Assembly: GCA_963668025.2 (NCBI GenBank)
Contig: CAXXTH010000010.1
Span: forward strand, 448,001 to 512,000
Origin: Candidatus Hydrogenedentota bacterium
GTDB taxonomy: Bacteria > Hydrogenedentota > Hydrogenedentia > Hydrogenedentales > SLHB01
Length of the DNA: 64,000 nucleotides
Direction of reading: 5' to 3'
The translations under genes and the position numbers were made by a program. Shown piece after piece: positions 1 to 64,000 of this stretch (the first letter of the stretch is position 1; every line of letters starts with the position of its first letter). Below the pieces are notes generated by a model. That model saw only the letters and a list, made by a program, of their open reading frames with translations, was not told where the DNA came from and made no database searches.

Positions 1-123
1 CTTTTCCTGGAACCCAAACCACGGACCCTGCTATACTTAGCCCGTTTGGTTTGTTCTTCATAAATTGAGCCAGCGCATGGAGCCTGCCGGCTCCACTGCG
101 GCATTGGCAGGGAGTTGCCTGAT

Positions 124-2157
124 ATGTCCAATACGCCCGCCGCTCCGCCGACGGATTATGTGAAGCTGCTCCTTACCCGGAAAAATATAGGCCTTATCGC
201 AGGCAGCGCCATGTTATGCCTGGTGCTGGCAACCCTCGCGAATCTCTTAACGCCTGAACGGTATGAGGCCCGCACCACGCTTGTGCTGTCACCACCGCCG
301 TATAAAGACAAACAGGAGGGCACGATCGGCAAGCTGATGCCGGAAACGCTGCATGTGAAGGATATCGAAGTCATCGTGACCTGCGACGCCGTTCTGTCCA
401 AAACCTTGGAGGAGCTGGAAATTGGCGGCCAAATCCCCCAAGATGAGATGGAAGCGTTGAAAGAACCAGGTGAATTCGTTGATTTGCTGCGGGTGGACAC
501 GACAGAGATCGCGAAGAGCGCCACCACCGGGGCCACTTTCTCCAAAGTCATTAATCTCGCCGCCCGTGGCGATACGCGCGAAACCTCGGAGTGTATCGCC
601 AAAACGTGGGCTAAAGTCGCCCAACAAGTCATTTTGGACTATATGGGCGGAACCTCCACCGAAACATTCGACTTCCTTGAAAGGGAGTTTAACGACGCCA
701 CCGATAATTTGGTCAGCGCCGAGGATAGTGAGCGTTCCACCCAAGACGGATATGACCAGAAGGTCTCGACGCATCAAAAAGACACGGCCACGCAGGTGGG
801 AGAACACCGGGATGCTTCGGATATGCAAGTAAGGCAATTCGAAGATGAGACCGATCAGCAATTGCGTGAATTTCGCGACAAGTCTGACCTGGAAATTGCG
901 TCATATGAAACCGAAACAGACATCCTGCTTCAAAAACACCAGGATTCAACGGCTGAACTGTTGAAAAAGAAATCCGATGAATGGTCGGACAAACTGGCCA
1001 AACTGCGCGCGGAGTTGAAACTAGACGAGCTTCAAGCCCGCCTTGGCTGGCTGCAGCAACGGCTTTATGGATATACGTTCAGCGTCGGCGGAAACACCGG
1101 GAAAAAAACAGAACAAACATCGGATAAAGCGCTGGCCGCCCTTTTTGGCGAAGTGGTTCCCGAATTGGCGGCGTCCTCTAGCGGCCAATCATCCTCTACA
1201 GGCGGCGATTTGCCCTTAAGCCTTGAAGACCAAAAAATGGAGCTGATGACCCGGCGTGCGCAGCTCGAGGGGCAAATCAAGGAAGCCACGGCGGAGCTCG
1301 AGAAGCATCCGGAAGTGCTGGTGCTCTCGAAAGCCATCACCGATGACGCCTTATGGCAGAAATCCAATGCGAACGGGGAAACCGGCGGCATTCCGAAAAG
1401 CCTTGATGCTCTGAAGCTTCGCAGTGAAATCATCAATCCCACCTACTTGCAGCTTATGCAAAAATTGAGCGACGCGCGAGTCGCCTTGAATGCCTTACCG
1501 AAACTGGAGGCCATGGTGGATGAACAGATCACTGCAAAACAGAAAGATTATGCCGATACCCTGGGCGAATACGAAAACAAAACCTTTCAGCTCCAAGAGC
1601 AAGAACGCCAGCGGAATATGGAGATAGAAATACTCAAACGCGAGCGGGATGTGGATGAACAAAAATTAGACCGGGATCGTACCGTGGGGCAAGAAGCATT
1701 GGTTCGCCAGCGGCGTACGGAAGAGGCCGTCTTGCAGCGCGGCCGGAATACGGACTTGTCCATCTTGAAACGCTCTCGAGAAACCGAATTAACGTTGTTG
1801 CAATTGGACCGCACCACCGGCCTCGACATGTTGACGCGGGAATCGGAGCTTATGACCGCCCGCGACCAACGCATGGTGAAACACCGCAAAGACAAATACG
1901 ATGTCTTGCACGACAGCTACCTCACCGCCGCTTTGGCGCAAGCAAATAAGGCTGGCGATATCTATATGGTCGCCGCGGACGCCACCTTGGGAAATCCCAT
2001 GCCTCGCCACACCACCATCCGGCTGGGGGCGGCCTTGCTGACGGGCGCTTTAATGGCCATGGGCTACGTTCTGCTGAGCCATCATCTCCAAGAAGGCGAA
2101 GGAACCGGCGGGAAAATACAGCCGCCCAAGAAAACGGAAGTGGAAGTGCTCGCATAA
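124..2157 (+). CDS. Wzz/GumC-like polysaccharide chain-length determinant with extended coiled coil
   Basis: N-terminal TM followed by [12 protein letters not shown] (Wzz-like), long helical region, Pro-containing linker and Gly-rich C-terminal TM. ATG at 124 follows GGGAG. Confidence 0.75.
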
Positions 2158-2239
2158 CTGGGAAATCTACAGCACGAAAATGTTTGAATACAGCGAAAGT
2201 CTGCTTTCGCCAGGAAACCGATACAGGAAGGACCGCCGC

Positions 2240-5200
2240 ATGTACGTCCAGCAAGTCATCCAGACGCTGAATGCTTTTTGGGAAAACAAAGGCTGCATTC
2301 TTTGGCAGCCGTATCATACCGAAGTGGGCGCGGGCACCTCGAACCCGGCTACATTTCTGCGGGTGCTTGGCCCCGAGCCTTGGTGGGTGGCTTATCCCGA
2401 ACCTAGCACGCGCCCAGCCGACGGGCGTTACGGCGAGAATCCCAACCGGCTCCAGCACTATTACCAATACCAGGTTATATTAAAGCCGTCGCCCCCGAAT
2501 GTGCAGGAATTGTACTTGCAATCGTTCGAGGCCCTGGGCCTTGATCTCTCGAAACACGATTTCCGATTTGTCGAAGATAACTGGCAGTCTCCCTCACTGG
2601 GCGCGTGGGGCTTGGGCTGGGAGGCCTGGCTCGATGGCATGGAAGTGCTCCAGTTCACGTATTTCCAGGAATGTGGCGGCCTCAAGCTGGATGTGCGCGC
2701 CTGCGAATTGACGTACGGCATCGAGCGCATCTCCATGTATCTTCAAGGTGTCGAGAGTGTGTACGACCTCAAATGGGCCCCCTCGGGCATTACATATGGC
2801 GACATCTTCCACGCCCAGGAAGTCGAATACTGCAAATACAACTTCGAGGCAGCCGATACGGAGCGCCTGTTTCATGTTTTTGACTTGTGGGAGGCCGAGG
2901 CCTCGAGGCTGGTGGATTCAGGCCTAATTCTACCCGCATATGACCATTGCCTGCGCTTGTCGCACTTGTTCAACCTCCTCGATGCGCGGGGTGCGTTGTC
3001 GGTGATCGAGCGGGGGCGTTTTCTCCTGCGCTGCCGGTCGGTGTCGGAACGCTGCGCGAAAGGATATTTCGCACAGCGTGAAGCCATGGGATTCCCGCTC
3101 ATGCGTCTGCCGCGCCCAGGCGCCTCACCCGCCGCTGCTCCACTTTCGGTGGATTCCACCGCGCTCGCCGAGCGCGATACGCTGCTGATCGAGATTGGCG
3201 TCGAGGAAATGCCGCATAAAGACGTGAAAGCTGTCTTGAACCAAGCGCCTGCTCTTGTCGAGAAACTGTTACATGAACATGAACTCGAACACGGCCCAGT
3301 AACTTTATATGTAACGCCCCGCCGCATCGCCGTCCAGATTGAAGGCATGCCCGCGCGCCAAAACGATGTGGTGAAGGAAGTGCGCGGCCCGCGCAAGAGC
3401 GCCGCGAAGAATGCGTCCGGTGAGTGGACCATCCCCGCGCGTAAATTCGCGGAAGCCAATGGGGCGGGCGTTGACGATATTTTCTTCCAAGGCGAAGGTA
3501 AAGACGAGTTCTGTTATGTCAAATCCCATGCGAAGGGCAAACGCATCAAACAGTTCCTGCCGGAGCTGGTGTCTGGCATTCTGCGCGGCCTGCAATTCGG
3601 CAAATCCATGGGCTGGGAGGATTCCACGGTGACATTCTCGCGGCCTGTGCGCTGGCTCCTCGCACTCCACGGCGCAACCGCCCTGCCGGTTTCCTGGAAG
3701 CTGCGCGACGCCGACGCCATCGGCCCGGAACGCTCCATCGAATCGGGCGCGGTGAGCTATGGCCACCGGCGGCTCAAACCGGGCCCCGTGGCTATCGGGT
3801 CGGCTTCCGAATACCTCGAACGCCTGCGCGGCGCGGATGTGCTCGCGGACCGCGACGAACGCATGAAAGCATTGCGCGATGGCGTCGCGAAACATTGCGC
3901 CGCACTTGGCTTGCAGGCGGAAGATGACGAAGGGCTTTTCGATGAGATTTGTGATCTTACGGAATGGCCCGAACCCATTGTGTGCGAAATCCCCGAAGAA
4001 GCCCTGGCGCTGCCTGAAGCGATTATCATCACGCCCATGAAAGTCCACCAGCGCTATATTCCGCTGCGAACCGCCGACGGCAAACTAAGCCGCCATTTCC
4101 TCGCTGTAGCCAATGGCGCGCACAGCGAAGAAGGCCGCGCGATTATTAAGGAAGGCAACGAAAAGGTGCTCAATGCGCGCCTGCGCGACGCGAAATATTT
4201 CTGGGACACGGACATCAAGACGCCGCTGCGCCATTTCTCCGAGCGGCTGTCGAACGTGATGTTCCATCAAGAACTCGGTGCGATGTCGGATAAAGTGGGA
4301 CGCCTGCGCGATCTATTCTTCACACTCAAGGAATCCTTCCCGAAAGTGAATGACGACCGCATGAAGGAAGTCCTGCTGCTCATGAAGGCCGACCTTACGA
4401 CGCAGATGGTTTTCGAGTTCGACTCCCTGGAAGGGGTCGTCGGGATGCTATATGCGCGTGAACAGGGCATGGACGAAGAGATCGCCCAAGCGTTGTTCGA
4501 GCATCGCCTGCCGCGCCGCGCAGGGGATGCGCTGCCGAAAAACAATTTCGCCATCATCGCGGGCGTTCTCGACCGATTCGATACCTTGGCGGGTTATTTC
4601 GGCATTGGCATTCGCCCCAAAGGCACGAGCGATCCCTACGCCCTTCGCCGCAACGCCCTTGCGCTGCTGGCGATCATTCAATCGGCGGAACTCGATTTTG
4701 ATCTCGATATGTTCGCCCGAGCCGCCATCGCTAATTACGGCGATGTTGTCGCCATGCCCGATCAAACCCTTACAGCGCTCCTCGATTTCTTTGCCGACCG
4801 CCTGGCGGTCCTCGCGCGCGACGAGGGATATCCGCACGACCACGTGGCCGCCGCCCTCGCGGCGCACAGGCGGCGTCCCGTGAAGTTCTTCCGCTGCCTC
4901 GAAGCCATGAAAGCCCTGGACGCGGAGGCGCTGCAAAACTTGGCCGAACAAGCAAAGCGCATGAAACGCATCGCGAAGGAGCCTGCGGCGGAATTCGATA
5001 TGGAGTTGATTACCGAAGAAGAATCGATGCTGGCCAGCTTCCGGAACATCCAAACCCAATGCGTGCGGGAGCATGTCGAGGCGGAAGATTTTTCCTTGGC
5101 GTTTGAGAACGTGCTCGGATTCGTGCCGGTGGTGGACCAGTATTTCCAAGATGTGATGGTCAACGATCCGGACCTGGCCATTCGCGGAAACCGGCACGCC

Positions 5201-5278
5201 CTGCTACGCGATGTCCTTGCCGCCATGACGCTGCCCGCGGACTTCACGCAAATCGAGAAGAAGGACTTGTCTGTATAA
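2240..5278 (+). CDS. glyQS: Glycine-tRNA ligase, fused alpha/beta subunits
   Basis: Alpha motifs GAGT-NP and [19 protein letters not shown], then beta motifs [19 protein letters not shown] and DPYALRR in one ORF. Confidence 0.95.
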
Positions 5279-5389
5279 AAAGAATAAGGAAACACAGCAA
5301 GTTTTAGTGGTATATAGTTTTGGGCTGATTGGCGATATCATCGGTGTGCCTTATCGGGACACGCGTTATGTATTTTCTCCTCTATTGCC

Positions 5390-5633
5390 GTAGGGTGGGG
5401 CTTGCCCTACCGTTAATGGTTTTCAATCCTACTGGTGGGGCAAGCCCCACCCTACCCTTTTCCCGTGGCATGGGCGTCCCCATGCGCATGGCCAGGACGG
5501 CCATGTCACGACATTTAGAAAAAAGAGGAAAGAGAAGATAAAAGCGGCGGCAAGCTGCCACTATCCATATAAATTATCTGTTATCCTTGCGTGAAGAGGG
5601 GAACAAGGTGTGGGATCGGCGCTCTCGCCGGTT
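5390..5633. repeat. Cluster of four REP-like palindrome families
   Basis: GTAGGGTGGGGCTTGCCC/GGGGCAAGCCCCACCCTAC pair (5390-5455); CGTGGCATGGGCGTCC..GGACGGCCATGTCACG (5464-5510); AAAGCGGCGGCAAGCTGCC (5541-5567); GTGGGATCGGCGCTCTCGCCGGT (5610-5633). Three of these recur elsewhere in the window. Confidence 0.8.
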
Positions 5634-5676
5634 GTCTTATTGATGTTATCATGGATTAGAAGGAGGCTGTTACTCC

Positions 5677-7431
5677 GTGATGGAATCGTCCAAATCACAC
5701 CAATGGCTAGAGCGCGGCATACTGGCGGGTATTCTGCTCGTGGCGGTGTTGCTCCGGTTTTGGGGGATCACGGAAAGCGGGATCTTTTCCGTCGATGAAG
5801 GGCGTTACCTGCTCGATGCCCAGAGCAAGCTCGCCGAGATGCAAGGGTGGGCGGGCATTGCGCAGGGCAAGTTCGCGGAAATGCGCGGCGGGCCGGAGTT
5901 CCAGCTCGAACCGTATGTCCAAACGCTTCAAAGCCAACTGGCGGCCCATGCGCCGTTTCTGCCCAAAGTGTTGTTTTCATATCTCGTGGCTCTAGTGATG
6001 AGCGTCACGGGATTCACGGTTTGGGCGGGCAATGCCGTCGAGGCCGGTTTCGGCGCGCTCACCGTGGCAGCCACGTATGTGTTCGCCGCCCGTTTGCTGG
6101 GCAAACGCACGGGGATTCTCGCGGCGGGGCTGCTGGCGATTCTTTGTTATCATGTCTATTATTCCCGCAACACTTATCCCCAATGCACCTCTGGCTTTTT
6201 CTTTCTCGCGGCGATGATGGCCCATCATGCATGGAACGAAGCCGCGCGCGAGGGGCGTCCCGCGCGAAGATGGCTGGCGGCCTCGGGCGTTTGCGCGGGA
6301 TTGTCGTTTCTGGCGAATTTCCAAGCGGCGGGCGCATTGTCCGCCTTGGCATTCGCCCACATCGCCACGTCGGCGGCACGCCCCGGATGGCGCGCACGGG
6401 CGCAAGCGTGCTGTATCGAAGGCGCTTGGCTCGCCATGAGCTTCTGCGCCGTCTTGCTGCTGGCCGAGGCCTCGACGTATCCCATGGTTTTGATGTTCCA
6501 CTCGTTTGGAATGGAATTTCCCCATCAGACCTTTTTCGAGCTGCTTGCGCCGCGCATGGGCATGCACACCGGCGTGGGCGTAAACACGGCGGGCGTGCTG
6601 TTGTTTCCTTACTTTCTGAGCATGTTCGAGAAAGGCCATGTCCTCCTGGGGCTGCTTTTGCTGCTGGGCGCGGCGGCGCAACTGCGCAAGAGGGAATGGA
6701 CTCCCCGCGCGCGTGTGGCGCTGATGTATCTTGCCGCCGCCTGCCTGCCGTGGGCCATCTATTCATTTAAGAGCTTGCAGGGTGCGCGGACGTTTGTCTA
6801 CATCCTTCCCCTCTTCGCCATCTGCCTGGCCCAGTGTGTTCTTGCTTTATGGCGGCATCCCTTCCCAGCAGCACCTCGGCTGAAGCAAGGGCTGATCGGC
6901 GTGGCGTGCGCGCTCGTGGCGATATCCTCCTTATACGGGGATGTGCAGACGCTCCGGCTTCGCTCCGCGTATCCGGAGGCTATGGCGTTTATCGCGCAAA
7001 CACCAGAACGCGCCGCGTGTGCGTCATGGTCCGCCGTGCTCGATTGTTACTTGCAGGTGAATGGACTCGATGGCGGCAGTTATTATGATTACGCCGCCTC
7101 GGGTGAAGCCCCGCCCCCGTATTTCATGAGCGATTTCCAGGAGCTTTACTACCAGCATTACCCGGATGAACCGCTGGTTGCGCCGACAGGGGCGATACCC
7201 GCGCATGTCTTTCGACACCGGTTGAGCCCCGCGTTTCTGGCCGCCGAGGTGTTGCCGCCCTATGGGCGCACGATGGAAAGCATCCGGTATGTGAACACGC
7301 TCGATGCGAATCGCGCGGAAGCATTGTGCGTGTTTGACCTGCGCCAGACCGGCGTCCGCCAGGCGGACGCGCCTAGCGGGACAGCCCACAAAGGTTTGTG
7401 GGATTTATATCCGTCCAAAAAATCGCCATGA
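5677..7431 (+). CDS. GT-C fold membrane glycosyltransferase (ArnT/PMT family)
   Basis: LRFWG..DE motif after TM1; multiple TM segments. Confidence 0.75.
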   Translation: MMESSKSHQWLERGILAGILLVAVLLRFWGITESGIFSVDEGRYLLDAQSKLAEMQGWAGIAQGKFAEMRGGPEFQLEPYVQTLQSQLAAHAPFLPKVLFSYLVALVMSVTGFTVWAGNAVEAGFGALTVAATYVFAARLLGKRTGILAAGLLAILCYHVYYSRNTYPQCTSGFFFLAAMMAHHAWNEAAREGRPARRWLAASGVCAGLSFLANFQAAGALSALAFAHIATSAARPGWRARAQACCIEGAWLAMSFCAVLLLAEASTYPMVLMFHSFGMEFPHQTFFELLAPRMGMHTGVGVNTAGVLLFPYFLSMFEKGHVLLGLLLLLGAAAQLRKREWTPRARVALMYLAAACLPWAIYSFKSLQGARTFVYILPLFAICLAQCVLALWRHPFPAAPRLKQGLIGVACALVAISSLYGDVQTLRLRSAYPEAMAFIAQTPERAACASWSAVLDCYLQVNGLDGGSYYDYAASGEAPPPYFMSDFQELYYQHYPDEPLVAPTGAIPAHVFRHRLSPAFLAAEVLPPYGRTMESIRYVNTLDANRAEALCVFDLRQTGVRQADAPSGTAHKGLWDLYPSKKSP

Positions 7432-7458
7432 CAGGCTGCATCGTTCCATATCCGTTTC

Positions 7459-7514
7459 ATGAGATCCCGTAGCATGGGCGTCCCGCCCATGCGCATGGCC
7501 GGGACGGCCATGCC
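7459..7514. repeat. GTAG-type REP doublet cut at the IS boundary
   Basis: CCCGTAGCATGGGCGTCCCGCCCATG..GGGACGGCCATGCC; same family at 5464, 9737 and 55924. Confidence 0.8.
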
Positions 7515-7632
7515 CTGGAGTTTCTACCTTTTTTGGGCGAGGTGGACACGCTTTTTCTCTTGCCATCGCACAGCTTATCGTCTTTGTCGTAGCTTCCCTT
7601 TCGCCGAATAGGCCGGTCATTTAAAATATATA

Positions 7633-7661
7633 TTGACATACCGACTCGTTTGTGCTACAAT
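7633..7661 (+). promoter_or_regulatory. Sigma70-type promoter inside the IS
   Basis: TTGACA-17 bp-TACAAT with extended -10 TG, upstream of an AGGAGG RBS. Confidence 0.75.
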
Positions 7662-7689
7662 CTTGTTGGCTAGGCAGGAGGGCAGCGCC

Positions 7690-8025
7690 ATGAATGACGA
7701 ATTGCGTGACACGATCCTAGAGGCTATGGAAAAAGGGCTTGAGGCGCAGCTTCGGGCGGTGCGCCGTCTGCGTAGGGGGGAAGAATCCAGGGAGGAGCCA
7801 CGACCCAGAACAAGTATGTCGCAAGTAGATATGGCATATGACATACTCTTGAGGGCCGCTCATCCCCTTCATGTCAATGAGATCCTGAGTCGCATTCATG
7901 CGGTCTTCGGCATTACGGTGGACCGGGAAAGCCTGGTGTCTTCCCTCACCAAAAAGGTGGCTCGGGAAGACCGCTTTGTCCGCGCGGACAAGAACACCTT
8001 CGGACTCAAAGGAGGCAAGCGATGA
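7690..8025 (+). CDS. HARE-HTH-like winged-helix protein (IS accessory gene)
   Basis: SQVDMAYDILLRAAHPLHVNEIL...RFVRADKNTFGLK pattern; stop overlaps the transposase start (ATGA). Confidence 0.7.
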   Translation: MNDELRDTILEAMEKGLEAQLRAVRRLRRGEESREEPRPRTSMSQVDMAYDILLRAAHPLHVNEILSRIHAVFGITVDRESLVSSLTKKVAREDRFVRADKNTFGLKGGKR

Positions 8026-9401
8026 GTCTTTTACACGAATGGCTCAACGTTACCGAGCGCTGGCGCGATGCTTTTGCCCAAGAGCGCACCACCGTGCGTG
8101 CGGTGCGGCAGGGACTTGGGTCACTGGTCTGTTTGGGGCGGCGCACAATCACGCGGACCCTTTGGGCCTGTGGTCGCGAGAATCTGCCGTGGCAGGCTGA
8201 ATACCACATGTACGGCCGCGCCAAGTGGGACCCCCAGCAGCTCTTCGACCCTATTTGGGAAGGAGCCCTGCCCCAGTGTGAAGACCCGCTTGTAGGCGTC
8301 GCCGTCGATGATACCAAGCTGCACAAGACCGGCCGGTGCATTGTCCAGGCTTTTCATCAGCGCGACCCCCTGTCCCCGCCGTTCCACACCAATCTCATTC
8401 TGGGCCTGCGTTTCCTGCAGGCCTCCCTTCTCGTACCGCTTCACCAAGGCGGCGCCTTTAGTTGCCGCGCCTTGCCCGTGCGTTTCGAGGAGTCTTCCCC
8501 CGCCAAGAAGCCTGGCAAGCGCGCAAGCGAGGAGGAGTGGATGGCGTACAAGCAGCGCCGTAAAGAGAAGAACCTTTCAACCCATTGCGTGGCGATGATG
8601 GACTCCTTGCGCGCATCCCTCGACGCCGTCGGCGCCAGGGAGAAAACCTTGGTCATGGCCCTCGACGGCAGCTTTTGCAACCAGACCGTCTTCGGCGCTG
8701 AACGCGACCGCACCCACCTCATCGCCCGTGCCCGCAAGGACGCAGTCCTATGCTTTGGCGCTCCAGAGGGTTCGCGGCGTTTCTATGCCCAAGAAAAATT
8801 CACCCCCGAGCAAGTACGCCAGGACGATAGCATCCCCTGGAAGACTACGAAGCTATTCTACGGCGGCAAACGCCGCAAGGTCCGCTACAAGGAAATCAAG
8901 ACCCTCTACTGGCAAGGCGGCGCGCGCCGTCTTCCCCTCCGCCTTTTCGCTATCGCTCCCACCCCCTACCGCAAGCGGAAAAGCAGTAAGCTTTATTACC
9001 GGCAACCAGCCTACCTTCTTTGTACCGACAGGGTTCACGCCGCACAGAGGCTGCTCCAGATCTACTTCGACCGCTGGCAGATTGAAGTCAACCATCGCGA
9101 GGAAAAGGACACCTTGGGCGTCGGACAAGCTCAGCTCTGGAACCCCAATGCCGTACCCAAGCAGCCCCCGCTTGCCATCGCCGCCTACAGCGCATTGCTA
9201 CTGGCCGCCATAAAAACCTTTGGCCCCGAACGAAATAGTGCATACGCCCCGCTGCCACGGTGGCGAAAACACGCCACACGCCCATCGTGCCTCGCTCTCA
9301 TCACTCTATTGAGAAAAGAGATGGACGAACAGCCCCATTTGCTCCGTCCACTCGGCATAGAAACCTCCAGAGCAACAATGGCAAGCGCCGCGGCTGCTTG
9401 A
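8022..9401 (+). CDS. DDE transposase, IS4/IS701 clan
   Basis: VAVDDT, ALDGSF and an exact Y-x2-R-x3-E-x6-K signature (YFDRWQIEVNHREEK). Confidence 0.9.
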   Translation: MSLLHEWLNVTERWRDAFAQERTTVRAVRQGLGSLVCLGRRTITRTLWACGRENLPWQAEYHMYGRAKWDPQQLFDPIWEGALPQCEDPLVGVAVDDTKLHKTGRCIVQAFHQRDPLSPPFHTNLILGLRFLQASLLVPLHQGGAFSCRALPVRFEESSPAKKPGKRASEEEWMAYKQRRKEKNLSTHCVAMMDSLRASLDAVGAREKTLVMALDGSFCNQTVFGAERDRTHLIARARKDAVLCFGAPEGSRRFYAQEKFTPEQVRQDDSIPWKTTKLFYGGKRRKVRYKEIKTLYWQGGARRLPLRLFAIAPTPYRKRKSSKLYYRQPAYLLCTDRVHAAQRLLQIYFDRWQIEVNHREEKDTLGVGQAQLWNPNAVPKQPPLAIAAYSALLLAAIKTFGPERNSAYAPLPRWRKHATRPSCLALITLLRKEMDEQPHLLRPLGIETSRATMASAAAA

Positions 9402-9418
9402 TAATGGAGAAACTCCAG

Positions 9419-9441
9419 CGGTGGGGCAAGCCCCACCCTAC
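9419..9441. repeat. Single REP arm abutting the IS right end
   Basis: GGTGGGGCAAGCCCCACCCTAC, identical to 5434-5455. Confidence 0.85.
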
Positions 9442-9449
9442 AAAACCGG

Positions 9450-9586
9450 TAACAATTTAGCCAAGTGGTGAAGAATGACCGGCGAGGGCGTCGGTCATCA
9501 GATGGAAAATGATGTATCAATGCCGGTGCAAGGTAATAAGCAAGACTGCCAAATATCAAATGCTACTTCAGTAGGCTAAAGTGTTA
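9450..9586. mobile_element. MITE-like element, copy 1 (TA-bounded)
   Basis: Ends TAACAATTTAGCC and GGCTAAAGTGTTA (12/13 inverted). Alignable end to end with the reverse complement of 30579-30765. Confidence 0.8.
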
Positions 9587-9736
9587 GCAAAACCGCATCA
9601 TATTTTAGTGTAGTTCGTACTACTGTCTGGCAAAACGTTGTTTGCTTTCGATGATACCTAATCGAAATCCAGTCTCATCACATAGTTACATGTTCCGGCT
9701 CTTTACATGGCGTTTTGCATGAATTTTACTCATCAT

Positions 9737-9768
9737 ATGGGCGAGACGCCCATGCTACGGGAGATCAT
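9737..9768. repeat. REP arm, inverted partner of 7459-7490
   Basis: 32 bp with 3 mismatches to the reverse complement of 7459-7490. Confidence 0.8.
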
Positions 9769-9946
9769 ACATTGAGAAAAATTTATTGGCGTTCATTCGC
9801 GTCCATTCGCGGTTTAAAAGCAGGCCGTTTGGGTTGCGGCTTTACGGCTCCGCCGCCCTGTGCATTTCATCAAATTATGCTATACTACCCCCATCTTGTT
9901 GGCGCAAGAATGAGGGCTATATGGGGCAGCCCCGGGGCATGGTGCA

Positions 9947-11308
9947 TTGGGCGCGGAAATCCTCCTGCAACCGGAGGCGGCGCGGCATGCGGTAGAACGC
10001 CGGCGCTATCCTCGTTATCCGGCGGCGCGAGACGTCTTGTTCGAGGCGTTGGAAGGCAATCCCGTGCCTCGCCATGGCGTTCTCGTGGATTTGAGCCGGG
10101 AAGGATTCCGTATTCGCAGCGCCAAACCTGAATCAGCGGGAAGCCTGCTCCGCATCCATATCGCACCTTCATGCGCCCGCGCGGATAGCGTTCCTATTTG
10201 CGCCAGAGGACGCATCGTACGGCTCGCGCCATTGCCTGGCGGCCTGTATTCCATCGGCGTGCGGATTCAATTGGACCCTCTCGAAGGCGCTCTCCAGCGC
10301 CGCCGCAATCCTGCTTCCGGTGCGCCTCAAGCCAGCCGCCCAAGCCGCCCTCTAGCGCCCACACCCCTCCGCGTATTGCAGCGGCAAACGGAAGCCGAAT
10401 CTTCCGTACGCCGATGGAGATGGCTTTTCCTATTAGCGTTGCCGCTTTTCTTTTTTTGGGGACGGCCGCATTCTCCGGAACCGCCGACGAACGCCGAAGC
10501 CCTTGCCAGGGGCTCCCTTCCCGACGTTATCCGGCTAGGTAGCCCATATGATGCGGCCGCCCCCATTGAATTCGTTCCAAAAAGCATCGAAGAACGCTCA
10601 AGCCCCGCCCTTTTGCCATGTGCAAATGGAAACGGACATGGCCCGCCAGGGCCGTTAGGATCGCCAACGCAGCCCGCGCCATATGTGCGAAAACCTGTTT
10701 CTCCCGGACATGCATATTGGCTGGCGCGCCGCGGTTTGGCTCCTGCAAAAGCGTATGCATCGTGGCATGCCGTGCGTTTAGGCGGATTGGACACCGCCCC
10801 ACCGGGCGATGAATACCGCGCTACATCGCCGCAGGAAGCCCCCGCAGGATCTCAAGCCGCCCCGCCGCAGGCGTATGCGCCAGCTCCGATGTTTCTTTCG
10901 ACTGCTCCGAAGTGGGCAAACGCCCCTGTGGCGCTGGCCATCAACAAAAATACACACCGGCTTACCGTGTATCTTCATGGAACACCCGCGCGCACCTTTC
11001 TGGTAGGGCTTGGCCGGGATGGCTCCACCCCTTCAGGGGAATACCGCATCTCGACCAAAATTCGCCATCCGGATTGGTGGCGGCGCGGCGAGAGCATACC
11101 GGCGGGCGATCCGCGCAATCCGCTGGGGGAGTTTTGGCTGGGATTATCCCGTAATGGCTCCCCTCTTCCCATAGGGCTGCACCCGACATCCGAGCCCGCC
11201 ACTCTCGGCGCGGACGCCAGCGAGGGATGCATCCGGCTTGCCCCGGAAGACGCTCGGACGCTCTTCCAGCTATGCCCCTCGGGAACGCTTGTACAGATCC
11301 GGGAATGA
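9947..11308 (+). CDS. PilZ domain - TM - L,D-transpeptidase (YkuD) fusion
   Basis: RRYPR and DLSREG PilZ motifs; TM WLFLLALPLFFFWG; C-terminal TPSGEY..NPLG..LHPT..ASEGCIRL. Start codon uncertain. Confidence 0.85.
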   Translation: MGAEILLQPEAARHAVERRRYPRYPAARDVLFEALEGNPVPRHGVLVDLSREGFRIRSAKPESAGSLLRIHIAPSCARADSVPICARGRIVRLAPLPGGLYSIGVRIQLDPLEGALQRRRNPASGAPQASRPSRPLAPTPLRVLQRQTEAESSVRRWRWLFLLALPLFFFWGRPHSPEPPTNAEALARGSLPDVIRLGSPYDAAAPIEFVPKSIEERSSPALLPCANGNGHGPPGPLGSPTQPAPYVRKPVSPGHAYWLARRGLAPAKAYASWHAVRLGGLDTAPPGDEYRATSPQEAPAGSQAAPPQAYAPAPMFLSTAPKWANAPVALAINKNTHRLTVYLHGTPARTFLVGLGRDGSTPSGEYRISTKIRHPDWWRRGESIPAGDPRNPLGEFWLGLSRNGSPLPIGLHPTSEPATLGADASEGCIRLAPEDARTLFQLCPSGTLVQIRE

Positions 11309-11361
11309 CGGCGCATGCCGGAAATTTGTAGTAAGTCCATGCGCCTATGTAGCATAACCGC

Positions 11362-12747
11362 ATGTCTTCACCAAAAGAGAACTTTCTGCGCTGGCTGGAG
11401 CGCTGGCGGCAATTCGCCACACATGACGTATGGCGCATCGGCGCGCCGGGCGAACAAATCCCCCATGGCTTCCTCATCAAGCAGATCCGCGTCATGATTC
11501 TGCTCATGCAAGGCTTAGTGCGCGACGCTTTGCTCTTGCGGGCCTCAGCCCTGGCGTTCACCACGCTTCTTTCGCTGGTGCCGCTGCTCATCGTGATGGT
11601 CTACATTGTCCAAAGCTTCGATCTCCAGGATCAGATCAAGGATTTCATCAAAAGCCAAGTCTTTCGAGGAATCGCGCAAGACAGCGGCGGTGACGCTCCA
11701 GCCATCGTGCTCGACGGCCAATCATTCGCCAATCCCGTGGATATCTTGTTTGATTTCGCAGAACGTGGCTCCAATCCGAAAACCTTAGGTGTTTGGGGAG
11801 TCTTGTTTGTGGTGTTCACCGTGTTTGGCCTGATGAACAATATCGAATCTTCATTCAATCAGATCTGGGGCATCAAGCGCATGCGTTCGATCTACCGAAT
11901 GGCGTCGGATTACATGATGGTGATGCTGCTCTTGCCCTTTCTCGCCGCAGGCATGCTCAGCTCGACGGCCATCTTGAAAAGCACGCTCCTGGAATATCAG
12001 TATTTGCAGCGCTATCTCATCTGGGCGTCGAATTACGCCATTGTCTGGCTCGCGTTCACCGCGCTCTACGTGTTCGTGCCCAACACACGCGTGAAAATCC
12101 CGTATGCCTTCCTGGGCGGCGTCGTGGCGGGCACGCTCTGGAATCTGGCTTCCTGGGCGTATGTCACCTTCCAGTTCGGCATCCTGCGCTACAAGCTTAT
12201 TTATTTGACGCTGGCCCAAGCGCCGCTGCTGCTGGCATGGATTTTCATCAGTTGGGTGATTCTCCTGTTCGGCGCGGAGCTGGCGTTTGCGTATCAAAAC
12301 GAAAAAACCTTCGCCATGGAACGCCTTGCCGCTGGGGCCAGCCATGCCTACCGGGAAGCCGTGGCGCTCCGCGCCATGCTCGAAATGGCATGGCGCTTCG
12401 ATACGGGCGCGCCCGGCCTTGAAACTGCCCATGCCGGGGAAGCATGGAATGTGCCCACGCGGTTGATCAACGAAACGATAGACCAGCTCGAACGGGCGGG
12501 CCTGGTCCGGCGCTGCGCCACGGAGCCTGCTACATTCCAGCCCGCACGCTCTATAAACAAAATCACGTTGGGCGATATTGTCCACGCCTTGCGCGAGGCC
12601 GGACGCGATCCTTCCGCGTTCCGTGAGGACACAGTCTTCCGGTCGCTACTCGACGCCCTTCAAGATACAGGTGGCGGCGCGCTGCACCGAACGCTCGCGG
12701 AAGCGATCCAGGACGAACGCCTGCGCCCCACGCTGGCCATGGAATAA
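11362..12747 (+). CDS. YihY/BrkB family membrane protein with C-terminal winged HTH
   Basis: RASALAFTTLLSLVP, IESSFNQIWG, LYVFVPNTRV and LFGAEL motifs. Confidence 0.85.
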   Translation: MSSPKENFLRWLERWRQFATHDVWRIGAPGEQIPHGFLIKQIRVMILLMQGLVRDALLLRASALAFTTLLSLVPLLIVMVYIVQSFDLQDQIKDFIKSQVFRGIAQDSGGDAPAIVLDGQSFANPVDILFDFAERGSNPKTLGVWGVLFVVFTVFGLMNNIESSFNQIWGIKRMRSIYRMASDYMMVMLLLPFLAAGMLSSTAILKSTLLEYQYLQRYLIWASNYAIVWLAFTALYVFVPNTRVKIPYAFLGGVVAGTLWNLASWAYVTFQFGILRYKLIYLTLAQAPLLLAWIFISWVILLFGAELAFAYQNEKTFAMERLAAGASHAYREAVALRAMLEMAWRFDTGAPGLETAHAGEAWNVPTRLINETIDQLERAGLVRRCATEPATFQPARSINKITLGDIVHALREAGRDPSAFREDTVFRSLLDALQDTGGGALHRTLAEAIQDERLRPTLAME

Positions 12748-12763
12748 CATGGCGTTCTCTAGA

Positions 12764-12952
12764 GACCAAGAAATACACTAAACACACTAAAATAAAAAGG
12801 GAAGTATCGTACGACTTCGACTAATCACTAATGATCCGGCTGTCATCATCAACGCTATTTGTGGATCATGAAAAAGAACACGAATCACATTATCACAGCC
12901 AATTGCTCTTCACGCCAAGACATACTATATTATTTTAGTGTATTCAGTGGTC
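12764..12952. repeat. 9-bp-periodic inverted repeat pair around an AT-rich spacer
   Basis: GACCAAGAAATACACTAAACACACTAAAATA (12764-12794) vs TATTTTAGTGTATTCAGTGGTC (12931-12952). Confidence 0.65.
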
Positions 12953-13027
12953 CAAAAATCTGTACCTTTCGATGCGGCAACCGTATACTAGATTCTTTCA
13001 TGGTTCCCCCAAAAAGGAGATGATAAT

Positions 13028-13753
13028 ATGCTATTGAAAGGCAAGACGGCGCTGATCACCGGCGCGGGACGCGGCATAGGCCGGGCTATCGCCTTGGCGT
13101 ATGCGGAAGAAGGCTGCCAAATCGCCGCCGTGGCGCGCACGGCATCCGAGGTCGAAGAAACCGCCGAAACGGTCCGCACCCTCGGGTGCAAGGCCATCGC
13201 GCTTGTGGCCGATGTGACGAATCCCTCGGGCGTTCAACGCACCATTGATGAAACCCTCGCCGCCTTCGGCGCAATTGACCTGTTAGTGAACAACGCGGGC
13301 TACGCCGATTTCAAGCCCTTCACCGAATACACGCTGGAGGAATGGCAGCAATCCCTGGCCGTGAACCTAACCGCTCCATTTCTATACATGCAGGCCGTGG
13401 CCCCGCATATGATCGAGCGCAAATCGGGCCGCATGATCAACATCAGTAGCGTGGCCGGTTTACGCCCCATCAAACACCAGAGCGCCTATTGCGCCGCCAA
13501 ACACGGTCTGAACGGCCTGTGCAAGGTGCTGGCCATGGAACTGCGCGAATACGGCATCGGCGTCCATTGGGTGTGCCCGGGCGGCGTGGATACGAAGCTG
13601 TCGCAGGAGGCCATGCCCGACCGGGATAAATCGAGCTGGATGACGCCGGATGACATCGCCTATGTGTGCCTGTTTCTCGCGGGGCTAAGCCCGCGCGCCA
13701 CGGTGGACGAAGTCATGATCCGCCGCTTCGGCAGTGTGCCGCTGGGAGGCTGA
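13028..13753 (+). CDS. SDR family oxidoreductase
   Basis: TGAGRGIG, NNAG and YCAAK motifs. Confidence 0.92.
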   Translation: MLLKGKTALITGAGRGIGRAIALAYAEEGCQIAAVARTASEVEETAETVRTLGCKAIALVADVTNPSGVQRTIDETLAAFGAIDLLVNNAGYADFKPFTEYTLEEWQQSLAVNLTAPFLYMQAVAPHMIERKSGRMINISSVAGLRPIKHQSAYCAAKHGLNGLCKVLAMELREYGIGVHWVCPGGVDTKLSQEAMPDRDKSSWMTPDDIAYVCLFLAGLSPRATVDEVMIRRFGSVPLGG

Positions 13754-13762
13754 ACGCATTTG

Positions 13763-15934
13763 ATGGACCGCCCCGGAGAACAGCCTGGCCTCTTGCCTGC
13801 GGACATACACGCCATGGAGTGCGTGCAAGGCTCCGTGCTGCGCATCGTCTTCGAGAGCGCGGAATCGGGATTCCTGGTGGGGAGGCTGCGTTCCGAGGAT
13901 ACGGGCGATGAAGTCACTTTTGTCGGCTCGATGCTCGCCGTGTCCCCCGGCGACACCATGCGCCTGTGGGGGCGCTGGGAAGAAAATTCAAAATTTGGCC
14001 GCCAGCTCCGCGTGCATCGTTTCGAGACCATCCTGCCTAGCACCATCGACGGCATCGAGCGGTATCTGGGCAGCGGGATGATCAAAGGCATAGGCCGCGT
14101 CTACGCCAAGCGCCTCGTGAAGGCCTTCGGCGCGGACACCTTGCGCATCATCAACGAAGAGCCGGAAAAACTGCGCAATGTGGCGGGCATCGGGCGCAAG
14201 CGCATCCATATCATCAAAGAAGCCTGGCAAGAGCAGCGCGCCATCCAATCGATTATGGTGTTCCTGCAAGGCCACGGCATCCCGATAGGCCAGGCCGTGC
14301 GCATCTACAAACGGTATGGCGATAAGGCCATCACGGTACTGCGGGAGAATCCCTACCGTTTGGCCTACGAGGTTTCGGGCATCGGCTTCAAGACCGCCGA
14401 TGCGATTGCAGCGGAGATGGGCATTCCACGCGATTCTGCCGTGCGCGCCGAGGCGGGCCTGCGCTACTCATTGGATGAGGCGTCAGGCGAAGGGCATGTA
14501 TATATGCCCTGGCTGGAACTCCGCCAGCAAGCGTCGGCGTTGTTGGGCGTGAAACCGGAAGTGCTCGATGCGCCGCTCACAAGCGCCGTGCGCAGTGGCG
14601 GAGTCATCCAAGATGGCGAAGCCATTTACCTGCCCTATCTCCACCAAGCGGAACTGGGTGTCTGCTCGCTGCTGAAGGGGCTTCTCCAAACGCCTATGGA
14701 TAAAGTGTCCATTCAGACGGAGAAAGCCATCGAGTGGGTCGAAAAGACCAAAGGGATTGCATTATCCGAGGAGCAGCGCCAGGCCATCCGCATGGCCATC
14801 GACTCGAAGGTGATGGTGATCACTGGCGGGCCGGGCACGGGTAAAACGACGGTGCTAAATGGGCTGCTGGAGATTTTCGACAAAAAACGGCTGGGCATTC
14901 TCCTCGCCGCGCCGACCGGGCGCGCGGCCAAGCGCATGGAAGCCGCCACGGGCCGTGAGGCCAAAACGCTCCACCGGCTTCTCGAATTTAGCCCAATCAA
15001 TGGCCGCTTCACGCGCGACGAGCAAAATCCACTGGATGCCGACCTGGTGGTCATCGACGAGTGTTCGATGGTGGACATCTCGCTCATGCACCACACCCTC
15101 AAGGCCATCGCGCCAAACACCCGCCTTTTTCTCGTGGGCGACGTGGACCAGCTCCCGTCAGTAGGCCCCGGCAATGTATTGCTCGATGTCATATCGAGCC
15201 AGGCGGTTCCCACCATCTGGCTGAAGACCGTGTTCCGCCAGGACGCCCAGAGCGGCATTGTCTTGAACGCGCACCGCATTAACCAGGGCCAATCGCCCCA
15301 ATTCAACACCACGGACTTTTTTTTCGTCGAGCGCGAGGAACCCGCCCGCGCCGTGGACACCATTCTCGAACTGGTGGCCGAACGCATTCCGCGCAAGTTT
15401 GGCTTCGATCCGAAGCGCGACATCCAAGTCCTTGCCCCCATGCGGCGCGGCGATGCAGGCGTCACGGCCCTGAACGCCGCCCTCAAGGAAGCCCTCAACC
15501 CCGGCGCCGAACCCATCGCCCGGCGGCCTTTCGGCATCGGCGACAAGGTCATGCAACAGCGGAACAACTACGAACTCGATGTATACAACGGCGATATCGG
15601 CGTGCTCACTCGAGTGGACGAAGAGATGAAAGAAGCGCAAGTCCGCTTCGATGACCGCGAGGTGATTTACCCTTTCGACACCTTGGACGAACTCGAACTC
15701 GCCTACGCGGGAACGGTCCATAAAGCCCAAGGCTCCGAGTATCCCGCCGTCGTTATGCCGATGCTGACGCAACATTTCGTCATGCTCCAGCGCAATATTC
15801 TCTATACAGGCGTCACCCGGGCCAGCAAACTCGTGATCATCGTCGGCACGCCGCGCGCGGTGGACCTCGCCATCCGCAACACGAAAGTCACGCGCCGCAA
15901 TACGGGCTTGGTGGAGCGGCTCCGAACGAAATAG
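13763..15934 (+). CDS. recD2: RecD2 (RecD/TraA family) helicase
   Basis: N-terminal HhH motifs, GGPGTGKT, APTGRAAKR, VIDE, GDVDQLPSVGPG, HKAQGSEY. Confidence 0.92.
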   Translation: MDRPGEQPGLLPADIHAMECVQGSVLRIVFESAESGFLVGRLRSEDTGDEVTFVGSMLAVSPGDTMRLWGRWEENSKFGRQLRVHRFETILPSTIDGIERYLGSGMIKGIGRVYAKRLVKAFGADTLRIINEEPEKLRNVAGIGRKRIHIIKEAWQEQRAIQSIMVFLQGHGIPIGQAVRIYKRYGDKAITVLRENPYRLAYEVSGIGFKTADAIAAEMGIPRDSAVRAEAGLRYSLDEASGEGHVYMPWLELRQQASALLGVKPEVLDAPLTSAVRSGGVIQDGEAIYLPYLHQAELGVCSLLKGLLQTPMDKVSIQTEKAIEWVEKTKGIALSEEQRQAIRMAIDSKVMVITGGPGTGKTTVLNGLLEIFDKKRLGILLAAPTGRAAKRMEAATGREAKTLHRLLEFSPINGRFTRDEQNPLDADLVVIDECSMVDISLMHHTLKAIAPNTRLFLVGDVDQLPSVGPGNVLLDVISSQAVPTIWLKTVFRQDAQSGIVLNAHRINQGQSPQFNTTDFFFVEREEPARAVDTILELVAERIPRKFGFDPKRDIQVLAPMRRGDAGVTALNAALKEALNPGAEPIARRPFGIGDKVMQQRNNYELDVYNGDIGVLTRVDEEMKEAQVRFDDREVIYPFDTLDELELAYAGTVHKAQGSEYPAVVMPMLTQHFVMLQRNILYTGVTRASKLVIIVGTPRAVDLAIRNTKVTRRNTGLVERLRTK

Positions 15935-16073
15935 CCTCAAAATTAGGCGTAGCCGCACGGTTTCAAGTATGCTATGGCTTGCGCGCATATCATGCCGGGG
16001 CCCGATATATGCGCCGCATGCGTATCACCTGTTTTATGGAATCCTTTACGATGTCATGGAAAGGAACGCTGCG

Positions 16074-18239
16074 ATGGTTCTCATGAAAACACGCCTACTA
16101 GCCGTCTTGCTGGCGGCAGGCTTTCTGGCGACGGGTTGCGGGCAGCCCACCCCAGAACCGGCGGCGCATGAAGAAATCCAGCCAAAATCTGTTATGGAAA
16201 CGGCAACGAGCAAGAATCAAGTCATCATCCGCCGCGATACGTGGGGTGTGCCGCATATTTTCGCGGACAGCCTGGCGGACGCCGCTTTCGGGCTTGGCTA
16301 CGCCCAGGCGGAAGACCGCGCGGAAGACCTATTCATCGCCATTCGCACGGCCACGGGAACCATGGCCGAAGCCTTCGGGGAGGACTACATCGAACAAGAT
16401 TACCGAATGCGCGTGGCGCGCAATGCGGAGCGCTGTCAAACCTATTGGCCGCATGCGCCTGGGCGCTTGAAGGCCATCGGGGATCGCTTTATCCAAGGCG
16501 TCCAGGCTTGGCTCGACGCCCATCCGGGCCAGCGCCCCGCATGCGCCATGGAACTTGAAGGCTGGCAATCCGCCGCCGTCGGATACGCCATGATCCTGCG
16601 CTGGCCCATGGGCGAACTGCAAGATGAACTCAACCAAAAAGAACATGCGCCGGATTACGGCTCAAACGCATGGGCGGTCGCGCCTTCCCGTTCCGCCGAT
16701 GGGTGCGCCATCCTGTTGTCTGATCCCCACCTTACGTGGAAGGGCTTAGCGGTTTTCTACGAAGCGCGCATCCATTGCCCCGAAGCGGACCTCTGCGGTT
16801 TTTTCTGCATCGGCTCGCCGCTCATGGCCTTCGGCCATAATGGCCACGTGGCGTGGGCCTGCACCACCGGCGGCCCTGACACGTCGGATGTCTACCGCAT
16901 GAAGCTCAATCCGTTGAATCCCATGCAATATGAGTTTGATGGCGCATGGCGCGACGCCCAAGTCGAGGCCGTCGAGATCCGCGTAAAGGATGCGAATTCC
17001 ATCGTGCGCCCCGTGGCCTGGACGCATCTCGGGCCGGTGCTCGAAGAGCCGGACCTCCAGCAAGGCGTCGCGTATGTAGGCGCATCGCCCTATTTCACCC
17101 GCACGGGCCTTATCGAGCAGCTCTACCGGATGAACACGGCGCATAATGCGTCTGAATTCCGGGAAGCCCTCGCGATGAACGAATTCATGGCGCAAAACAT
17201 CCTATTCGCGGACACGGGCGGGCATATCGGCTACGTCCGCACCGGGGCCACGCCTATCCGTCCCGATGGGTATGACTGGTCGCTGCCCGTGCCGGGCAAT
17301 ACATCGGCCACGGCCTGGCTAGGCATTCATCCCATGGACGATCTGGTGCAGATCATGGACCCCGTCCAAGGATATCTCCAGAACTGCAACATCACACCAG
17401 CGCGCATGATGAAGGATTCTCCCTTGCAGCCCGAGCGCTACCGCCCCTATATCTACAACGCCACGGCGGATAAGCCCATGAATCCGCGTGGACGGCGCGC
17501 CTTGGAACTCCTCGACGCCGACAGCGCCATCAGCAAAGACAAAGCAATGGCCATCGCCTTTGATGTGCATGACGAACTGGCAGGCCCATGGCAGGCGGCG
17601 CTGCGGGCGGCGATAGCGCTCGATTCGGAACAGCGCATGCAAGACCCTGCATTGGCTGCCGCGGCGTCTTCCGTACTCGCGTGGGATGGGTACTATGCGG
17701 CGGACCGCTATGGAGCCGTGTTGATGCGCTTTTGGCGGCAGCAATGCGAAGCCGCGGAAATGGACAGCGCCGCGATTGCGCCTGCCGAGGCCATCACGCC
17801 GGAATTGGCCCGCACGCTGCTCGAACGGTTCGCGGAAGCCATCGCGTTGTTACAGTCCCGGTATGGCTCGGCGGACCCCGCCTGGGGAGAGGTATTCCAA
17901 GTGGGCCGGGAAGGACGCTTCGCACCCGCATCCGGCGCGGAATATGGCTCCGGCGGCTACTTCACGGAAACCCTGTTCGATGTGCGCTCGGAAGAACAGC
18001 CGGATGGCCGCTTTTTGGCCCGCAAAGGCTCGATGGCCACCCAATTGATGTTTCTGCGGCCCGATGGCGTCGAGTCCTATTCCTGCACACCCTGGGGCCA
18101 AAGCGGCCATCCGGATTCTCCCCATTACATGGACCAAGGAGAACAACTACACGGGCTCCGCGTCTTCAAACCGGCGTGGTTCAATCCAGAAAAGCTGATG
18201 GAGCATCTCAAATCCGAGGAGCGCATTCCGCTGCCATGA
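16074..18239 (+). CDS. Penicillin/AHL acylase family Ntn-hydrolase, lipoprotein
   Basis: LATGC lipobox, RRDTWGVPHI, GYAQAEDR, GSNAW (beta-subunit Ser), DPHL. Confidence 0.88.
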   Translation: MVLMKTRLLAVLLAAGFLATGCGQPTPEPAAHEEIQPKSVMETATSKNQVIIRRDTWGVPHIFADSLADAAFGLGYAQAEDRAEDLFIAIRTATGTMAEAFGEDYIEQDYRMRVARNAERCQTYWPHAPGRLKAIGDRFIQGVQAWLDAHPGQRPACAMELEGWQSAAVGYAMILRWPMGELQDELNQKEHAPDYGSNAWAVAPSRSADGCAILLSDPHLTWKGLAVFYEARIHCPEADLCGFFCIGSPLMAFGHNGHVAWACTTGGPDTSDVYRMKLNPLNPMQYEFDGAWRDAQVEAVEIRVKDANSIVRPVAWTHLGPVLEEPDLQQGVAYVGASPYFTRTGLIEQLYRMNTAHNASEFREALAMNEFMAQNILFADTGGHIGYVRTGATPIRPDGYDWSLPVPGNTSATAWLGIHPMDDLVQIMDPVQGYLQNCNITPARMMKDSPLQPERYRPYIYNATADKPMNPRGRRALELLDADSAISKDKAMAIAFDVHDELAGPWQAALRAAIALDSEQRMQDPALAAAASSVLAWDGYYAADRYGAVLMRFWRQQCEAAEMDSAAIAPAEAITPELARTLLERFAEAIALLQSRYGSADPAWGEVFQVGREGRFAPASGAEYGSGGYFTETLFDVRSEEQPDGRFLARKGSMATQLMFLRPDGVESYSCTPWGQSGHPDSPHYMDQGEQLHGLRVFKPAWFNPEKLMEHLKSEERIPLP

Positions 18240-19240
18240 CCACGCCGCTTGACAGTATGGATATAGTGGCGGAAGTCATCCGCACCCATTACGGATTCGC
18301 CCGGGTGGGCCGGCCGGAGCCGTTGCCCGGAGCCCATCAGCGGCGGCACCAGAAATTAGTGGCCGCTACCTCGGAAGGCCCATTCCTGGCGAAAACATAC
18401 GTGCGCGATCCTTATGTTTTGGATGATCTCCGTTTTCAGCATCGCTTGTCGGACCATCTTTCCCGCCATGGGCTGCCGATAGCGCACATCCAGCCCGCCC
18501 GCAATGGCAAGCGCATTGTCGAGGTCGATGACTGGGCGCTGGAATTGCAGGTGTTTGTACAGGGCGAACCCATGCGCGTCACCCCCGGTACGCTGGCGAT
18601 TGCGGGCGGCGCTCTCGGGCGCTTTCATGAGGTTTGCCGGGATCTGCCCCGCCCGCCGCGTGATGCCCGTTTATGGCGCTTCAGCGAGGTGCCCCGTGGC
18701 TTGTTCGCGCAATTCTTCAACAGCGCATGCGAGGCGGGCGGCGGGCCTGGCGCGATAGAACAATGCAATCAGGTCGCCTTGTTTCTGCATAGTGCGGCAA
18801 AAGCCTTGTCCATCGAAAACCGCGACCGATTCGAGACGGGCCTCATCCACGGCGATTGGCATGGCGGCAATATGTTGTTTCATGACGGACAGCTCGCGGC
18901 GATTTTAGATCTGGAATTCGCCGGTGACGGCTGTTTTCTAGAGGATTTAGCATACGCCGTATCGAGCCTTTGCATCCGCACCTCCACGGACGCCGCGAAA
19001 CTCACCCAGCGCACCGAGCAGTTCCTTCACGCGTATGAAGTCCACCGCCGCTTATCTTTCTATGAACGGGCCGCTTTATTCTACGCCGCCGGCGTCAAGC
19101 AAGTCGCTTCCATCTCTTACCAGCTTCCCTTGCTAGAGGGGCGTTTGGCGGGCCATAATGCCGCCGAATGGCTCGAACGCCTCGCACTCCAATGCGAATG
19201 GATGCATGAACGGGCGCGTGAAATACGTCCCGGAACGTAA
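18236..19240 (+). CDS. APH/homoserine kinase type II-like phosphotransferase
   Basis: HGDWHGGN and ILDLE motifs; ATGA overlap with the acylase gene. Confidence 0.8.
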   Translation: MTTPLDSMDIVAEVIRTHYGFARVGRPEPLPGAHQRRHQKLVAATSEGPFLAKTYVRDPYVLDDLRFQHRLSDHLSRHGLPIAHIQPARNGKRIVEVDDWALELQVFVQGEPMRVTPGTLAIAGGALGRFHEVCRDLPRPPRDARLWRFSEVPRGLFAQFFNSACEAGGGPGAIEQCNQVALFLHSAAKALSIENRDRFETGLIHGDWHGGNMLFHDGQLAAILDLEFAGDGCFLEDLAYAVSSLCIRTSTDAAKLTQRTEQFLHAYEVHRRLSFYERAALFYAAGVKQVASISYQLPLLEGRLAGHNAAEWLERLALQCEWMHERAREIRPGT

Positions 19241-19319
19241 CAGCGCGGAGACAAGCGGCTTCACCGGATTGGACAGGCATGCGCCAAGCCTGTGTCGAGG
19301 TGTTATCCAGGCCTGCAAA

Positions 19320-20063
19320 TCAGCCAATGGCGAACAAGCTGTCAATGCATTTCGGAACCGAAGGCATTTCGTCCCAGGTCCGTCCATCGAGAAGACGGCC
19401 GTTCTTCTTTTTGTTGACGCCTCCCCATTGCTTGAAAAAGAACGGAACCTTTGACTGGCGGCAATGGTCGCGAATGCCTGCGGCCCATTCCTTGCGCATG
19501 GGCCGGGCGCTTGGACCGGACTCACCGCCGACAATCGCCCAATCCACGCCCCGCAAGTCTAATGTATCCACCGGACCGAGCAGAGGCTCGAAAGAAACAA
19601 ATTTGATATGGGCGTTTGTCTTGCGCAGATGGTCGATACGAAAGGCGTAATCCTGGCTTTCCACGCTCACACCCATCCAAATATGCGGCTCCCACGGAAT
19701 GGCCGGATTAAGCTCCTCCAGCCGCTCAGCGCGTTTCGTAAGCACCTGGTATTGATGCCAATTGGCCTTGCGCATGATATCGAAAACGCGAAAGATGAAA
19801 TCCACCGGAACCGATTGGTGGAAAAGGTCGCTCATGGAGTTCACGAAAATCGTCTGCGGCTTCTTCCACGTCAAAGGCAGTTCGAGGGCGTGCTCGTGGA
19901 CGGTTATGTCAAAGCCATTGGCATAATTTGCCTGTCCCATGGCCTTCAGCCGCTTGGCCATGCGTTCGGCATAACAATGCTTGCAGCCCGGACTGATCTT
20001 CGTACAGCCCGTCACCGGATTCCAGGTGGATTCCGTCCATTCTATCGCGGAATTATTGGCCAT
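19320..20063 (-). CDS. DUF5131 (phage Gp37/Gp68) three-Cys radical-SAM-like protein
   Basis: [49 protein letters not shown]. Confidence 0.9.
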
Positions 20064-20335
20064 TATGAATCTCGTCTTTCACGGTGTTTGCGGAATACTT
20101 GCCCTGCTATTTTTGCGGCAGTCGCATTCTGTGATGCGAAGAACAAGTAATAAACAATAGCACCTTTAGAGTTCCTCATCGGCATAGGTTCAGGTACATA
20201 CTTGAAACCCGCCACCTCTCGCAACCGTTCGCGAAACGCGTTGACGATAACTTCATTGTCTACTTTTTCCTCACCAAATAGTAAACCTTGTCCCGAACGC
20301 GTGACGTTCCGCTATGACTCATCACCCCAGAAGGT
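20063..20335 (-). pseudogene. tcmP: 3' remnant of three-Cys-motif partner protein (TcmP-like)
   Basis: Hand translation: FWGDES*RN...FRERLREVAGFKYVPEPMPMRNSKGAIVYYLFFASQN...; TAATG coupling to the DUF5131 gene; internal TAG at 20312-20314; 5' part absent. Confidence 0.7.
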
Positions 20336-20458
20336 TTTAGCAAATGAAGAAGAGTATATTATGTACGTGCCGTTTGTTCTATGCGAGCGGGCTTGCGCCG
20401 GGGGCCGGGGAGGGCGGAATGCAACGGAGGCTCGCCTGTTGTATAGGCGTAATGCTTA

Positions 20459-20532
20459 TCTCTGTGTTACACTGTGTCTCAGCGGCGAATGAGCCGGAGT
20501 GTTCACCACAGAGACACAGAGGGGCACAGAGA
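20459..20532. repeat. Periodic (CACAGAGNN-type) hairpin, left boundary of cassette
   Basis: 31-bp arms at 20459-20489 and 20502-20532 with a 12-nt loop. Confidence 0.8.
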
Positions 20533-20566
20533 AGAGGACGATGAGAGTAAATGGAGGATAGGTGAG

Positions 20567-21540
20567 ATGGCTGGTAACTCGATTGAAAAAGAATGCCCAG
20601 TTTGTTCTGCTGAGAAAGCAGCAGTAACGGAATATAATGTCACTACAAATATTGTGATTGTCCGAATTGTGGTATATACCAGATCTCGAAGACCGCCCTA
20701 AGTGAACTTAGTGGTCTAGGACCAGATCAACGGGCCGTGCTCAGCCATTGCATTTGGATGGTGCAAAAAACAATGACTGTGCCTGTAATAGATACTCAAT
20801 ATATAGAGTACGCACGAGAAAACGAGCTTCCTTCGTCGGCCGAGCAACTCGATCTGTATGTTCTGTATTTGGGTGATTGTCAAAAACACCCATCTAGTAG
20901 TCTAATAATACATACAACACAATACCTGCGTGCCAAAATAGGGGCTGTCACTGTACAAAACGTAAGCGCGATTGCCCAATGGGCGGGGGATCTTGGTATA
21001 GCAGAGATCTCCCCCGGTGACAAGACACTCAAGTTCGGCGCGACTCTAGTTTACAGGGGCTGGCAGCGCTACGAGGAACTTAAACGCGGCAAGGCCTCCG
21101 GGACGACGGCGTTTCTGGCCATGGCGTTTAAAGATAGTGAAGATCAGGACTTCATCAAGGAGCACTTCACCAAAGCGGTGGCGGAAACGGGCTTTCGGTT
21201 GCGGGATATTCGTGAAGACCCGAAGGCGGGATTGATCGACAACCACATTCGTGTGGCGATTCGTATGGCGCGTTTCGTGATCGCGGATCTGACGCACAGG
21301 AACAAGGGCGCTTACTGGGAAGCTGGCTACGCCGAAGGACTAGGAAAGCCGGTTATTTACAGTTGCAGGAGGGATGTTTTTGAGAGTGAGCATCCCGATA
21401 TAAGGCCCCATTTCGACACCAATCACTGTCAAACCGTGGTGTGGGATCCTAAGGAACCAGAAAAGGCTGTTGCTCAGTTGGCCGATACGATCCGGGCGAC
21501 GCTGCCTTTCGATGCGAAGATGCCCAAGGAGGATGTCTGA
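20567..21540 (+). CDS. Zn-ribbon + nucleoside 2-deoxyribosyltransferase/TIR-like domain protein (frameshift near 20640)
   Basis: GGAGG RBS, MAGNSIEKECPVC; after a frame change YCDCPNCG continues into the 267-aa ORF; C-terminal AFLAMAF..FVIADLT..YWEAGYAEGLGKPVI. Confidence 0.7.
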
Positions 21541-21594
21541 TCTCTGTGTTCCTCTGTGTCTCTGTGGTGAGAGATCCGGTTCATTGGCGCCGAG
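21541..21594. repeat. Inverted copy of the 20478-20532 hairpin segment, right boundary of cassette
   Basis: TCTCTGTGTTCCTCTGTGTCTCTGTGGTGAGAGATCCGGTTCATTGGCGCCGAG starts at the base after the stop codon. Confidence 0.8.
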
Positions 21595-21826
21595 TAAGGC
21601 GGGCTACTCCGTCTGCTCCTGTCCTGCCGCCATTTCCTGTCTTTGCCGATGTCCAGCCGCGCCAAGGACAGGCCCGCCGTGGCCGCTGCCCCATCATCAA
21701 ATACTCCCACTAGATGACGCCATGTGGCCAGTGCATACTGCCAAATAAAGCATGCATGTATCTCCCTGTCCTTTGAAACGGCCTACCCACTATTTTCGTG
21801 GATTGCGCGGAGTCTGCGGCTCCATT

Positions 21827-25184
<3,358 letters not shown>

Positions 25185-25216
25185 GGGGCCGCAATGCCAT
25201 CGAGAGGAGCATACGG

Positions 25217-26122
25217 ATGAAAGCATCTTGTCTGAACACGGCGGCTCTCGCCGCATGGTTTGTTTGCGCAAGCGCCGCAGGGGCCGCGCCGCTGTCCATT
25301 TTCGTGAGCATACCGCCACAGGCCTATCTCGTGGAGCGGATTGCCGGTGAAGACGCCACGGTGCAGGCCCTCATCCAGCAAGGACAGGATCCGCATACAT
25401 TCGAGGCCGCGCCGCGCCAAATGGCCGCACTGGCCAAGGCGGATGCCTATTTTGAGCTGGGCGCGCTGCCCTTCGAGGCGCAGATGGTGGAGAAGATCCG
25501 CGCGGTAAACCCTGCCCTGCGCATTGAAAGCATGTCGCAAGGGATTGCGTTGCGGGAAATCGAGGAACATGGGCATGAAGGTGAAGAAGCGCATCACGTA
25601 CAAGAAGGAGGCAAAGATCCGCATATCTGGCTGGATCCGGCCCGGTTGAAGGCCATGGCGGAGAATACCGTGCGCATGCTGGCCGCGCTTCACCCGGAGC
25701 ATTCGGCTGTCTATCAAACGAACGGGGAAGCCCTCCGCCAAGAGATCGAGCGCGCGGACGCCCATGCCCGGGCGGCGTTGGAACCGTATAAAGGGGAAAC
25801 CTTTTTCGTGTATCATCCCGCGTTCGGCTATTTCGCGGATGCATACGGTTTGCATCAGGAAGCCTTGGAGATAGAAGGCAAAAGCCCGTCTCCCAGGGAA
25901 TTACAGGCGATCATCGCCGAAGCACGCGCCGCAGGCGCTAAAGCCATATTCGTGCAGCCAGGATTTGATACGAAATCGGCGGAGGCCATCGCATCGGCCA
26001 TAGGCGGCGCCGTAGCGCCCCTCGATGATCTGGCGCGGAATACGCCTCAAAATATCGAAAATATGGCGTCGAGCATCAAATCCGCTTTTGAGCCTAAAGA
26101 TGCGCCAAATGCGCAGCCATGA
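25217..26122 (+). CDS. znuA: Zinc ABC transporter substrate-binding protein
   Basis: DPHTFE, His/Glu-rich loop, DPHIWLDP, YHPAFGYFA. Confidence 0.9.
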   Translation: MKASCLNTAALAAWFVCASAAGAAPLSIFVSIPPQAYLVERIAGEDATVQALIQQGQDPHTFEAAPRQMAALAKADAYFELGALPFEAQMVEKIRAVNPALRIESMSQGIALREIEEHGHEGEEAHHVQEGGKDPHIWLDPARLKAMAENTVRMLAALHPEHSAVYQTNGEALRQEIERADAHARAALEPYKGETFFVYHPAFGYFADAYGLHQEALEIEGKSPSPRELQAIIAEARAAGAKAIFVQPGFDTKSAEAIASAIGGAVAPLDDLARNTPQNIENMASSIKSAFEPKDAPNAQP

Positions 26123-26200
26123 CGCCTCCCTCTTGCGGAAGGCGAATGTTTATTTCTAGGGCATGCTGCTGGCGCGCATCATCGCCAAAACCAGGAATAT

Positions 26201-26962
26201 ATGGATATGCAACAGACTCCCATTATCTCCCTTCGCGGCGTATCCTTCGGGTATGGGGAGGGGCTGGTTCTGGATGGCGTGTCGCTCGACATTTGGGAGC
26301 GTGAATTCATCAGTGTCATTGGCCCAAATGGAGGCGGCAAATCCACTTTGCTGAAACTCATGCTGGGCTTGCTGCGGCCCCGTTCGGGTGAAGTGCGTGT
26401 TTTCGGTGAACCGCCCCATATCACTCGCGCCTCCATCGGCTACACGCCCCAGCACACCTTGTATGATCCCCGTTTTCCCATGAGCGTCCTGGATGTCGTG
26501 CTCATGGGCCGTCTTGGACGCCGCTGGGGGCCTTATTCGAAGGAAGACCAGGAAGCCGCCCGGGAGGCCTTAGCGGAAATGGGATTGCCCGGCATCGAGA
26601 AACGGCCATTCAGCGAGTTGTCGGGAGGCCAGCGCCAGCGAGTATTGATCGCCCGCGCCCTGGCGTCTGGCCCGAAACTCCTGCTATTGGATGAGCCCAC
26701 GGCCAACGTGGACGCCATGGCGGAAAATAAACTTCTCGAAACCTTGAAAGAACTCAACCAGCGGCTGACCATCGTGCTGGTGTCGCACGACCTCGGATTC
26801 GTATCCAGCCTGGTGAGCAGCGTCATCTGCGTGAACCGCCGGGTGGTCATCCATCCCACCAGCGATGTGACCGGCGCAGTCATCAAAGATTTGTACGGAG
26901 GTGACTACCATATGGTGCGCCATGACCACCGGTGCGCGGAAGAGGCCCACACCCATGATTGA
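26201..26962 (+). CDS. znuC: Zinc ABC transporter ATPase
   Basis: GPNGGGKST, LSGGQRQR, LLDEP, His/Cys-rich tail. Confidence 0.9.
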   Translation: MDMQQTPIISLRGVSFGYGEGLVLDGVSLDIWEREFISVIGPNGGGKSTLLKLMLGLLRPRSGEVRVFGEPPHITRASIGYTPQHTLYDPRFPMSVLDVVLMGRLGRRWGPYSKEDQEAAREALAEMGLPGIEKRPFSELSGGQRQRVLIARALASGPKLLLLDEPTANVDAMAENKLLETLKELNQRLTIVLVSHDLGFVSSLVSSVICVNRRVVIHPTSDVTGAVIKDLYGGDYHMVRHDHRCAEEAHTHD

Positions 26963-27800
26963 TTTTTTCGCCGCTCTCGCTGATCCGGATATTCCGTTTC
27001 TCCGCAACGCCCTGTTCGCGGGGCTCCTGGCGAGCATCGCCTTTGGCATAATCGGAACCTATGTCGTCGCCCGGCGCATCACCTATATCGCCGGGTCGAT
27101 CTCCCACTGCGTGCTGGGCGGCATTGGCATCGCCTTGTATTTCCAGCGCACGGCGGAGCTGCCCTGGCTCGATCCCATTTACGGCGCGTTGGTGGCGGCC
27201 CTGCTGGCCGCGGTGATTATCGGATTCGTGTCACTATACGGCAAACAACGCGAAGATACGGTTATCGGCGCGGTATGGGCCGTTGGCATGGCCGTGGGGC
27301 TTGTGTTCTTGAAGAAGACGCCTGGGTACGTGGACCCCATGAGCTATTTATTTGGCAATATTCTCTACATTTCGCATACCGACTTATGGCTGGTCGCCGC
27401 GCTCGATGTGGCCGTGGTGGGGCTGGGCCTTTTCTTCATGAACCGGCTGCTGGCCGTGTGTTTCGATGAGGAATTCGCCCGTTTGCGCGGCGTGAACGTC
27501 GAGTTCTTTTACTTGCTGCTCCTATGCCTGACGGCGTTGACCGTTGTGCTGCTGGTGCGCGTGGTGGGGATTGTGATGGTCATCGCCCTGCTGACCCTGC
27601 CTGCCGCTGTGGCGGGCCTGCTCGCCCGGCGCATCGGCCAGATGATGCTGCTGGCCGTTATATCCTGCATGGTTTTCACCTGCATCGGCCTCGCGCTGAG
27701 CTACTCCTATGACTTGCCCTCCGGCCCGGCCATCATCCTCGTGGGCGGAGCGGCATATCTCGCCGTGCTGGGCATGCTGAAACTCGTGCGCCGCGCCTAA
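26955..27800 (+). CDS. znuB: Zinc ABC transporter permease
   Basis: ISH..LGG, YLFGNIL and FDEEFA motifs; ATG overlaps the znuC end. Confidence 0.9.
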   Translation: MIDFFAALADPDIPFLRNALFAGLLASIAFGIIGTYVVARRITYIAGSISHCVLGGIGIALYFQRTAELPWLDPIYGALVAALLAAVIIGFVSLYGKQREDTVIGAVWAVGMAVGLVFLKKTPGYVDPMSYLFGNILYISHTDLWLVAALDVAVVGLGLFFMNRLLAVCFDEEFARLRGVNVEFFYLLLLCLTALTVVLLVRVVGIVMVIALLTLPAAVAGLLARRIGQMMLLAVISCMVFTCIGLALSYSYDLPSGPAIILVGGAAYLAVLGMLKLVRRA

Positions 27801-27801
27801 A

Positions 27802-28065
27802 TCAAGTCTGATCGGAGAGGCACTTCAAATGCATTTCATGGCAATCCTCGCATTCTTCCAAAATGTGGTTGCGGGCGAATGATTCCCAGTGCTCTTTCTG
27901 TTTAGGCGAAAGCAATCCTGTCCCCTTACACAATGGGCAGGCGTTATCCAACGCGGCGAGCACGGCGTTGCGGATGAACTCCGACCGGTTCGCGATGCCG
28001 TGCAAGGCCTCACTTAGGGCTTGATCCACTTTGAAGGTGATGATTTCTGGTTTGGGACGAAGCAT
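27802..28065 (-). CDS. CopG/ribbon-helix-helix protein with C-terminal Cys/His metal site
   Basis: IITFKVD..NRSEFIRNAV (RHH), then CPLCKGTG and H..EECEDCHEMHLKC. Confidence 0.75.
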   Translation of the reverse strand: MLRPKPEIITFKVDQALSEALHGIANRSEFIRNAVLAALDNACPLCKGTGLLSPKQKEHWESFARNHILEECEDCHEMHLKCLSDQT

Positions 28066-28511
28066 CAGTTTTTCCTCATGCGTTGCGCCGCCTCTACGCG
28101 GCCCCGCCAGTATGGCAGAAATGCGGCTCAAGCTAAACCCAATTGATTACCCTTTTCCGGAACCGAGAGGTCTAATCATCGATATAGCACCCGTTTTTAC
28201 GCCATCCGATTTGAAACATTTCCCCAAAAATGTTCTTGCCAGACCCATACATTTTATGATATTGTCATCTATGATATCCCGCAAATGGGGCAAATTGAGA
28301 ATTGCGTGAATGCAATGATTGCTAGATCCTCGAAATATGGCTATCCCTGGGCAAAGTACGCGGATAGCATTCTCGTCATACAAAATTCTAAGAAAAGCAT
28401 TAAAGCTAGAATCGTGAACACTCGGAACAACTGGGTGCATTGCCGGGATGCCATGGCTCGTTGGACCGTATACAAGTCGCAATGTGGTACGTACATGAAA
28501 GGGGATACATT

Positions 28512-30521
28512 ATGTTGGACCGATTTTCGCTTGCAGGCAAACTAACGATCGGATTTGCTTCCGTCATTATCCTGGCCATAGCGCTCAGCGTATGGGCGAT
28601 TTACGGCATGATAAATGCCGCGAAAGGTGCGGATGAATTGGTGGCGCAAGTCGTGCCCACGCTCGAGGGCACGGCGGCGGTCAACGTGGAAGCCCAATGG
28701 ACTGCATATTATATTCTCGGTTATACACTCACTTCCGACAGTAAACGCCTTGAAACTGGTCGCGACCGGCTTAAAAATACTAAAACGAAACTCGACGAAC
28801 TGAAAATATTGGCGGATAATCAGAAAATGGATGATCTGTCCAAAAGTGTTGGCGTAGTTAGCGGAAAGATAAATGATTACGAAAAATTGATCGAGCAAAC
28901 AAAGACCTCTATTGAGGCCATGAACGGTTTAATTGTAAGCATGGGCAGCGCCGCTAATGCTTTTTTTGAAAGTGTGAAACAATCTCAAGACGCCGTCAAT
29001 AAACAAATAAAGCAGCAAATAGATGCTAATGCCACCATACAAAATGTTGCCCCTCTGTATAATGAGTTGAGCATTATAAATGAAATCATCGAACTGCAAA
29101 GCAACGCCCGCGTAGTATTCTTGAAATCTCAAGTCCAAAATGACGCGACCCTTGCGAATGAAAGTATCGAGAATTTTGCGAAAATCATTGAAAAATTGGA
29201 TTCTGTTATGGGGCAAATCACGTCCGAAGAAGATAAGCAAAGATTCGAAACAGCCAAAGCCCGTGCCGTGGAATATAAAGCAGGCATTGAAAACTACTTG
29301 CGCGAGTCTAAGAAAGTCACCGACCTAGCTAGCCAGCGCATGGATTCTGCAAAAGCCGCTATTGACACGGCGACAGAAGCAGCGGGGGCGGCCCGCAAAC
29401 GTAATGAGGAGATTTGCAAAAGCACTTCGACAAATCTGAATAGTGCATCCTTTTGGATCACAATTGGACTTGCAGTGGCTGCTTTATTAGGCCTTATCAT
29501 GGCCATCGGCATCACGCGCAGCATCACAAAGCCCATTAACCACGTGATTGATGGCCTTACCAGTGGCTCGGAGCAAGTTGAGAGTGCGGCGAATCAAGTG
29601 GCCCAATCGAGCACGCAAATGGCCGAAGGCGCCAGCGAACAGGCTTCTTCGCTCGAAGAAACCTCGGCTTCACTCGAAGAAATGACGGCCATGGTCAGCC
29701 AGAACGCCGATAACGCGCGCCAAGCCAGCAGCGGCGCTGGCCACGCCCGCGAGTCGGCCATACACGGGCGTGAAGCCATGGGGCGCATGGGCGAAGCCAT
29801 CACCATGATCAAAGAGTCTTCCGACCAGACCGCGAAAATCATTAAGACCATCGACGAGATCGCCTTCCAGACCAACCTCCTCGCGCTGAACGCCGCCGTC
29901 GAGGCAGCCCGCGCGGGCGATGCCGGCAAAGGATTCGCCGTGGTGGCCGAGGAAGTGCGCAATCTGGCCCAGCGCAGCGCCGAGGCCGCGCGCAATACCT
30001 CGGAACTCATCGAAGGCTCCCAGCGCAACGCCGACAATGGCGTGGCCGTGTCGCAGGAAGTCGCGGCCATACTGGATGAGATCGTGGGCGGCGTGCAGAA
30101 AGTGGCCCAATTGATCAATGAAGTGGCCGCCGCCACGGAAGAACAAGCACGCGGCATCCAACAGCTCAACGTCGCCGTCACCCAGATGGACCAAGTCACC
30201 CAAGCCAACGCGGCCAACTCCGAAGAAGCCGCCTCGGCCAGCGAAGAGCTGTCCGCTCAAGCGGGCGAACTCAGCAATATGGTGGGCCAACTGGTTGCCG
30301 TGGTGACGGGCTCGAGTAACAGAGCCGCCGCCAAGCAATCCAGCAAACACAAGATGAAATCTGCTCCCGCGCCTGCGCCTCGCAAAGCCTTGCCGCCCGT
30401 TCATCCGCAGCGCGTGGCCCTGCCCCCCAGAAAAAACGCGCAGCAAAGCCAGGACCAGTCACGCATCATCGGACCCGAACAGGCCATCCCCTTTGATGAT
30501 GACGACTTAGCGAATTTCTAA
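28512..30521 (+). CDS. Methyl-accepting chemotaxis protein
   Basis: Two TM segments, helical periplasmic sensor, [30 protein letters not shown]. Confidence 0.95.
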
Positions 30522-30534
30522 CTGCGTAAATAAT

Positions 30535-30576
30535 GGCCGGAGGCGATACGGAAACGCCTCCGGCCTTCAAATTTTT
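30535..30576 (+). terminator. Intrinsic terminator
   Basis: GGCCGGAGGCG / CGCCTCCGGCC stem followed by a T-rich tract. Confidence 0.75.
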
Positions 30577-30578
30577 CG

Positions 30579-30765
30579 TAACATTTTAGACGGCTTAAGT
30601 AGCCCCTGATATTTGGCAGCCTTGTTTATTACCTTGCGCCGGTATTGATACATCATTTCGCACCTGCCGACCGACGAGGGCGTCGGTCCCACACTTTTTT
30701 TTAGCAAGTCATTTGTGGGACCGGCGCCCTCGCCGGTCATTTTTCACCACTCGGCTAAGGTGTTA
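30579..30765. mobile_element. MITE-like element, copy 2, with intact internal REP doublet
   Basis: Ends TAACATTTTAGACG and CGGCTAAGGTGTTA; internal REP arms at 30669-30692 and 30715-30738; homologous to 9450-9586. Confidence 0.8.
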
Positions 30766-30774
30766 CCAATTTTT

Positions 30775-31446
30775 CTAGAATTCTACCGCCGCCGGGAAAT
30801 AGCGCACTATCGCCCGCGCCACTATTTCGTGCCCAGCCCGGTTGGGGTGATTGACCCACGACAGCAAATCCGTTAGGTCGGCCTGCTTCGCATATTCCAT
30901 GAACAGCGCCAAGCTGTCCACAAGGCCCAACCCATACTCCGACGCCAGCCCGCGCACTTGCTCCGCATGGGCGCGCAACGGCCCGCTTTCCTCTGGCGTG
31001 GCGGAAAGAAGCTGCGTCATGTCTGGCGTCGGCGTGAGGAGGATGATCTTCACGTTCCGTTTGAGCGCCGCTTCAATCATATGACGCCATGCCGTATTCG
31101 CCCGCGCCAGCCCCAGATCCCGGTCGTTCAGGCTGTAATCAATCGTTAGCACATCCGGGCGGTGGCACAATACTTCCTTCTCGAACCGCGCCGCGCCCTG
31201 CTCCGAATTCTCCCCGCCAATGGCCGTCACGATGACATTGAGCGATGCATAGGGAAACCGGTTTTTCAACGCTACATGCAGTAAATGCGGATATGCGTTA
31301 AATGTATCCACAAACGGCGTCGCGAAATACCCGGAAGGCACGCTATGCCCATGGCATACGATATTGGCCAGCCGGTTCTCCGGCCAGTACGTCCGCAAGA
31401 CGGTGGTAAGGTCTGAAAGATAGGTAAGCGAATTTGCGATTGACAT
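30775..31446 (-). CDS. SGNH/GDSL hydrolase
   Basis: GHS block I, GGENS, SLND and NHPN..GH blocks; AAGGAGG RBS. Confidence 0.8.
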   Translation of the reverse strand: MSIANSLTYLSDLTTVLRTYWPENRLANIVCHGHSVPSGYFATPFVDTFNAYPHLLHVALKNRFPYASLNVIVTAIGGENSEQGAARFEKEVLCHRPDVLTIDYSLNDRDLGLARANTAWRHMIEAALKRNVKIILLTPTPDMTQLLSATPEESGPLRAHAEQVRGLASEYGLGLVDSLALFMEYAKQADLTDLLSWVNHPNRAGHEIVARAIVRYFPAAVEF

Positions 31447-31570
31447 AAAAAAAGCCTCCTTTATGTGGGTAAAACCGGCGGATAATAGCATAAATCCGGA
31501 GCGGAATATTAATATGAATTCAGACTAAAGGAGGCTTCCTTCTCTTTTCCCGTGGCGAAAAAAGCGGGCT

Positions 31571-32758
31571 TTAGCTTTTGCCGTCCGCCACCTCATCTGG
31601 CACGCCCGCCAAGGCGCGGCGCACATGCTCCAACGCGACGACCGCCCCGCGCACTTGATTGAGCGCATCAAGCTGGACGAATCCAATTTCCCATTCGGCG
31701 CGGCCCTCGGGCCATTCAAACAACACCCATGCCCGGCGCTCCTCGACATGGCTGGATATGGCCAAAACGCACTCCGCAGGGAATCGCTTGCGTGTTTCAT
31801 CCACAAGCCGGGCGGCGGCGGCGTCAAGCGCTTCCGAGGCCGTGGGGGGCTGTACGAATGAGCCCGCGAAGCTATGCGCGCCCGCAGCCACCAGGCGTTG
31901 GGCGGCCGCGCCGCCGGTATAGGTTTCCGCAATGGCAAGTTTCCAGCCCCGTTCCTCGAGCATACGGTCCACGACCCCTTCTATGGTCTCGTGGCCAGTG
32001 CCCATGATGAGCCCGGGCAACCGGCTGCGAACACGCGCTTCCAGCGCATCAATCATCGTATTGGCTTCCTCCATCGTGCGCGCACGCGCCGAAAGGCGGA
32101 TGCGTACGGAGTCAGGATATGCCAGCAGGCCGATTTTAGGGTTATCGCTTTCCACGATGAGATCGCCAATAAGGGCGTCCACGCGCGATTCGCCGACGCC
32201 GCACACATGCAGCACCCGGTAGTGGAGCACGCCTTCGATGCCCCATTTTTGGCGCATATAGGGGAGCACGCTGTCCGATAGCATGGCGTGCAGTTCGTGG
32301 GGCACGCCAGGCATGCAGATAATGACGCCCCGCTTATCTTCGACAATGAGCCCCGGAGCCGTGCCGTTTGGATTCGGAATGGCGATGGCCCCGCGCGGCG
32401 CATATGCCTGTTTGCGGTTGTTTTCCGTGATCGGCCGCCGGAAACGGGCAAACCGCTCCGCTAGCTGCTCATACAGCTCTTGGCGGAATTCCAGGGGGCG
32501 TCCCGTTAATTCCGCGACGCATTCGCGGGTGATGTCATCTTCCGTAGGTCCAAGCCCGCCGCTCGTGAGCACTACATCGGCCCGGCTCAGGGCGTCCTCC
32601 AACACGTGCCGAATCCGCTGCGGGTTGTCGCCCACCGTGGCTTTTTGGTATAAATTGATGCCATTTTCCGCTAGAATTTGGCCAATATAGGAGGCATTTG
32701 TGTCTACAATTTGCCCTAAAAGCAGTTCCGTGCCTATCATGACAATCTCAGCATGCAT
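31571..32758 (-). CDS. cinA: CinA (MoCF-binding/NAD pyrophosphatase + degenerate PncC domain)
   Basis: IGTELLLGQIVDTN, GGLGPTEDD, NPNGTAPG, PGVPHE. Confidence 0.88.
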   Translation of the reverse strand: MHAEIVMIGTELLLGQIVDTNASYIGQILAENGINLYQKATVGDNPQRIRHVLEDALSRADVVLTSGGLGPTEDDITRECVAELTGRPLEFRQELYEQLAERFARFRRPITENNRKQAYAPRGAIAIPNPNGTAPGLIVEDKRGVIICMPGVPHELHAMLSDSVLPYMRQKWGIEGVLHYRVLHVCGVGESRVDALIGDLIVESDNPKIGLLAYPDSVRIRLSARARTMEEANTMIDALEARVRSRLPGLIMGTGHETIEGVVDRMLEERGWKLAIAETYTGGAAAQRLVAAGAHSFAGSFVQPPTASEALDAAAARLVDETRKRFPAECVLAISSHVEERRAWVLFEWPEGRAEWEIGFVQLDALNQVRGAVVALEHVRRALAGVPDEVADGKS

Positions 32759-32997
32759 GTATGAATATCTCCAATTTGCCCTGATGATCGTTTTAAGGGC
32801 ATATTGTAACCACGCAGATGAAAAAGGCCAAATTTTACAGGCGTTGAAATTTTGCATTGACAAGCCGTGGCGGTAGAATGTTAGGTTATTGCAGGAATAG
32901 CGTATAAACCGGACCGCAAGGAAATGCCGTCTAGGATTGTACTGAATCCGCCAATAAGTAAGCGGAATTTGCGGTGCTGGGTGACTATTTCTGGAGG

Positions 32998-35900
32998 ATG
33001 GCGACGTGGGTGATTGCCCCGATGATTAGTATTATGAAATTCCTGCGCGGAAATGCCTCTGGCGAAGAAGGCCAGACTCCGCTGCATCATGCGGCCAGCG
33101 GGGGGCGCGCCGAAGAGGCCGCCCATCTACTTGCCCGCCGCGCCAATTGCAATGCGCAGGACCGCTCGGGCCGCACGCCTCTTCATCTCGCCGCCGCTCG
33201 AGGCGATGAAAACATAGCCCGCATCCTGCTTGATGCGGGCTCCAATGCGAATGTACAAGACGCCAAAGGCCGCGGCCCCCTTCATGAAGCCACTTTTGGG
33301 GGCCATGGCGAAACCGTACGGCTTCTCCTCGAACGTGGCGCTCTGCCGGATATATGTGATGCAAGCGGGTACACACCTCTCTACGTAGCCGCCAGTTTAG
33401 GCCATCGCGGCATTCTTTCCTTGCTCATCGAAAAAGGCGCCAATGTGAACCGGCGCGACGCCGATGGGTTTACGGCATTGCACGGAGCCGCCGATAAAGG
33501 GTCCGTGGATATTCTCGCGGAGTTATTGGACGCGGGGGCCGACATCGAAAACGCGGACCGGACCGGCATGACCGCGCTGGCCTGGGCGGCACACAGCGGC
33601 CATGGCCCCGCCGTGCGTTTGCTGCTCGAAAAAGGCGCGCAAGCCAGCTCCGTGGACCGGGAAGGCGCTGCTCCGCTCCATCATGCCGCCTCGGAAGGGC
33701 ATCTTGATGTAATCCGTATTTTGTTCGAATATGGTGCTCTTCCAAATGCAGCCATGAAAAATGGCAAAACCGCCCTATTCATCGCCGCATGCAACAGCAA
33801 CGTAGAGGCCGCCGCTTTGTTGCTGGATGCGGGTGCCTCTCCCGATTTGCTCGATGAAAACCATCGTTCTCCGTTATATATGGCCGCCCGAAATGGCCAC
33901 GCCGCCATGGCCCAATTGTTGCTCGAAAAAGGCGCACGTGAAAGCATCGAGGACAAAAATGGATGGAGCCCCCTGTACATCGCCGCTAAAAACGGCCATT
34001 CGCCCTGTGTGGAACTGCTGATCAAGCGGGGTTTCGGCTCCTTGTATACAGCCGCCTCACAGGGCAACCGCGAAGTCCTTGCTTTGTTGCTCGATAAAGG
34101 CATGGACATCAATGTGCGGAGCGAACAAGGATGCACCCCTCTTCATATGGCGGCGTTTGAGGGGCATATGGAGGCTGCGGCGCTTCTACTGGGATTGGGC
34201 GCATCACTAAACGCTGAAGACAATGAAGGACGCCGCCCCCTTCATTTGGCTGCCTTGGCCGGCCGCACCAATATCGTCGCCCTTTTTGAAGAACACAATG
34301 TGGATGTGAACGCCCGCGATCCGCACGGCCGCACGGCTCTTCATAATGCTGCGGCGGAAGGCCATATAGAAGCCGCTGAACTCCTGCTCGAACGGGGTGC
34401 GAATCTCGATGCCCGCGATGAAGAATCGCGCACGCCCCTTCATTACGCCATCGAAGCGGAGCAGCTCGAATTCGCCGGTTTTTTGCTTCAGCGCGGCGCG
34501 GACGCCAACGCCAAGGACCGGCATGGGTGGAGCCCGTTATTTCAGGAAGCATATGCTGGGCGCGCCGCTTCCGTGCGCCTGCTGCTCGAAGGCAAGACGG
34601 ATCCCAATACACGCAACCACGATGCGTGTTCCGCGTTGCATGTCGCCGCCGCCCATGGGCATGACGATGTAGTAAAACTGCTCTTGGACAACGAAGCAGA
34701 CATCGAAATCAAGGATCGCAACGGCCATACTCCCCTGCATATCCAAGCAGAGATTGGAAGCACCGGAATGGCCGCCTTGTTGCTGGAACGGGGCGCTGAT
34801 CCCAATTGCCGCAACAACGAAGGGCATACGCCCCTGCATACCGCAGCCAGCGAAGGGCGCGCCAGCGTGGCCCGGCAGCTTCTCGAATCAGGCGCGGAAG
34901 CTAACGCCCGCGCCACGGATTCCTTCACGCCCCTCCACCTCGCCGCAATGAATGACTCCTTAGAAGCGGCCGCCCTGCTGATTCGTAATCAAGCGGAAAT
35001 GGAGCCGCGCGACGCCAATGGCCGTTCCCCGCTTTTCTTAGCCGCAGCCAATGGGCGCGCGGATATGGCGCGCATGTTGCTCGAGCTTGGAGCCCAGGCC
35101 AATACGAAAGACAGCAATGGCACCTCGCCGCTCCACCTCGCCGCCGCCAGGGGCGATGCCGGTATCGCGGCTATTTTGCTCGAGGCGGGCGCATCCGCCG
35201 ATGACCACGACGAAACCGGGCTGTCGCCGTTGCACCATGCCGCGAACAACGGCCAATTAGAGGTGATGGCCCTCCTGCTTCGTGCAGGTGCGGCTCCGAG
35301 CGCCGTGGACCCCGCCGGGCGCACGCTGCTCTATGCCGCCGCGCGCAGCGGAAATACGGCGGTAGTGGATTTGCTGCTGGCGCAGGGGCTTGATATCAAC
35401 AGGACCGGCCCGCAAGGCGCGACGGCGCTGCTCGACGCCGTAGCGGAAAGCCAGGCTGCCGCTGCGGCCGTGTTGCTGGAAAGAGGCGCGCAAGTAGACG
35501 CCCGCGATGTGGATGGCGCGACGGCCCTCTGCGTGGCGGCCCGGACGGGATGCGATACGCTCGCGTCGTTGCTGCTGGCGCATGGCGCGGACGGCGCCAC
35601 CATGGACCAATCAAAACGTACGCCGCTGCATATCGCGGCGGCGCTGGGGCATGCCGCCGTAGTGCGCGTCCTGCTCGAACACGGTTTTGGCCCGGACTTC
35701 CCAGGCCCGCAGGGCGCTACGCCCTTGCATATCGCCGCCCAAACCGGCGACGCCGCCATCATGGAGTTGCTTCTCGCCGCAGGCGCGGACCCGTATGCGC
35801 ATGATGAGCAGGGCGAAACTCCCCTCCATGCCGCCGCACGCCAAACCCAGCACGAATCCCTGCGCTTGCTGCTCAAGCATGGCGCGGACGCCAACAGGCC

Positions 35901-37084
35901 CGGCGATGATGGGCTGCCGTTCTTTTATGAAATCGCCCAGGAAGGCTTCACGGAAGCAGCGAAGCTGCTGATACGCCTTGGAGCGGATCCGAATATACGC
36001 CTTCCCGATGGCTCCACCTTGCTCGCATACGCCATCCGCCATCAGCAAACCGGCGCGACCCAATTTCTCCTCGAAAACGGCGCGGATCCAAATGAGCCAG
36101 ACGCCGCGGGCTTGTCCCCCTCTGCATCTGGCGGCCATGCAAGGCCTGCGCGAGATTGCCGGGCTCCTAAAACAATATGGCGCTAATCTCCACGCCACCG
36201 GCGGCGCAGGTTATACGCCCCTTCACTTCGCCGCACAGAGCGGCCATTTCGGCGTCGTCGAGATCTTGTGCGCCGATGATTCGGACACCAATGTGCGCAA
36301 CGCCGAAGGGCGGACGCCTCTGCATGAAGCCGTGCGCCGCTGCGACCGGGAAGCCGTGGCCTTCCTTTGCGCCCATGGGGCCGATTTGAACACCCGAAAT
36401 CTGGATGGCGGCACGCCGCTCCATGAAGCGGTTTGCCTGGGCCACGTGGAGCTGGCGGAGCAACTGTGCCGCGCGGGAGCCACGGTGGACGCCCGCGATA
36501 ATACGCAGCGGACGCCTCTCATTGAAGCCGCCAAGCAGAATAATATCGCCATACTCGAAGTGCTATGCGCATATGGGGCCGACGTAAACGCCTGTGACGG
36601 CAATGGCAGGACTCCATTACACGAAGCCGCCCGGGGAGGCTCGCAGTCCAGCGCGCTTTTTCTACTCGAACATGGCGCACACCTGAACGCCGCCGACCGG
36701 AATGGGTGGACCCCGCTGCATATTGCGTCATTCGAAGCCCATATGGATGTCGCCGTTCTCTTCTTATCGCATGGCCCAAATGTAAACGCCATGTCCAGCG
36801 ACAGCCGCACTCCGCTGGCGATAGCCGCGGGCAGAGGCCATATTAAACTCATGCGGCTGCTTCTATCGGCTGGCGCTAAAATAAATATGCATGGCCCCGA
36901 CGGATGGACCGCCCTTCATTGGGCGGCGAAAAATGGCTACGCGCAGGCTGCGCTGTTGCTGCTTGCCAACGGTGCGGACCCAATGGCCCGGGGCTCCGAT
37001 GGATATACGGCGGAAACGCGCGCGGCGAAAGAAGGGCACGAGGGCCTCGCGCGCCAGTTACAAAAATTCCAAGAAACCGCCTAA
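32998..37084 (+). CDS. Large ankyrin-repeat protein (about 40 repeats), split by a +1 frameshift near 36120
   Basis: Continuous G-TPLH-AA/LL-GA repeats in ORFs 32974-36186 and 35978-37084; removing one C from TTGTCCCCCTCTG restores LSPLHLAA. Confidence 0.85.
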
Positions 37085-37125
37085 ATAAACGCAGGCGGAT
37101 GAATGCATGCGCCTTCACAAGGTAT

Positions 37126-37154
37126 TTGCAACCTTGCATGCCTTGCGTTATACT
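37126..37154 (+). promoter_or_regulatory. Putative sigma70 promoter
   Basis: TTGCAA-17 bp-TATACT. Confidence 0.5.
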
Positions 37155-37317
37155 GGCGGCGTGAAGATAGTTCCGGTTTTTCGGAGATGAGTCTTCGGTT
37201 TTTATGCAAGATAGGGGGATGTCTGGCGGGGGAGGGCCTGCCGCCGGGAATGCATCCCAGCGCATTTTTTGGGCCAAGGGGGCCCTCGGGAAGCGGTTCA
37301 TAAGGAGGCTAATCCAC

Positions 37318-38094
37318 ATGAGTACAAGTAAGAACAGCAGTCGCCCCGCGCCGGCCCGTACGGCACTCGAATCCATTGCCGCGGATATTACACAGCGCGT
37401 ACGCGAAACCCGCGAAAAAATCACCGAGTTGGAGAAATCCCGCGCGGCGCTGGCGGCCTTGATTGACAGCCGCATCAAGAATGGCGCTTTGTACGGGGCA
37501 TCATATCCAGCCGAGGCGCGCGAAGTAGACCGCGCGGAGCTTTCCCGGCGCGATAAAGAGCTCGAGGACCTCGTGCAGATGGCGGGCGTGTTGCAGCTCG
37601 AACTTCGCCGCCTCGACCGCGAACTTGCTCTCGTTGGCATGACCGAGCACGTGACGGAACTCGAAAACATCAACACCAAAGTCGGCCCTCTCGGCGTGGA
37701 TCTCATCAAAAGCTGGAATCATATGCTGGAGACCATTGTGGACCTAGTCGAGCTGAATGAAACGCACCAGCGCACCCGCGCCCGGCATAAACAGGATGCG
37801 GAAGACTTTGAACGGGAATACGGCGAGCCGTGCGCCATGCTCCCCGGCGGCACCATTCCGCAAGACGCCGCCCTCGCCATGGATGTCTTCGAGTTCTGGG
37901 ATCATGCCCGCGAAATATTCAAAGGCCTGCCTTCTCCCGATATCACGCGCAAAGCCAGCCTGAATTTGGCTGAATATTCCCTGCTGCGCGTGTATGACGC
38001 GAAACAAAAACAATCGGCGGCCGCCCCTGTCGAGCGCGCAAGCGAGGAAGCGGCGGACATTGCCGCGCCAGCGGAAGCCGTACCAACCGAATAA
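37318..38094 (+). CDS. Hypothetical helical/coiled-coil protein
   Basis: TAAGGAGG RBS, host-like codon usage, no recognised motif. Confidence 0.7.
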   Translation: MSTSKNSSRPAPARTALESIAADITQRVRETREKITELEKSRAALAALIDSRIKNGALYGASYPAEAREVDRAELSRRDKELEDLVQMAGVLQLELRRLDRELALVGMTEHVTELENINTKVGPLGVDLIKSWNHMLETIVDLVELNETHQRTRARHKQDAEDFEREYGEPCAMLPGGTIPQDAALAMDVFEFWDHAREIFKGLPSPDITRKASLNLAEYSLLRVYDAKQKQSAAAPVERASEEAADIAAPAEAVPTE

Positions 38095-38148
38095 CCGTAC
38101 AGATTGCACGCCAGCCTATTCGCTGGGCGCGTAAAAGAATGCTTAAGG

Positions 38149-38185
38149 CTCCGTTCGCGTGGCAGCGCCCGCGAACGGAGTTTTT
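38149..38185 (+). terminator. Intrinsic terminator (intron target)
   Basis: CTCCGTTCGCG / CGCGAACGGAG stem followed by TTTTT. Confidence 0.8.
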
Positions 38186-40079
38186 GTGTGCCAAGCATGG
38201 CGCGGATCTAAGGGGTGTAAGTCCCCTGCAAGCCCTGATGGTGGGAATTGCTAGCCAAGAGCAAGGGCGTCGCCGCGAGGCGGGGTCTGGAGGAAGCAGG
38301 AGGCAAAAGTCGGACTCGACGCACAGAAACCGGATAGAAGGCCGGGGTGGCGGGGCAAGCCAGCAATGGATGGCGACGCCCAATAACCATTCGGACACAC
38401 ACCTTGGTAAATCCGGCGAGGCCCGGCGGAAAGAGGCGCGTCTTACCTTGGGAGACCTGTTCATCTGTCTGGAAGAGCCAGACTAGCGGGATGGCAACAT
38501 GTCGCGAGGGGTGGGCAGGAGTCAGCCGAGGCCATAATACCCGCAAGGGGAAGGGCCGAATCGATCATTCAAGGAGCAGCATTGAACGTCTCGTGGGATA
38601 GGGAGCGGCAGGAAGTAGCAGGTTGCCAGATGGAGTTCCCACTGGAGTCGGCTTGCCACGGCGCAATCGGAGAAGGCGGAACCGAATCGGATGCGTTCGA
38701 GGCGCGGCAACTATCCCCGGCGGCGAACAAGAGGCGAGCCTTGACGCAAGACTTGATGGAACGGGTCGCGAGTCTTGCGAACCTGACGGAAGCGGTACGC
38801 CGGGTGCAACGGAACAAAGGCGCGGCGGGTGCGGACGGCATGAGCGTACGCGACCTGAAGCGTTGGTTTCCGGAACACTGGCGGGGACTGCAAGAGGAAC
38901 TGACGGCAGGGCGCTACCGTCCCCAACCGGTGTTGGGAGTGCAAATCCCCAAGCCGGGCGGGGGGATGCGGCAACTGGGCATTCCGACGGTGGTGGACCG
39001 AGTCGTGCAACAAGCGCTCTTGCAGGCTCTCGAACCGCTTCTAGACCCGGCCTTCTCGGAAAGCAGTTATGGATTTCGTCCAAGGCACAATGCACATCAG
39101 GCGCTGCGGCAAGCCAGCACGTACGTAAGCGAAGGCCGCTGCATTGTTGTGGACATGGACCTGGAAAAATTCTTCGACCGGGTCAACCACGACATCCTGA
39201 TGGCGCGCGTGGCGCGGCACGTGTCAGACAAACGCGTACTCCGACTCATCCGCTGGTTTCTTGAAGTCGGCATGATGCAGAACGGCGTATGCATCGAACG
39301 ATACGAAGGGACCCCGCAAGGCGGTCCTCTATCGCCGCTGCTGGCCAACCTGCTCTTGGACGACCTGGACAAGGAGTTGGAGAAACGAGGGCATCGTTTT
39401 TGCCGCTATGCGGACGACTGCAACATTTACGTGCAGACGATACGCGCGGGAGAACGTGTCCTGACATCGGTCACGCAGTTCCTTGAGGGGAAGCTGAAAC
39501 TACGGGTGAACCGCGAGAAGAGCGCGGTGGCGTTCGTGGGAGAGCGGAAATTTTTGGGTTATCGCTTGCTGGGTGGGGGGCGATTGGGCATCGCGCCCAA
39601 GAGCCTCGACCGGGCGAAAGACCGCATCCGCGACATCACGCGACGCAACCGCGGCGACGCCAAAGTGCGCCAGATGATTGAGGAGCTCAACAGCTTCCTG
39701 AGCGGCTGGATAACCTACTATCGGTTTGCCGAAGCAAAGGGCCATCTGGAACGCCTCGGGGAATGGATGCGGCGCAAACTGCGCTGCGTCATCCTCAAAC
39801 GCCTCAAGCGCACGAAAACCATAGCGGACTTCCTTAGAAAACTAGGCGTGCCGCAATTTCAGGCGTGGATACTCGCAGGGTCCGGGAAGGGCTGGTGGCG
39901 CAAAGCGGGGAGTCCTCCCGCGCAACACGCCATGGACAAACAATGGTTCGCGAAACAAAAACTGATAGACCCGGTTCAACGGTACGAAACGTTCAAAAAT
40001 GACCGAAACCGCCGTGGTACCGAGCAGGTATGCCCGGTGGTGTGAGAGGGGGGGACCGTGAGGAACCCCCCTACTCGAT
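38186..40079 (+). mobile_element. Group II intron, bacterial class C (IIC)
   Basis: 5' end GTGTGCC..GCATGG directly after a terminator; short domain V with CGC triad (AACCGCCGTGGTACCG...CCCGGTGGTGT); domain VI ending CCTACTCGAT; RT ORF without an endonuclease domain. Confidence 0.9.
38630..40045 (+). CDS. ltrA: Group II intron reverse transcriptase/maturase
   Basis: IPKPGGGMRQLGIP, SYGFRP, DLEKFFD, GTPQGGPLSP, RYADD, FLGY, domain X. Start codon uncertain. Confidence 0.95.
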   Translation: MEFPLESACHGAIGEGGTESDAFEARQLSPAANKRRALTQDLMERVASLANLTEAVRRVQRNKGAAGADGMSVRDLKRWFPEHWRGLQEELTAGRYRPQPVLGVQIPKPGGGMRQLGIPTVVDRVVQQALLQALEPLLDPAFSESSYGFRPRHNAHQALRQASTYVSEGRCIVVDMDLEKFFDRVNHDILMARVARHVSDKRVLRLIRWFLEVGMMQNGVCIERYEGTPQGGPLSPLLANLLLDDLDKELEKRGHRFCRYADDCNIYVQTIRAGERVLTSVTQFLEGKLKLRVNREKSAVAFVGERKFLGYRLLGGGRLGIAPKSLDRAKDRIRDITRRNRGDAKVRQMIEELNSFLSGWITYYRFAEAKGHLERLGEWMRRKLRCVILKRLKRTKTIADFLRKLGVPQFQAWILAGSGKGWWRKAGSPPAQHAMDKQWFAKQKLIDPVQRYETFKNDRNRRGTEQVCPVV

Positions 40080-40155
40080 TTCATATGCCCGCATTGCAAC
40101 ACACAGCGCAGCACGGTACCATGAATGAAGCACGCAATTGCGGATGAGAAGGGGT

Positions 40156-42168
40156 ATGGAATCCATGGATACGACACGTTGCAGCCAATGCGGCCATACC
40201 ATCACGGCAGGCCAGATTGCCTGCTCGAAATGCGGCGCGTCCGTTGCCGGCGGCGATGCCCAAGCGGCAGGGCGCTCTCCATCCCCCTCGGAGCCGAACC
40301 TCACCCCTTCTTTTACACTACAGCCCAACCAAGTCCTGGCCAATCGCTACCAAGTCATACGCCTGATCGGCCGGGGCGGGATGGGCGCTATCTATTTGGC
40401 GCATGATCGTGTGTTGAATGAACCGGTGGCCCTCAAAACGCTGCTGCCGCAATTCGCGCGTGAAAAAACCATCGTCGAGCGCTTCTACAATGAAGCGCGC
40501 ATCGCACGGCAGCTTTCCCATCCCAATATCGTGCGGGTGCATGATATTGGCATGGCCAGCCAAATCATGTATCTCTCGATGGAATATGTCGAGGGCAAAT
40601 CCTTGCGGGCGCTCCTCGAACAATCCGGCCGGGGGCTTCCTGCCGCATACGCCATGGAAGTGCTGCGACAGCTCTGCGCGGGCCTCGGCTACGCCCATCG
40701 CTACACGGTCCACCGCGACATCAAGCCCGAAAACGTCATGATCGCCAAAAACGGCGCGGTCAAACTCATGGATTTCGGCATATCGAAGCTTCGGGGAAAC
40801 CCGGGCCTTACCGTGGCCTCCATGGTCATGGGAACGCCGCAATATATGCCACCCGAGCAATTCCGGGATAGCGCCGCCGTGGATGCCCGCGCGGATATCT
40901 ACAGCCTCGGCGTATTGCTTTATGAAATGCTGACCGGCGCGCTGCCTTCTGGCATGGCGAAACCAGCCTCCCAACTCGCGCCGGGCGCGCCACCCGCAAT
41001 TGACGCCATCATAGCCAAATGCCTCGAATTTGAACCGGGCGCACGATACCAGAGCGCTCAAGAATTGGCGGCGGCGCTGGAGGAATCCCGCCAAAACGTG
41101 GAGCCCGTTCACCTAGAAGCCGAAACCTCCCCTCCGCCCGTCCGAAGCTCCGGCCTTCTCCGCCGAATGGCGGGCGCGGCGTTTTTGATTGTACTCTTGG
41201 CTGGAACAGGTTTTGGCTTATGGCGCTTATTAGGCGCTACGCCGCCTGCGGCGGCAACGCAAGGCCAGCAGATGAATGCCGCCCCGAGCGCGCCCGCCGA
41301 ATCCGAGCCATCCAGTACGGATTGGGATTCGCTGGCGGATAAAGCGCAACTATTGGCATCTGCTTCAGCGGGCGCTTCTCCCGATATAGACGCCCTTCTG
41401 AACCGGGCATCGAATTTGCGCGCGTCCTTTCCCGCCCAGGCCTTGCAATGTTATCTGGGCGTGCTGCTTCGTCCCGCGGATGATTCCATGCCCTTCGTCC
41501 CGCCCGGCGTTGCCATGCTCCAAGAAGGAGCCGTCCAATGTGAGATCCCGGTCGATGGCTTTTTTATCACCCGGCGGCTTGTCGGCAATGCTTCCTATGT
41601 AACGTTCGCCCGCCAGATGCCCGGATTATGGCATGTGCCCTCCTATCTCCAAGGAGGAACGCTCGATGCGCTGGCAGGCTCCACACCGGTTGTATCCATC
41701 CCCTTTTATTACGCCCAAGGCTATGCCGCTGGATACGCGCAAGCATACGCGCAGGAATATGCCACGAATTTTAGGGCATGGGATGAACCCGTCCGCCGCC
41801 GTGGATTCGAGCTCCCTTCCGAAGCCCAGTGGGTTCTTGCCCTACAGGCCCAGCGCGAGGGCGTCTTGCAGCAGGTGGACATCGCCAGAGGAGAAATCGG
41901 CGAATGGACGCGAACGGTCTACGGCTCCTTGCCATACGGGCCCGCCGATGGGCGGGAAGACATCATCCGCTCCGATTTCGGTGCGCCCATGGTCGTCCGT
42001 GGTGTTGGGGCGGCCCCAGCCGAGGCGGCGTTTTCCCGCCTTTCGATGCCTTTCCAATCCACTTCCCCCCGTGTTGGTTTCCGATACATCAAATCCCTTC
42101 CGAATACGCCCCAAACGGTCCTCCGCATCCTTAACACCTTGCAGGACAGGAACAAAGCTTCCCGCTAA
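40156..42168 (+). CDS. Ser/Thr protein kinase with N-terminal Zn ribbon, TM and FGE/SUMF1-like extracytoplasmic domain
   Basis: CSQC/CSKC; GRGGMG, VALK, HRDIKPEN, DFG, GTPQYMPPE; C-terminal LPSEAQW, EW and VGFR motifs. Confidence 0.88.
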   Translation: MESMDTTRCSQCGHTITAGQIACSKCGASVAGGDAQAAGRSPSPSEPNLTPSFTLQPNQVLANRYQVIRLIGRGGMGAIYLAHDRVLNEPVALKTLLPQFAREKTIVERFYNEARIARQLSHPNIVRVHDIGMASQIMYLSMEYVEGKSLRALLEQSGRGLPAAYAMEVLRQLCAGLGYAHRYTVHRDIKPENVMIAKNGAVKLMDFGISKLRGNPGLTVASMVMGTPQYMPPEQFRDSAAVDARADIYSLGVLLYEMLTGALPSGMAKPASQLAPGAPPAIDAIIAKCLEFEPGARYQSAQELAAALEESRQNVEPVHLEAETSPPPVRSSGLLRRMAGAAFLIVLLAGTGFGLWRLLGATPPAAATQGQQMNAAPSAPAESEPSSTDWDSLADKAQLLASASAGASPDIDALLNRASNLRASFPAQALQCYLGVLLRPADDSMPFVPPGVAMLQEGAVQCEIPVDGFFITRRLVGNASYVTFARQMPGLWHVPSYLQGGTLDALAGSTPVVSIPFYYAQGYAAGYAQAYAQEYATNFRAWDEPVRRRGFELPSEAQWVLALQAQREGVLQQVDIARGEIGEWTRTVYGSLPYGPADGREDIIRSDFGAPMVVRGVGAAPAEAAFSRLSMPFQSTSPRVGFRYIKSLPNTPQTVLRILNTLQDRNKASR

Positions 42169-42310
42169 GCCCTCTCGGAAAGGTTCCGTCTGGCGCGAAA
42201 TGTAAAGAAATTTCGCTTGTATTTGACAGGGTGAAGGTCTTGAACTTAAAATTCATATAGCGGTGGTTGATGCCGCCATATGCGGCCGGCGCCTGGCGCC
42301 AGAGGTTATT

Positions 42311-42727
42311 ATGAAAGTTGTCCAGTGTCCTCACTGCGGAAGCTCCCGCTTGGTCACTTCCCCCGTTCCCAAGGACGTGGTGGTTGTTTTGCCGTGCCCA
42401 GACTGCCATGAATATGTCGTCATGTATCGCAATAAGGTCGTTGCCCTCAACCGGGCGATTCTTGACCAAGGATCGCGCGAGGAGCGTAAAGCGCATATTG
42501 CCGATATCGTGGAAGTCTTTTTGCCCCGTGGCATCTTTTCCGAATCCATGGAAGAAGCCGGTAATGACCATGACTCCGCCGAGGACACGGATGAGGAGCT
42601 CGATGAGGAAGAATCCGGGCTGGATTCTATCGAAGATCCTATCACCCAAGACGAATTCGACGAGTTTGTCCATATCCAGCTTCATAAAATCGATGACCCC
42701 GCATACTTCAAGAAATATTTCGGATGA
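42311..42727 (+). CDS. Hypothetical Zn-ribbon protein with acidic tail
   Basis: CPHC..CPDC; D/E-rich C-terminal half; GAGG RBS. Confidence 0.7.
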   Translation: MKVVQCPHCGSSRLVTSPVPKDVVVVLPCPDCHEYVVMYRNKVVALNRAILDQGSREERKAHIADIVEVFLPRGIFSESMEEAGNDHDSAEDTDEELDEEESGLDSIEDPITQDEFDEFVHIQLHKIDDPAYFKKYFG

Positions 42728-42882
42728 GTGCCTGGCGGAAATAAACACGCGCTAAAGCCGCAAGCCATTGCAACACATGCGCTATTAAGAGAGAAGCTGG
42801 AAGGTGTTTCGTAGGGGGGGAGAGACAGGTTGTTTTTACCCAGTAAGATAGTTCCAGCCGCGCTAAACCGATAGGGGACAAT

Positions 42883-43746
42883 ATGAAAGGGATCATCTTG
42901 GCGGGCGGCGCGGGAACTCGCCTGCATCCGCTCACGCGCGCCGTCAGCAAGCAGCTCCTTCCCATCTATGATAAGCCCATGGTGTATTACCCGCTCAGCA
43001 CGTTGATGCTGGCGGGCATTCGAGACATTTTACTGATCTCGACGCCGGTGGATCTGCCCATGTTCGAACGCCTGCTGGGCGATGGCTCACGCCTCGGCAT
43101 GTCGTTCCGCTATGCGGAACAGCCTGCGCCCGAAGGGCTTGCGCAAGCGTTTCTCATCGGGGCCGAATTCGTGGGAAATGAGCCCGTGGCGCTCGTGCTG
43201 GGCGATAACATCTTTTATGGCCATGGCATGACCGAGATTTTGCGCACGGGCGCATCCATTCAAGATGGCGCCATGGTGTTCGGTTATTATGTAAACGACC
43301 CGCAGCGGTATGGCGTCATCGAATTCAATGAAAACGGCGTCGCCGTCAGCCTGGAAGAAAAACCCGCCACGCCGAAAAGCTCATTCGCGGTTCCGGGACT
43401 GTATTTTTATGGGCCTGATGTAGTGGATTACGCCAAAAGGCTGAAACCCAGCGCGCGCGGCGAACTCGAGATCACCGATTTGAACCGTATGTATCTCGAA
43501 CAGGGGCGTTTGCACGTGGAGGTGCTCGGGCGGGGGATTGCGTGGCTGGACACCGGCACCAACCGCAGCTTAATGGAGGCGGGCCAATTCGTGCAGGCCG
43601 TCGAGGAGCGGCAAGGGCTTAAAATCGCCTGCCTGGAAGAGATTGCCTGGCGGCAAGGATGGATCTCGCCAGAGCAAATCGCCCTCGAGGCGGAATGCAT
43701 GGGCAAAAGCGCTTATGCCAGCTACTTAAAGCGCTTGCTGGCGTAA
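42883..43746 (+). CDS. rfbA: Glucose-1-phosphate thymidylyltransferase
   Basis: [41 protein letters not shown]. Confidence 0.96.
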
Positions 43747-43978
43747 AGGGGCCGCCTGAAAATAGCGCCGCTTCCCTGTGTCCTGCCCTTTAAATGATGT
43801 ATTTCAAAGGGAAAGAGCAAGCGGATTGAAAAAAGCGCTTAACTATTGCCGCTTCATCCGGTGAATATCGTATAATCATCTTTTACGCCTGCGTGAATTC
43901 TCGCCAATGCAGCCGTATTTTGCTTCATTTGGCGTCTTGAAGTACGAACCACGACCATACAAAAGCGGAAGGTATCAA

Positions 43979-45103
43979 ATGAAGATCGCCATGATTGGCA
44001 TCCGTGGCGTCCCGGCCAACTACAGCGGCCTCGAGACGTGCGCGGAAGAAGTGGGGGCCCGTTTAGCCAGCCGAGGGCATGAAGTCATTGTTTATTGCCG
44101 GCGGCACTGCTACGACACGCATCCGGACGAATATCGCGGCATGCGCCGCATCACCCTGCCTGGCACGCGCAACAAATTCGCCGACACGCTGGTGCATAGT
44201 GGGCTATGCATGGCCCATGTGCTGAAGATGAAGCCCGATGTAATCCTGGCGTTTAACCCGGCCGTTTCCGCGTTATGCCTGTTGCCAAAGGCCTTGGGCT
44301 ACCGGTTTTGCTTGAATCCCGACGGTTTTGATTGGCGGCGGCCCAAATGGCCCGCCTTAGGCAAGGCGTTCATTTATGCATCGGCATGGTTTTCCGCGCT
44401 GATCATTGACCAGCTCACCATTGATGCCGTCTCGGTTCGAGATTATTACGCCAGCCATTTTCCCTGCCGCAACGAACCGTTGTACATCCCCAACGGCGCG
44501 AATATCGAACTGCGCAGCGAGGAGAATGATGCGGCGGATGAGCGCATCCTCGAGCAATACGGCCTCAAGAAAAACCACTATATCCTCTTTCTAAGCCGCC
44601 ATGTAAAAGACAATAGTTGCAAGGAGATCATTGAGGCGTACGAAGGCCTCGATACGGATATGCCCCTCTTTTTCGGCGGCGGCGGCCATTATGGCGAAGC
44701 CTATGCGGAAGAGCTGAAACAAACAAAAGATCCAAGAATCCTGTTCCCCGGCGCCATTTATGATCCGGAACACGTCCGGGCTCTGCATCACCATTGCTAT
44801 TTCCTGGCCCACGGAAACCAGCCGGGAGGCACAAGCCTTGGACTGCTGAAAGCCATGGGATATGGCGCGTGCGTCATGACGCTCGCTACGCCGGACAACG
44901 CTTATGCCGTCAAGGACGCAGGGGTGCAATACCAATTATCGCCCGAAAGCATCCGGGCGGCCATGCGCCGCTTGCTCGATCATCCCGAGGAGGTGCTGGC
45001 GTACCGGGAGAAGGCGGTGCGGCGGATACGGGAAGAATATTTGTGGGACGTAGTAGCGGACAAATACGAGGCCGCTATGAAGAAGGCGGCGGGAATCGTC
45101 TGA
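43979..45103 (+). CDS. GT4 family glycosyltransferase
   Basis: KIAMIGIRGVPANYSGLET; YIPNG; LLKAMGYG. Confidence 0.85.
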   Translation: MKIAMIGIRGVPANYSGLETCAEEVGARLASRGHEVIVYCRRHCYDTHPDEYRGMRRITLPGTRNKFADTLVHSGLCMAHVLKMKPDVILAFNPAVSALCLLPKALGYRFCLNPDGFDWRRPKWPALGKAFIYASAWFSALIIDQLTIDAVSVRDYYASHFPCRNEPLYIPNGANIELRSEENDAADERILEQYGLKKNHYILFLSRHVKDNSCKEIIEAYEGLDTDMPLFFGGGGHYGEAYAEELKQTKDPRILFPGAIYDPEHVRALHHHCYFLAHGNQPGGTSLGLLKAMGYGACVMTLATPDNAYAVKDAGVQYQLSPESIRAAMRRLLDHPEEVLAYREKAVRRIREEYLWDVVADKYEAAMKKAAGIV

Positions 45104-45156
45104 AAGCACGCTTTCAATAGCAATTCCCGCATGAGGCTCGTATAGAGAAACACACC

Positions 45157-46626
45157 ATGGCCAAAAACGCACGCCTTTGGTTTATCGCCCTGCTGCTCGT
45201 GGCGCTCGACGCCATGATTGCCTTGGTGTGCGTGCCCCTGGCCTACAAACTCCGCTTTTTCCCCCATGATCCATGGGTGATGGACTTATTTCTCGACCTT
45301 GAGCGGCTTAGCCCCTATCTCCACCTCATGATTTTCGCGCCGGTAGTGCGCGTGTTAAGCAGTTACGCCGTGGGCGTATATGAGACGCGCCGCAAGGCCT
45401 ACCGCATCAGCGACGACGTGCCCAAGCTGCTTGCCGCCGTATCGCTTGGTTCCGCCATACTCATCCTGATCGCCTTCTTCGGGGTATTTCAATACCGCTC
45501 TTTCGTGCAATACCGCGAATTCAACTACTCGCGTTTCTTTTTCGTGTTCGAGTGGCTGTTGAATCTCGTGTTTGTCATAGGCGTCCACACCTTCATTGGC
45601 ATATCGAGAAATGAAGTCTCCCGGCGCGGAGTTGGCATCCGCCATCTTGCGATTCAAGGATGCGGAAAAGAGGCGCTGGCCTTGGCTGGAAAATCGGAAG
45701 TCTTGGCTGAAGCGGGCTACGCCGTCATGGGCTTCATTTCGGAACCGTGCGGAGAAAATACGGCAGAAGCGGGAAACCAGCAGCTCCCGCTGCTGGGCCG
45801 GCCCAGTGACGTACATGACATCATCAACGATCATCACATTGAGGATATCGTGGTGACCGACGTGGCCAGCTTGAATGGCTCGCTTGTGGATTTCTGCGGT
45901 GCGTGCCACAAGCTCGATGTGCTCGTGAAACTCATCCCAGACATGTATGGCATTCTCTTTCAAGGCCATGCGATAGAAGAACTGGCGGGCATGCCGGTTT
46001 TCCAGGTGAACCAAGTTTCCATTGGCGGCTTCGCGCGCGTGCTCAAACGCACCGAAGATATCCTCTTGGCAGTGATAGGCCTGGCGCTCGCTTCGCCGAT
46101 ATTACTGGCTTCCGCCCTGCTGATCCGGATAGAAAGCCCCGGGCCCATCTTCTTCATACAACGGCGGACAGGTAAGAACGGGCGCGTGTTCTGCATGTAC
46201 AAGTTTCGCTCGATGTATGCCGACGCCGAGAAACGGCGGAAAGAACTAGAACACCTCAACGAGTCGGATGGGCCGGTCTTCAAGATCAAGAATGACCCCC
46301 GGATCACCCGGACAGGGCGCATCCTGCGCAAGGCGTCCATTGACGAGCTCCCCCAGCTCCTGAATGTGCTCAAAGGGGAAATGAGTTTTGTCGGCCCCCG
46401 CCCGCTTCCGGTTTGCGACATCGCCAAGCCCGATGAATGGGAGCAGCGCCGCTTCGCCGCCATGCCGGGCATCACCGGCCTTTGGCAAGTGAACCGCACC
46501 AATCACACTTCTGAAGAAATGCTCAAGTGGGATTTGTATTATGTCGAACACTGGTCTCTTTGGCTGGATCTTAAAATACTCTTTAAAACAGTCGCCGTGG
46601 TTCTGATGGGCCGCGGGGCATATTAG
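45157..46626 (+). CDS. Polyprenyl-phosphate glycosylphosphotransferase (WcaJ/WbaP family)
   Basis: KFRSM, DPRIT, DELPQL, MSFVGPRP, PGITGLWQV. Confidence 0.92.
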   Translation: MAKNARLWFIALLLVALDAMIALVCVPLAYKLRFFPHDPWVMDLFLDLERLSPYLHLMIFAPVVRVLSSYAVGVYETRRKAYRISDDVPKLLAAVSLGSAILILIAFFGVFQYRSFVQYREFNYSRFFFVFEWLLNLVFVIGVHTFIGISRNEVSRRGVGIRHLAIQGCGKEALALAGKSEVLAEAGYAVMGFISEPCGENTAEAGNQQLPLLGRPSDVHDIINDHHIEDIVVTDVASLNGSLVDFCGACHKLDVLVKLIPDMYGILFQGHAIEELAGMPVFQVNQVSIGGFARVLKRTEDILLAVIGLALASPILLASALLIRIESPGPIFFIQRRTGKNGRVFCMYKFRSMYADAEKRRKELEHLNESDGPVFKIKNDPRITRTGRILRKASIDELPQLLNVLKGEMSFVGPRPLPVCDIAKPDEWEQRRFAAMPGITGLWQVNRTNHTSEEMLKWDLYYVEHWSLWLDLKILFKTVAVVLMGRGAY

Positions 46627-46640
46627 CAAGGCGCTAGTCC

Positions 46641-47585
46641 ATGTCGAAATACGCGAAATCATTGCTGGCTTGGTCGCTCATGATGGGCGTGCTGGCGCTT
46701 TTCGCGTGGACCGTGATTCGATATAGCCAAAACCGCGTCGGGCGCATCGAGAGCAGCGATCAAATCGTCCAGGCCGCCATAGCGGAGAAAGAAAACCGCA
46801 TCGACGAGGCCATCGCCCATTACGAGTCCGCTTTGCGATACCAGCCCGATGCGCTGGCTCCGCGCAAAGGCGTCATCCAACTCTACATGCGCGCGGGAGA
46901 ATTTGAAAAAGCGTTGTCGCATGGGCGGGCCATGTTGCAATATGCGTATGAAGAAGAGCGGGTGGATGCGTTGCTCACCTTGGGCGCTATCCACGAACAA
47001 ATGGCCCAATGGGCCGAGGCGCGCCGCATGTATGAAGAAGCGGTGGCCTTCCAGCCGGAGCGTGCGGAAATTTTCGCCGGGCTTGCCCGCGCCACAAATG
47101 CGCTGCGCGATTATCCGGCCATGGTGCAAGCCATTGAAAGCATCTCTAAAAGCGAAGAACAGGACTGTTCGAGCGCATTTGTGATGAGGCAAAGCATCTG
47201 CCGGGACATCATCGCGCGCACGCAAACACAAATGCTTTCCGGCAAAGGCTCCGGCATCGGGTATTTTCGCCTAGGCGCTGCTTTGCTCGAGACGGGAGCC
47301 TGGCAAGACGCCTGCCAGGCCTTTTCCAAAGCACTCGAATTTCCTGACGGCCCTGGCGACGCCGCATTTTATCTTGGCGTGGACGCCCAAGTGCGCGGTG
47401 ATGACGCCGCCGCAGCCGCTTACTACGAAAAGGCCATCGAACGCGCGCCCGCCCACCGGGGCGCATTACAGAATCTGCTCCAGCTCAGAATCGAATCCAG
47501 CCGCTCGCCCAATGGCGAATCCGCCTATCGTTCACCAGACACATCAACCGGTCTATTTTCCCCGCCAGGCGCATCCGCACGCTGA
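46641..47585 (+). CDS. Membrane-anchored TPR protein
   Basis: N-terminal TM; repeated A..YE.A...P TPR patterns. Confidence 0.75.
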   Translation: MSKYAKSLLAWSLMMGVLALFAWTVIRYSQNRVGRIESSDQIVQAAIAEKENRIDEAIAHYESALRYQPDALAPRKGVIQLYMRAGEFEKALSHGRAMLQYAYEEERVDALLTLGAIHEQMAQWAEARRMYEEAVAFQPERAEIFAGLARATNALRDYPAMVQAIESISKSEEQDCSSAFVMRQSICRDIIARTQTQMLSGKGSGIGYFRLGAALLETGAWQDACQAFSKALEFPDGPGDAAFYLGVDAQVRGDDAAAAAYYEKAIERAPAHRGALQNLLQLRIESSRSPNGESAYRSPDTSTGLFSPPGASAR

Positions 47586-47606
47586 GCGCGCTACGCCTTT
47601 TCCTGC

Positions 47607-48575
47607 TCAAAGCTGTTTTGTGCCGTAATGCAGCACGCTTTCCCGGTGCTCCGACACGGCTTTACCGCGTTCTTCGAGCACTTCGAGGAATCCCACTGCG
47701 ACGCTTAACGCGAAATACAATTTCGCGGGATCGAGCTTCGGAAACAAGGCCATGGCCACTTCGTAGGGCGTGCGCGGGCCGCTCTCGAGCGTTTTGTAGA
47801 TCCGCATCATCTTGCGCTCCTGCCGTACGAGCAGGCAATCAATGAGTTGCCGGTAATCGCTGAACGGCTCGCCATGTCCAGGGCAGCACCAATCGATATC
47901 GAGGGTGTGGGTCCGCCGAAGAGATTCCTGGTATTCCAGCAGGCTTTTAGACCGGGGCTTGCCCGGCTCCGGCCTGCGGATGAGTGGATTTGGATGGATA
48001 TGTTTAAGCAAATGGTCGCCTGTAAACGCCACGCGGGCCGCTTGATTCACATACACCACATCCGACGCCGAATGGCCGGGCGCATGATGGGCCGTGAAAC
48101 CTGCGACCGTATCGCCATCCTGCATGGCGTTGCCGACGGAGGCCTTCTCGATATAAGGCTTGAATCCTTCATGTTCCGCCAGGCAGGCCGCCATCGATTC
48201 CGGAGGCGTGCCGAGTTCCGCCAATAATTTTTCGAGATAAGCCGCGGCTTCCGCTTCTGTTTCCTCGAAGCGGTCCGCCAGGCGGGCGACGCGGGGATGG
48301 GCGTAAACCTCGGCATGGGAGTTTTCCAGGATGCGGCCTAGCAGGCCCACATGATCAAAATGGCTGTGTGTAAGGAGAATGATATCCAGATCAGATAAGG
48401 CCAATCCGTGCCCGGCGAAACAGCGGAGGAGCGATTCCCATGCCGCATCCGTCCGGATCCCCGCATCCACCAGCGCCAGCGGTTCGCCCCGCACTAAAAA
48501 CGCATTCACCGGCCCCACCGAAAAAGGCGTGGGCATCGTGATTGGAATGATATGGTCCGGAAAAGTTTCCTGCAT
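47607..48575 (-). CDS. Metallo-beta-lactamase fold hydrolase
   Basis: THSHFDH, PGHS, TGDH, PGHG. Confidence 0.88.
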   Translation of the reverse strand: MQETFPDHIIPITMPTPFSVGPVNAFLVRGEPLALVDAGIRTDAAWESLLRCFAGHGLALSDLDIILLTHSHFDHVGLLGRILENSHAEVYAHPRVARLADRFEETEAEAAAYLEKLLAELGTPPESMAACLAEHEGFKPYIEKASVGNAMQDGDTVAGFTAHHAPGHSASDVVYVNQAARVAFTGDHLLKHIHPNPLIRRPEPGKPRSKSLLEYQESLRRTHTLDIDWCCPGHGEPFSDYRQLIDCLLVRQERKMMRIYKTLESGPRTPYEVAMALFPKLDPAKLYFALSVAVGFLEVLEERGKAVSEHRESVLHYGTKQL

Positions 48576-48663
48576 TTAATCTCCTTTAAACAGAATAAAC
48601 TGCAATATGGAGTATGCCCTTGAAGAAAGAGGCCGTCTCGCACGTGCGTTTGGGCGCGGCAGG

Positions 48664-48732
48664 CGTATTCATACCGTTGCGATGCAATAAACAAGGTAAA
48701 AACGTTCAGGTCTTCAGTTGGCCAAAGTGTTA
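48664..48732. repeat. Partial, degenerate third copy of the TA-bounded MITE
   Basis: ATACCG..AATAAACAAGG..CTTCAGTTGGCCAAAGTGTTA resembles the right end of 9450-9586. Confidence 0.6.
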
Positions 48733-48980
48733 CAAAAAAAGCTACTCAAAAACAACGTCTGTTCCCGCTCTGCAAGCCTTCGTGTTCTCCATGCCTCTGC
48801 GTTTATAAGAGGCTCATGAATTGAAATATGAAACAGTATATAGCTGGCTTATCCGGTGATTTATTATATCTGGCAGCGATTTGCCGCGTTTATGGCCTCG
48901 CTGTCCTGTTTGTAGCAAATTTCGTTGTTTGCTATGCTATCCGCTTCCTCAAAAGCGCCTTGAAAAGGTAGGAGAGGCAT

Positions 48981-50488
48981 ATGAAGAACAGTGGTGAACG
49001 CCGGAGTATTTCTGGTATTCGTGGAACGCTGGAGACGCTGCCCGCGCAGAAGGTGGCGGACTACACGTGCGCGTATGCGACGCTGCTGCGCCAGATCAAT
49101 CGCGGCAACACGGTAGTGCTCGGGCGCGATACGCGGCCCACATCGGCGGCGTATTCAGAAGCGGCGGCGGCGGCGTTGAACCGCGCTGGATGGGATGTCA
49201 TCGATTTGGGTGTTGTGCCGTCGCCCACGGTGCAGATTGCCATTGGCAAATTCGAGGCGGCGGGCGGCGTGGTGATCACGGCGTCGCATAATCCCATCGA
49301 ATATAATGGGGTGAAGTTTCTGCAAAACAGCCACGGCTACGGCATGTTTTTACAAAAAGAGCAAGTGAATGAACTGTTCGCGATATACGAATCGGGACAG
49401 TTCGATGAGCGGCGGCCGGGATTCTGCCTGCCCGTCAGCCAGTTCTCCGCCGATTTTAACGGACCCGCCGTATACGGCGGAATTTCTCGACCGCAACCGC
49501 TTTGATCTGGCCGTGGACAACAAGGTCATCTTGGATTACCACCTCCACCGGGTCATGTCGGTCATGGAGCGGGAGCGCGACCTTATTCGTGGGATGAATT
49601 TCCGGGTGGCCATGGATTGCTGCGGCGGCGCGGGCATCCCGATTAATTTCGTGCTGCTCGATCATTTGTATTGCCGTGTCACGAGGGTGAATGGCGCGCC
49701 GGGCGTCTTCACGCGGCCCATCGAACCCACGCCGCCGAATCTGGCCGGATTATGCAAGGAGCTGGGCATCGGTAAAGAACCCTATGATGTCACGTTCGTG
49801 ACGGACTGCGATAACGACCGCTGCGTGGTCGTGGCTCATGACCCGGAGACGGGGATGTATGTCCCTCCTCGAAGAAGATTACACCTTTGGGATCGCCGTG
49901 GACCAGGTGCTGGCCACGCAAAAGCCGGGCGCGACGGTCGTGACGAACTGGTCTACTTCGCATATGCTCCAAGACATCGCGAGCGCCCATCATGCGAATC
50001 TGCGCCGCGCGCCCACGGGCGAAGTGTACACGGCCACGGAAGCCGCCCATTACAGCGCCGCCATTGCGGGCGAAGGAAGCTGCGCGGGGGTCATCGATCC
50101 GCGTGTAGGCATGGGACGCGACGTGCTCCGTAGCGATCTGGCATATTCTGGCCGCGCTGGCCTGCAAGACAAAGCCCCTCATGGAGGTGGCGGCGGAATT
50201 GCCCCGGTATTATAAGGCCAACAAGGACCATCCGAACCGGCTCAGCATCGCGGAGAATTTTTCGCTGCTCGAGAAGCTGCAACTCCACTATGCGGCCAAG
50301 AACAACATCCTTTTTATTAACCGGGAAGACGGCCTCATCGTGTATTTCACTAACCGTTCGCGCGTGCAGATCCGGTGTTCTAACACGGAGAGCCGTTGTT
50401 GCGGGTGCGTACGGAAGCCACGGAGCGCGCCGAGGCGGACGCGTTGGTGCAAGAAGCGCTGGATATGATCGCGGCTATTTCACACTGA
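48981..50488 (+). CDS. Phosphomannomutase/phosphoglucosamine mutase family, four apparent frameshifts
   Basis: SISGIRG, TASHNP, DCDNDR, GEVY/GEGS and IRCSNTE(P) motifs are spread over successive frames; each break is fixed by removing 1-2 duplicated bases. Confidence 0.8.
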
Positions 50489-52814
50489 ACGTGTCTTTTT
50501 ACGGAAGAACATTGGCCATGCAGCGCTCGCGCACAAGGCCAGCAGGGCCAGCGCGGAAATAACGCCCCCAATCAGCAACGAATCGGGCCGGTAGCGGTAT
50601 TCGACCGTATGCCGGCCCGCTGGCATTTCAATACCCCGAAAGATGTAGTCCACGGGGAAACACTTCGACGGGCGCGCCGTCCAGCCAGGCTTTCCAGCCA
50701 GGATAATAGGCGTCGGCCAGCACCAGGATGGCCGGGGCTTGCGCATTCACCTCGATGGAACAGTGGTTGCCGGTATGCGCCGTGACGCGCGCTTCACCCA
50801 ACCATTCCGGTGCAGGTTGCGGCAAGCTGTTATCGAGGGACGTCTCGATAAGCGCCAGGCGGGCGGGCTCGAATCCGGGCTGTTTCATGCGCTCCAGGAG
50901 GGCCTTGCTGTCCTCGATGCATTCCGCCGCGCCGAGCAAGTAAGCGCGGGGCAGCGCGCGGTTATTGCGGTAGACCTCGAGCCCGTCGCGCTGCGCTACG
51001 CGCGCGAAGCGGCCCGGTTCATCGCGGGGGAACAGCGGCTCGTAGCGCGGATCATGCAGGTAATACGCCACGGCGCATGCAGGCTCGATGGCGTTCCAGA
51101 AGTCTTGTCCGATGGTTTTCTGGAATCGCACGATGCGTTCGGGATACAGGCCGTCGTATCCGAGCCATTCCTCGATGCCATACGCCGCCAGCAGCCCAGA
51201 AGCGATGTTTCCTTCGCCAGCGCCCACGCGGCACGGTTGCGGTAGTTCACGCAGATAGGTGGTCAATTCCGTTTTGGGGAACACCAATTTTGCGGGCATG
51301 GTGGGATTCATGCCACGATTCGCCAGGATCAGGTCGCCCGCCAACAAAAGGGTGATGGCGGCGGGGGCCATCCAATGGCGTTCCCGCAATAGCTTGAACA
51401 AAAAGAGGGACGCCATGGCGATGCCGCATGCGGCAAGCAATTCACAATGTACATAAGGCGCTACTTTCAGCGCTTTCATCAAGGATCCGAAGAAAGACTC
51501 GAGCAGGCCGATGTATGCCGCCACGAAACCCAGGAGCAGCGCGGGCCAGAGCCAGTCGCGCTTGTGCGCGGGGCTGTTGAGGCAGGCGTCCAGTCCCATC
51601 GCGCCTAGCAAAGGGATGGCGAAGAGGGGAAAGGCGGTGTGGTATGCGGCGATCATCGAGCTGAGCATGGGCAGCCGGTGCAGCGGTTCAAATAGGGGAA
51701 GCCGGAACGCCATGCCCAGCATGAGCAGCGCCGCGCCCGCGAGGCAGGCCGCGCGCGCCCGGTTCGCGTCGCGCCGCAGGCAGGCGGGGACAAGGAACGC
51801 CGCCCCAATCCAGACCGGCCAGCCCGCATAAAGCATGGAATACAGGTTGGAATTGATATCGCCCCAATAATTGCCGTCGGCGCTGGTTCCAAAGAAACGG
51901 GGCGCCCAGAAGGCCGCTGCGGCGCTCGGGGGAAGCCAGGTCATGATGTTTTCTTGCGGCCGGTCAAAAAACGTGGCGCTGTGGCGCAGGTATTCGAGGA
52001 AGGGCAAGAGCTGCGCCGCGCACAGGCATAGGGCGAGGCTCCATGCCCCGGCGCATCCAATGATGGGCAGCCATAACTGGCGGCCCCGCCGCCGCTCGGT
52101 GAGCAGGCGCAGTACGAAATAAACGCCCAGGCCCAGGCCCATGGCGAAAGCGGTTTCGGGGTGTCCGGCCAGCAGCAGAAGGACTCCGCCCAGGGTAAGC
52201 GTGAAAAAGCCCGCCCGCTGGCGGCCTTCGAGAATCCACTCGACGCCCAGGAACACGATAGGCAGCCATGCGCTTACATCGGGCAGCGACCAATTGCACC
52301 AAATGAGATTGTAACTGGCCAGCATCCAGGCCACGGAGAAGAATCGCGCCGCATGCCACCCCAAGTGCAATCCGCGCGCGCATAGATAGGCCGAAGCGCC
52401 GCATAACCACAGTTTGAGCAAGATAAAAAGCGCCGTGCCCCAGCGCAATCCGAACAGCAGATGGAGCGCGCGCGGCGGGTAGAACACCGTGGATTGGCAA
52501 TTCGCCATGAGCGGCATGCCGGCTAATTCGCAGGGATTCCACAAAGGCCATTCGCCATGCCGGATGGACTCGATGGATAGGGCATAGTAGGGATAAAACG
52601 CCGTGACGACATCCGACATCAGCCGGTTCTGCGGGTGTTCCCAATCCGCCGGGGCATACCGGCTCCATGGCAGGCTTTGGAAGAGTATGTCGCCCGGTGC
52701 GATCACCTCCCCGCGCAAAAACAAGCCAGGAAAAACAAAGACCAACAGCAAGGCCAATAGGCATCCATGAACGAGCAATTCACGGCGTGTGATGGATTCC
52801 CCCCCACTACACAT
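50480..52814 (-). CDS. YfhO family membrane protein, frameshift near 50655
   Basis: GEWPLWNP..GMP..AN..FYP, many TM segments, LADAYYPGWKAWLDG; tail FRGIEMPAGRHTVEYRYRP in the next frame. Confidence 0.82.
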
Positions 52815-52866
52815 GCTGGAACACCTTCCCTATCCAATGGAGCCATTAGCTTCTTCGTGATAAAGC

Positions 52867-53247
52867 GTCCGGATCTTTCACCACGAGGGCTGATTCATTA
52901 CTGGTAATACTTCAGCGGACTGAAACAAGAGCTTTTTTTTTAGACATGATTAACAAGATGGACAAGATTGAACAAGAACGCCAAGATTCTTTATAGGTAA
53001 AAAACAATCCATGAAGTGTCCAGGCGCGTTTTTTATAGCAAAATTGCCATCAAAAATCTTGTTTCATCTTGTAAATCATGTCTAAAAAAATCCTCCATCA
53101 TCGGCGGTTTGTCATGTATTCACGGTTAAAAAAAACGCCCCGATGCTCTTACTTCAGATGGCCAAAGCACTATCATTATTGGTATTCTGTTCTAGTGCGC
53201 TCATCTTCTCCGTGGCTCCCCGTGTCCCCGTGGTAAAAAATCGGGAC
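52867..53247. repeat. Triple-nested inverted repeat structure
   Basis: Outer pair 52867-52888/53226-53247, middle pair 52905-52932/53145-53172, inner pair 52934-52969/53055-53090. Confidence 0.7.
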
Positions 53248-53248
53248 A

Positions 53249-55879
53249 TCACCGCCGTGCGTGGGCGGCGGCAATCGTGTCTTCGACGATCTCCATGAGT
53301 TGCCGGAGTTGGAACGGTTTGCGCAAACTAGCCGCTGCCCCGCACCGCATCGCATCATCCACGTCTTCTTGCCGGGAAGAGCCCATCATGGCGATCACCG
53401 GGGAGGCGTCGCCTCGATCCCGCAGTTTTGACAGTACCGCATAACTCCCATTTCCGGACAGGCGCATATCCAGGAGCACCAATTCAGGCGAGTGGGAGAT
53501 GATCTCCTCGATAGCTTGTTCGCCGCTTTCCGCGGTGAAGACCGAATATCCCCGGTCCGACAAGGCCTTGCGAAGCACATTCCGGACCGTCGAGTCGCCG
53601 TCCGCCACGAGCACGGCCCGTTCAAGCGGGTCTTTTGTTTCCTCGATGATCACGGGAATAGAGGACGGTTCAAAGGGAATAATAGGCTCTTCCGGTTCTT
53701 CGGAAACCACCGAGGGGCTTGCGGCGGGCCATACCAGCGTAAACGCGGTGCCCAGTTCAGGATCGCTCTCGGCCTCCAAGCGCCCGCTGTGCGCGCGCAT
53801 GATCTCGCGGCATACTGCTAATCCGAGGCCCGCGCCGCCACTAGACTCGCTGGCCGGTTCAAAAAGCTCCTCGATCTGATGGGCGGGAACACCGCGCCCG
53901 CTATTGGCGAAGCGCATGGAAACGGCCCGGCGATCCGGTTCCGCCCAGGTTTGGATGGTGAGGACGCCGCCGTTTTCCCGCAAATTATGTATTGCGTGCT
54001 GTACAAGATTCGTAATAGCGGTTTCCAAGAGCCGCCGGTCCGCCATAATGCGCGGCAGGCCCTCGGCGTATTTTTCAACCACGCGGACGCCTTGCGTTTC
54101 GAGTTCGCGCCGTTCTTGCACGATTAGTTCATGCACGGCGTAATTGAGTTTGCATGGCTCGGACGCAGGCGATTCCCGCCGGGCAAGATAGAGTAGATTC
54201 GCTAAGGTCAGCCGAACGGCGTTCGTATGGCGCATGACCGTTTCCAACGCCCGGCTGTCTTGCGTATCGGCTGTTTTTTCCGCGAGCCGCTCGATGTGCC
54301 CCATGGCTGCGGATAAAGGGGCTTCCATGGAACGCACGGCATGCGCGGCGAATTCGCCCACGCGCGCCAGGCGTTTCGCTTCAAGCAATTTATGTTCGAG
54401 AGCGCTTTCGCGTTGGAGCCGCACGGCCATCTCTTCGATGCGCCCCGATAAGCGTTCTTCCGCGCGCCCGCGCGCCACCGCCAATCCGCAAGCCGAAGCG
54501 AACGCCATGAGTTCCGAGAAGCTTTCGCCGCTCATATCGAATTGGCAGGCCGTGGCGTCGAATAGGATTTGCCCATAACAGCGGTCGCCCGCCAGCATCG
54601 GAGCCGCGACCAGCCCTTCCCATTGGGCGATTTCCCGCATGCCTGCGCCCGCCCAGCCTGCTTGATCCAATCCCATGCCCAAGGCCTGCAACGCGCGCAG
54701 CACGGGCGCTTCGCCAGATTCCATGCCCGCCATGGCGGCGCGGTCCAGCGGCACGACTTGCTTGGCGAGCGGCACTCGAGGGTTTGCCCACGTGGCGAGA
54801 TACAACTCCTGGTTCAGGGCGTCCACGATGCAGCAAATCCCAGGGGAAACCCCGAGTCCGTCTCGAATGGATGCGGCCAGGATTTCGAGCATTTCATCGA
54901 GCGCGAGGCCAGGATGTAATTGCTGGTTCATCTGATTCAGTGCGTGCAAACGGCGCACTTGCCGCCGCACCGCCACTGTTTCATCTTCTGTCCGGGTTTG
55001 GGATTCAAGGGCTTCAATTGCCGCAGCGCGCAGTGCGTCTTGCAGGCCATCGAGGCTGCTTCGATCCAGCGCAAAAGAGCTGATCCGCCCGCGCACGGCT
55101 TCCGCAGCCGCCTTGCGGATCTGTTCCGCATCTTCCCCGTTGAGTTTAAGGCGCAGCAGGAGCCCTTCGGGCAGCGCGGCCAGCGATGGCGGCGCTTCCA
55201 TACGCTCGCCAGGCCGGGGCGCAAGGGCGTCCGACAACATAGCCACATCCAGCAGGTGTCCGCCATCCGGCGGACCTTCCATTTGGCCGGGTGCGTGATG
55301 ATGCAGCCATATGGCTTCCACGAGAGGTTCGGGCAATCGCCAGCGTTCGGCCAGCCATTTCCCCGCCAGGGTGTGGCTGCATTCATTCTCATAATCGGTG
55401 AATAAGGCGCTCCCGCCACCTACGCTATACAGCGCCAAGCGCCCCAAATCATGAAGGAGCCCGGCCAGGTAGGCTTCATGCGGCGCGGCGCATCCGGTGC
55501 GCTCCGCAATCAAGCGGCAGCAGGCCGCACTGAATAATGACTCGCGCCATAAGCCGTCCACTTCAGAGTCCAACGCTTGCGTCTGATCGAACCGGTTCGC
55601 CATGGCCATGCGCAGCAGCAACGTGCGCAAGCGCGCCATGCCGATGCGTTCAAGGACCGCCTGCGGCGATGGTATCGTGGATGGCGCGGCATAGGAAGAC
55701 GGGCGGGAAACATATAACATATAGGCCCCGAGGCCCGGATCGCTGAATACCAACTGCGCCACGGAAGCCGGATTCGGCGCAATATCACTCAGTGCGCTGA
55801 GCGTTTTGCTCAACACATACGGATGCACGGGCAGCTCGCGCAACTGTTCGAGCCGCCGTTTGATGCTTTGCCGTTCCAT
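53249..55879 (-). CDS. HDOD - GAF - degenerate histidine kinase - receiver hybrid protein
   Basis: AGLLHDLG and W.LP..HH (HDOD); GAGLGL ATP lid; LLDMRL/KPF receiver domain. Confidence 0.82.
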   Translation of the reverse strand: MERQSIKRRLEQLRELPVHPYVLSKTLSALSDIAPNPASVAQLVFSDPGLGAYMLYVSRPSSYAAPSTIPSPQAVLERIGMARLRTLLLRMAMANRFDQTQALDSEVDGLWRESLFSAACCRLIAERTGCAAPHEAYLAGLLHDLGRLALYSVGGGSALFTDYENECSHTLAGKWLAERWRLPEPLVEAIWLHHHAPGQMEGPPDGGHLLDVAMLSDALAPRPGERMEAPPSLAALPEGLLLRLKLNGEDAEQIRKAAAEAVRGRISSFALDRSSLDGLQDALRAAAIEALESQTRTEDETVAVRRQVRRLHALNQMNQQLHPGLALDEMLEILAASIRDGLGVSPGICCIVDALNQELYLATWANPRVPLAKQVVPLDRAAMAGMESGEAPVLRALQALGMGLDQAGWAGAGMREIAQWEGLVAAPMLAGDRCYGQILFDATACQFDMSGESFSELMAFASACGLAVARGRAEERLSGRIEEMAVRLQRESALEHKLLEAKRLARVGEFAAHAVRSMEAPLSAAMGHIERLAEKTADTQDSRALETVMRHTNAVRLTLANLLYLARRESPASEPCKLNYAVHELIVQERRELETQGVRVVEKYAEGLPRIMADRRLLETAITNLVQHAIHNLRENGGVLTIQTWAEPDRRAVSMRFANSGRGVPAHQIEELFEPASESSGGAGLGLAVCREIMRAHSGRLEAESDPELGTAFTLVWPAASPSVVSEEPEEPIIPFEPSSIPVIIEETKDPLERAVLVADGDSTVRNVLRKALSDRGYSVFTAESGEQAIEEIISHSPELVLLDMRLSGNGSYAVLSKLRDRGDASPVIAMMGSSRQEDVDDAMRCGAAASLRKPFQLRQLMEIVEDTIAAAHARR

Positions 55880-55923
55880 ACCGCTACCTCTCAACAAATA
55901 GGCGGATTACAGAGATTTGCTAT

Positions 55924-56000
55924 TCCCGTAGCATGGGCGTCCCGCCCATGTAGCTTTGGCTCTAGCACGTGCATCATGGGCGGGACGCCCATGTACGGAA
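55924..56000. repeat. GTAG-type REP doublet
   Basis: CCCGTAGCATGGGCGTCCCGCCCATG ... CATGGGCGGGACGCCCATGTACGG. Confidence 0.85.
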
Positions 56001-56118
56001 AATTCTTTTAACTCGCGGCCACAAAATCCGTATTACGAATTGCGGCTTGCCCACGCTACGCATATTCGAGTCTAAGTGGGCCGCGCGGTTTTGTCAATGA
56101 AGAAACCGTAAACGGGGA

Positions 56119-57105
56119 TTACTTAATCACCCTCAAGACTTCCTCGAACGTCTCGCAGAAATGGCTACACAATTCCTGGGCGCCACTCTGCCGGATATTG
56201 CCGCCGCCAAATCCAATAGTAGGGAAGCCCGCCAGCCGAATCGAACACACGCCCGCGCCGCTATCCTCGATGCCCACCACGTGGTTGCGCTGGGCGAATT
56301 CGATGCCGAGGCCCACGCGCGCCGTTTCGGCGTAGAGCCAAGGATGGGGCTTGGGCGACAATTCGCCCAGCGTGCCCACCTCGCCCCTGCGCAACGGGAA
56401 ACCGGCGGTAATCGCGGCGTCGTAGAATGCCTTCGGGTCGCCCATATCGAGCGTGCGGAAAGCGGAAAGAATCTCCGGCCAGGCCTTTTCATAGAGTCCG
56501 GAAGTGACCACGCCGATCTTAATATTCATGGCCTTGAGTTCGTATAAAAACTCTTTCAACCCTGGCGATGGCGTGAATGCGTTCTCGCGGCCCCGGCCCG
56601 CCATGATCTCCGCCAATTCATAATGGGTATGCTGGAAATAGCACGTGCGGGCTTCCTCGACCGTCTTGGCCGGGCAATATTTGTTGATACAGTACTTGAG
56701 ATGCTCCGATACGCTGTGCCCGGCGACATACGGCAAGTCCGCCTCTTCGAGTTCAAAACGAGGGTCGCCGAGCAGGCTGGAAGTGGTTTTTTGCATGATC
56801 CACACCCAGAATTCCTCACTGCGCACGCTGGTGCCATCCAGGTCCATCAAGACGGCTTTCACCGGTTTCTCGAGCCGCACCGGGTGGACTGGGTAATACG
56901 CCGGATAGCCCATGGCGCTGGTGACATACGCCAGCGAATGGGACTCGAAGGCGATGAACTCGACCTTCTTGTCGCCGGTGGCGGTGATGGATTTCACGCC
57001 ATCCACACCCACGCGGAACATCCCATCGCTGCATTGTTCGAGTGGCGTAAATCCCGATTGATCCGAGATTTCGCCAATCCCTGGAATATCGACTAAGACA
57101 CCCAT
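56119..57105 (-). CDS. HAD superfamily hydrolase
   Basis: MDLDGT, VTSG, PKPHP, IEDS; GGAGG RBS. Confidence 0.85.
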   Translation of the reverse strand: MGVLVDIPGIGEISDQSGFTPLEQCSDGMFRVGVDGVKSITATGDKKVEFIAFESHSLAYVTSAMGYPAYYPVHPVRLEKPVKAVLMDLDGTSVRSEEFWVWIMQKTTSSLLGDPRFELEEADLPYVAGHSVSEHLKYCINKYCPAKTVEEARTCYFQHTHYELAEIMAGRGRENAFTPSPGLKEFLYELKAMNIKIGVVTSGLYEKAWPEILSAFRTLDMGDPKAFYDAAITAGFPLRRGEVGTLGELSPKPHPWLYAETARVGLGIEFAQRNHVVGIEDSGAGVCSIRLAGFPTIGFGGGNIRQSGAQELCSHFCETFEEVLRVIK

Positions 57106-57180
57106 AGAGCCTCCCGAGGACCGTTTTCGTGAAAGATTGGGAAATAGGGAATAAACGCTGCCGCACACTATCCGGGGAGT

Positions 57181-58770
57181 CTAGCGTATCGGCTCCTCCA
57201 TGGGCAACCTGATGGTCCATATGGAAAATGGCCCGGAGATGTGGTCGAGGACATAGGGTGGCGTTTTCACGCCTAGAAAGCCCAGTTGGCGCTCGGGCTC
57301 CTGGCCAAATCCCACCACGCATACGCGGAGCTGGCCTGCATCGAGCCGTTCTTGCAGCTCCGTGTACCGCGCATCGCCCGATTCATACGCGATGGCGGCG
57401 GCGTGATGCAGGGGAACGGCTGCGCGTTCGGGGAACATATTGGCCAAGGTGGTGTCCGTGGTGAAAAACAATCCATCTGGCTCCTGGATGAGCGACTGCC
57501 GCAGCCATTGCGCCACGGGTGTCCGAGTCGAAAACAAATCACGATGGAGTGGGTAATCCCGTTGAAGCTGCACCGCCATGGGCGGCAGCCAGCACAGTAC
57601 GAGCGCGGCCAGGGCGCATCCGAGGGCGCGGCGCATGGCGGGCGTGCTGGCATTAAAGCTTTCGTGTAACAGTCCGGCAAGGGCGGCGAGTGCAATAGCC
57701 AGAAAATCGTTGAAATAGTGGTAGGCCGAACCTGCCCGGAGCGACGTGGCCGCCGCGAACAAGAACGCAAATCCGAGCGCAAAGGCCAAAAAATGGCGCG
57801 GTAAACCGGCTTCCGGGCGTAGCCATGCACCCACGGCCAGCATACATCCAAAGAGCACGAATCCGAGTCCGTGTTCCATGAACAACGGACGGTAGACTTT
57901 TTCCCATGCGTTGCCAAGGTCCAGTCCGGCATGCGCCGATATGCCGGTATTTTGCCAGGCGGCGCTTCCAAATAGGATGGCCTTTACGGCGATGGCCAGC
58001 AGCAAACAGGCCGCGCATGCGCCCGAGAACAAGAAGAAACGCCGCCAGCTCTTCGTAAGAAGCAAGAAAAGCCATGCCATGGCGATTACTTGAATGCCGG
58101 TCTGTTTGGCAAAGAACGCCAGCACGCCCATGCCGGCCGCAAGGATGATCCACCTGTCCGAGGCGCGTGGACGCGGGGTATTCAACGATGCTGCCGTGGC
58201 GCACCAGGATGCGGCGGTGCAGCAATTCAGGAGTGCGTCGGGCCTCGCAAGAAAGCCCCACGGGGCTTGCAAGACCAACAAGGCGGAACAGGCGATACCA
58301 GCCAGGGCCGGGGCCACACGCAGGACGCGTGTGCAGAAGAGGTAAAGCAGCGCGAGCAGGGCCAACTCGAGCGCCAACGAGATGCTTCGGCCCAATCGAG
58401 TGACGGCTTCGGCATCGCCGGGTTCGATGCCCGCCACGCGTGAAAGTGCAAAAACGGCATACGGATACACAAAGCTGTGTTCCGTGATGTCGTAGTAGAG
58501 TTTTTCGGGGTCCGTGTACATTGGCCTGCCCAGGAGCAGTTTTTGCACCGAATACACGAAGCTGGGCTCGACACCCCGGATGTCGGCCACATCGCTGGCG
58601 GCCATACGGACGCCCAAGGCCGATACCAACGCCGCGCACGCCAGTGCGATAATGCAGGCCGCCATCGGCGCAAAGTCCAGCAAGCGGCCAAGCGGAAGCC
58701 AAAGAACGCGCCAGGCGCTATCTGGCCAATGATCCCTGGAAGGCTCACTTCTCTCTTGGGGGTCGTCCAT
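57181..58770 (-). CDS. Multi-TM GT-C-like membrane protein
   Basis: Many TM segments; ARPD and FAKQ motifs typical of GT-C enzymes. Confidence 0.65.
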   Translation of the reverse strand: MDDPQERSEPSRDHWPDSAWRVLWLPLGRLLDFAPMAACIIALACAALVSALGVRMAASDVADIRGVEPSFVYSVQKLLLGRPMYTDPEKLYYDITEHSFVYPYAVFALSRVAGIEPGDAEAVTRLGRSISLALELALLALLYLFCTRVLRVAPALAGIACSALLVLQAPWGFLARPDALLNCCTAASWCATAASLNTPRPRASDRWIILAAGMGVLAFFAKQTGIQVIAMAWLFLLLTKSWRRFFLFSGACAACLLLAIAVKAILFGSAAWQNTGISAHAGLDLGNAWEKVYRPLFMEHGLGFVLFGCMLAVGAWLRPEAGLPRHFLAFALGFAFLFAAATSLRAGSAYHYFNDFLAIALAALAGLLHESFNASTPAMRRALGCALAALVLCWLPPMAVQLQRDYPLHRDLFSTRTPVAQWLRQSLIQEPDGLFFTTDTTLANMFPERAAVPLHHAAAIAYESGDARYTELQERLDAGQLRVCVVGFGQEPERQLGFLGVKTPPYVLDHISGPFSIWTIRLPMEEPIR

Positions 58771-58775
58771 GTTCT

Positions 58776-58810
58776 ACCCCAAACCCCAAACCCTAGACCC
58801 TAGACCCTAC
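58776..58810. repeat. Heptamer tandem repeat (5 units)
   Basis: ACCCCAA ACCCCAA ACCCTAG ACCCTAG ACCCTAC. Confidence 0.85.
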
Positions 58811-60000
58811 TCCACAATATCCTTGCTCACCACTTCACCCGGCAGCGTCGAGGTGTTCGGCCACAGCTTCCGTCCCGGATAGATGTCGGTGTGGATGCCT
58901 GTATGGACGCCGTCCGCAATGATCGCGCCTAGTTTGCGGCGGCCAGTGTCGATCTTTTCGCCTTTGATGATGGAATGGACATGCAGGCCGTCATGGCGCA
59001 AATTGGCCGTGATCGTGCCTGCTCCGAGATTGCTTCCCGCTCCGATGATGCTGTCGCCCACATAACTCAGGTGCGGCGCCGCGGCGCCGTCCATGAGGAT
59101 GCTGTTCTTGATTTCGACGGCATGCCCCACATGGCATTTATTTCCGATGGTCGCGCCAGGCCGCAGCCAGCAATTGGGGCCAATGGCGCAGTTTTCGCCG
59201 ATGTAGACCGGGCCGTCGATCACAACGCCAGAGCGGATGACGCTGCCTTTGCCGATCACGACCGCGCCATTGATATGGGCCGCAGGGCTTACTTCGCCTT
59301 CGATGCGCCGCTCGATGGTTTTGAGCAGCACTTCGTTTGCGTCGAGCAAATGCCATGGATACCCAATGGGCAGCCAATACCCTTCTTGCTCGACCACGCG
59401 GAACTCGGACTGCTCCGCGAAGGTCTGGATGGCGCTCGTGATCTCGATCTCGCCCCGTTCGCTGGGGGCTGTTTGTTTGAGGATCTCGAATATCTCCGGG
59501 GTGAACCGGTATGCGCCGATATTGGCGATGTTCGAAAACACTTCTTTCGGCTTTTCGACCAGGCGCACGACCCGCCCGCTGGCGTCCACTTCATAAATGC
59601 CATACAGGCGTGGGTCTTCCACATGCCTCACCAGCGCGGCGCTCTCCGCTGCCGCCAGGCGGCGGAGATCTTTCGGATCATACAGGTCGTCCCCGTTTAG
59701 CGCCAGGAAAGGCTCCTGCACATGCTCGTTGCATTGCAAGATCGCATGGCCGGTCCCCAGTTGTTCTTTTTGTTCCACATAGGTAATGCGCATGCCCTTA
59801 TACGAAGAGCCAAACGCTTCTATGATCATCTCCTTCCGATATCCCACCACCAGTATTGCTTCATCCGCCAGCCCCAGCAGCGCGTCAAGCTGATGGCACA
59901 ACATAGGCCGTGTGAGCAGCGGCAATAGCGGCTTGGGCCGCGTCAAGGTGAGAGGATACGTCCGGGTCGATTTTCCCGCCGCCATGATGATTACTTTCAT
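58807..60000 (-). CDS. glmU: Bifunctional sugar-1-phosphate nucleotidyltransferase/acetyltransferase (archaeal-type GlmU)
   Basis: MAAGKSTRTYPLT..PKP, RGEIEIT, hexapeptide repeats, HLSYVGDS, TGRRKLGA. Confidence 0.8.
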   Translation of the reverse strand: MKVIIMAAGKSTRTYPLTLTRPKPLLPLLTRPMLCHQLDALLGLADEAILVVGYRKEMIIEAFGSSYKGMRITYVEQKEQLGTGHAILQCNEHVQEPFLALNGDDLYDPKDLRRLAAAESAALVRHVEDPRLYGIYEVDASGRVVRLVEKPKEVFSNIANIGAYRFTPEIFEILKQTAPSERGEIEITSAIQTFAEQSEFRVVEQEGYWLPIGYPWHLLDANEVLLKTIERRIEGEVSPAAHINGAVVIGKGSVIRSGVVIDGPVYIGENCAIGPNCWLRPGATIGNKCHVGHAVEIKNSILMDGAAAPHLSYVGDSIIGAGSNLGAGTITANLRHDGLHVHSIIKGEKIDTGRRKLGAIIADGVHTGIHTDIYPGRKLWPNTSTLPGEVVSKDIVE

Positions 60001-60097
60001 CTCGATTCTCCTGTTTTGAGTGCGGTGAAAAGAGATGATAGCGAAACCGGCTGAAGAACAACAAGAGGAAGGCCACCGCGTTTTCCGGGTCTCCGGC

Positions 60098-62728
60098 TCA
60101 ACGAACGCAGTAAAGGCAGCCGTCCTGGCCTTGGAGCAGAATCGAGGCTTGCCCATCCCCTGTAACATCGGCTATGGCCGGTGCTCCGATGTAGCTGGGG
60201 AGTTGCAGCCGCCAGAGAACGGCTCCGGCATCGCCCGCGGCAGAAGCGCCCACGCAGTAAAGCCACGTGGCGGATGTGAAGAGGGCTTCATCGCGCCCGT
60301 CGCCGTTGATGTCCGCCGAGGCGGAGTGCCATGCAGCGCCTTTTGTCGTCTCTGGAGTTTGCATTCGCCATAGACGCTTTCCCGTGGCCGTGTCGTAGCA
60401 ACGAAGGCCATCCGCTGCCCCGAACACCATCGCTTCCATCCGACCGGCGGCATCGAAACGCCCGACGGCGGGGTATACGAAGCCATTTTCGTCCAACGAT
60501 TCCCACCAGACAAGTTTCATGTCAGGGCGCGCGACAAGGTTAAGCGCGCCTTTGGTGGAGGCGAAAAAGAGTGTGGAGAGGCCGTTGTTTTCGAAGTCGC
60601 CCGCGATGGGCGCGCCCCAGTACACGGGCTTCATGGGGATTTCGTCCCAGGATGCGTCTTTGGCGATGATGTCCGCGCCGGTAGTCCCCTTCAGGATGTA
60701 GAATAAACTCGGATGGAAAGATGCGGCGTCATCCAGGCCGTCACCGTCAAAATCAGCCACGGCGAAAATTTGCCCGCCTACGCCGCGTCCGCTGATTTGC
60801 CTGTCGCGATGCCAGAGCTCGCGGCCATCACGGCCGGAAAGCAAATAGGTCTCCTCCGTGTGCATGATGGTGCGGCGCACCGTGACCAGCACATCGCTGC
60901 GTTGGAGATTGGTAAAGTGGCCCGCCTGCCAGTAGATAATCCCGCCGGTATTCCAAACGGGCGCTGTCCCAGGAATCCGTGGAAAATCGTGGCGCCACAG
61001 TTCCTGTCCATCCAAATTCGCCGCGATGAAGCGGCCGTGGCCCTCGGGAGAAGAGGTGGCATACAAGACCTGGCGGCCGCCGCCGCCCTTCAGGTCAGCG
61101 CCGACGAAGCCCAGCGTGGAAGGCCAGTCGCCGGTTTGTCCACGTCCCGGGAAGCGGCGCAGTTCCTCCGGTTCGGCGTCGTTCGGGGATACGCGCAACA
61201 TCACGCACGTCTCGTCTGAGCCTTGGGCGGCAATTACTGCTGGGGCTCCCTGTTCACGCAGCACGATGGGCGGCGGCGGATAGGGAATGCCGCGAGGAGT
61301 CGAGGCTAATTTTATTAACGAAGCCTTTCTAGGCGCAGGGTCCGTGACGGCGGACGGCGGGCATGTCGCGCGGAAAAGGACATCGCCCTCTGCATCAAGT
61401 GCGAGGCCAGACAACTGCGGGGCTGTTACCGAGGCGATGGAATCGAACTTGCCAGAACCAAAACGCACGACATCGAGCGCGCACTGGTTTTCGGGCGCGC
61501 GCCGCCGGACGACGAAGGCCGCGCTATCGGCGACGGGGCGGCAGAGCACATCTTCGCGTCCACGGGTGGCGGCGGTGTTGATGTGAACCGGCGCCGGCGG
61601 CTCCCAAATCTGCCACGCGGCCTGCTTCCGTTGCCACAAAACTTTCCCGCCTTTTCCTTTGAGGCTGCGGATGCGGATGGTGGCGTATTCGGGTACATGC
61701 ACATCGTGCGTAGCAGCCGTGAATAGGTCGTCTGCGCCGTCGCCGTTTACGTCTGATACCCCTTGCAAGATCTCATCGCCAAAATCGGCCTTAACGGCGC
61801 CCGTCATACCGTCGAATACAAGCAAATGCCAGCGGCGGTCTCCCGAATCGTTAAAAATGCTCACCAGCACCTCCTTCCGGCCGTCGCCATCTGCATCGGC
61901 CACGGCGCGGCAGTACGCGCGGAGCATTTTCTGGGGATTATCGAGCGTAAGCTCAACCTCCCGCCGCCATAGCAGGCTCAATTTCCCCTCCCGCCATCCC
62001 AGTACGTCTATGTGCTTTGCGAAGTCGGCCAGGACGACGAATTCCGAGCTCCCGCCGCCATCAAGGTCTTCGGCGTATAGAGCGCCGTAACTGCGTCCTT
62101 CCGTGAACTTGCATCGCTCCTCGAGCTTTCCGGTCCGCGCATCGAACACGAGCAGCTCGTGCCAGGGCAGGAGCGCGACCTCGGGATTTCCGTCGTTATC
62201 AAAGTCGCCAGCCACCGGCAGCGGCTGGAACAACAACTCGATGGGTTCCGTTTGCCAGACTTGCGTCCATTGGCCCGCTCTCCACGCAAAACACCGGCCA
62301 ACGCAGCTCAGCCACTGGTTGTTGATCTGGGGCTTGTCGAAACCGCTCTCGAATTCGAGCTTCTCGAGCCCCGGCGCATCCGCGAAGACATCATAGTATG
62401 TGACAGTGGTGCTGTTCTGCACAGGCGTGAGCTGGCCCGCGATCTCTCCCTCGGGCGCAACCAGGCCCCATCGTGCGTCCACGGCAGTTGGTGGCGAGGC
62501 CGGAGCGGCGGGCGTGGATTCTGGCCGGAGGACGTAGTCGGTATCGGTTACACCGATGAATTTCTTCCACACGATATGGGGTGCTTGTACGATAGCGCCC
62601 TTGATGGCCGTTCGGCCGTCAACGCTCGGGTTCGCGCGGTAACAAGGCCATTCGCCCAGCCCTGGGAAGGCACCGGGAGCGGCGCTCAAAACAGATAGAA
62701 AGATGAACATGCCCATGGTTGCCATCAT
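60098..62728 (-). CDS. Secreted FG-GAP/VCBS repeat beta-propeller protein
   Basis: Signal peptide; repeated D-x-D-G-D-G motifs. Confidence 0.78.
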   Translation of the reverse strand: MMATMGMFIFLSVLSAAPGAFPGLGEWPCYRANPSVDGRTAIKGAIVQAPHIVWKKFIGVTDTDYVLRPESTPAAPASPPTAVDARWGLVAPEGEIAGQLTPVQNSTTVTYYDVFADAPGLEKLEFESGFDKPQINNQWLSCVGRCFAWRAGQWTQVWQTEPIELLFQPLPVAGDFDNDGNPEVALLPWHELLVFDARTGKLEERCKFTEGRSYGALYAEDLDGGGSSEFVVLADFAKHIDVLGWREGKLSLLWRREVELTLDNPQKMLRAYCRAVADADGDGRKEVLVSIFNDSGDRRWHLLVFDGMTGAVKADFGDEILQGVSDVNGDGADDLFTAATHDVHVPEYATIRIRSLKGKGGKVLWQRKQAAWQIWEPPAPVHINTAATRGREDVLCRPVADSAAFVVRRRAPENQCALDVVRFGSGKFDSIASVTAPQLSGLALDAEGDVLFRATCPPSAVTDPAPRKASLIKLASTPRGIPYPPPPIVLREQGAPAVIAAQGSDETCVMLRVSPNDAEPEELRRFPGRGQTGDWPSTLGFVGADLKGGGGRQVLYATSSPEGHGRFIAANLDGQELWRHDFPRIPGTAPVWNTGGIIYWQAGHFTNLQRSDVLVTVRRTIMHTEETYLLSGRDGRELWHRDRQISGRGVGGQIFAVADFDGDGLDDAASFHPSLFYILKGTTGADIIAKDASWDEIPMKPVYWGAPIAGDFENNGLSTLFFASTKGALNLVARPDMKLVWWESLDENGFVYPAVGRFDAAGRMEAMVFGAADGLRCYDTATGKRLWRMQTPETTKGAAWHSASADINGDGRDEALFTSATWLYCVGASAAGDAGAVLWRLQLPSYIGAPAIADVTGDGQASILLQGQDGCLYCVR

Positions 62729-62783
62729 GGATCGTTACACTCCTTGATGTTGAATGCCCAGAATTGCATCACGAAGAGCGGCG

Positions 62784-63006
62784 GCGGGCCAGGCAGAGAA
62801 TCGCATTAAGAACAATTCCGAATTGGCCTCAAGAGGCGCAAAAGACGCAAGAATCCATTCGTTTTTGTGTCCTTTGCGCCTTTTGTGGCTCATTCTCCGG
62901 AAATGTGGGGAGTGGTGTTCCAGATATGTTTGGACAAACAAACACAAATGCTCTGGTAAGAATGAAAAGCATAGCTTTTTTCATGCGATTGTCCTCGCGG
63001 GCCAGG
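62784..63006. mobile_element. MITE-like element with 10-bp target-site duplication
   Basis: GCGGGCCAGG at 62784-62793 and 62997-63006; imperfect TIRs with AATCGCAT/ATGCGATT core; internal periodic hairpin at 62820-62895. Confidence 0.65.
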
Positions 63007-63231
63007 TTTTTGAAACAACGCCTCGCGCCTGTTACAGTTAAGCTGGCTAGAAAATGTGAAACTTCCAAGCAACAATAAAACTGCTATAGCATATTTCAAT
63101 CCGTTTCCTGTCGAATGATGGAGGCAAGCTCAATAGGTGAGCCAGCCTCTTTGCGGAAATCGGCGTCATGAACATGGCAATCCGGGCGAACAGCCCCAAA
63201 TTAACGGAACCGGCTCGTTAGGAAACCAATC

Positions 63232-63936
63232 ATGCCAAAGCCTATTATCACCAGCAAACGGCACCAACCGCAGGGGCTCGATATTCTGTACGAAGATAGA
63301 GATATCCTCGTCGCGGATAAAGTTCCAGGCCTGTTGACGATTGCAACGGACAAGAAGGATATCCAGACCGCCTATTTCCGGTTGTTGGACTATGTCCGGA
63401 AAGGTAATTCCAAGTGCCGGAACCGCGTCTTCATCGTTCACCGGTTGGATCGGGACGTGTCCGGGATCATCGTTTTCGCGAAGACGGGCGAAGCCAAGCA
63501 GCACCTCCAGGATCATTGGGATGAGACGGAGAAGAAGTATCTTGCCGTGGTGCATGGCAAGATGGCGAATCCATCGGGAACGATCTCGACATATCTGGCG
63601 GAAAACCTGGCCCATTTCATGTATTCCACGCCCGACCCCAAAAAGGGGAAACTGTCCCACACCGCCTACCGGGTTCTCAAAGAGACGAAGGATTTCTCAT
63701 TGTTGGAGATCACCCTTCTTACAGGCAGAAAGAACCAGATCCGGGTCCATTTAGCGGAGAGTGGCAACCCGATTGTCGGAGACAAAAAGTACGGCGAGAA
63801 AGACAAGGAGCACCGCCGCCTGGCTCTCCATGCCTATTCGCTTTCCTTCACCCATCCCTACAGCGGAAAGCTTCTCACGTTCGAGACGCAGATTCCAGGA
63901 TATTTCAGCAGGCTGGTTGGCGGCGTGGAGCCGTAA
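63232..63936 (+). CDS. RluA family pseudouridine synthase
   Basis: VHRLDRDVSG, KKYLAVVHG, TGRKNQIRVH, IVGDKKYG, LALHA. Confidence 0.92.
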   Translation: MPKPIITSKRHQPQGLDILYEDRDILVADKVPGLLTIATDKKDIQTAYFRLLDYVRKGNSKCRNRVFIVHRLDRDVSGIIVFAKTGEAKQHLQDHWDETEKKYLAVVHGKMANPSGTISTYLAENLAHFMYSTPDPKKGKLSHTAYRVLKETKDFSLLEITLLTGRKNQIRVHLAESGNPIVGDKKYGEKDKEHRRLALHAYSLSFTHPYSGKLLTFETQIPGYFSRLVGGVEP

Positions 63937-64000
63937 GCGATATTGGCGGTTGCGCGAGCCAAAAGAAAGCTCGAGCTTGGTTGCGGCCTCGATTCATTGT

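Follow-up and report, generated by a model that had tools for sequence, protein, structure and literature searches.

The stretch of DNA analyzed here, referred to as the window, covers C10:448001-512000 (64,000 nucleotides) of a 6.15-Mb genome in 24 contigs. Positions given without a contig are those of the window. A frameshifted gene is present that is bracketed by a hairpin with 31-nt arms (20459-20532) and by a matching arm (21541-21588). Its neighbors are a DUF5131 gene (PF07505, E = 3e-104) and a GH2 beta-galactosidase gene. The features of this locus, and of a second site in the window, are as follows.

20459..20489, plus strand: outer, degenerate arm of the left tail-to-tail hairpin, with 5 mismatches in 30 against the right arm
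20490..20501: hairpin loop, with CCGG at 20494-20497
20502..20532, minus strand: inner arm, TTCACCAC and then CACAGAG three times, with 34 nt between its head and the start codon
20553..20557, plus strand: GGAGG ribosome-binding motif, 9 nt before the ATG at 20567
20567..20647, plus strand: first reading frame of the gene, with the first zinc knuckle CPVC
20647..21540, plus strand: second reading frame, with the second knuckle CPNCG, a helical middle and an NDT/DNPH1-like C-terminal domain
21541..21588, plus strand: right arm, CTCTGTG in three copies ahead of GTGGTGA; its tail includes CCGG (21576-21579)
52863..52890, minus strand: weak, truncated arm of the second site (nhmmer E = 0.21)
52935..53090: nested palindromic unit with ACATGAT/ACAAGAT words; arms of 26 nt, 96% complementary
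53206..53248, plus strand: CCCCGTG-type arm of the second site (nhmmer E = 1.2e-6)

The left hairpin is formed by arms of 31 nt each (20459-20489 and 20502-20532), 77% complementary and separated by a 12-nt loop. Its fold was calculated at -40.9 kcal/mol (z = -5.9), a value that none of 200 shuffled sequences reached. The right arm is unremarkable when folded alone (z = -1.3). Across the gene, 20485-20532 and 21541-21588 are 83% complementary over 48 nt. The 15-mer CACAGAGACACAGAG has exactly two matches in the 64-kb window, 20507-20521 on the plus strand and 21552-21566 on the minus strand; shuffled sequences gave a mean of 0.02 matches, and two matches were reached in 0 of 100. The initial annotation, which described a gene between inverted repeats with a 31-bp-arm hairpin on the left, is thus confirmed by the repeat comparison and by the fold. 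It also had the right copy begin directly after the gene, and indeed the stop codon occupies 21538-21540 and the right arm starts at the very next base, 21541. The 9-bp period that it gave for the arms was not recovered. Each arm repeats a single 7-base word at least three times, the copies 8-11 bp apart, with words starting at 20507, 20515, and 20526 on the left and at 21542, 21553, and 21561 on the right, so that the spacing is 8 and 11.

As had been noted from the letters, no transposase or integrase is present inside or beside the arms, and the R''/R' core sites of attC are missing at the arm ends. The reported absence of a target duplication holds for a short one; there is, on the other hand, a direct repeat of 43 nt with 79% identity (20455-20497 and 21537-21579), which places a plus-strand arm on either side of the block made of inner arm and gene. 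An Rfam search of 19000-23000 returned only chance-level matches to miRNA models. A scan for promoters and terminators found no sites above shuffle expectation.

A frame change of one base, at an A-run, divides the gene in two. Because the second frame is open from about 20644, the change can be placed within about 20640-20652. Among the sequencing runs listed as matching, none of them RNA, one contains the entire window with no difference and may be where this DNA came from; another contains identical pieces of it, and its cover leaves out 20542-21009. The only paralogue in the genome (C10:210950-211945) is intact, lies 257 kb away, and is 58% identical in protein. The protein consists of a zinc ribbon, a helical middle, and a C-terminal domain of the DNPH1/NDT/MilB N-glycosidase fold. 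A structure model made of the paralogue reached pLDDT 81.7, and Foldseek matched its C-terminal domain to DNPH1, MilB/BcmB, NDT, and the SARM1 TIR (E = 4.5e-4 to 4.5e-3; TM-score by target 0.52-0.68). The PADLOC TIR-effector model PDLC00733 matched the paralogue at E = 1.1e-7 and the window copy at E = 3.8e-4, and Pfam TIR gave no match for the gene product. These results uphold the NDT/TIR-like fold first proposed for the product. The C-terminal fold is common to DNPH1 (Rcl), the MilB/BcmB CMP N-glycosidases, and the nucleoside 2-deoxyribosyltransferases. The product differs from them in its added zinc ribbon and helical middle, and its Pfam PF05014 (Nuc_deoxyrib_tr) scores of 22.6 and 23.6 bits fall under the gathering cut-off of 28.8. 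The domain is nucleoside or nucleotide N-glycosidase-like.

The C-terminal motif is G-x-Y-W-E-A-G-Y-A-E-G-L-G-K-P-V with an invariant Glu. In an alignment of 11 homologues the invariant residues include the block G-A-Y-x-E-A-G-x-A-E-G-x-G-x-P-V. The homologues are patchy in distribution and were found in 19 of the 133 genomes of the order. Their neighbors vary at the 12 metagenome loci that were viewed, and at six of these the gene adjoins a gene for an HNH nuclease, methylase, helicase, resolvase, Fic protein, or DUF559 protein. A putative role in phage defense is plausible. The enclosed gene belongs to an accessory single-gene module, and this copy is probably in decay.

At the second site, the initial annotation had the same arm family recurring at 52867 and at 53206-53247 around unrelated DNA. 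The right-hand arm is indeed strong, and the left-hand one is weak. The enclosed DNA is itself another phased-heptamer palindrome of a different word type (52935-52960 and 53065-53090). A composite of this kind, an ACAAGAT-type palindrome in a second inverted repeat in CACNRRG-type arms, recurs four times in the genome (52863-53248 of the window, C10:145321-145861, C10:1346792-1347216, and C18:220281-220650). Since the outer arms of these copies differ in word type, loops may be preferred insertion sites. Other repeats in the window are separate from the arms. A GC-rich palindromic repeat with the core CATGGGCGTCCCGCCCATG is found at 5479-5510, 7459-7513, 9737-9768, and 55924-55950. A long inverted repeat joins 9442-9592 and 30573-30773, 21 kb apart, in which 116 nt are 79% complementary and 55 nt are 87% complementary. 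Many direct repeats of 26-48 nt at multiples of 99 bp (99-1188) occupy 33400-37000; they look like a long repeat-protein gene, guessed by eye to be ankyrin-like.

The arms are a real, non-random family that is wider than the bracketed locus. The arm pattern was defined as three phased CYYNGTG words followed by (G/T)T(A/G), as in GTGGTGA. The tabulation of this motif that had been proposed for the genome and its relatives gave 104 strict arms in the genome, against none once it was reversed, and an nhmmer profile search gave 129 arms at E < 1e-3. Sub-families can be told by word: CTCTGTG, CCCCGTG, CTTCGTG, and CTTNGTG. Orientation is ordered. Over the 160 arms at E < 0.05, the arms come as inverted pairs, with 22 tight tail-to-tail hairpins and 46 head-to-head pairs within 3 kb, of which 13 are less than 40 nt apart, 22 are 40-500 nt apart, and 11 are 500-3000 nt apart. 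Same-direction neighbors within 3 kb amount to only 2 plus-plus and 8 minus-minus pairs. Fewer than 200 nt separate the arrays in 83 of 115 inverted pairs. CCGG lies within 18 nt of the arm tail in 41 of the 104 arms, and 31 of the 104 belong to tail-to-tail hairpins centered on TCCGGA. Three pairs of near-identical units were compared for the ends of the element. In two of them homology continues into neighboring repeats, and in the third it stops with the arms; the units are composite and nested, and the comparison fixed no ends.

At least seven phased-heptamer word families coexist in the genome, among them CGCAAAG (35 arrays), CACAAAG (26), CACTAAA (24), and ACATGAT (22). At C23:323123-328131 there are three tandem genes for 431-aa proteins, with 80-81% identity to the first copy and no Pfam family, and a tail-to-tail hairpin is present at each of the four junctions. 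Distant paralogues of this gene elsewhere (40-50% identical) have no arms.

The strict pattern was found in 66 of the 133 genomes of the order, and the backwards-read control was 0 in every genome. Counts range from 0 to 64 per genome across the order, the present genome being highest with 64 strict arms in that survey, and from 0 to 33 within one genus. The repeats have multiplied here beyond any other searched genome of the order. Their positions are gene boundaries. A scan of all GTDB species found at least 125 loci, with at least 151 arms, that carry the arm pattern. By record titles, the loci listed belong to Acidobacteriota, Planctomycetota, Chloroflexota, Cyanobacteria, Chlamydiae, Bacteroidota, several proteobacterial classes, and one Methanotrichaceae MAG. 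Among the GTDB matches listed, 78 of 151 arms use one and the same word three times, there are 22 head-to-head pairs with 6-204 nt between their arms, and CCGG is found in 8 of 151 arm tails. TCCGGA-centered tail-to-tail hairpins and many gene-size loops are features that the present genome adds to the repeat class. In a literature search with strings of arm sequence, the matches listed were unrelated primers.

The enzyme was expected to be encoded elsewhere, and a candidate for it is a GxxExxY nuclease. There are 12 PF13366 (GxxExxY) loci. Strict phased arrays lie within 300 nt on both sides of 8 of these and on at least one side of 11; random windows gave 0.2% for both sides and 8.4% for at least one. 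Random windows served as the control because reversal keeps direct repeats, so that the reversed genome is unfit as a control for phased arrays. For three of the 12 loci the nearest CYYNGTG arm is at most 70 nt away; of random places, only 1.7% have one at 200 nt or less. The PF13366 genes each have their own word: CACTAAA, CACAGAG, ACATGAT/ACAAGAT, CACAAAG, CGCGAAG, CGCGAAT, or CGCAAAG. The word of the window arms, CACAGAG, is found in arms on both sides of the nuclease gene at C21:77784-78134 (TIGR04256, E = 2e-42). Elsewhere in the order, 28 of the 29 closest homologues of this gene lie no more than 300 nt from an array, and 19 of the 29 have arrays on both sides.

The suggestion that the enzyme could be an HUH or tyrosine recombinase was not supported. 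None of 11 Phage_integrase loci lies within about 12 kb of any arm, and none of 13 Y1_Tnp (HUH) loci lies within 12 kb of one. Nine of the Y1_Tnp loci have identical scores, are of the IS200/IS605 type (e.g., C8:17897-18250 and C10:785505-785861), and have no arms near them; they are probably copies of one active insertion sequence. In the available part of a PD-(D/E)XK survey, the function of PF13366 is given as "unknown" (PMC3424549). The literature searched held no paper linking PF13366 to repeats.

The best explanation for the locus, held at a probability of roughly 0.6, is that REPIN-like phased-heptamer repeats, which are non-autonomous and tied to a GxxExxY nuclease, flank an accessory gene and have been duplicated with it. 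An arm consists of CYYNGTG words, three in number and spaced by about one helical turn, and of the GTGGTGA that comes after them, and arms are set in inverted pairs. The repeat class is linked with small GxxExxY genes (PF13366, PD-(D/E)XK) much as REPINs are tied to RAYT genes. The gene and its adjoining arm share ancestry with the paralogous locus, and either the block was duplicated whole or the arms were kept alike afterwards. From its linkage to the arms, the nuclease may be what spreads them. Recombination between arms, or the carriage of neighboring DNA, could then copy adjacent genes.

In the available text of Bertels and Rainey (2011, PMC3116915), the REPIN/RAYT system consists of short inverted doublets that form hairpins, with many gene-less extragenic copies. 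The arms resemble what is described there in their hairpin doublets, their gene-less extragenic copies, and their several sequence groups per genome, each group adjoining its own small enzyme gene flanked by repeats. They differ in that the enzyme is a PD-(D/E)XK GxxExxY protein and not an HUH Y1 transposase, in arms of three phased heptamers whose design recurs across phyla, and in gene-size loops. No Y1 gene flanked by the repeats was found (0 of 13 loci within 12 kb). The same arm design can be seen in the "Class 2 predicted global regulator binding sites" of Geobacter metallireducens, which are three tandem TCTCCGTS[Y] repeats in opposite-strand pairs at variable distance, read as putative regulator sites in the part of that 2009 description at hand (PMC2700814). 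Neither a nuclease link nor mobility appears in that part of the description. Mobile insertion cassettes and MITEs with passenger genes are alike in having inverted ends around genes and no transposase inside. They differ from the present case, in which there is no parent insertion sequence with a classical transposase and no short target duplication; only long arm repeats flank the gene.

The arms could instead define a true cargo cassette, a unit that is mobilized in trans by the GxxExxY nuclease and carries a single defense-type gene. This seems unlikely, and what speaks for it comes from within the present genome. The paralogue is laid out like the window gene, with a hairpin ahead of its 5' end and one arm after its 3' end, so that both copies are bracketed, and their arms share a private variant. 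The inner arms of the two copies are reciprocal best matches among the 104 arms, with a score of 41 against 36 or less for all others, and they are identical at 35 of 35 positions beside genes that are 58% identical in protein. Full arm identity beside such diverged genes needs selection, gene conversion, or recent insertion, and not neutral co-duplication. A perfect direct repeat of 40 nt, of which 30 nt are unique in the genome, flanks the inner arm and the paralogue (C10:210862-210901 and 212042-212081); it could be an insertion footprint or a local duplication. A 331-aa secreted-protein family has three full-length copies and one fragment, each with an arm on at least one side, and the arms beside three of these (445, 373.3, and 373.6 kb) are mutual best matches. 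There are 15 gene-size regions flanked by arms. Twelve of these are below the genome's GC of 0.554, and 0 of the 14 distinct proteins scanned is a transposase or recombinase. The gene-size brackets hold mostly low-GC genes, the majority without a Pfam family. Those that are head-to-head number 11 against about 2.5 expected under random orientation, by our own estimate from the pair counts, with about 10 neighbor pairs expected at 500-3000 nt. Two bracketed genes are defense-like. One is the window gene and the other, between CCTTGTG-type arms at C17:1301535-1302585, encodes a 266-aa CAP12/PycTIR-type TIR protein (PF10137, E = 6e-37; PADLOC PDC-S35, E = 1e-79). Loop DNA that recurs in another unit was found in 11 of 22 short head-to-head units, which favors the cassette, as bracketed DNA can then be copied with its arms.

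Against a cassette is the content of the units. The idea in the initial annotation that single defense genes are moved does not fit a family in which 83 of 115 pairs enclose less than 200 nt and most members are gene-less, and in which housekeeping-type genes, a sulfatase and a PfkB kinase, are bracketed as well. Homologues flanked by arms, which a cassette was expected to show, are found inside the genome in the bracketed paralogue and are not found outside it (none of 10 loci in the order, none of 53 metagenome loci). Tandem paralogues that are only 24-29% identical have a hairpin at every junction, so these hairpins were not inherited along with a duplication but came later or have been maintained. 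At C10:445 kb and C23:323-328 kb, tandem duplication accounts for the direct repeats. No empty site or excision form was seen: the read-contig joints at 20521>21541, 20533>21542, and 20521>21549, with no side longer than 29 letters, derive from other copies of the repeat, and in the two relatives that match both the DUF5131 gene and the lacZ part these lie on different contigs. It is likewise doubtful that arms which began as satellites of GxxExxY genes became the ends of passenger-carrying units, with the enclosed genes copied or moved in trans.

A non-mobile role, in which the arms are regulator-binding sites or RNA structures that control or insulate the enclosed gene, is improbable. Words about one helical turn apart and a hairpin 34 nt ahead of the start codon would suit such sites. 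They do not sit well with copy numbers that vary so widely across the order and within one genus, with arms tied to nuclease genes, with units nested in one another, with enclosed genes that are mutually unrelated, or with promoter- and terminator-like sites at shuffle expectation. Least probable by far is that the arms are integron-like attC sites, or sites of an HUH or tyrosine recombinase. Integron cassettes are single promoter-less genes separated by imperfect palindromes, attC sites have the R''/R' core consensus RYYYAAC/GTTRRRY, and their size range admits a hairpin of about 74 nt, as is found here. Single genes between imperfect palindromes are a likeness to the present locus, and there are hairpin-gene-hairpin arrays at C18:136-140 kb and C23:323-328 kb. 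However, the palindromes here are symmetric and near-perfect, lack the GTTRRRY core, have no Rfam match, and are scattered across the genome, and no integrase lies beside an array; nor were integrase or Y1 loci found near arms.

REPIN-like repeats tied to a nuclease, as preferred here, belong to a repeat class that spans many phyla and that has one mention in the literature searched, as "putative regulator sites" in the available portion of that source (PMC2700814). They offer a candidate DNA substrate for the uncharacterized nuclease family PF13366. The genome is a test bed for this, with the most arms of 133 genomes, at least seven word types that each have their own nuclease gene, and brackets around ordinary genes. 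If the brackets are immobile, the locus remains a clear example of selfish repeats that have settled around accessory genes. If they can move what they enclose, they would provide a new way of shuffling defense genes. Nuclease-driven cassettes would then shuffle accessory and defense genes such as the NDT-like gene, the PDC-S35 TIR gene, and families of secreted and membrane proteins.
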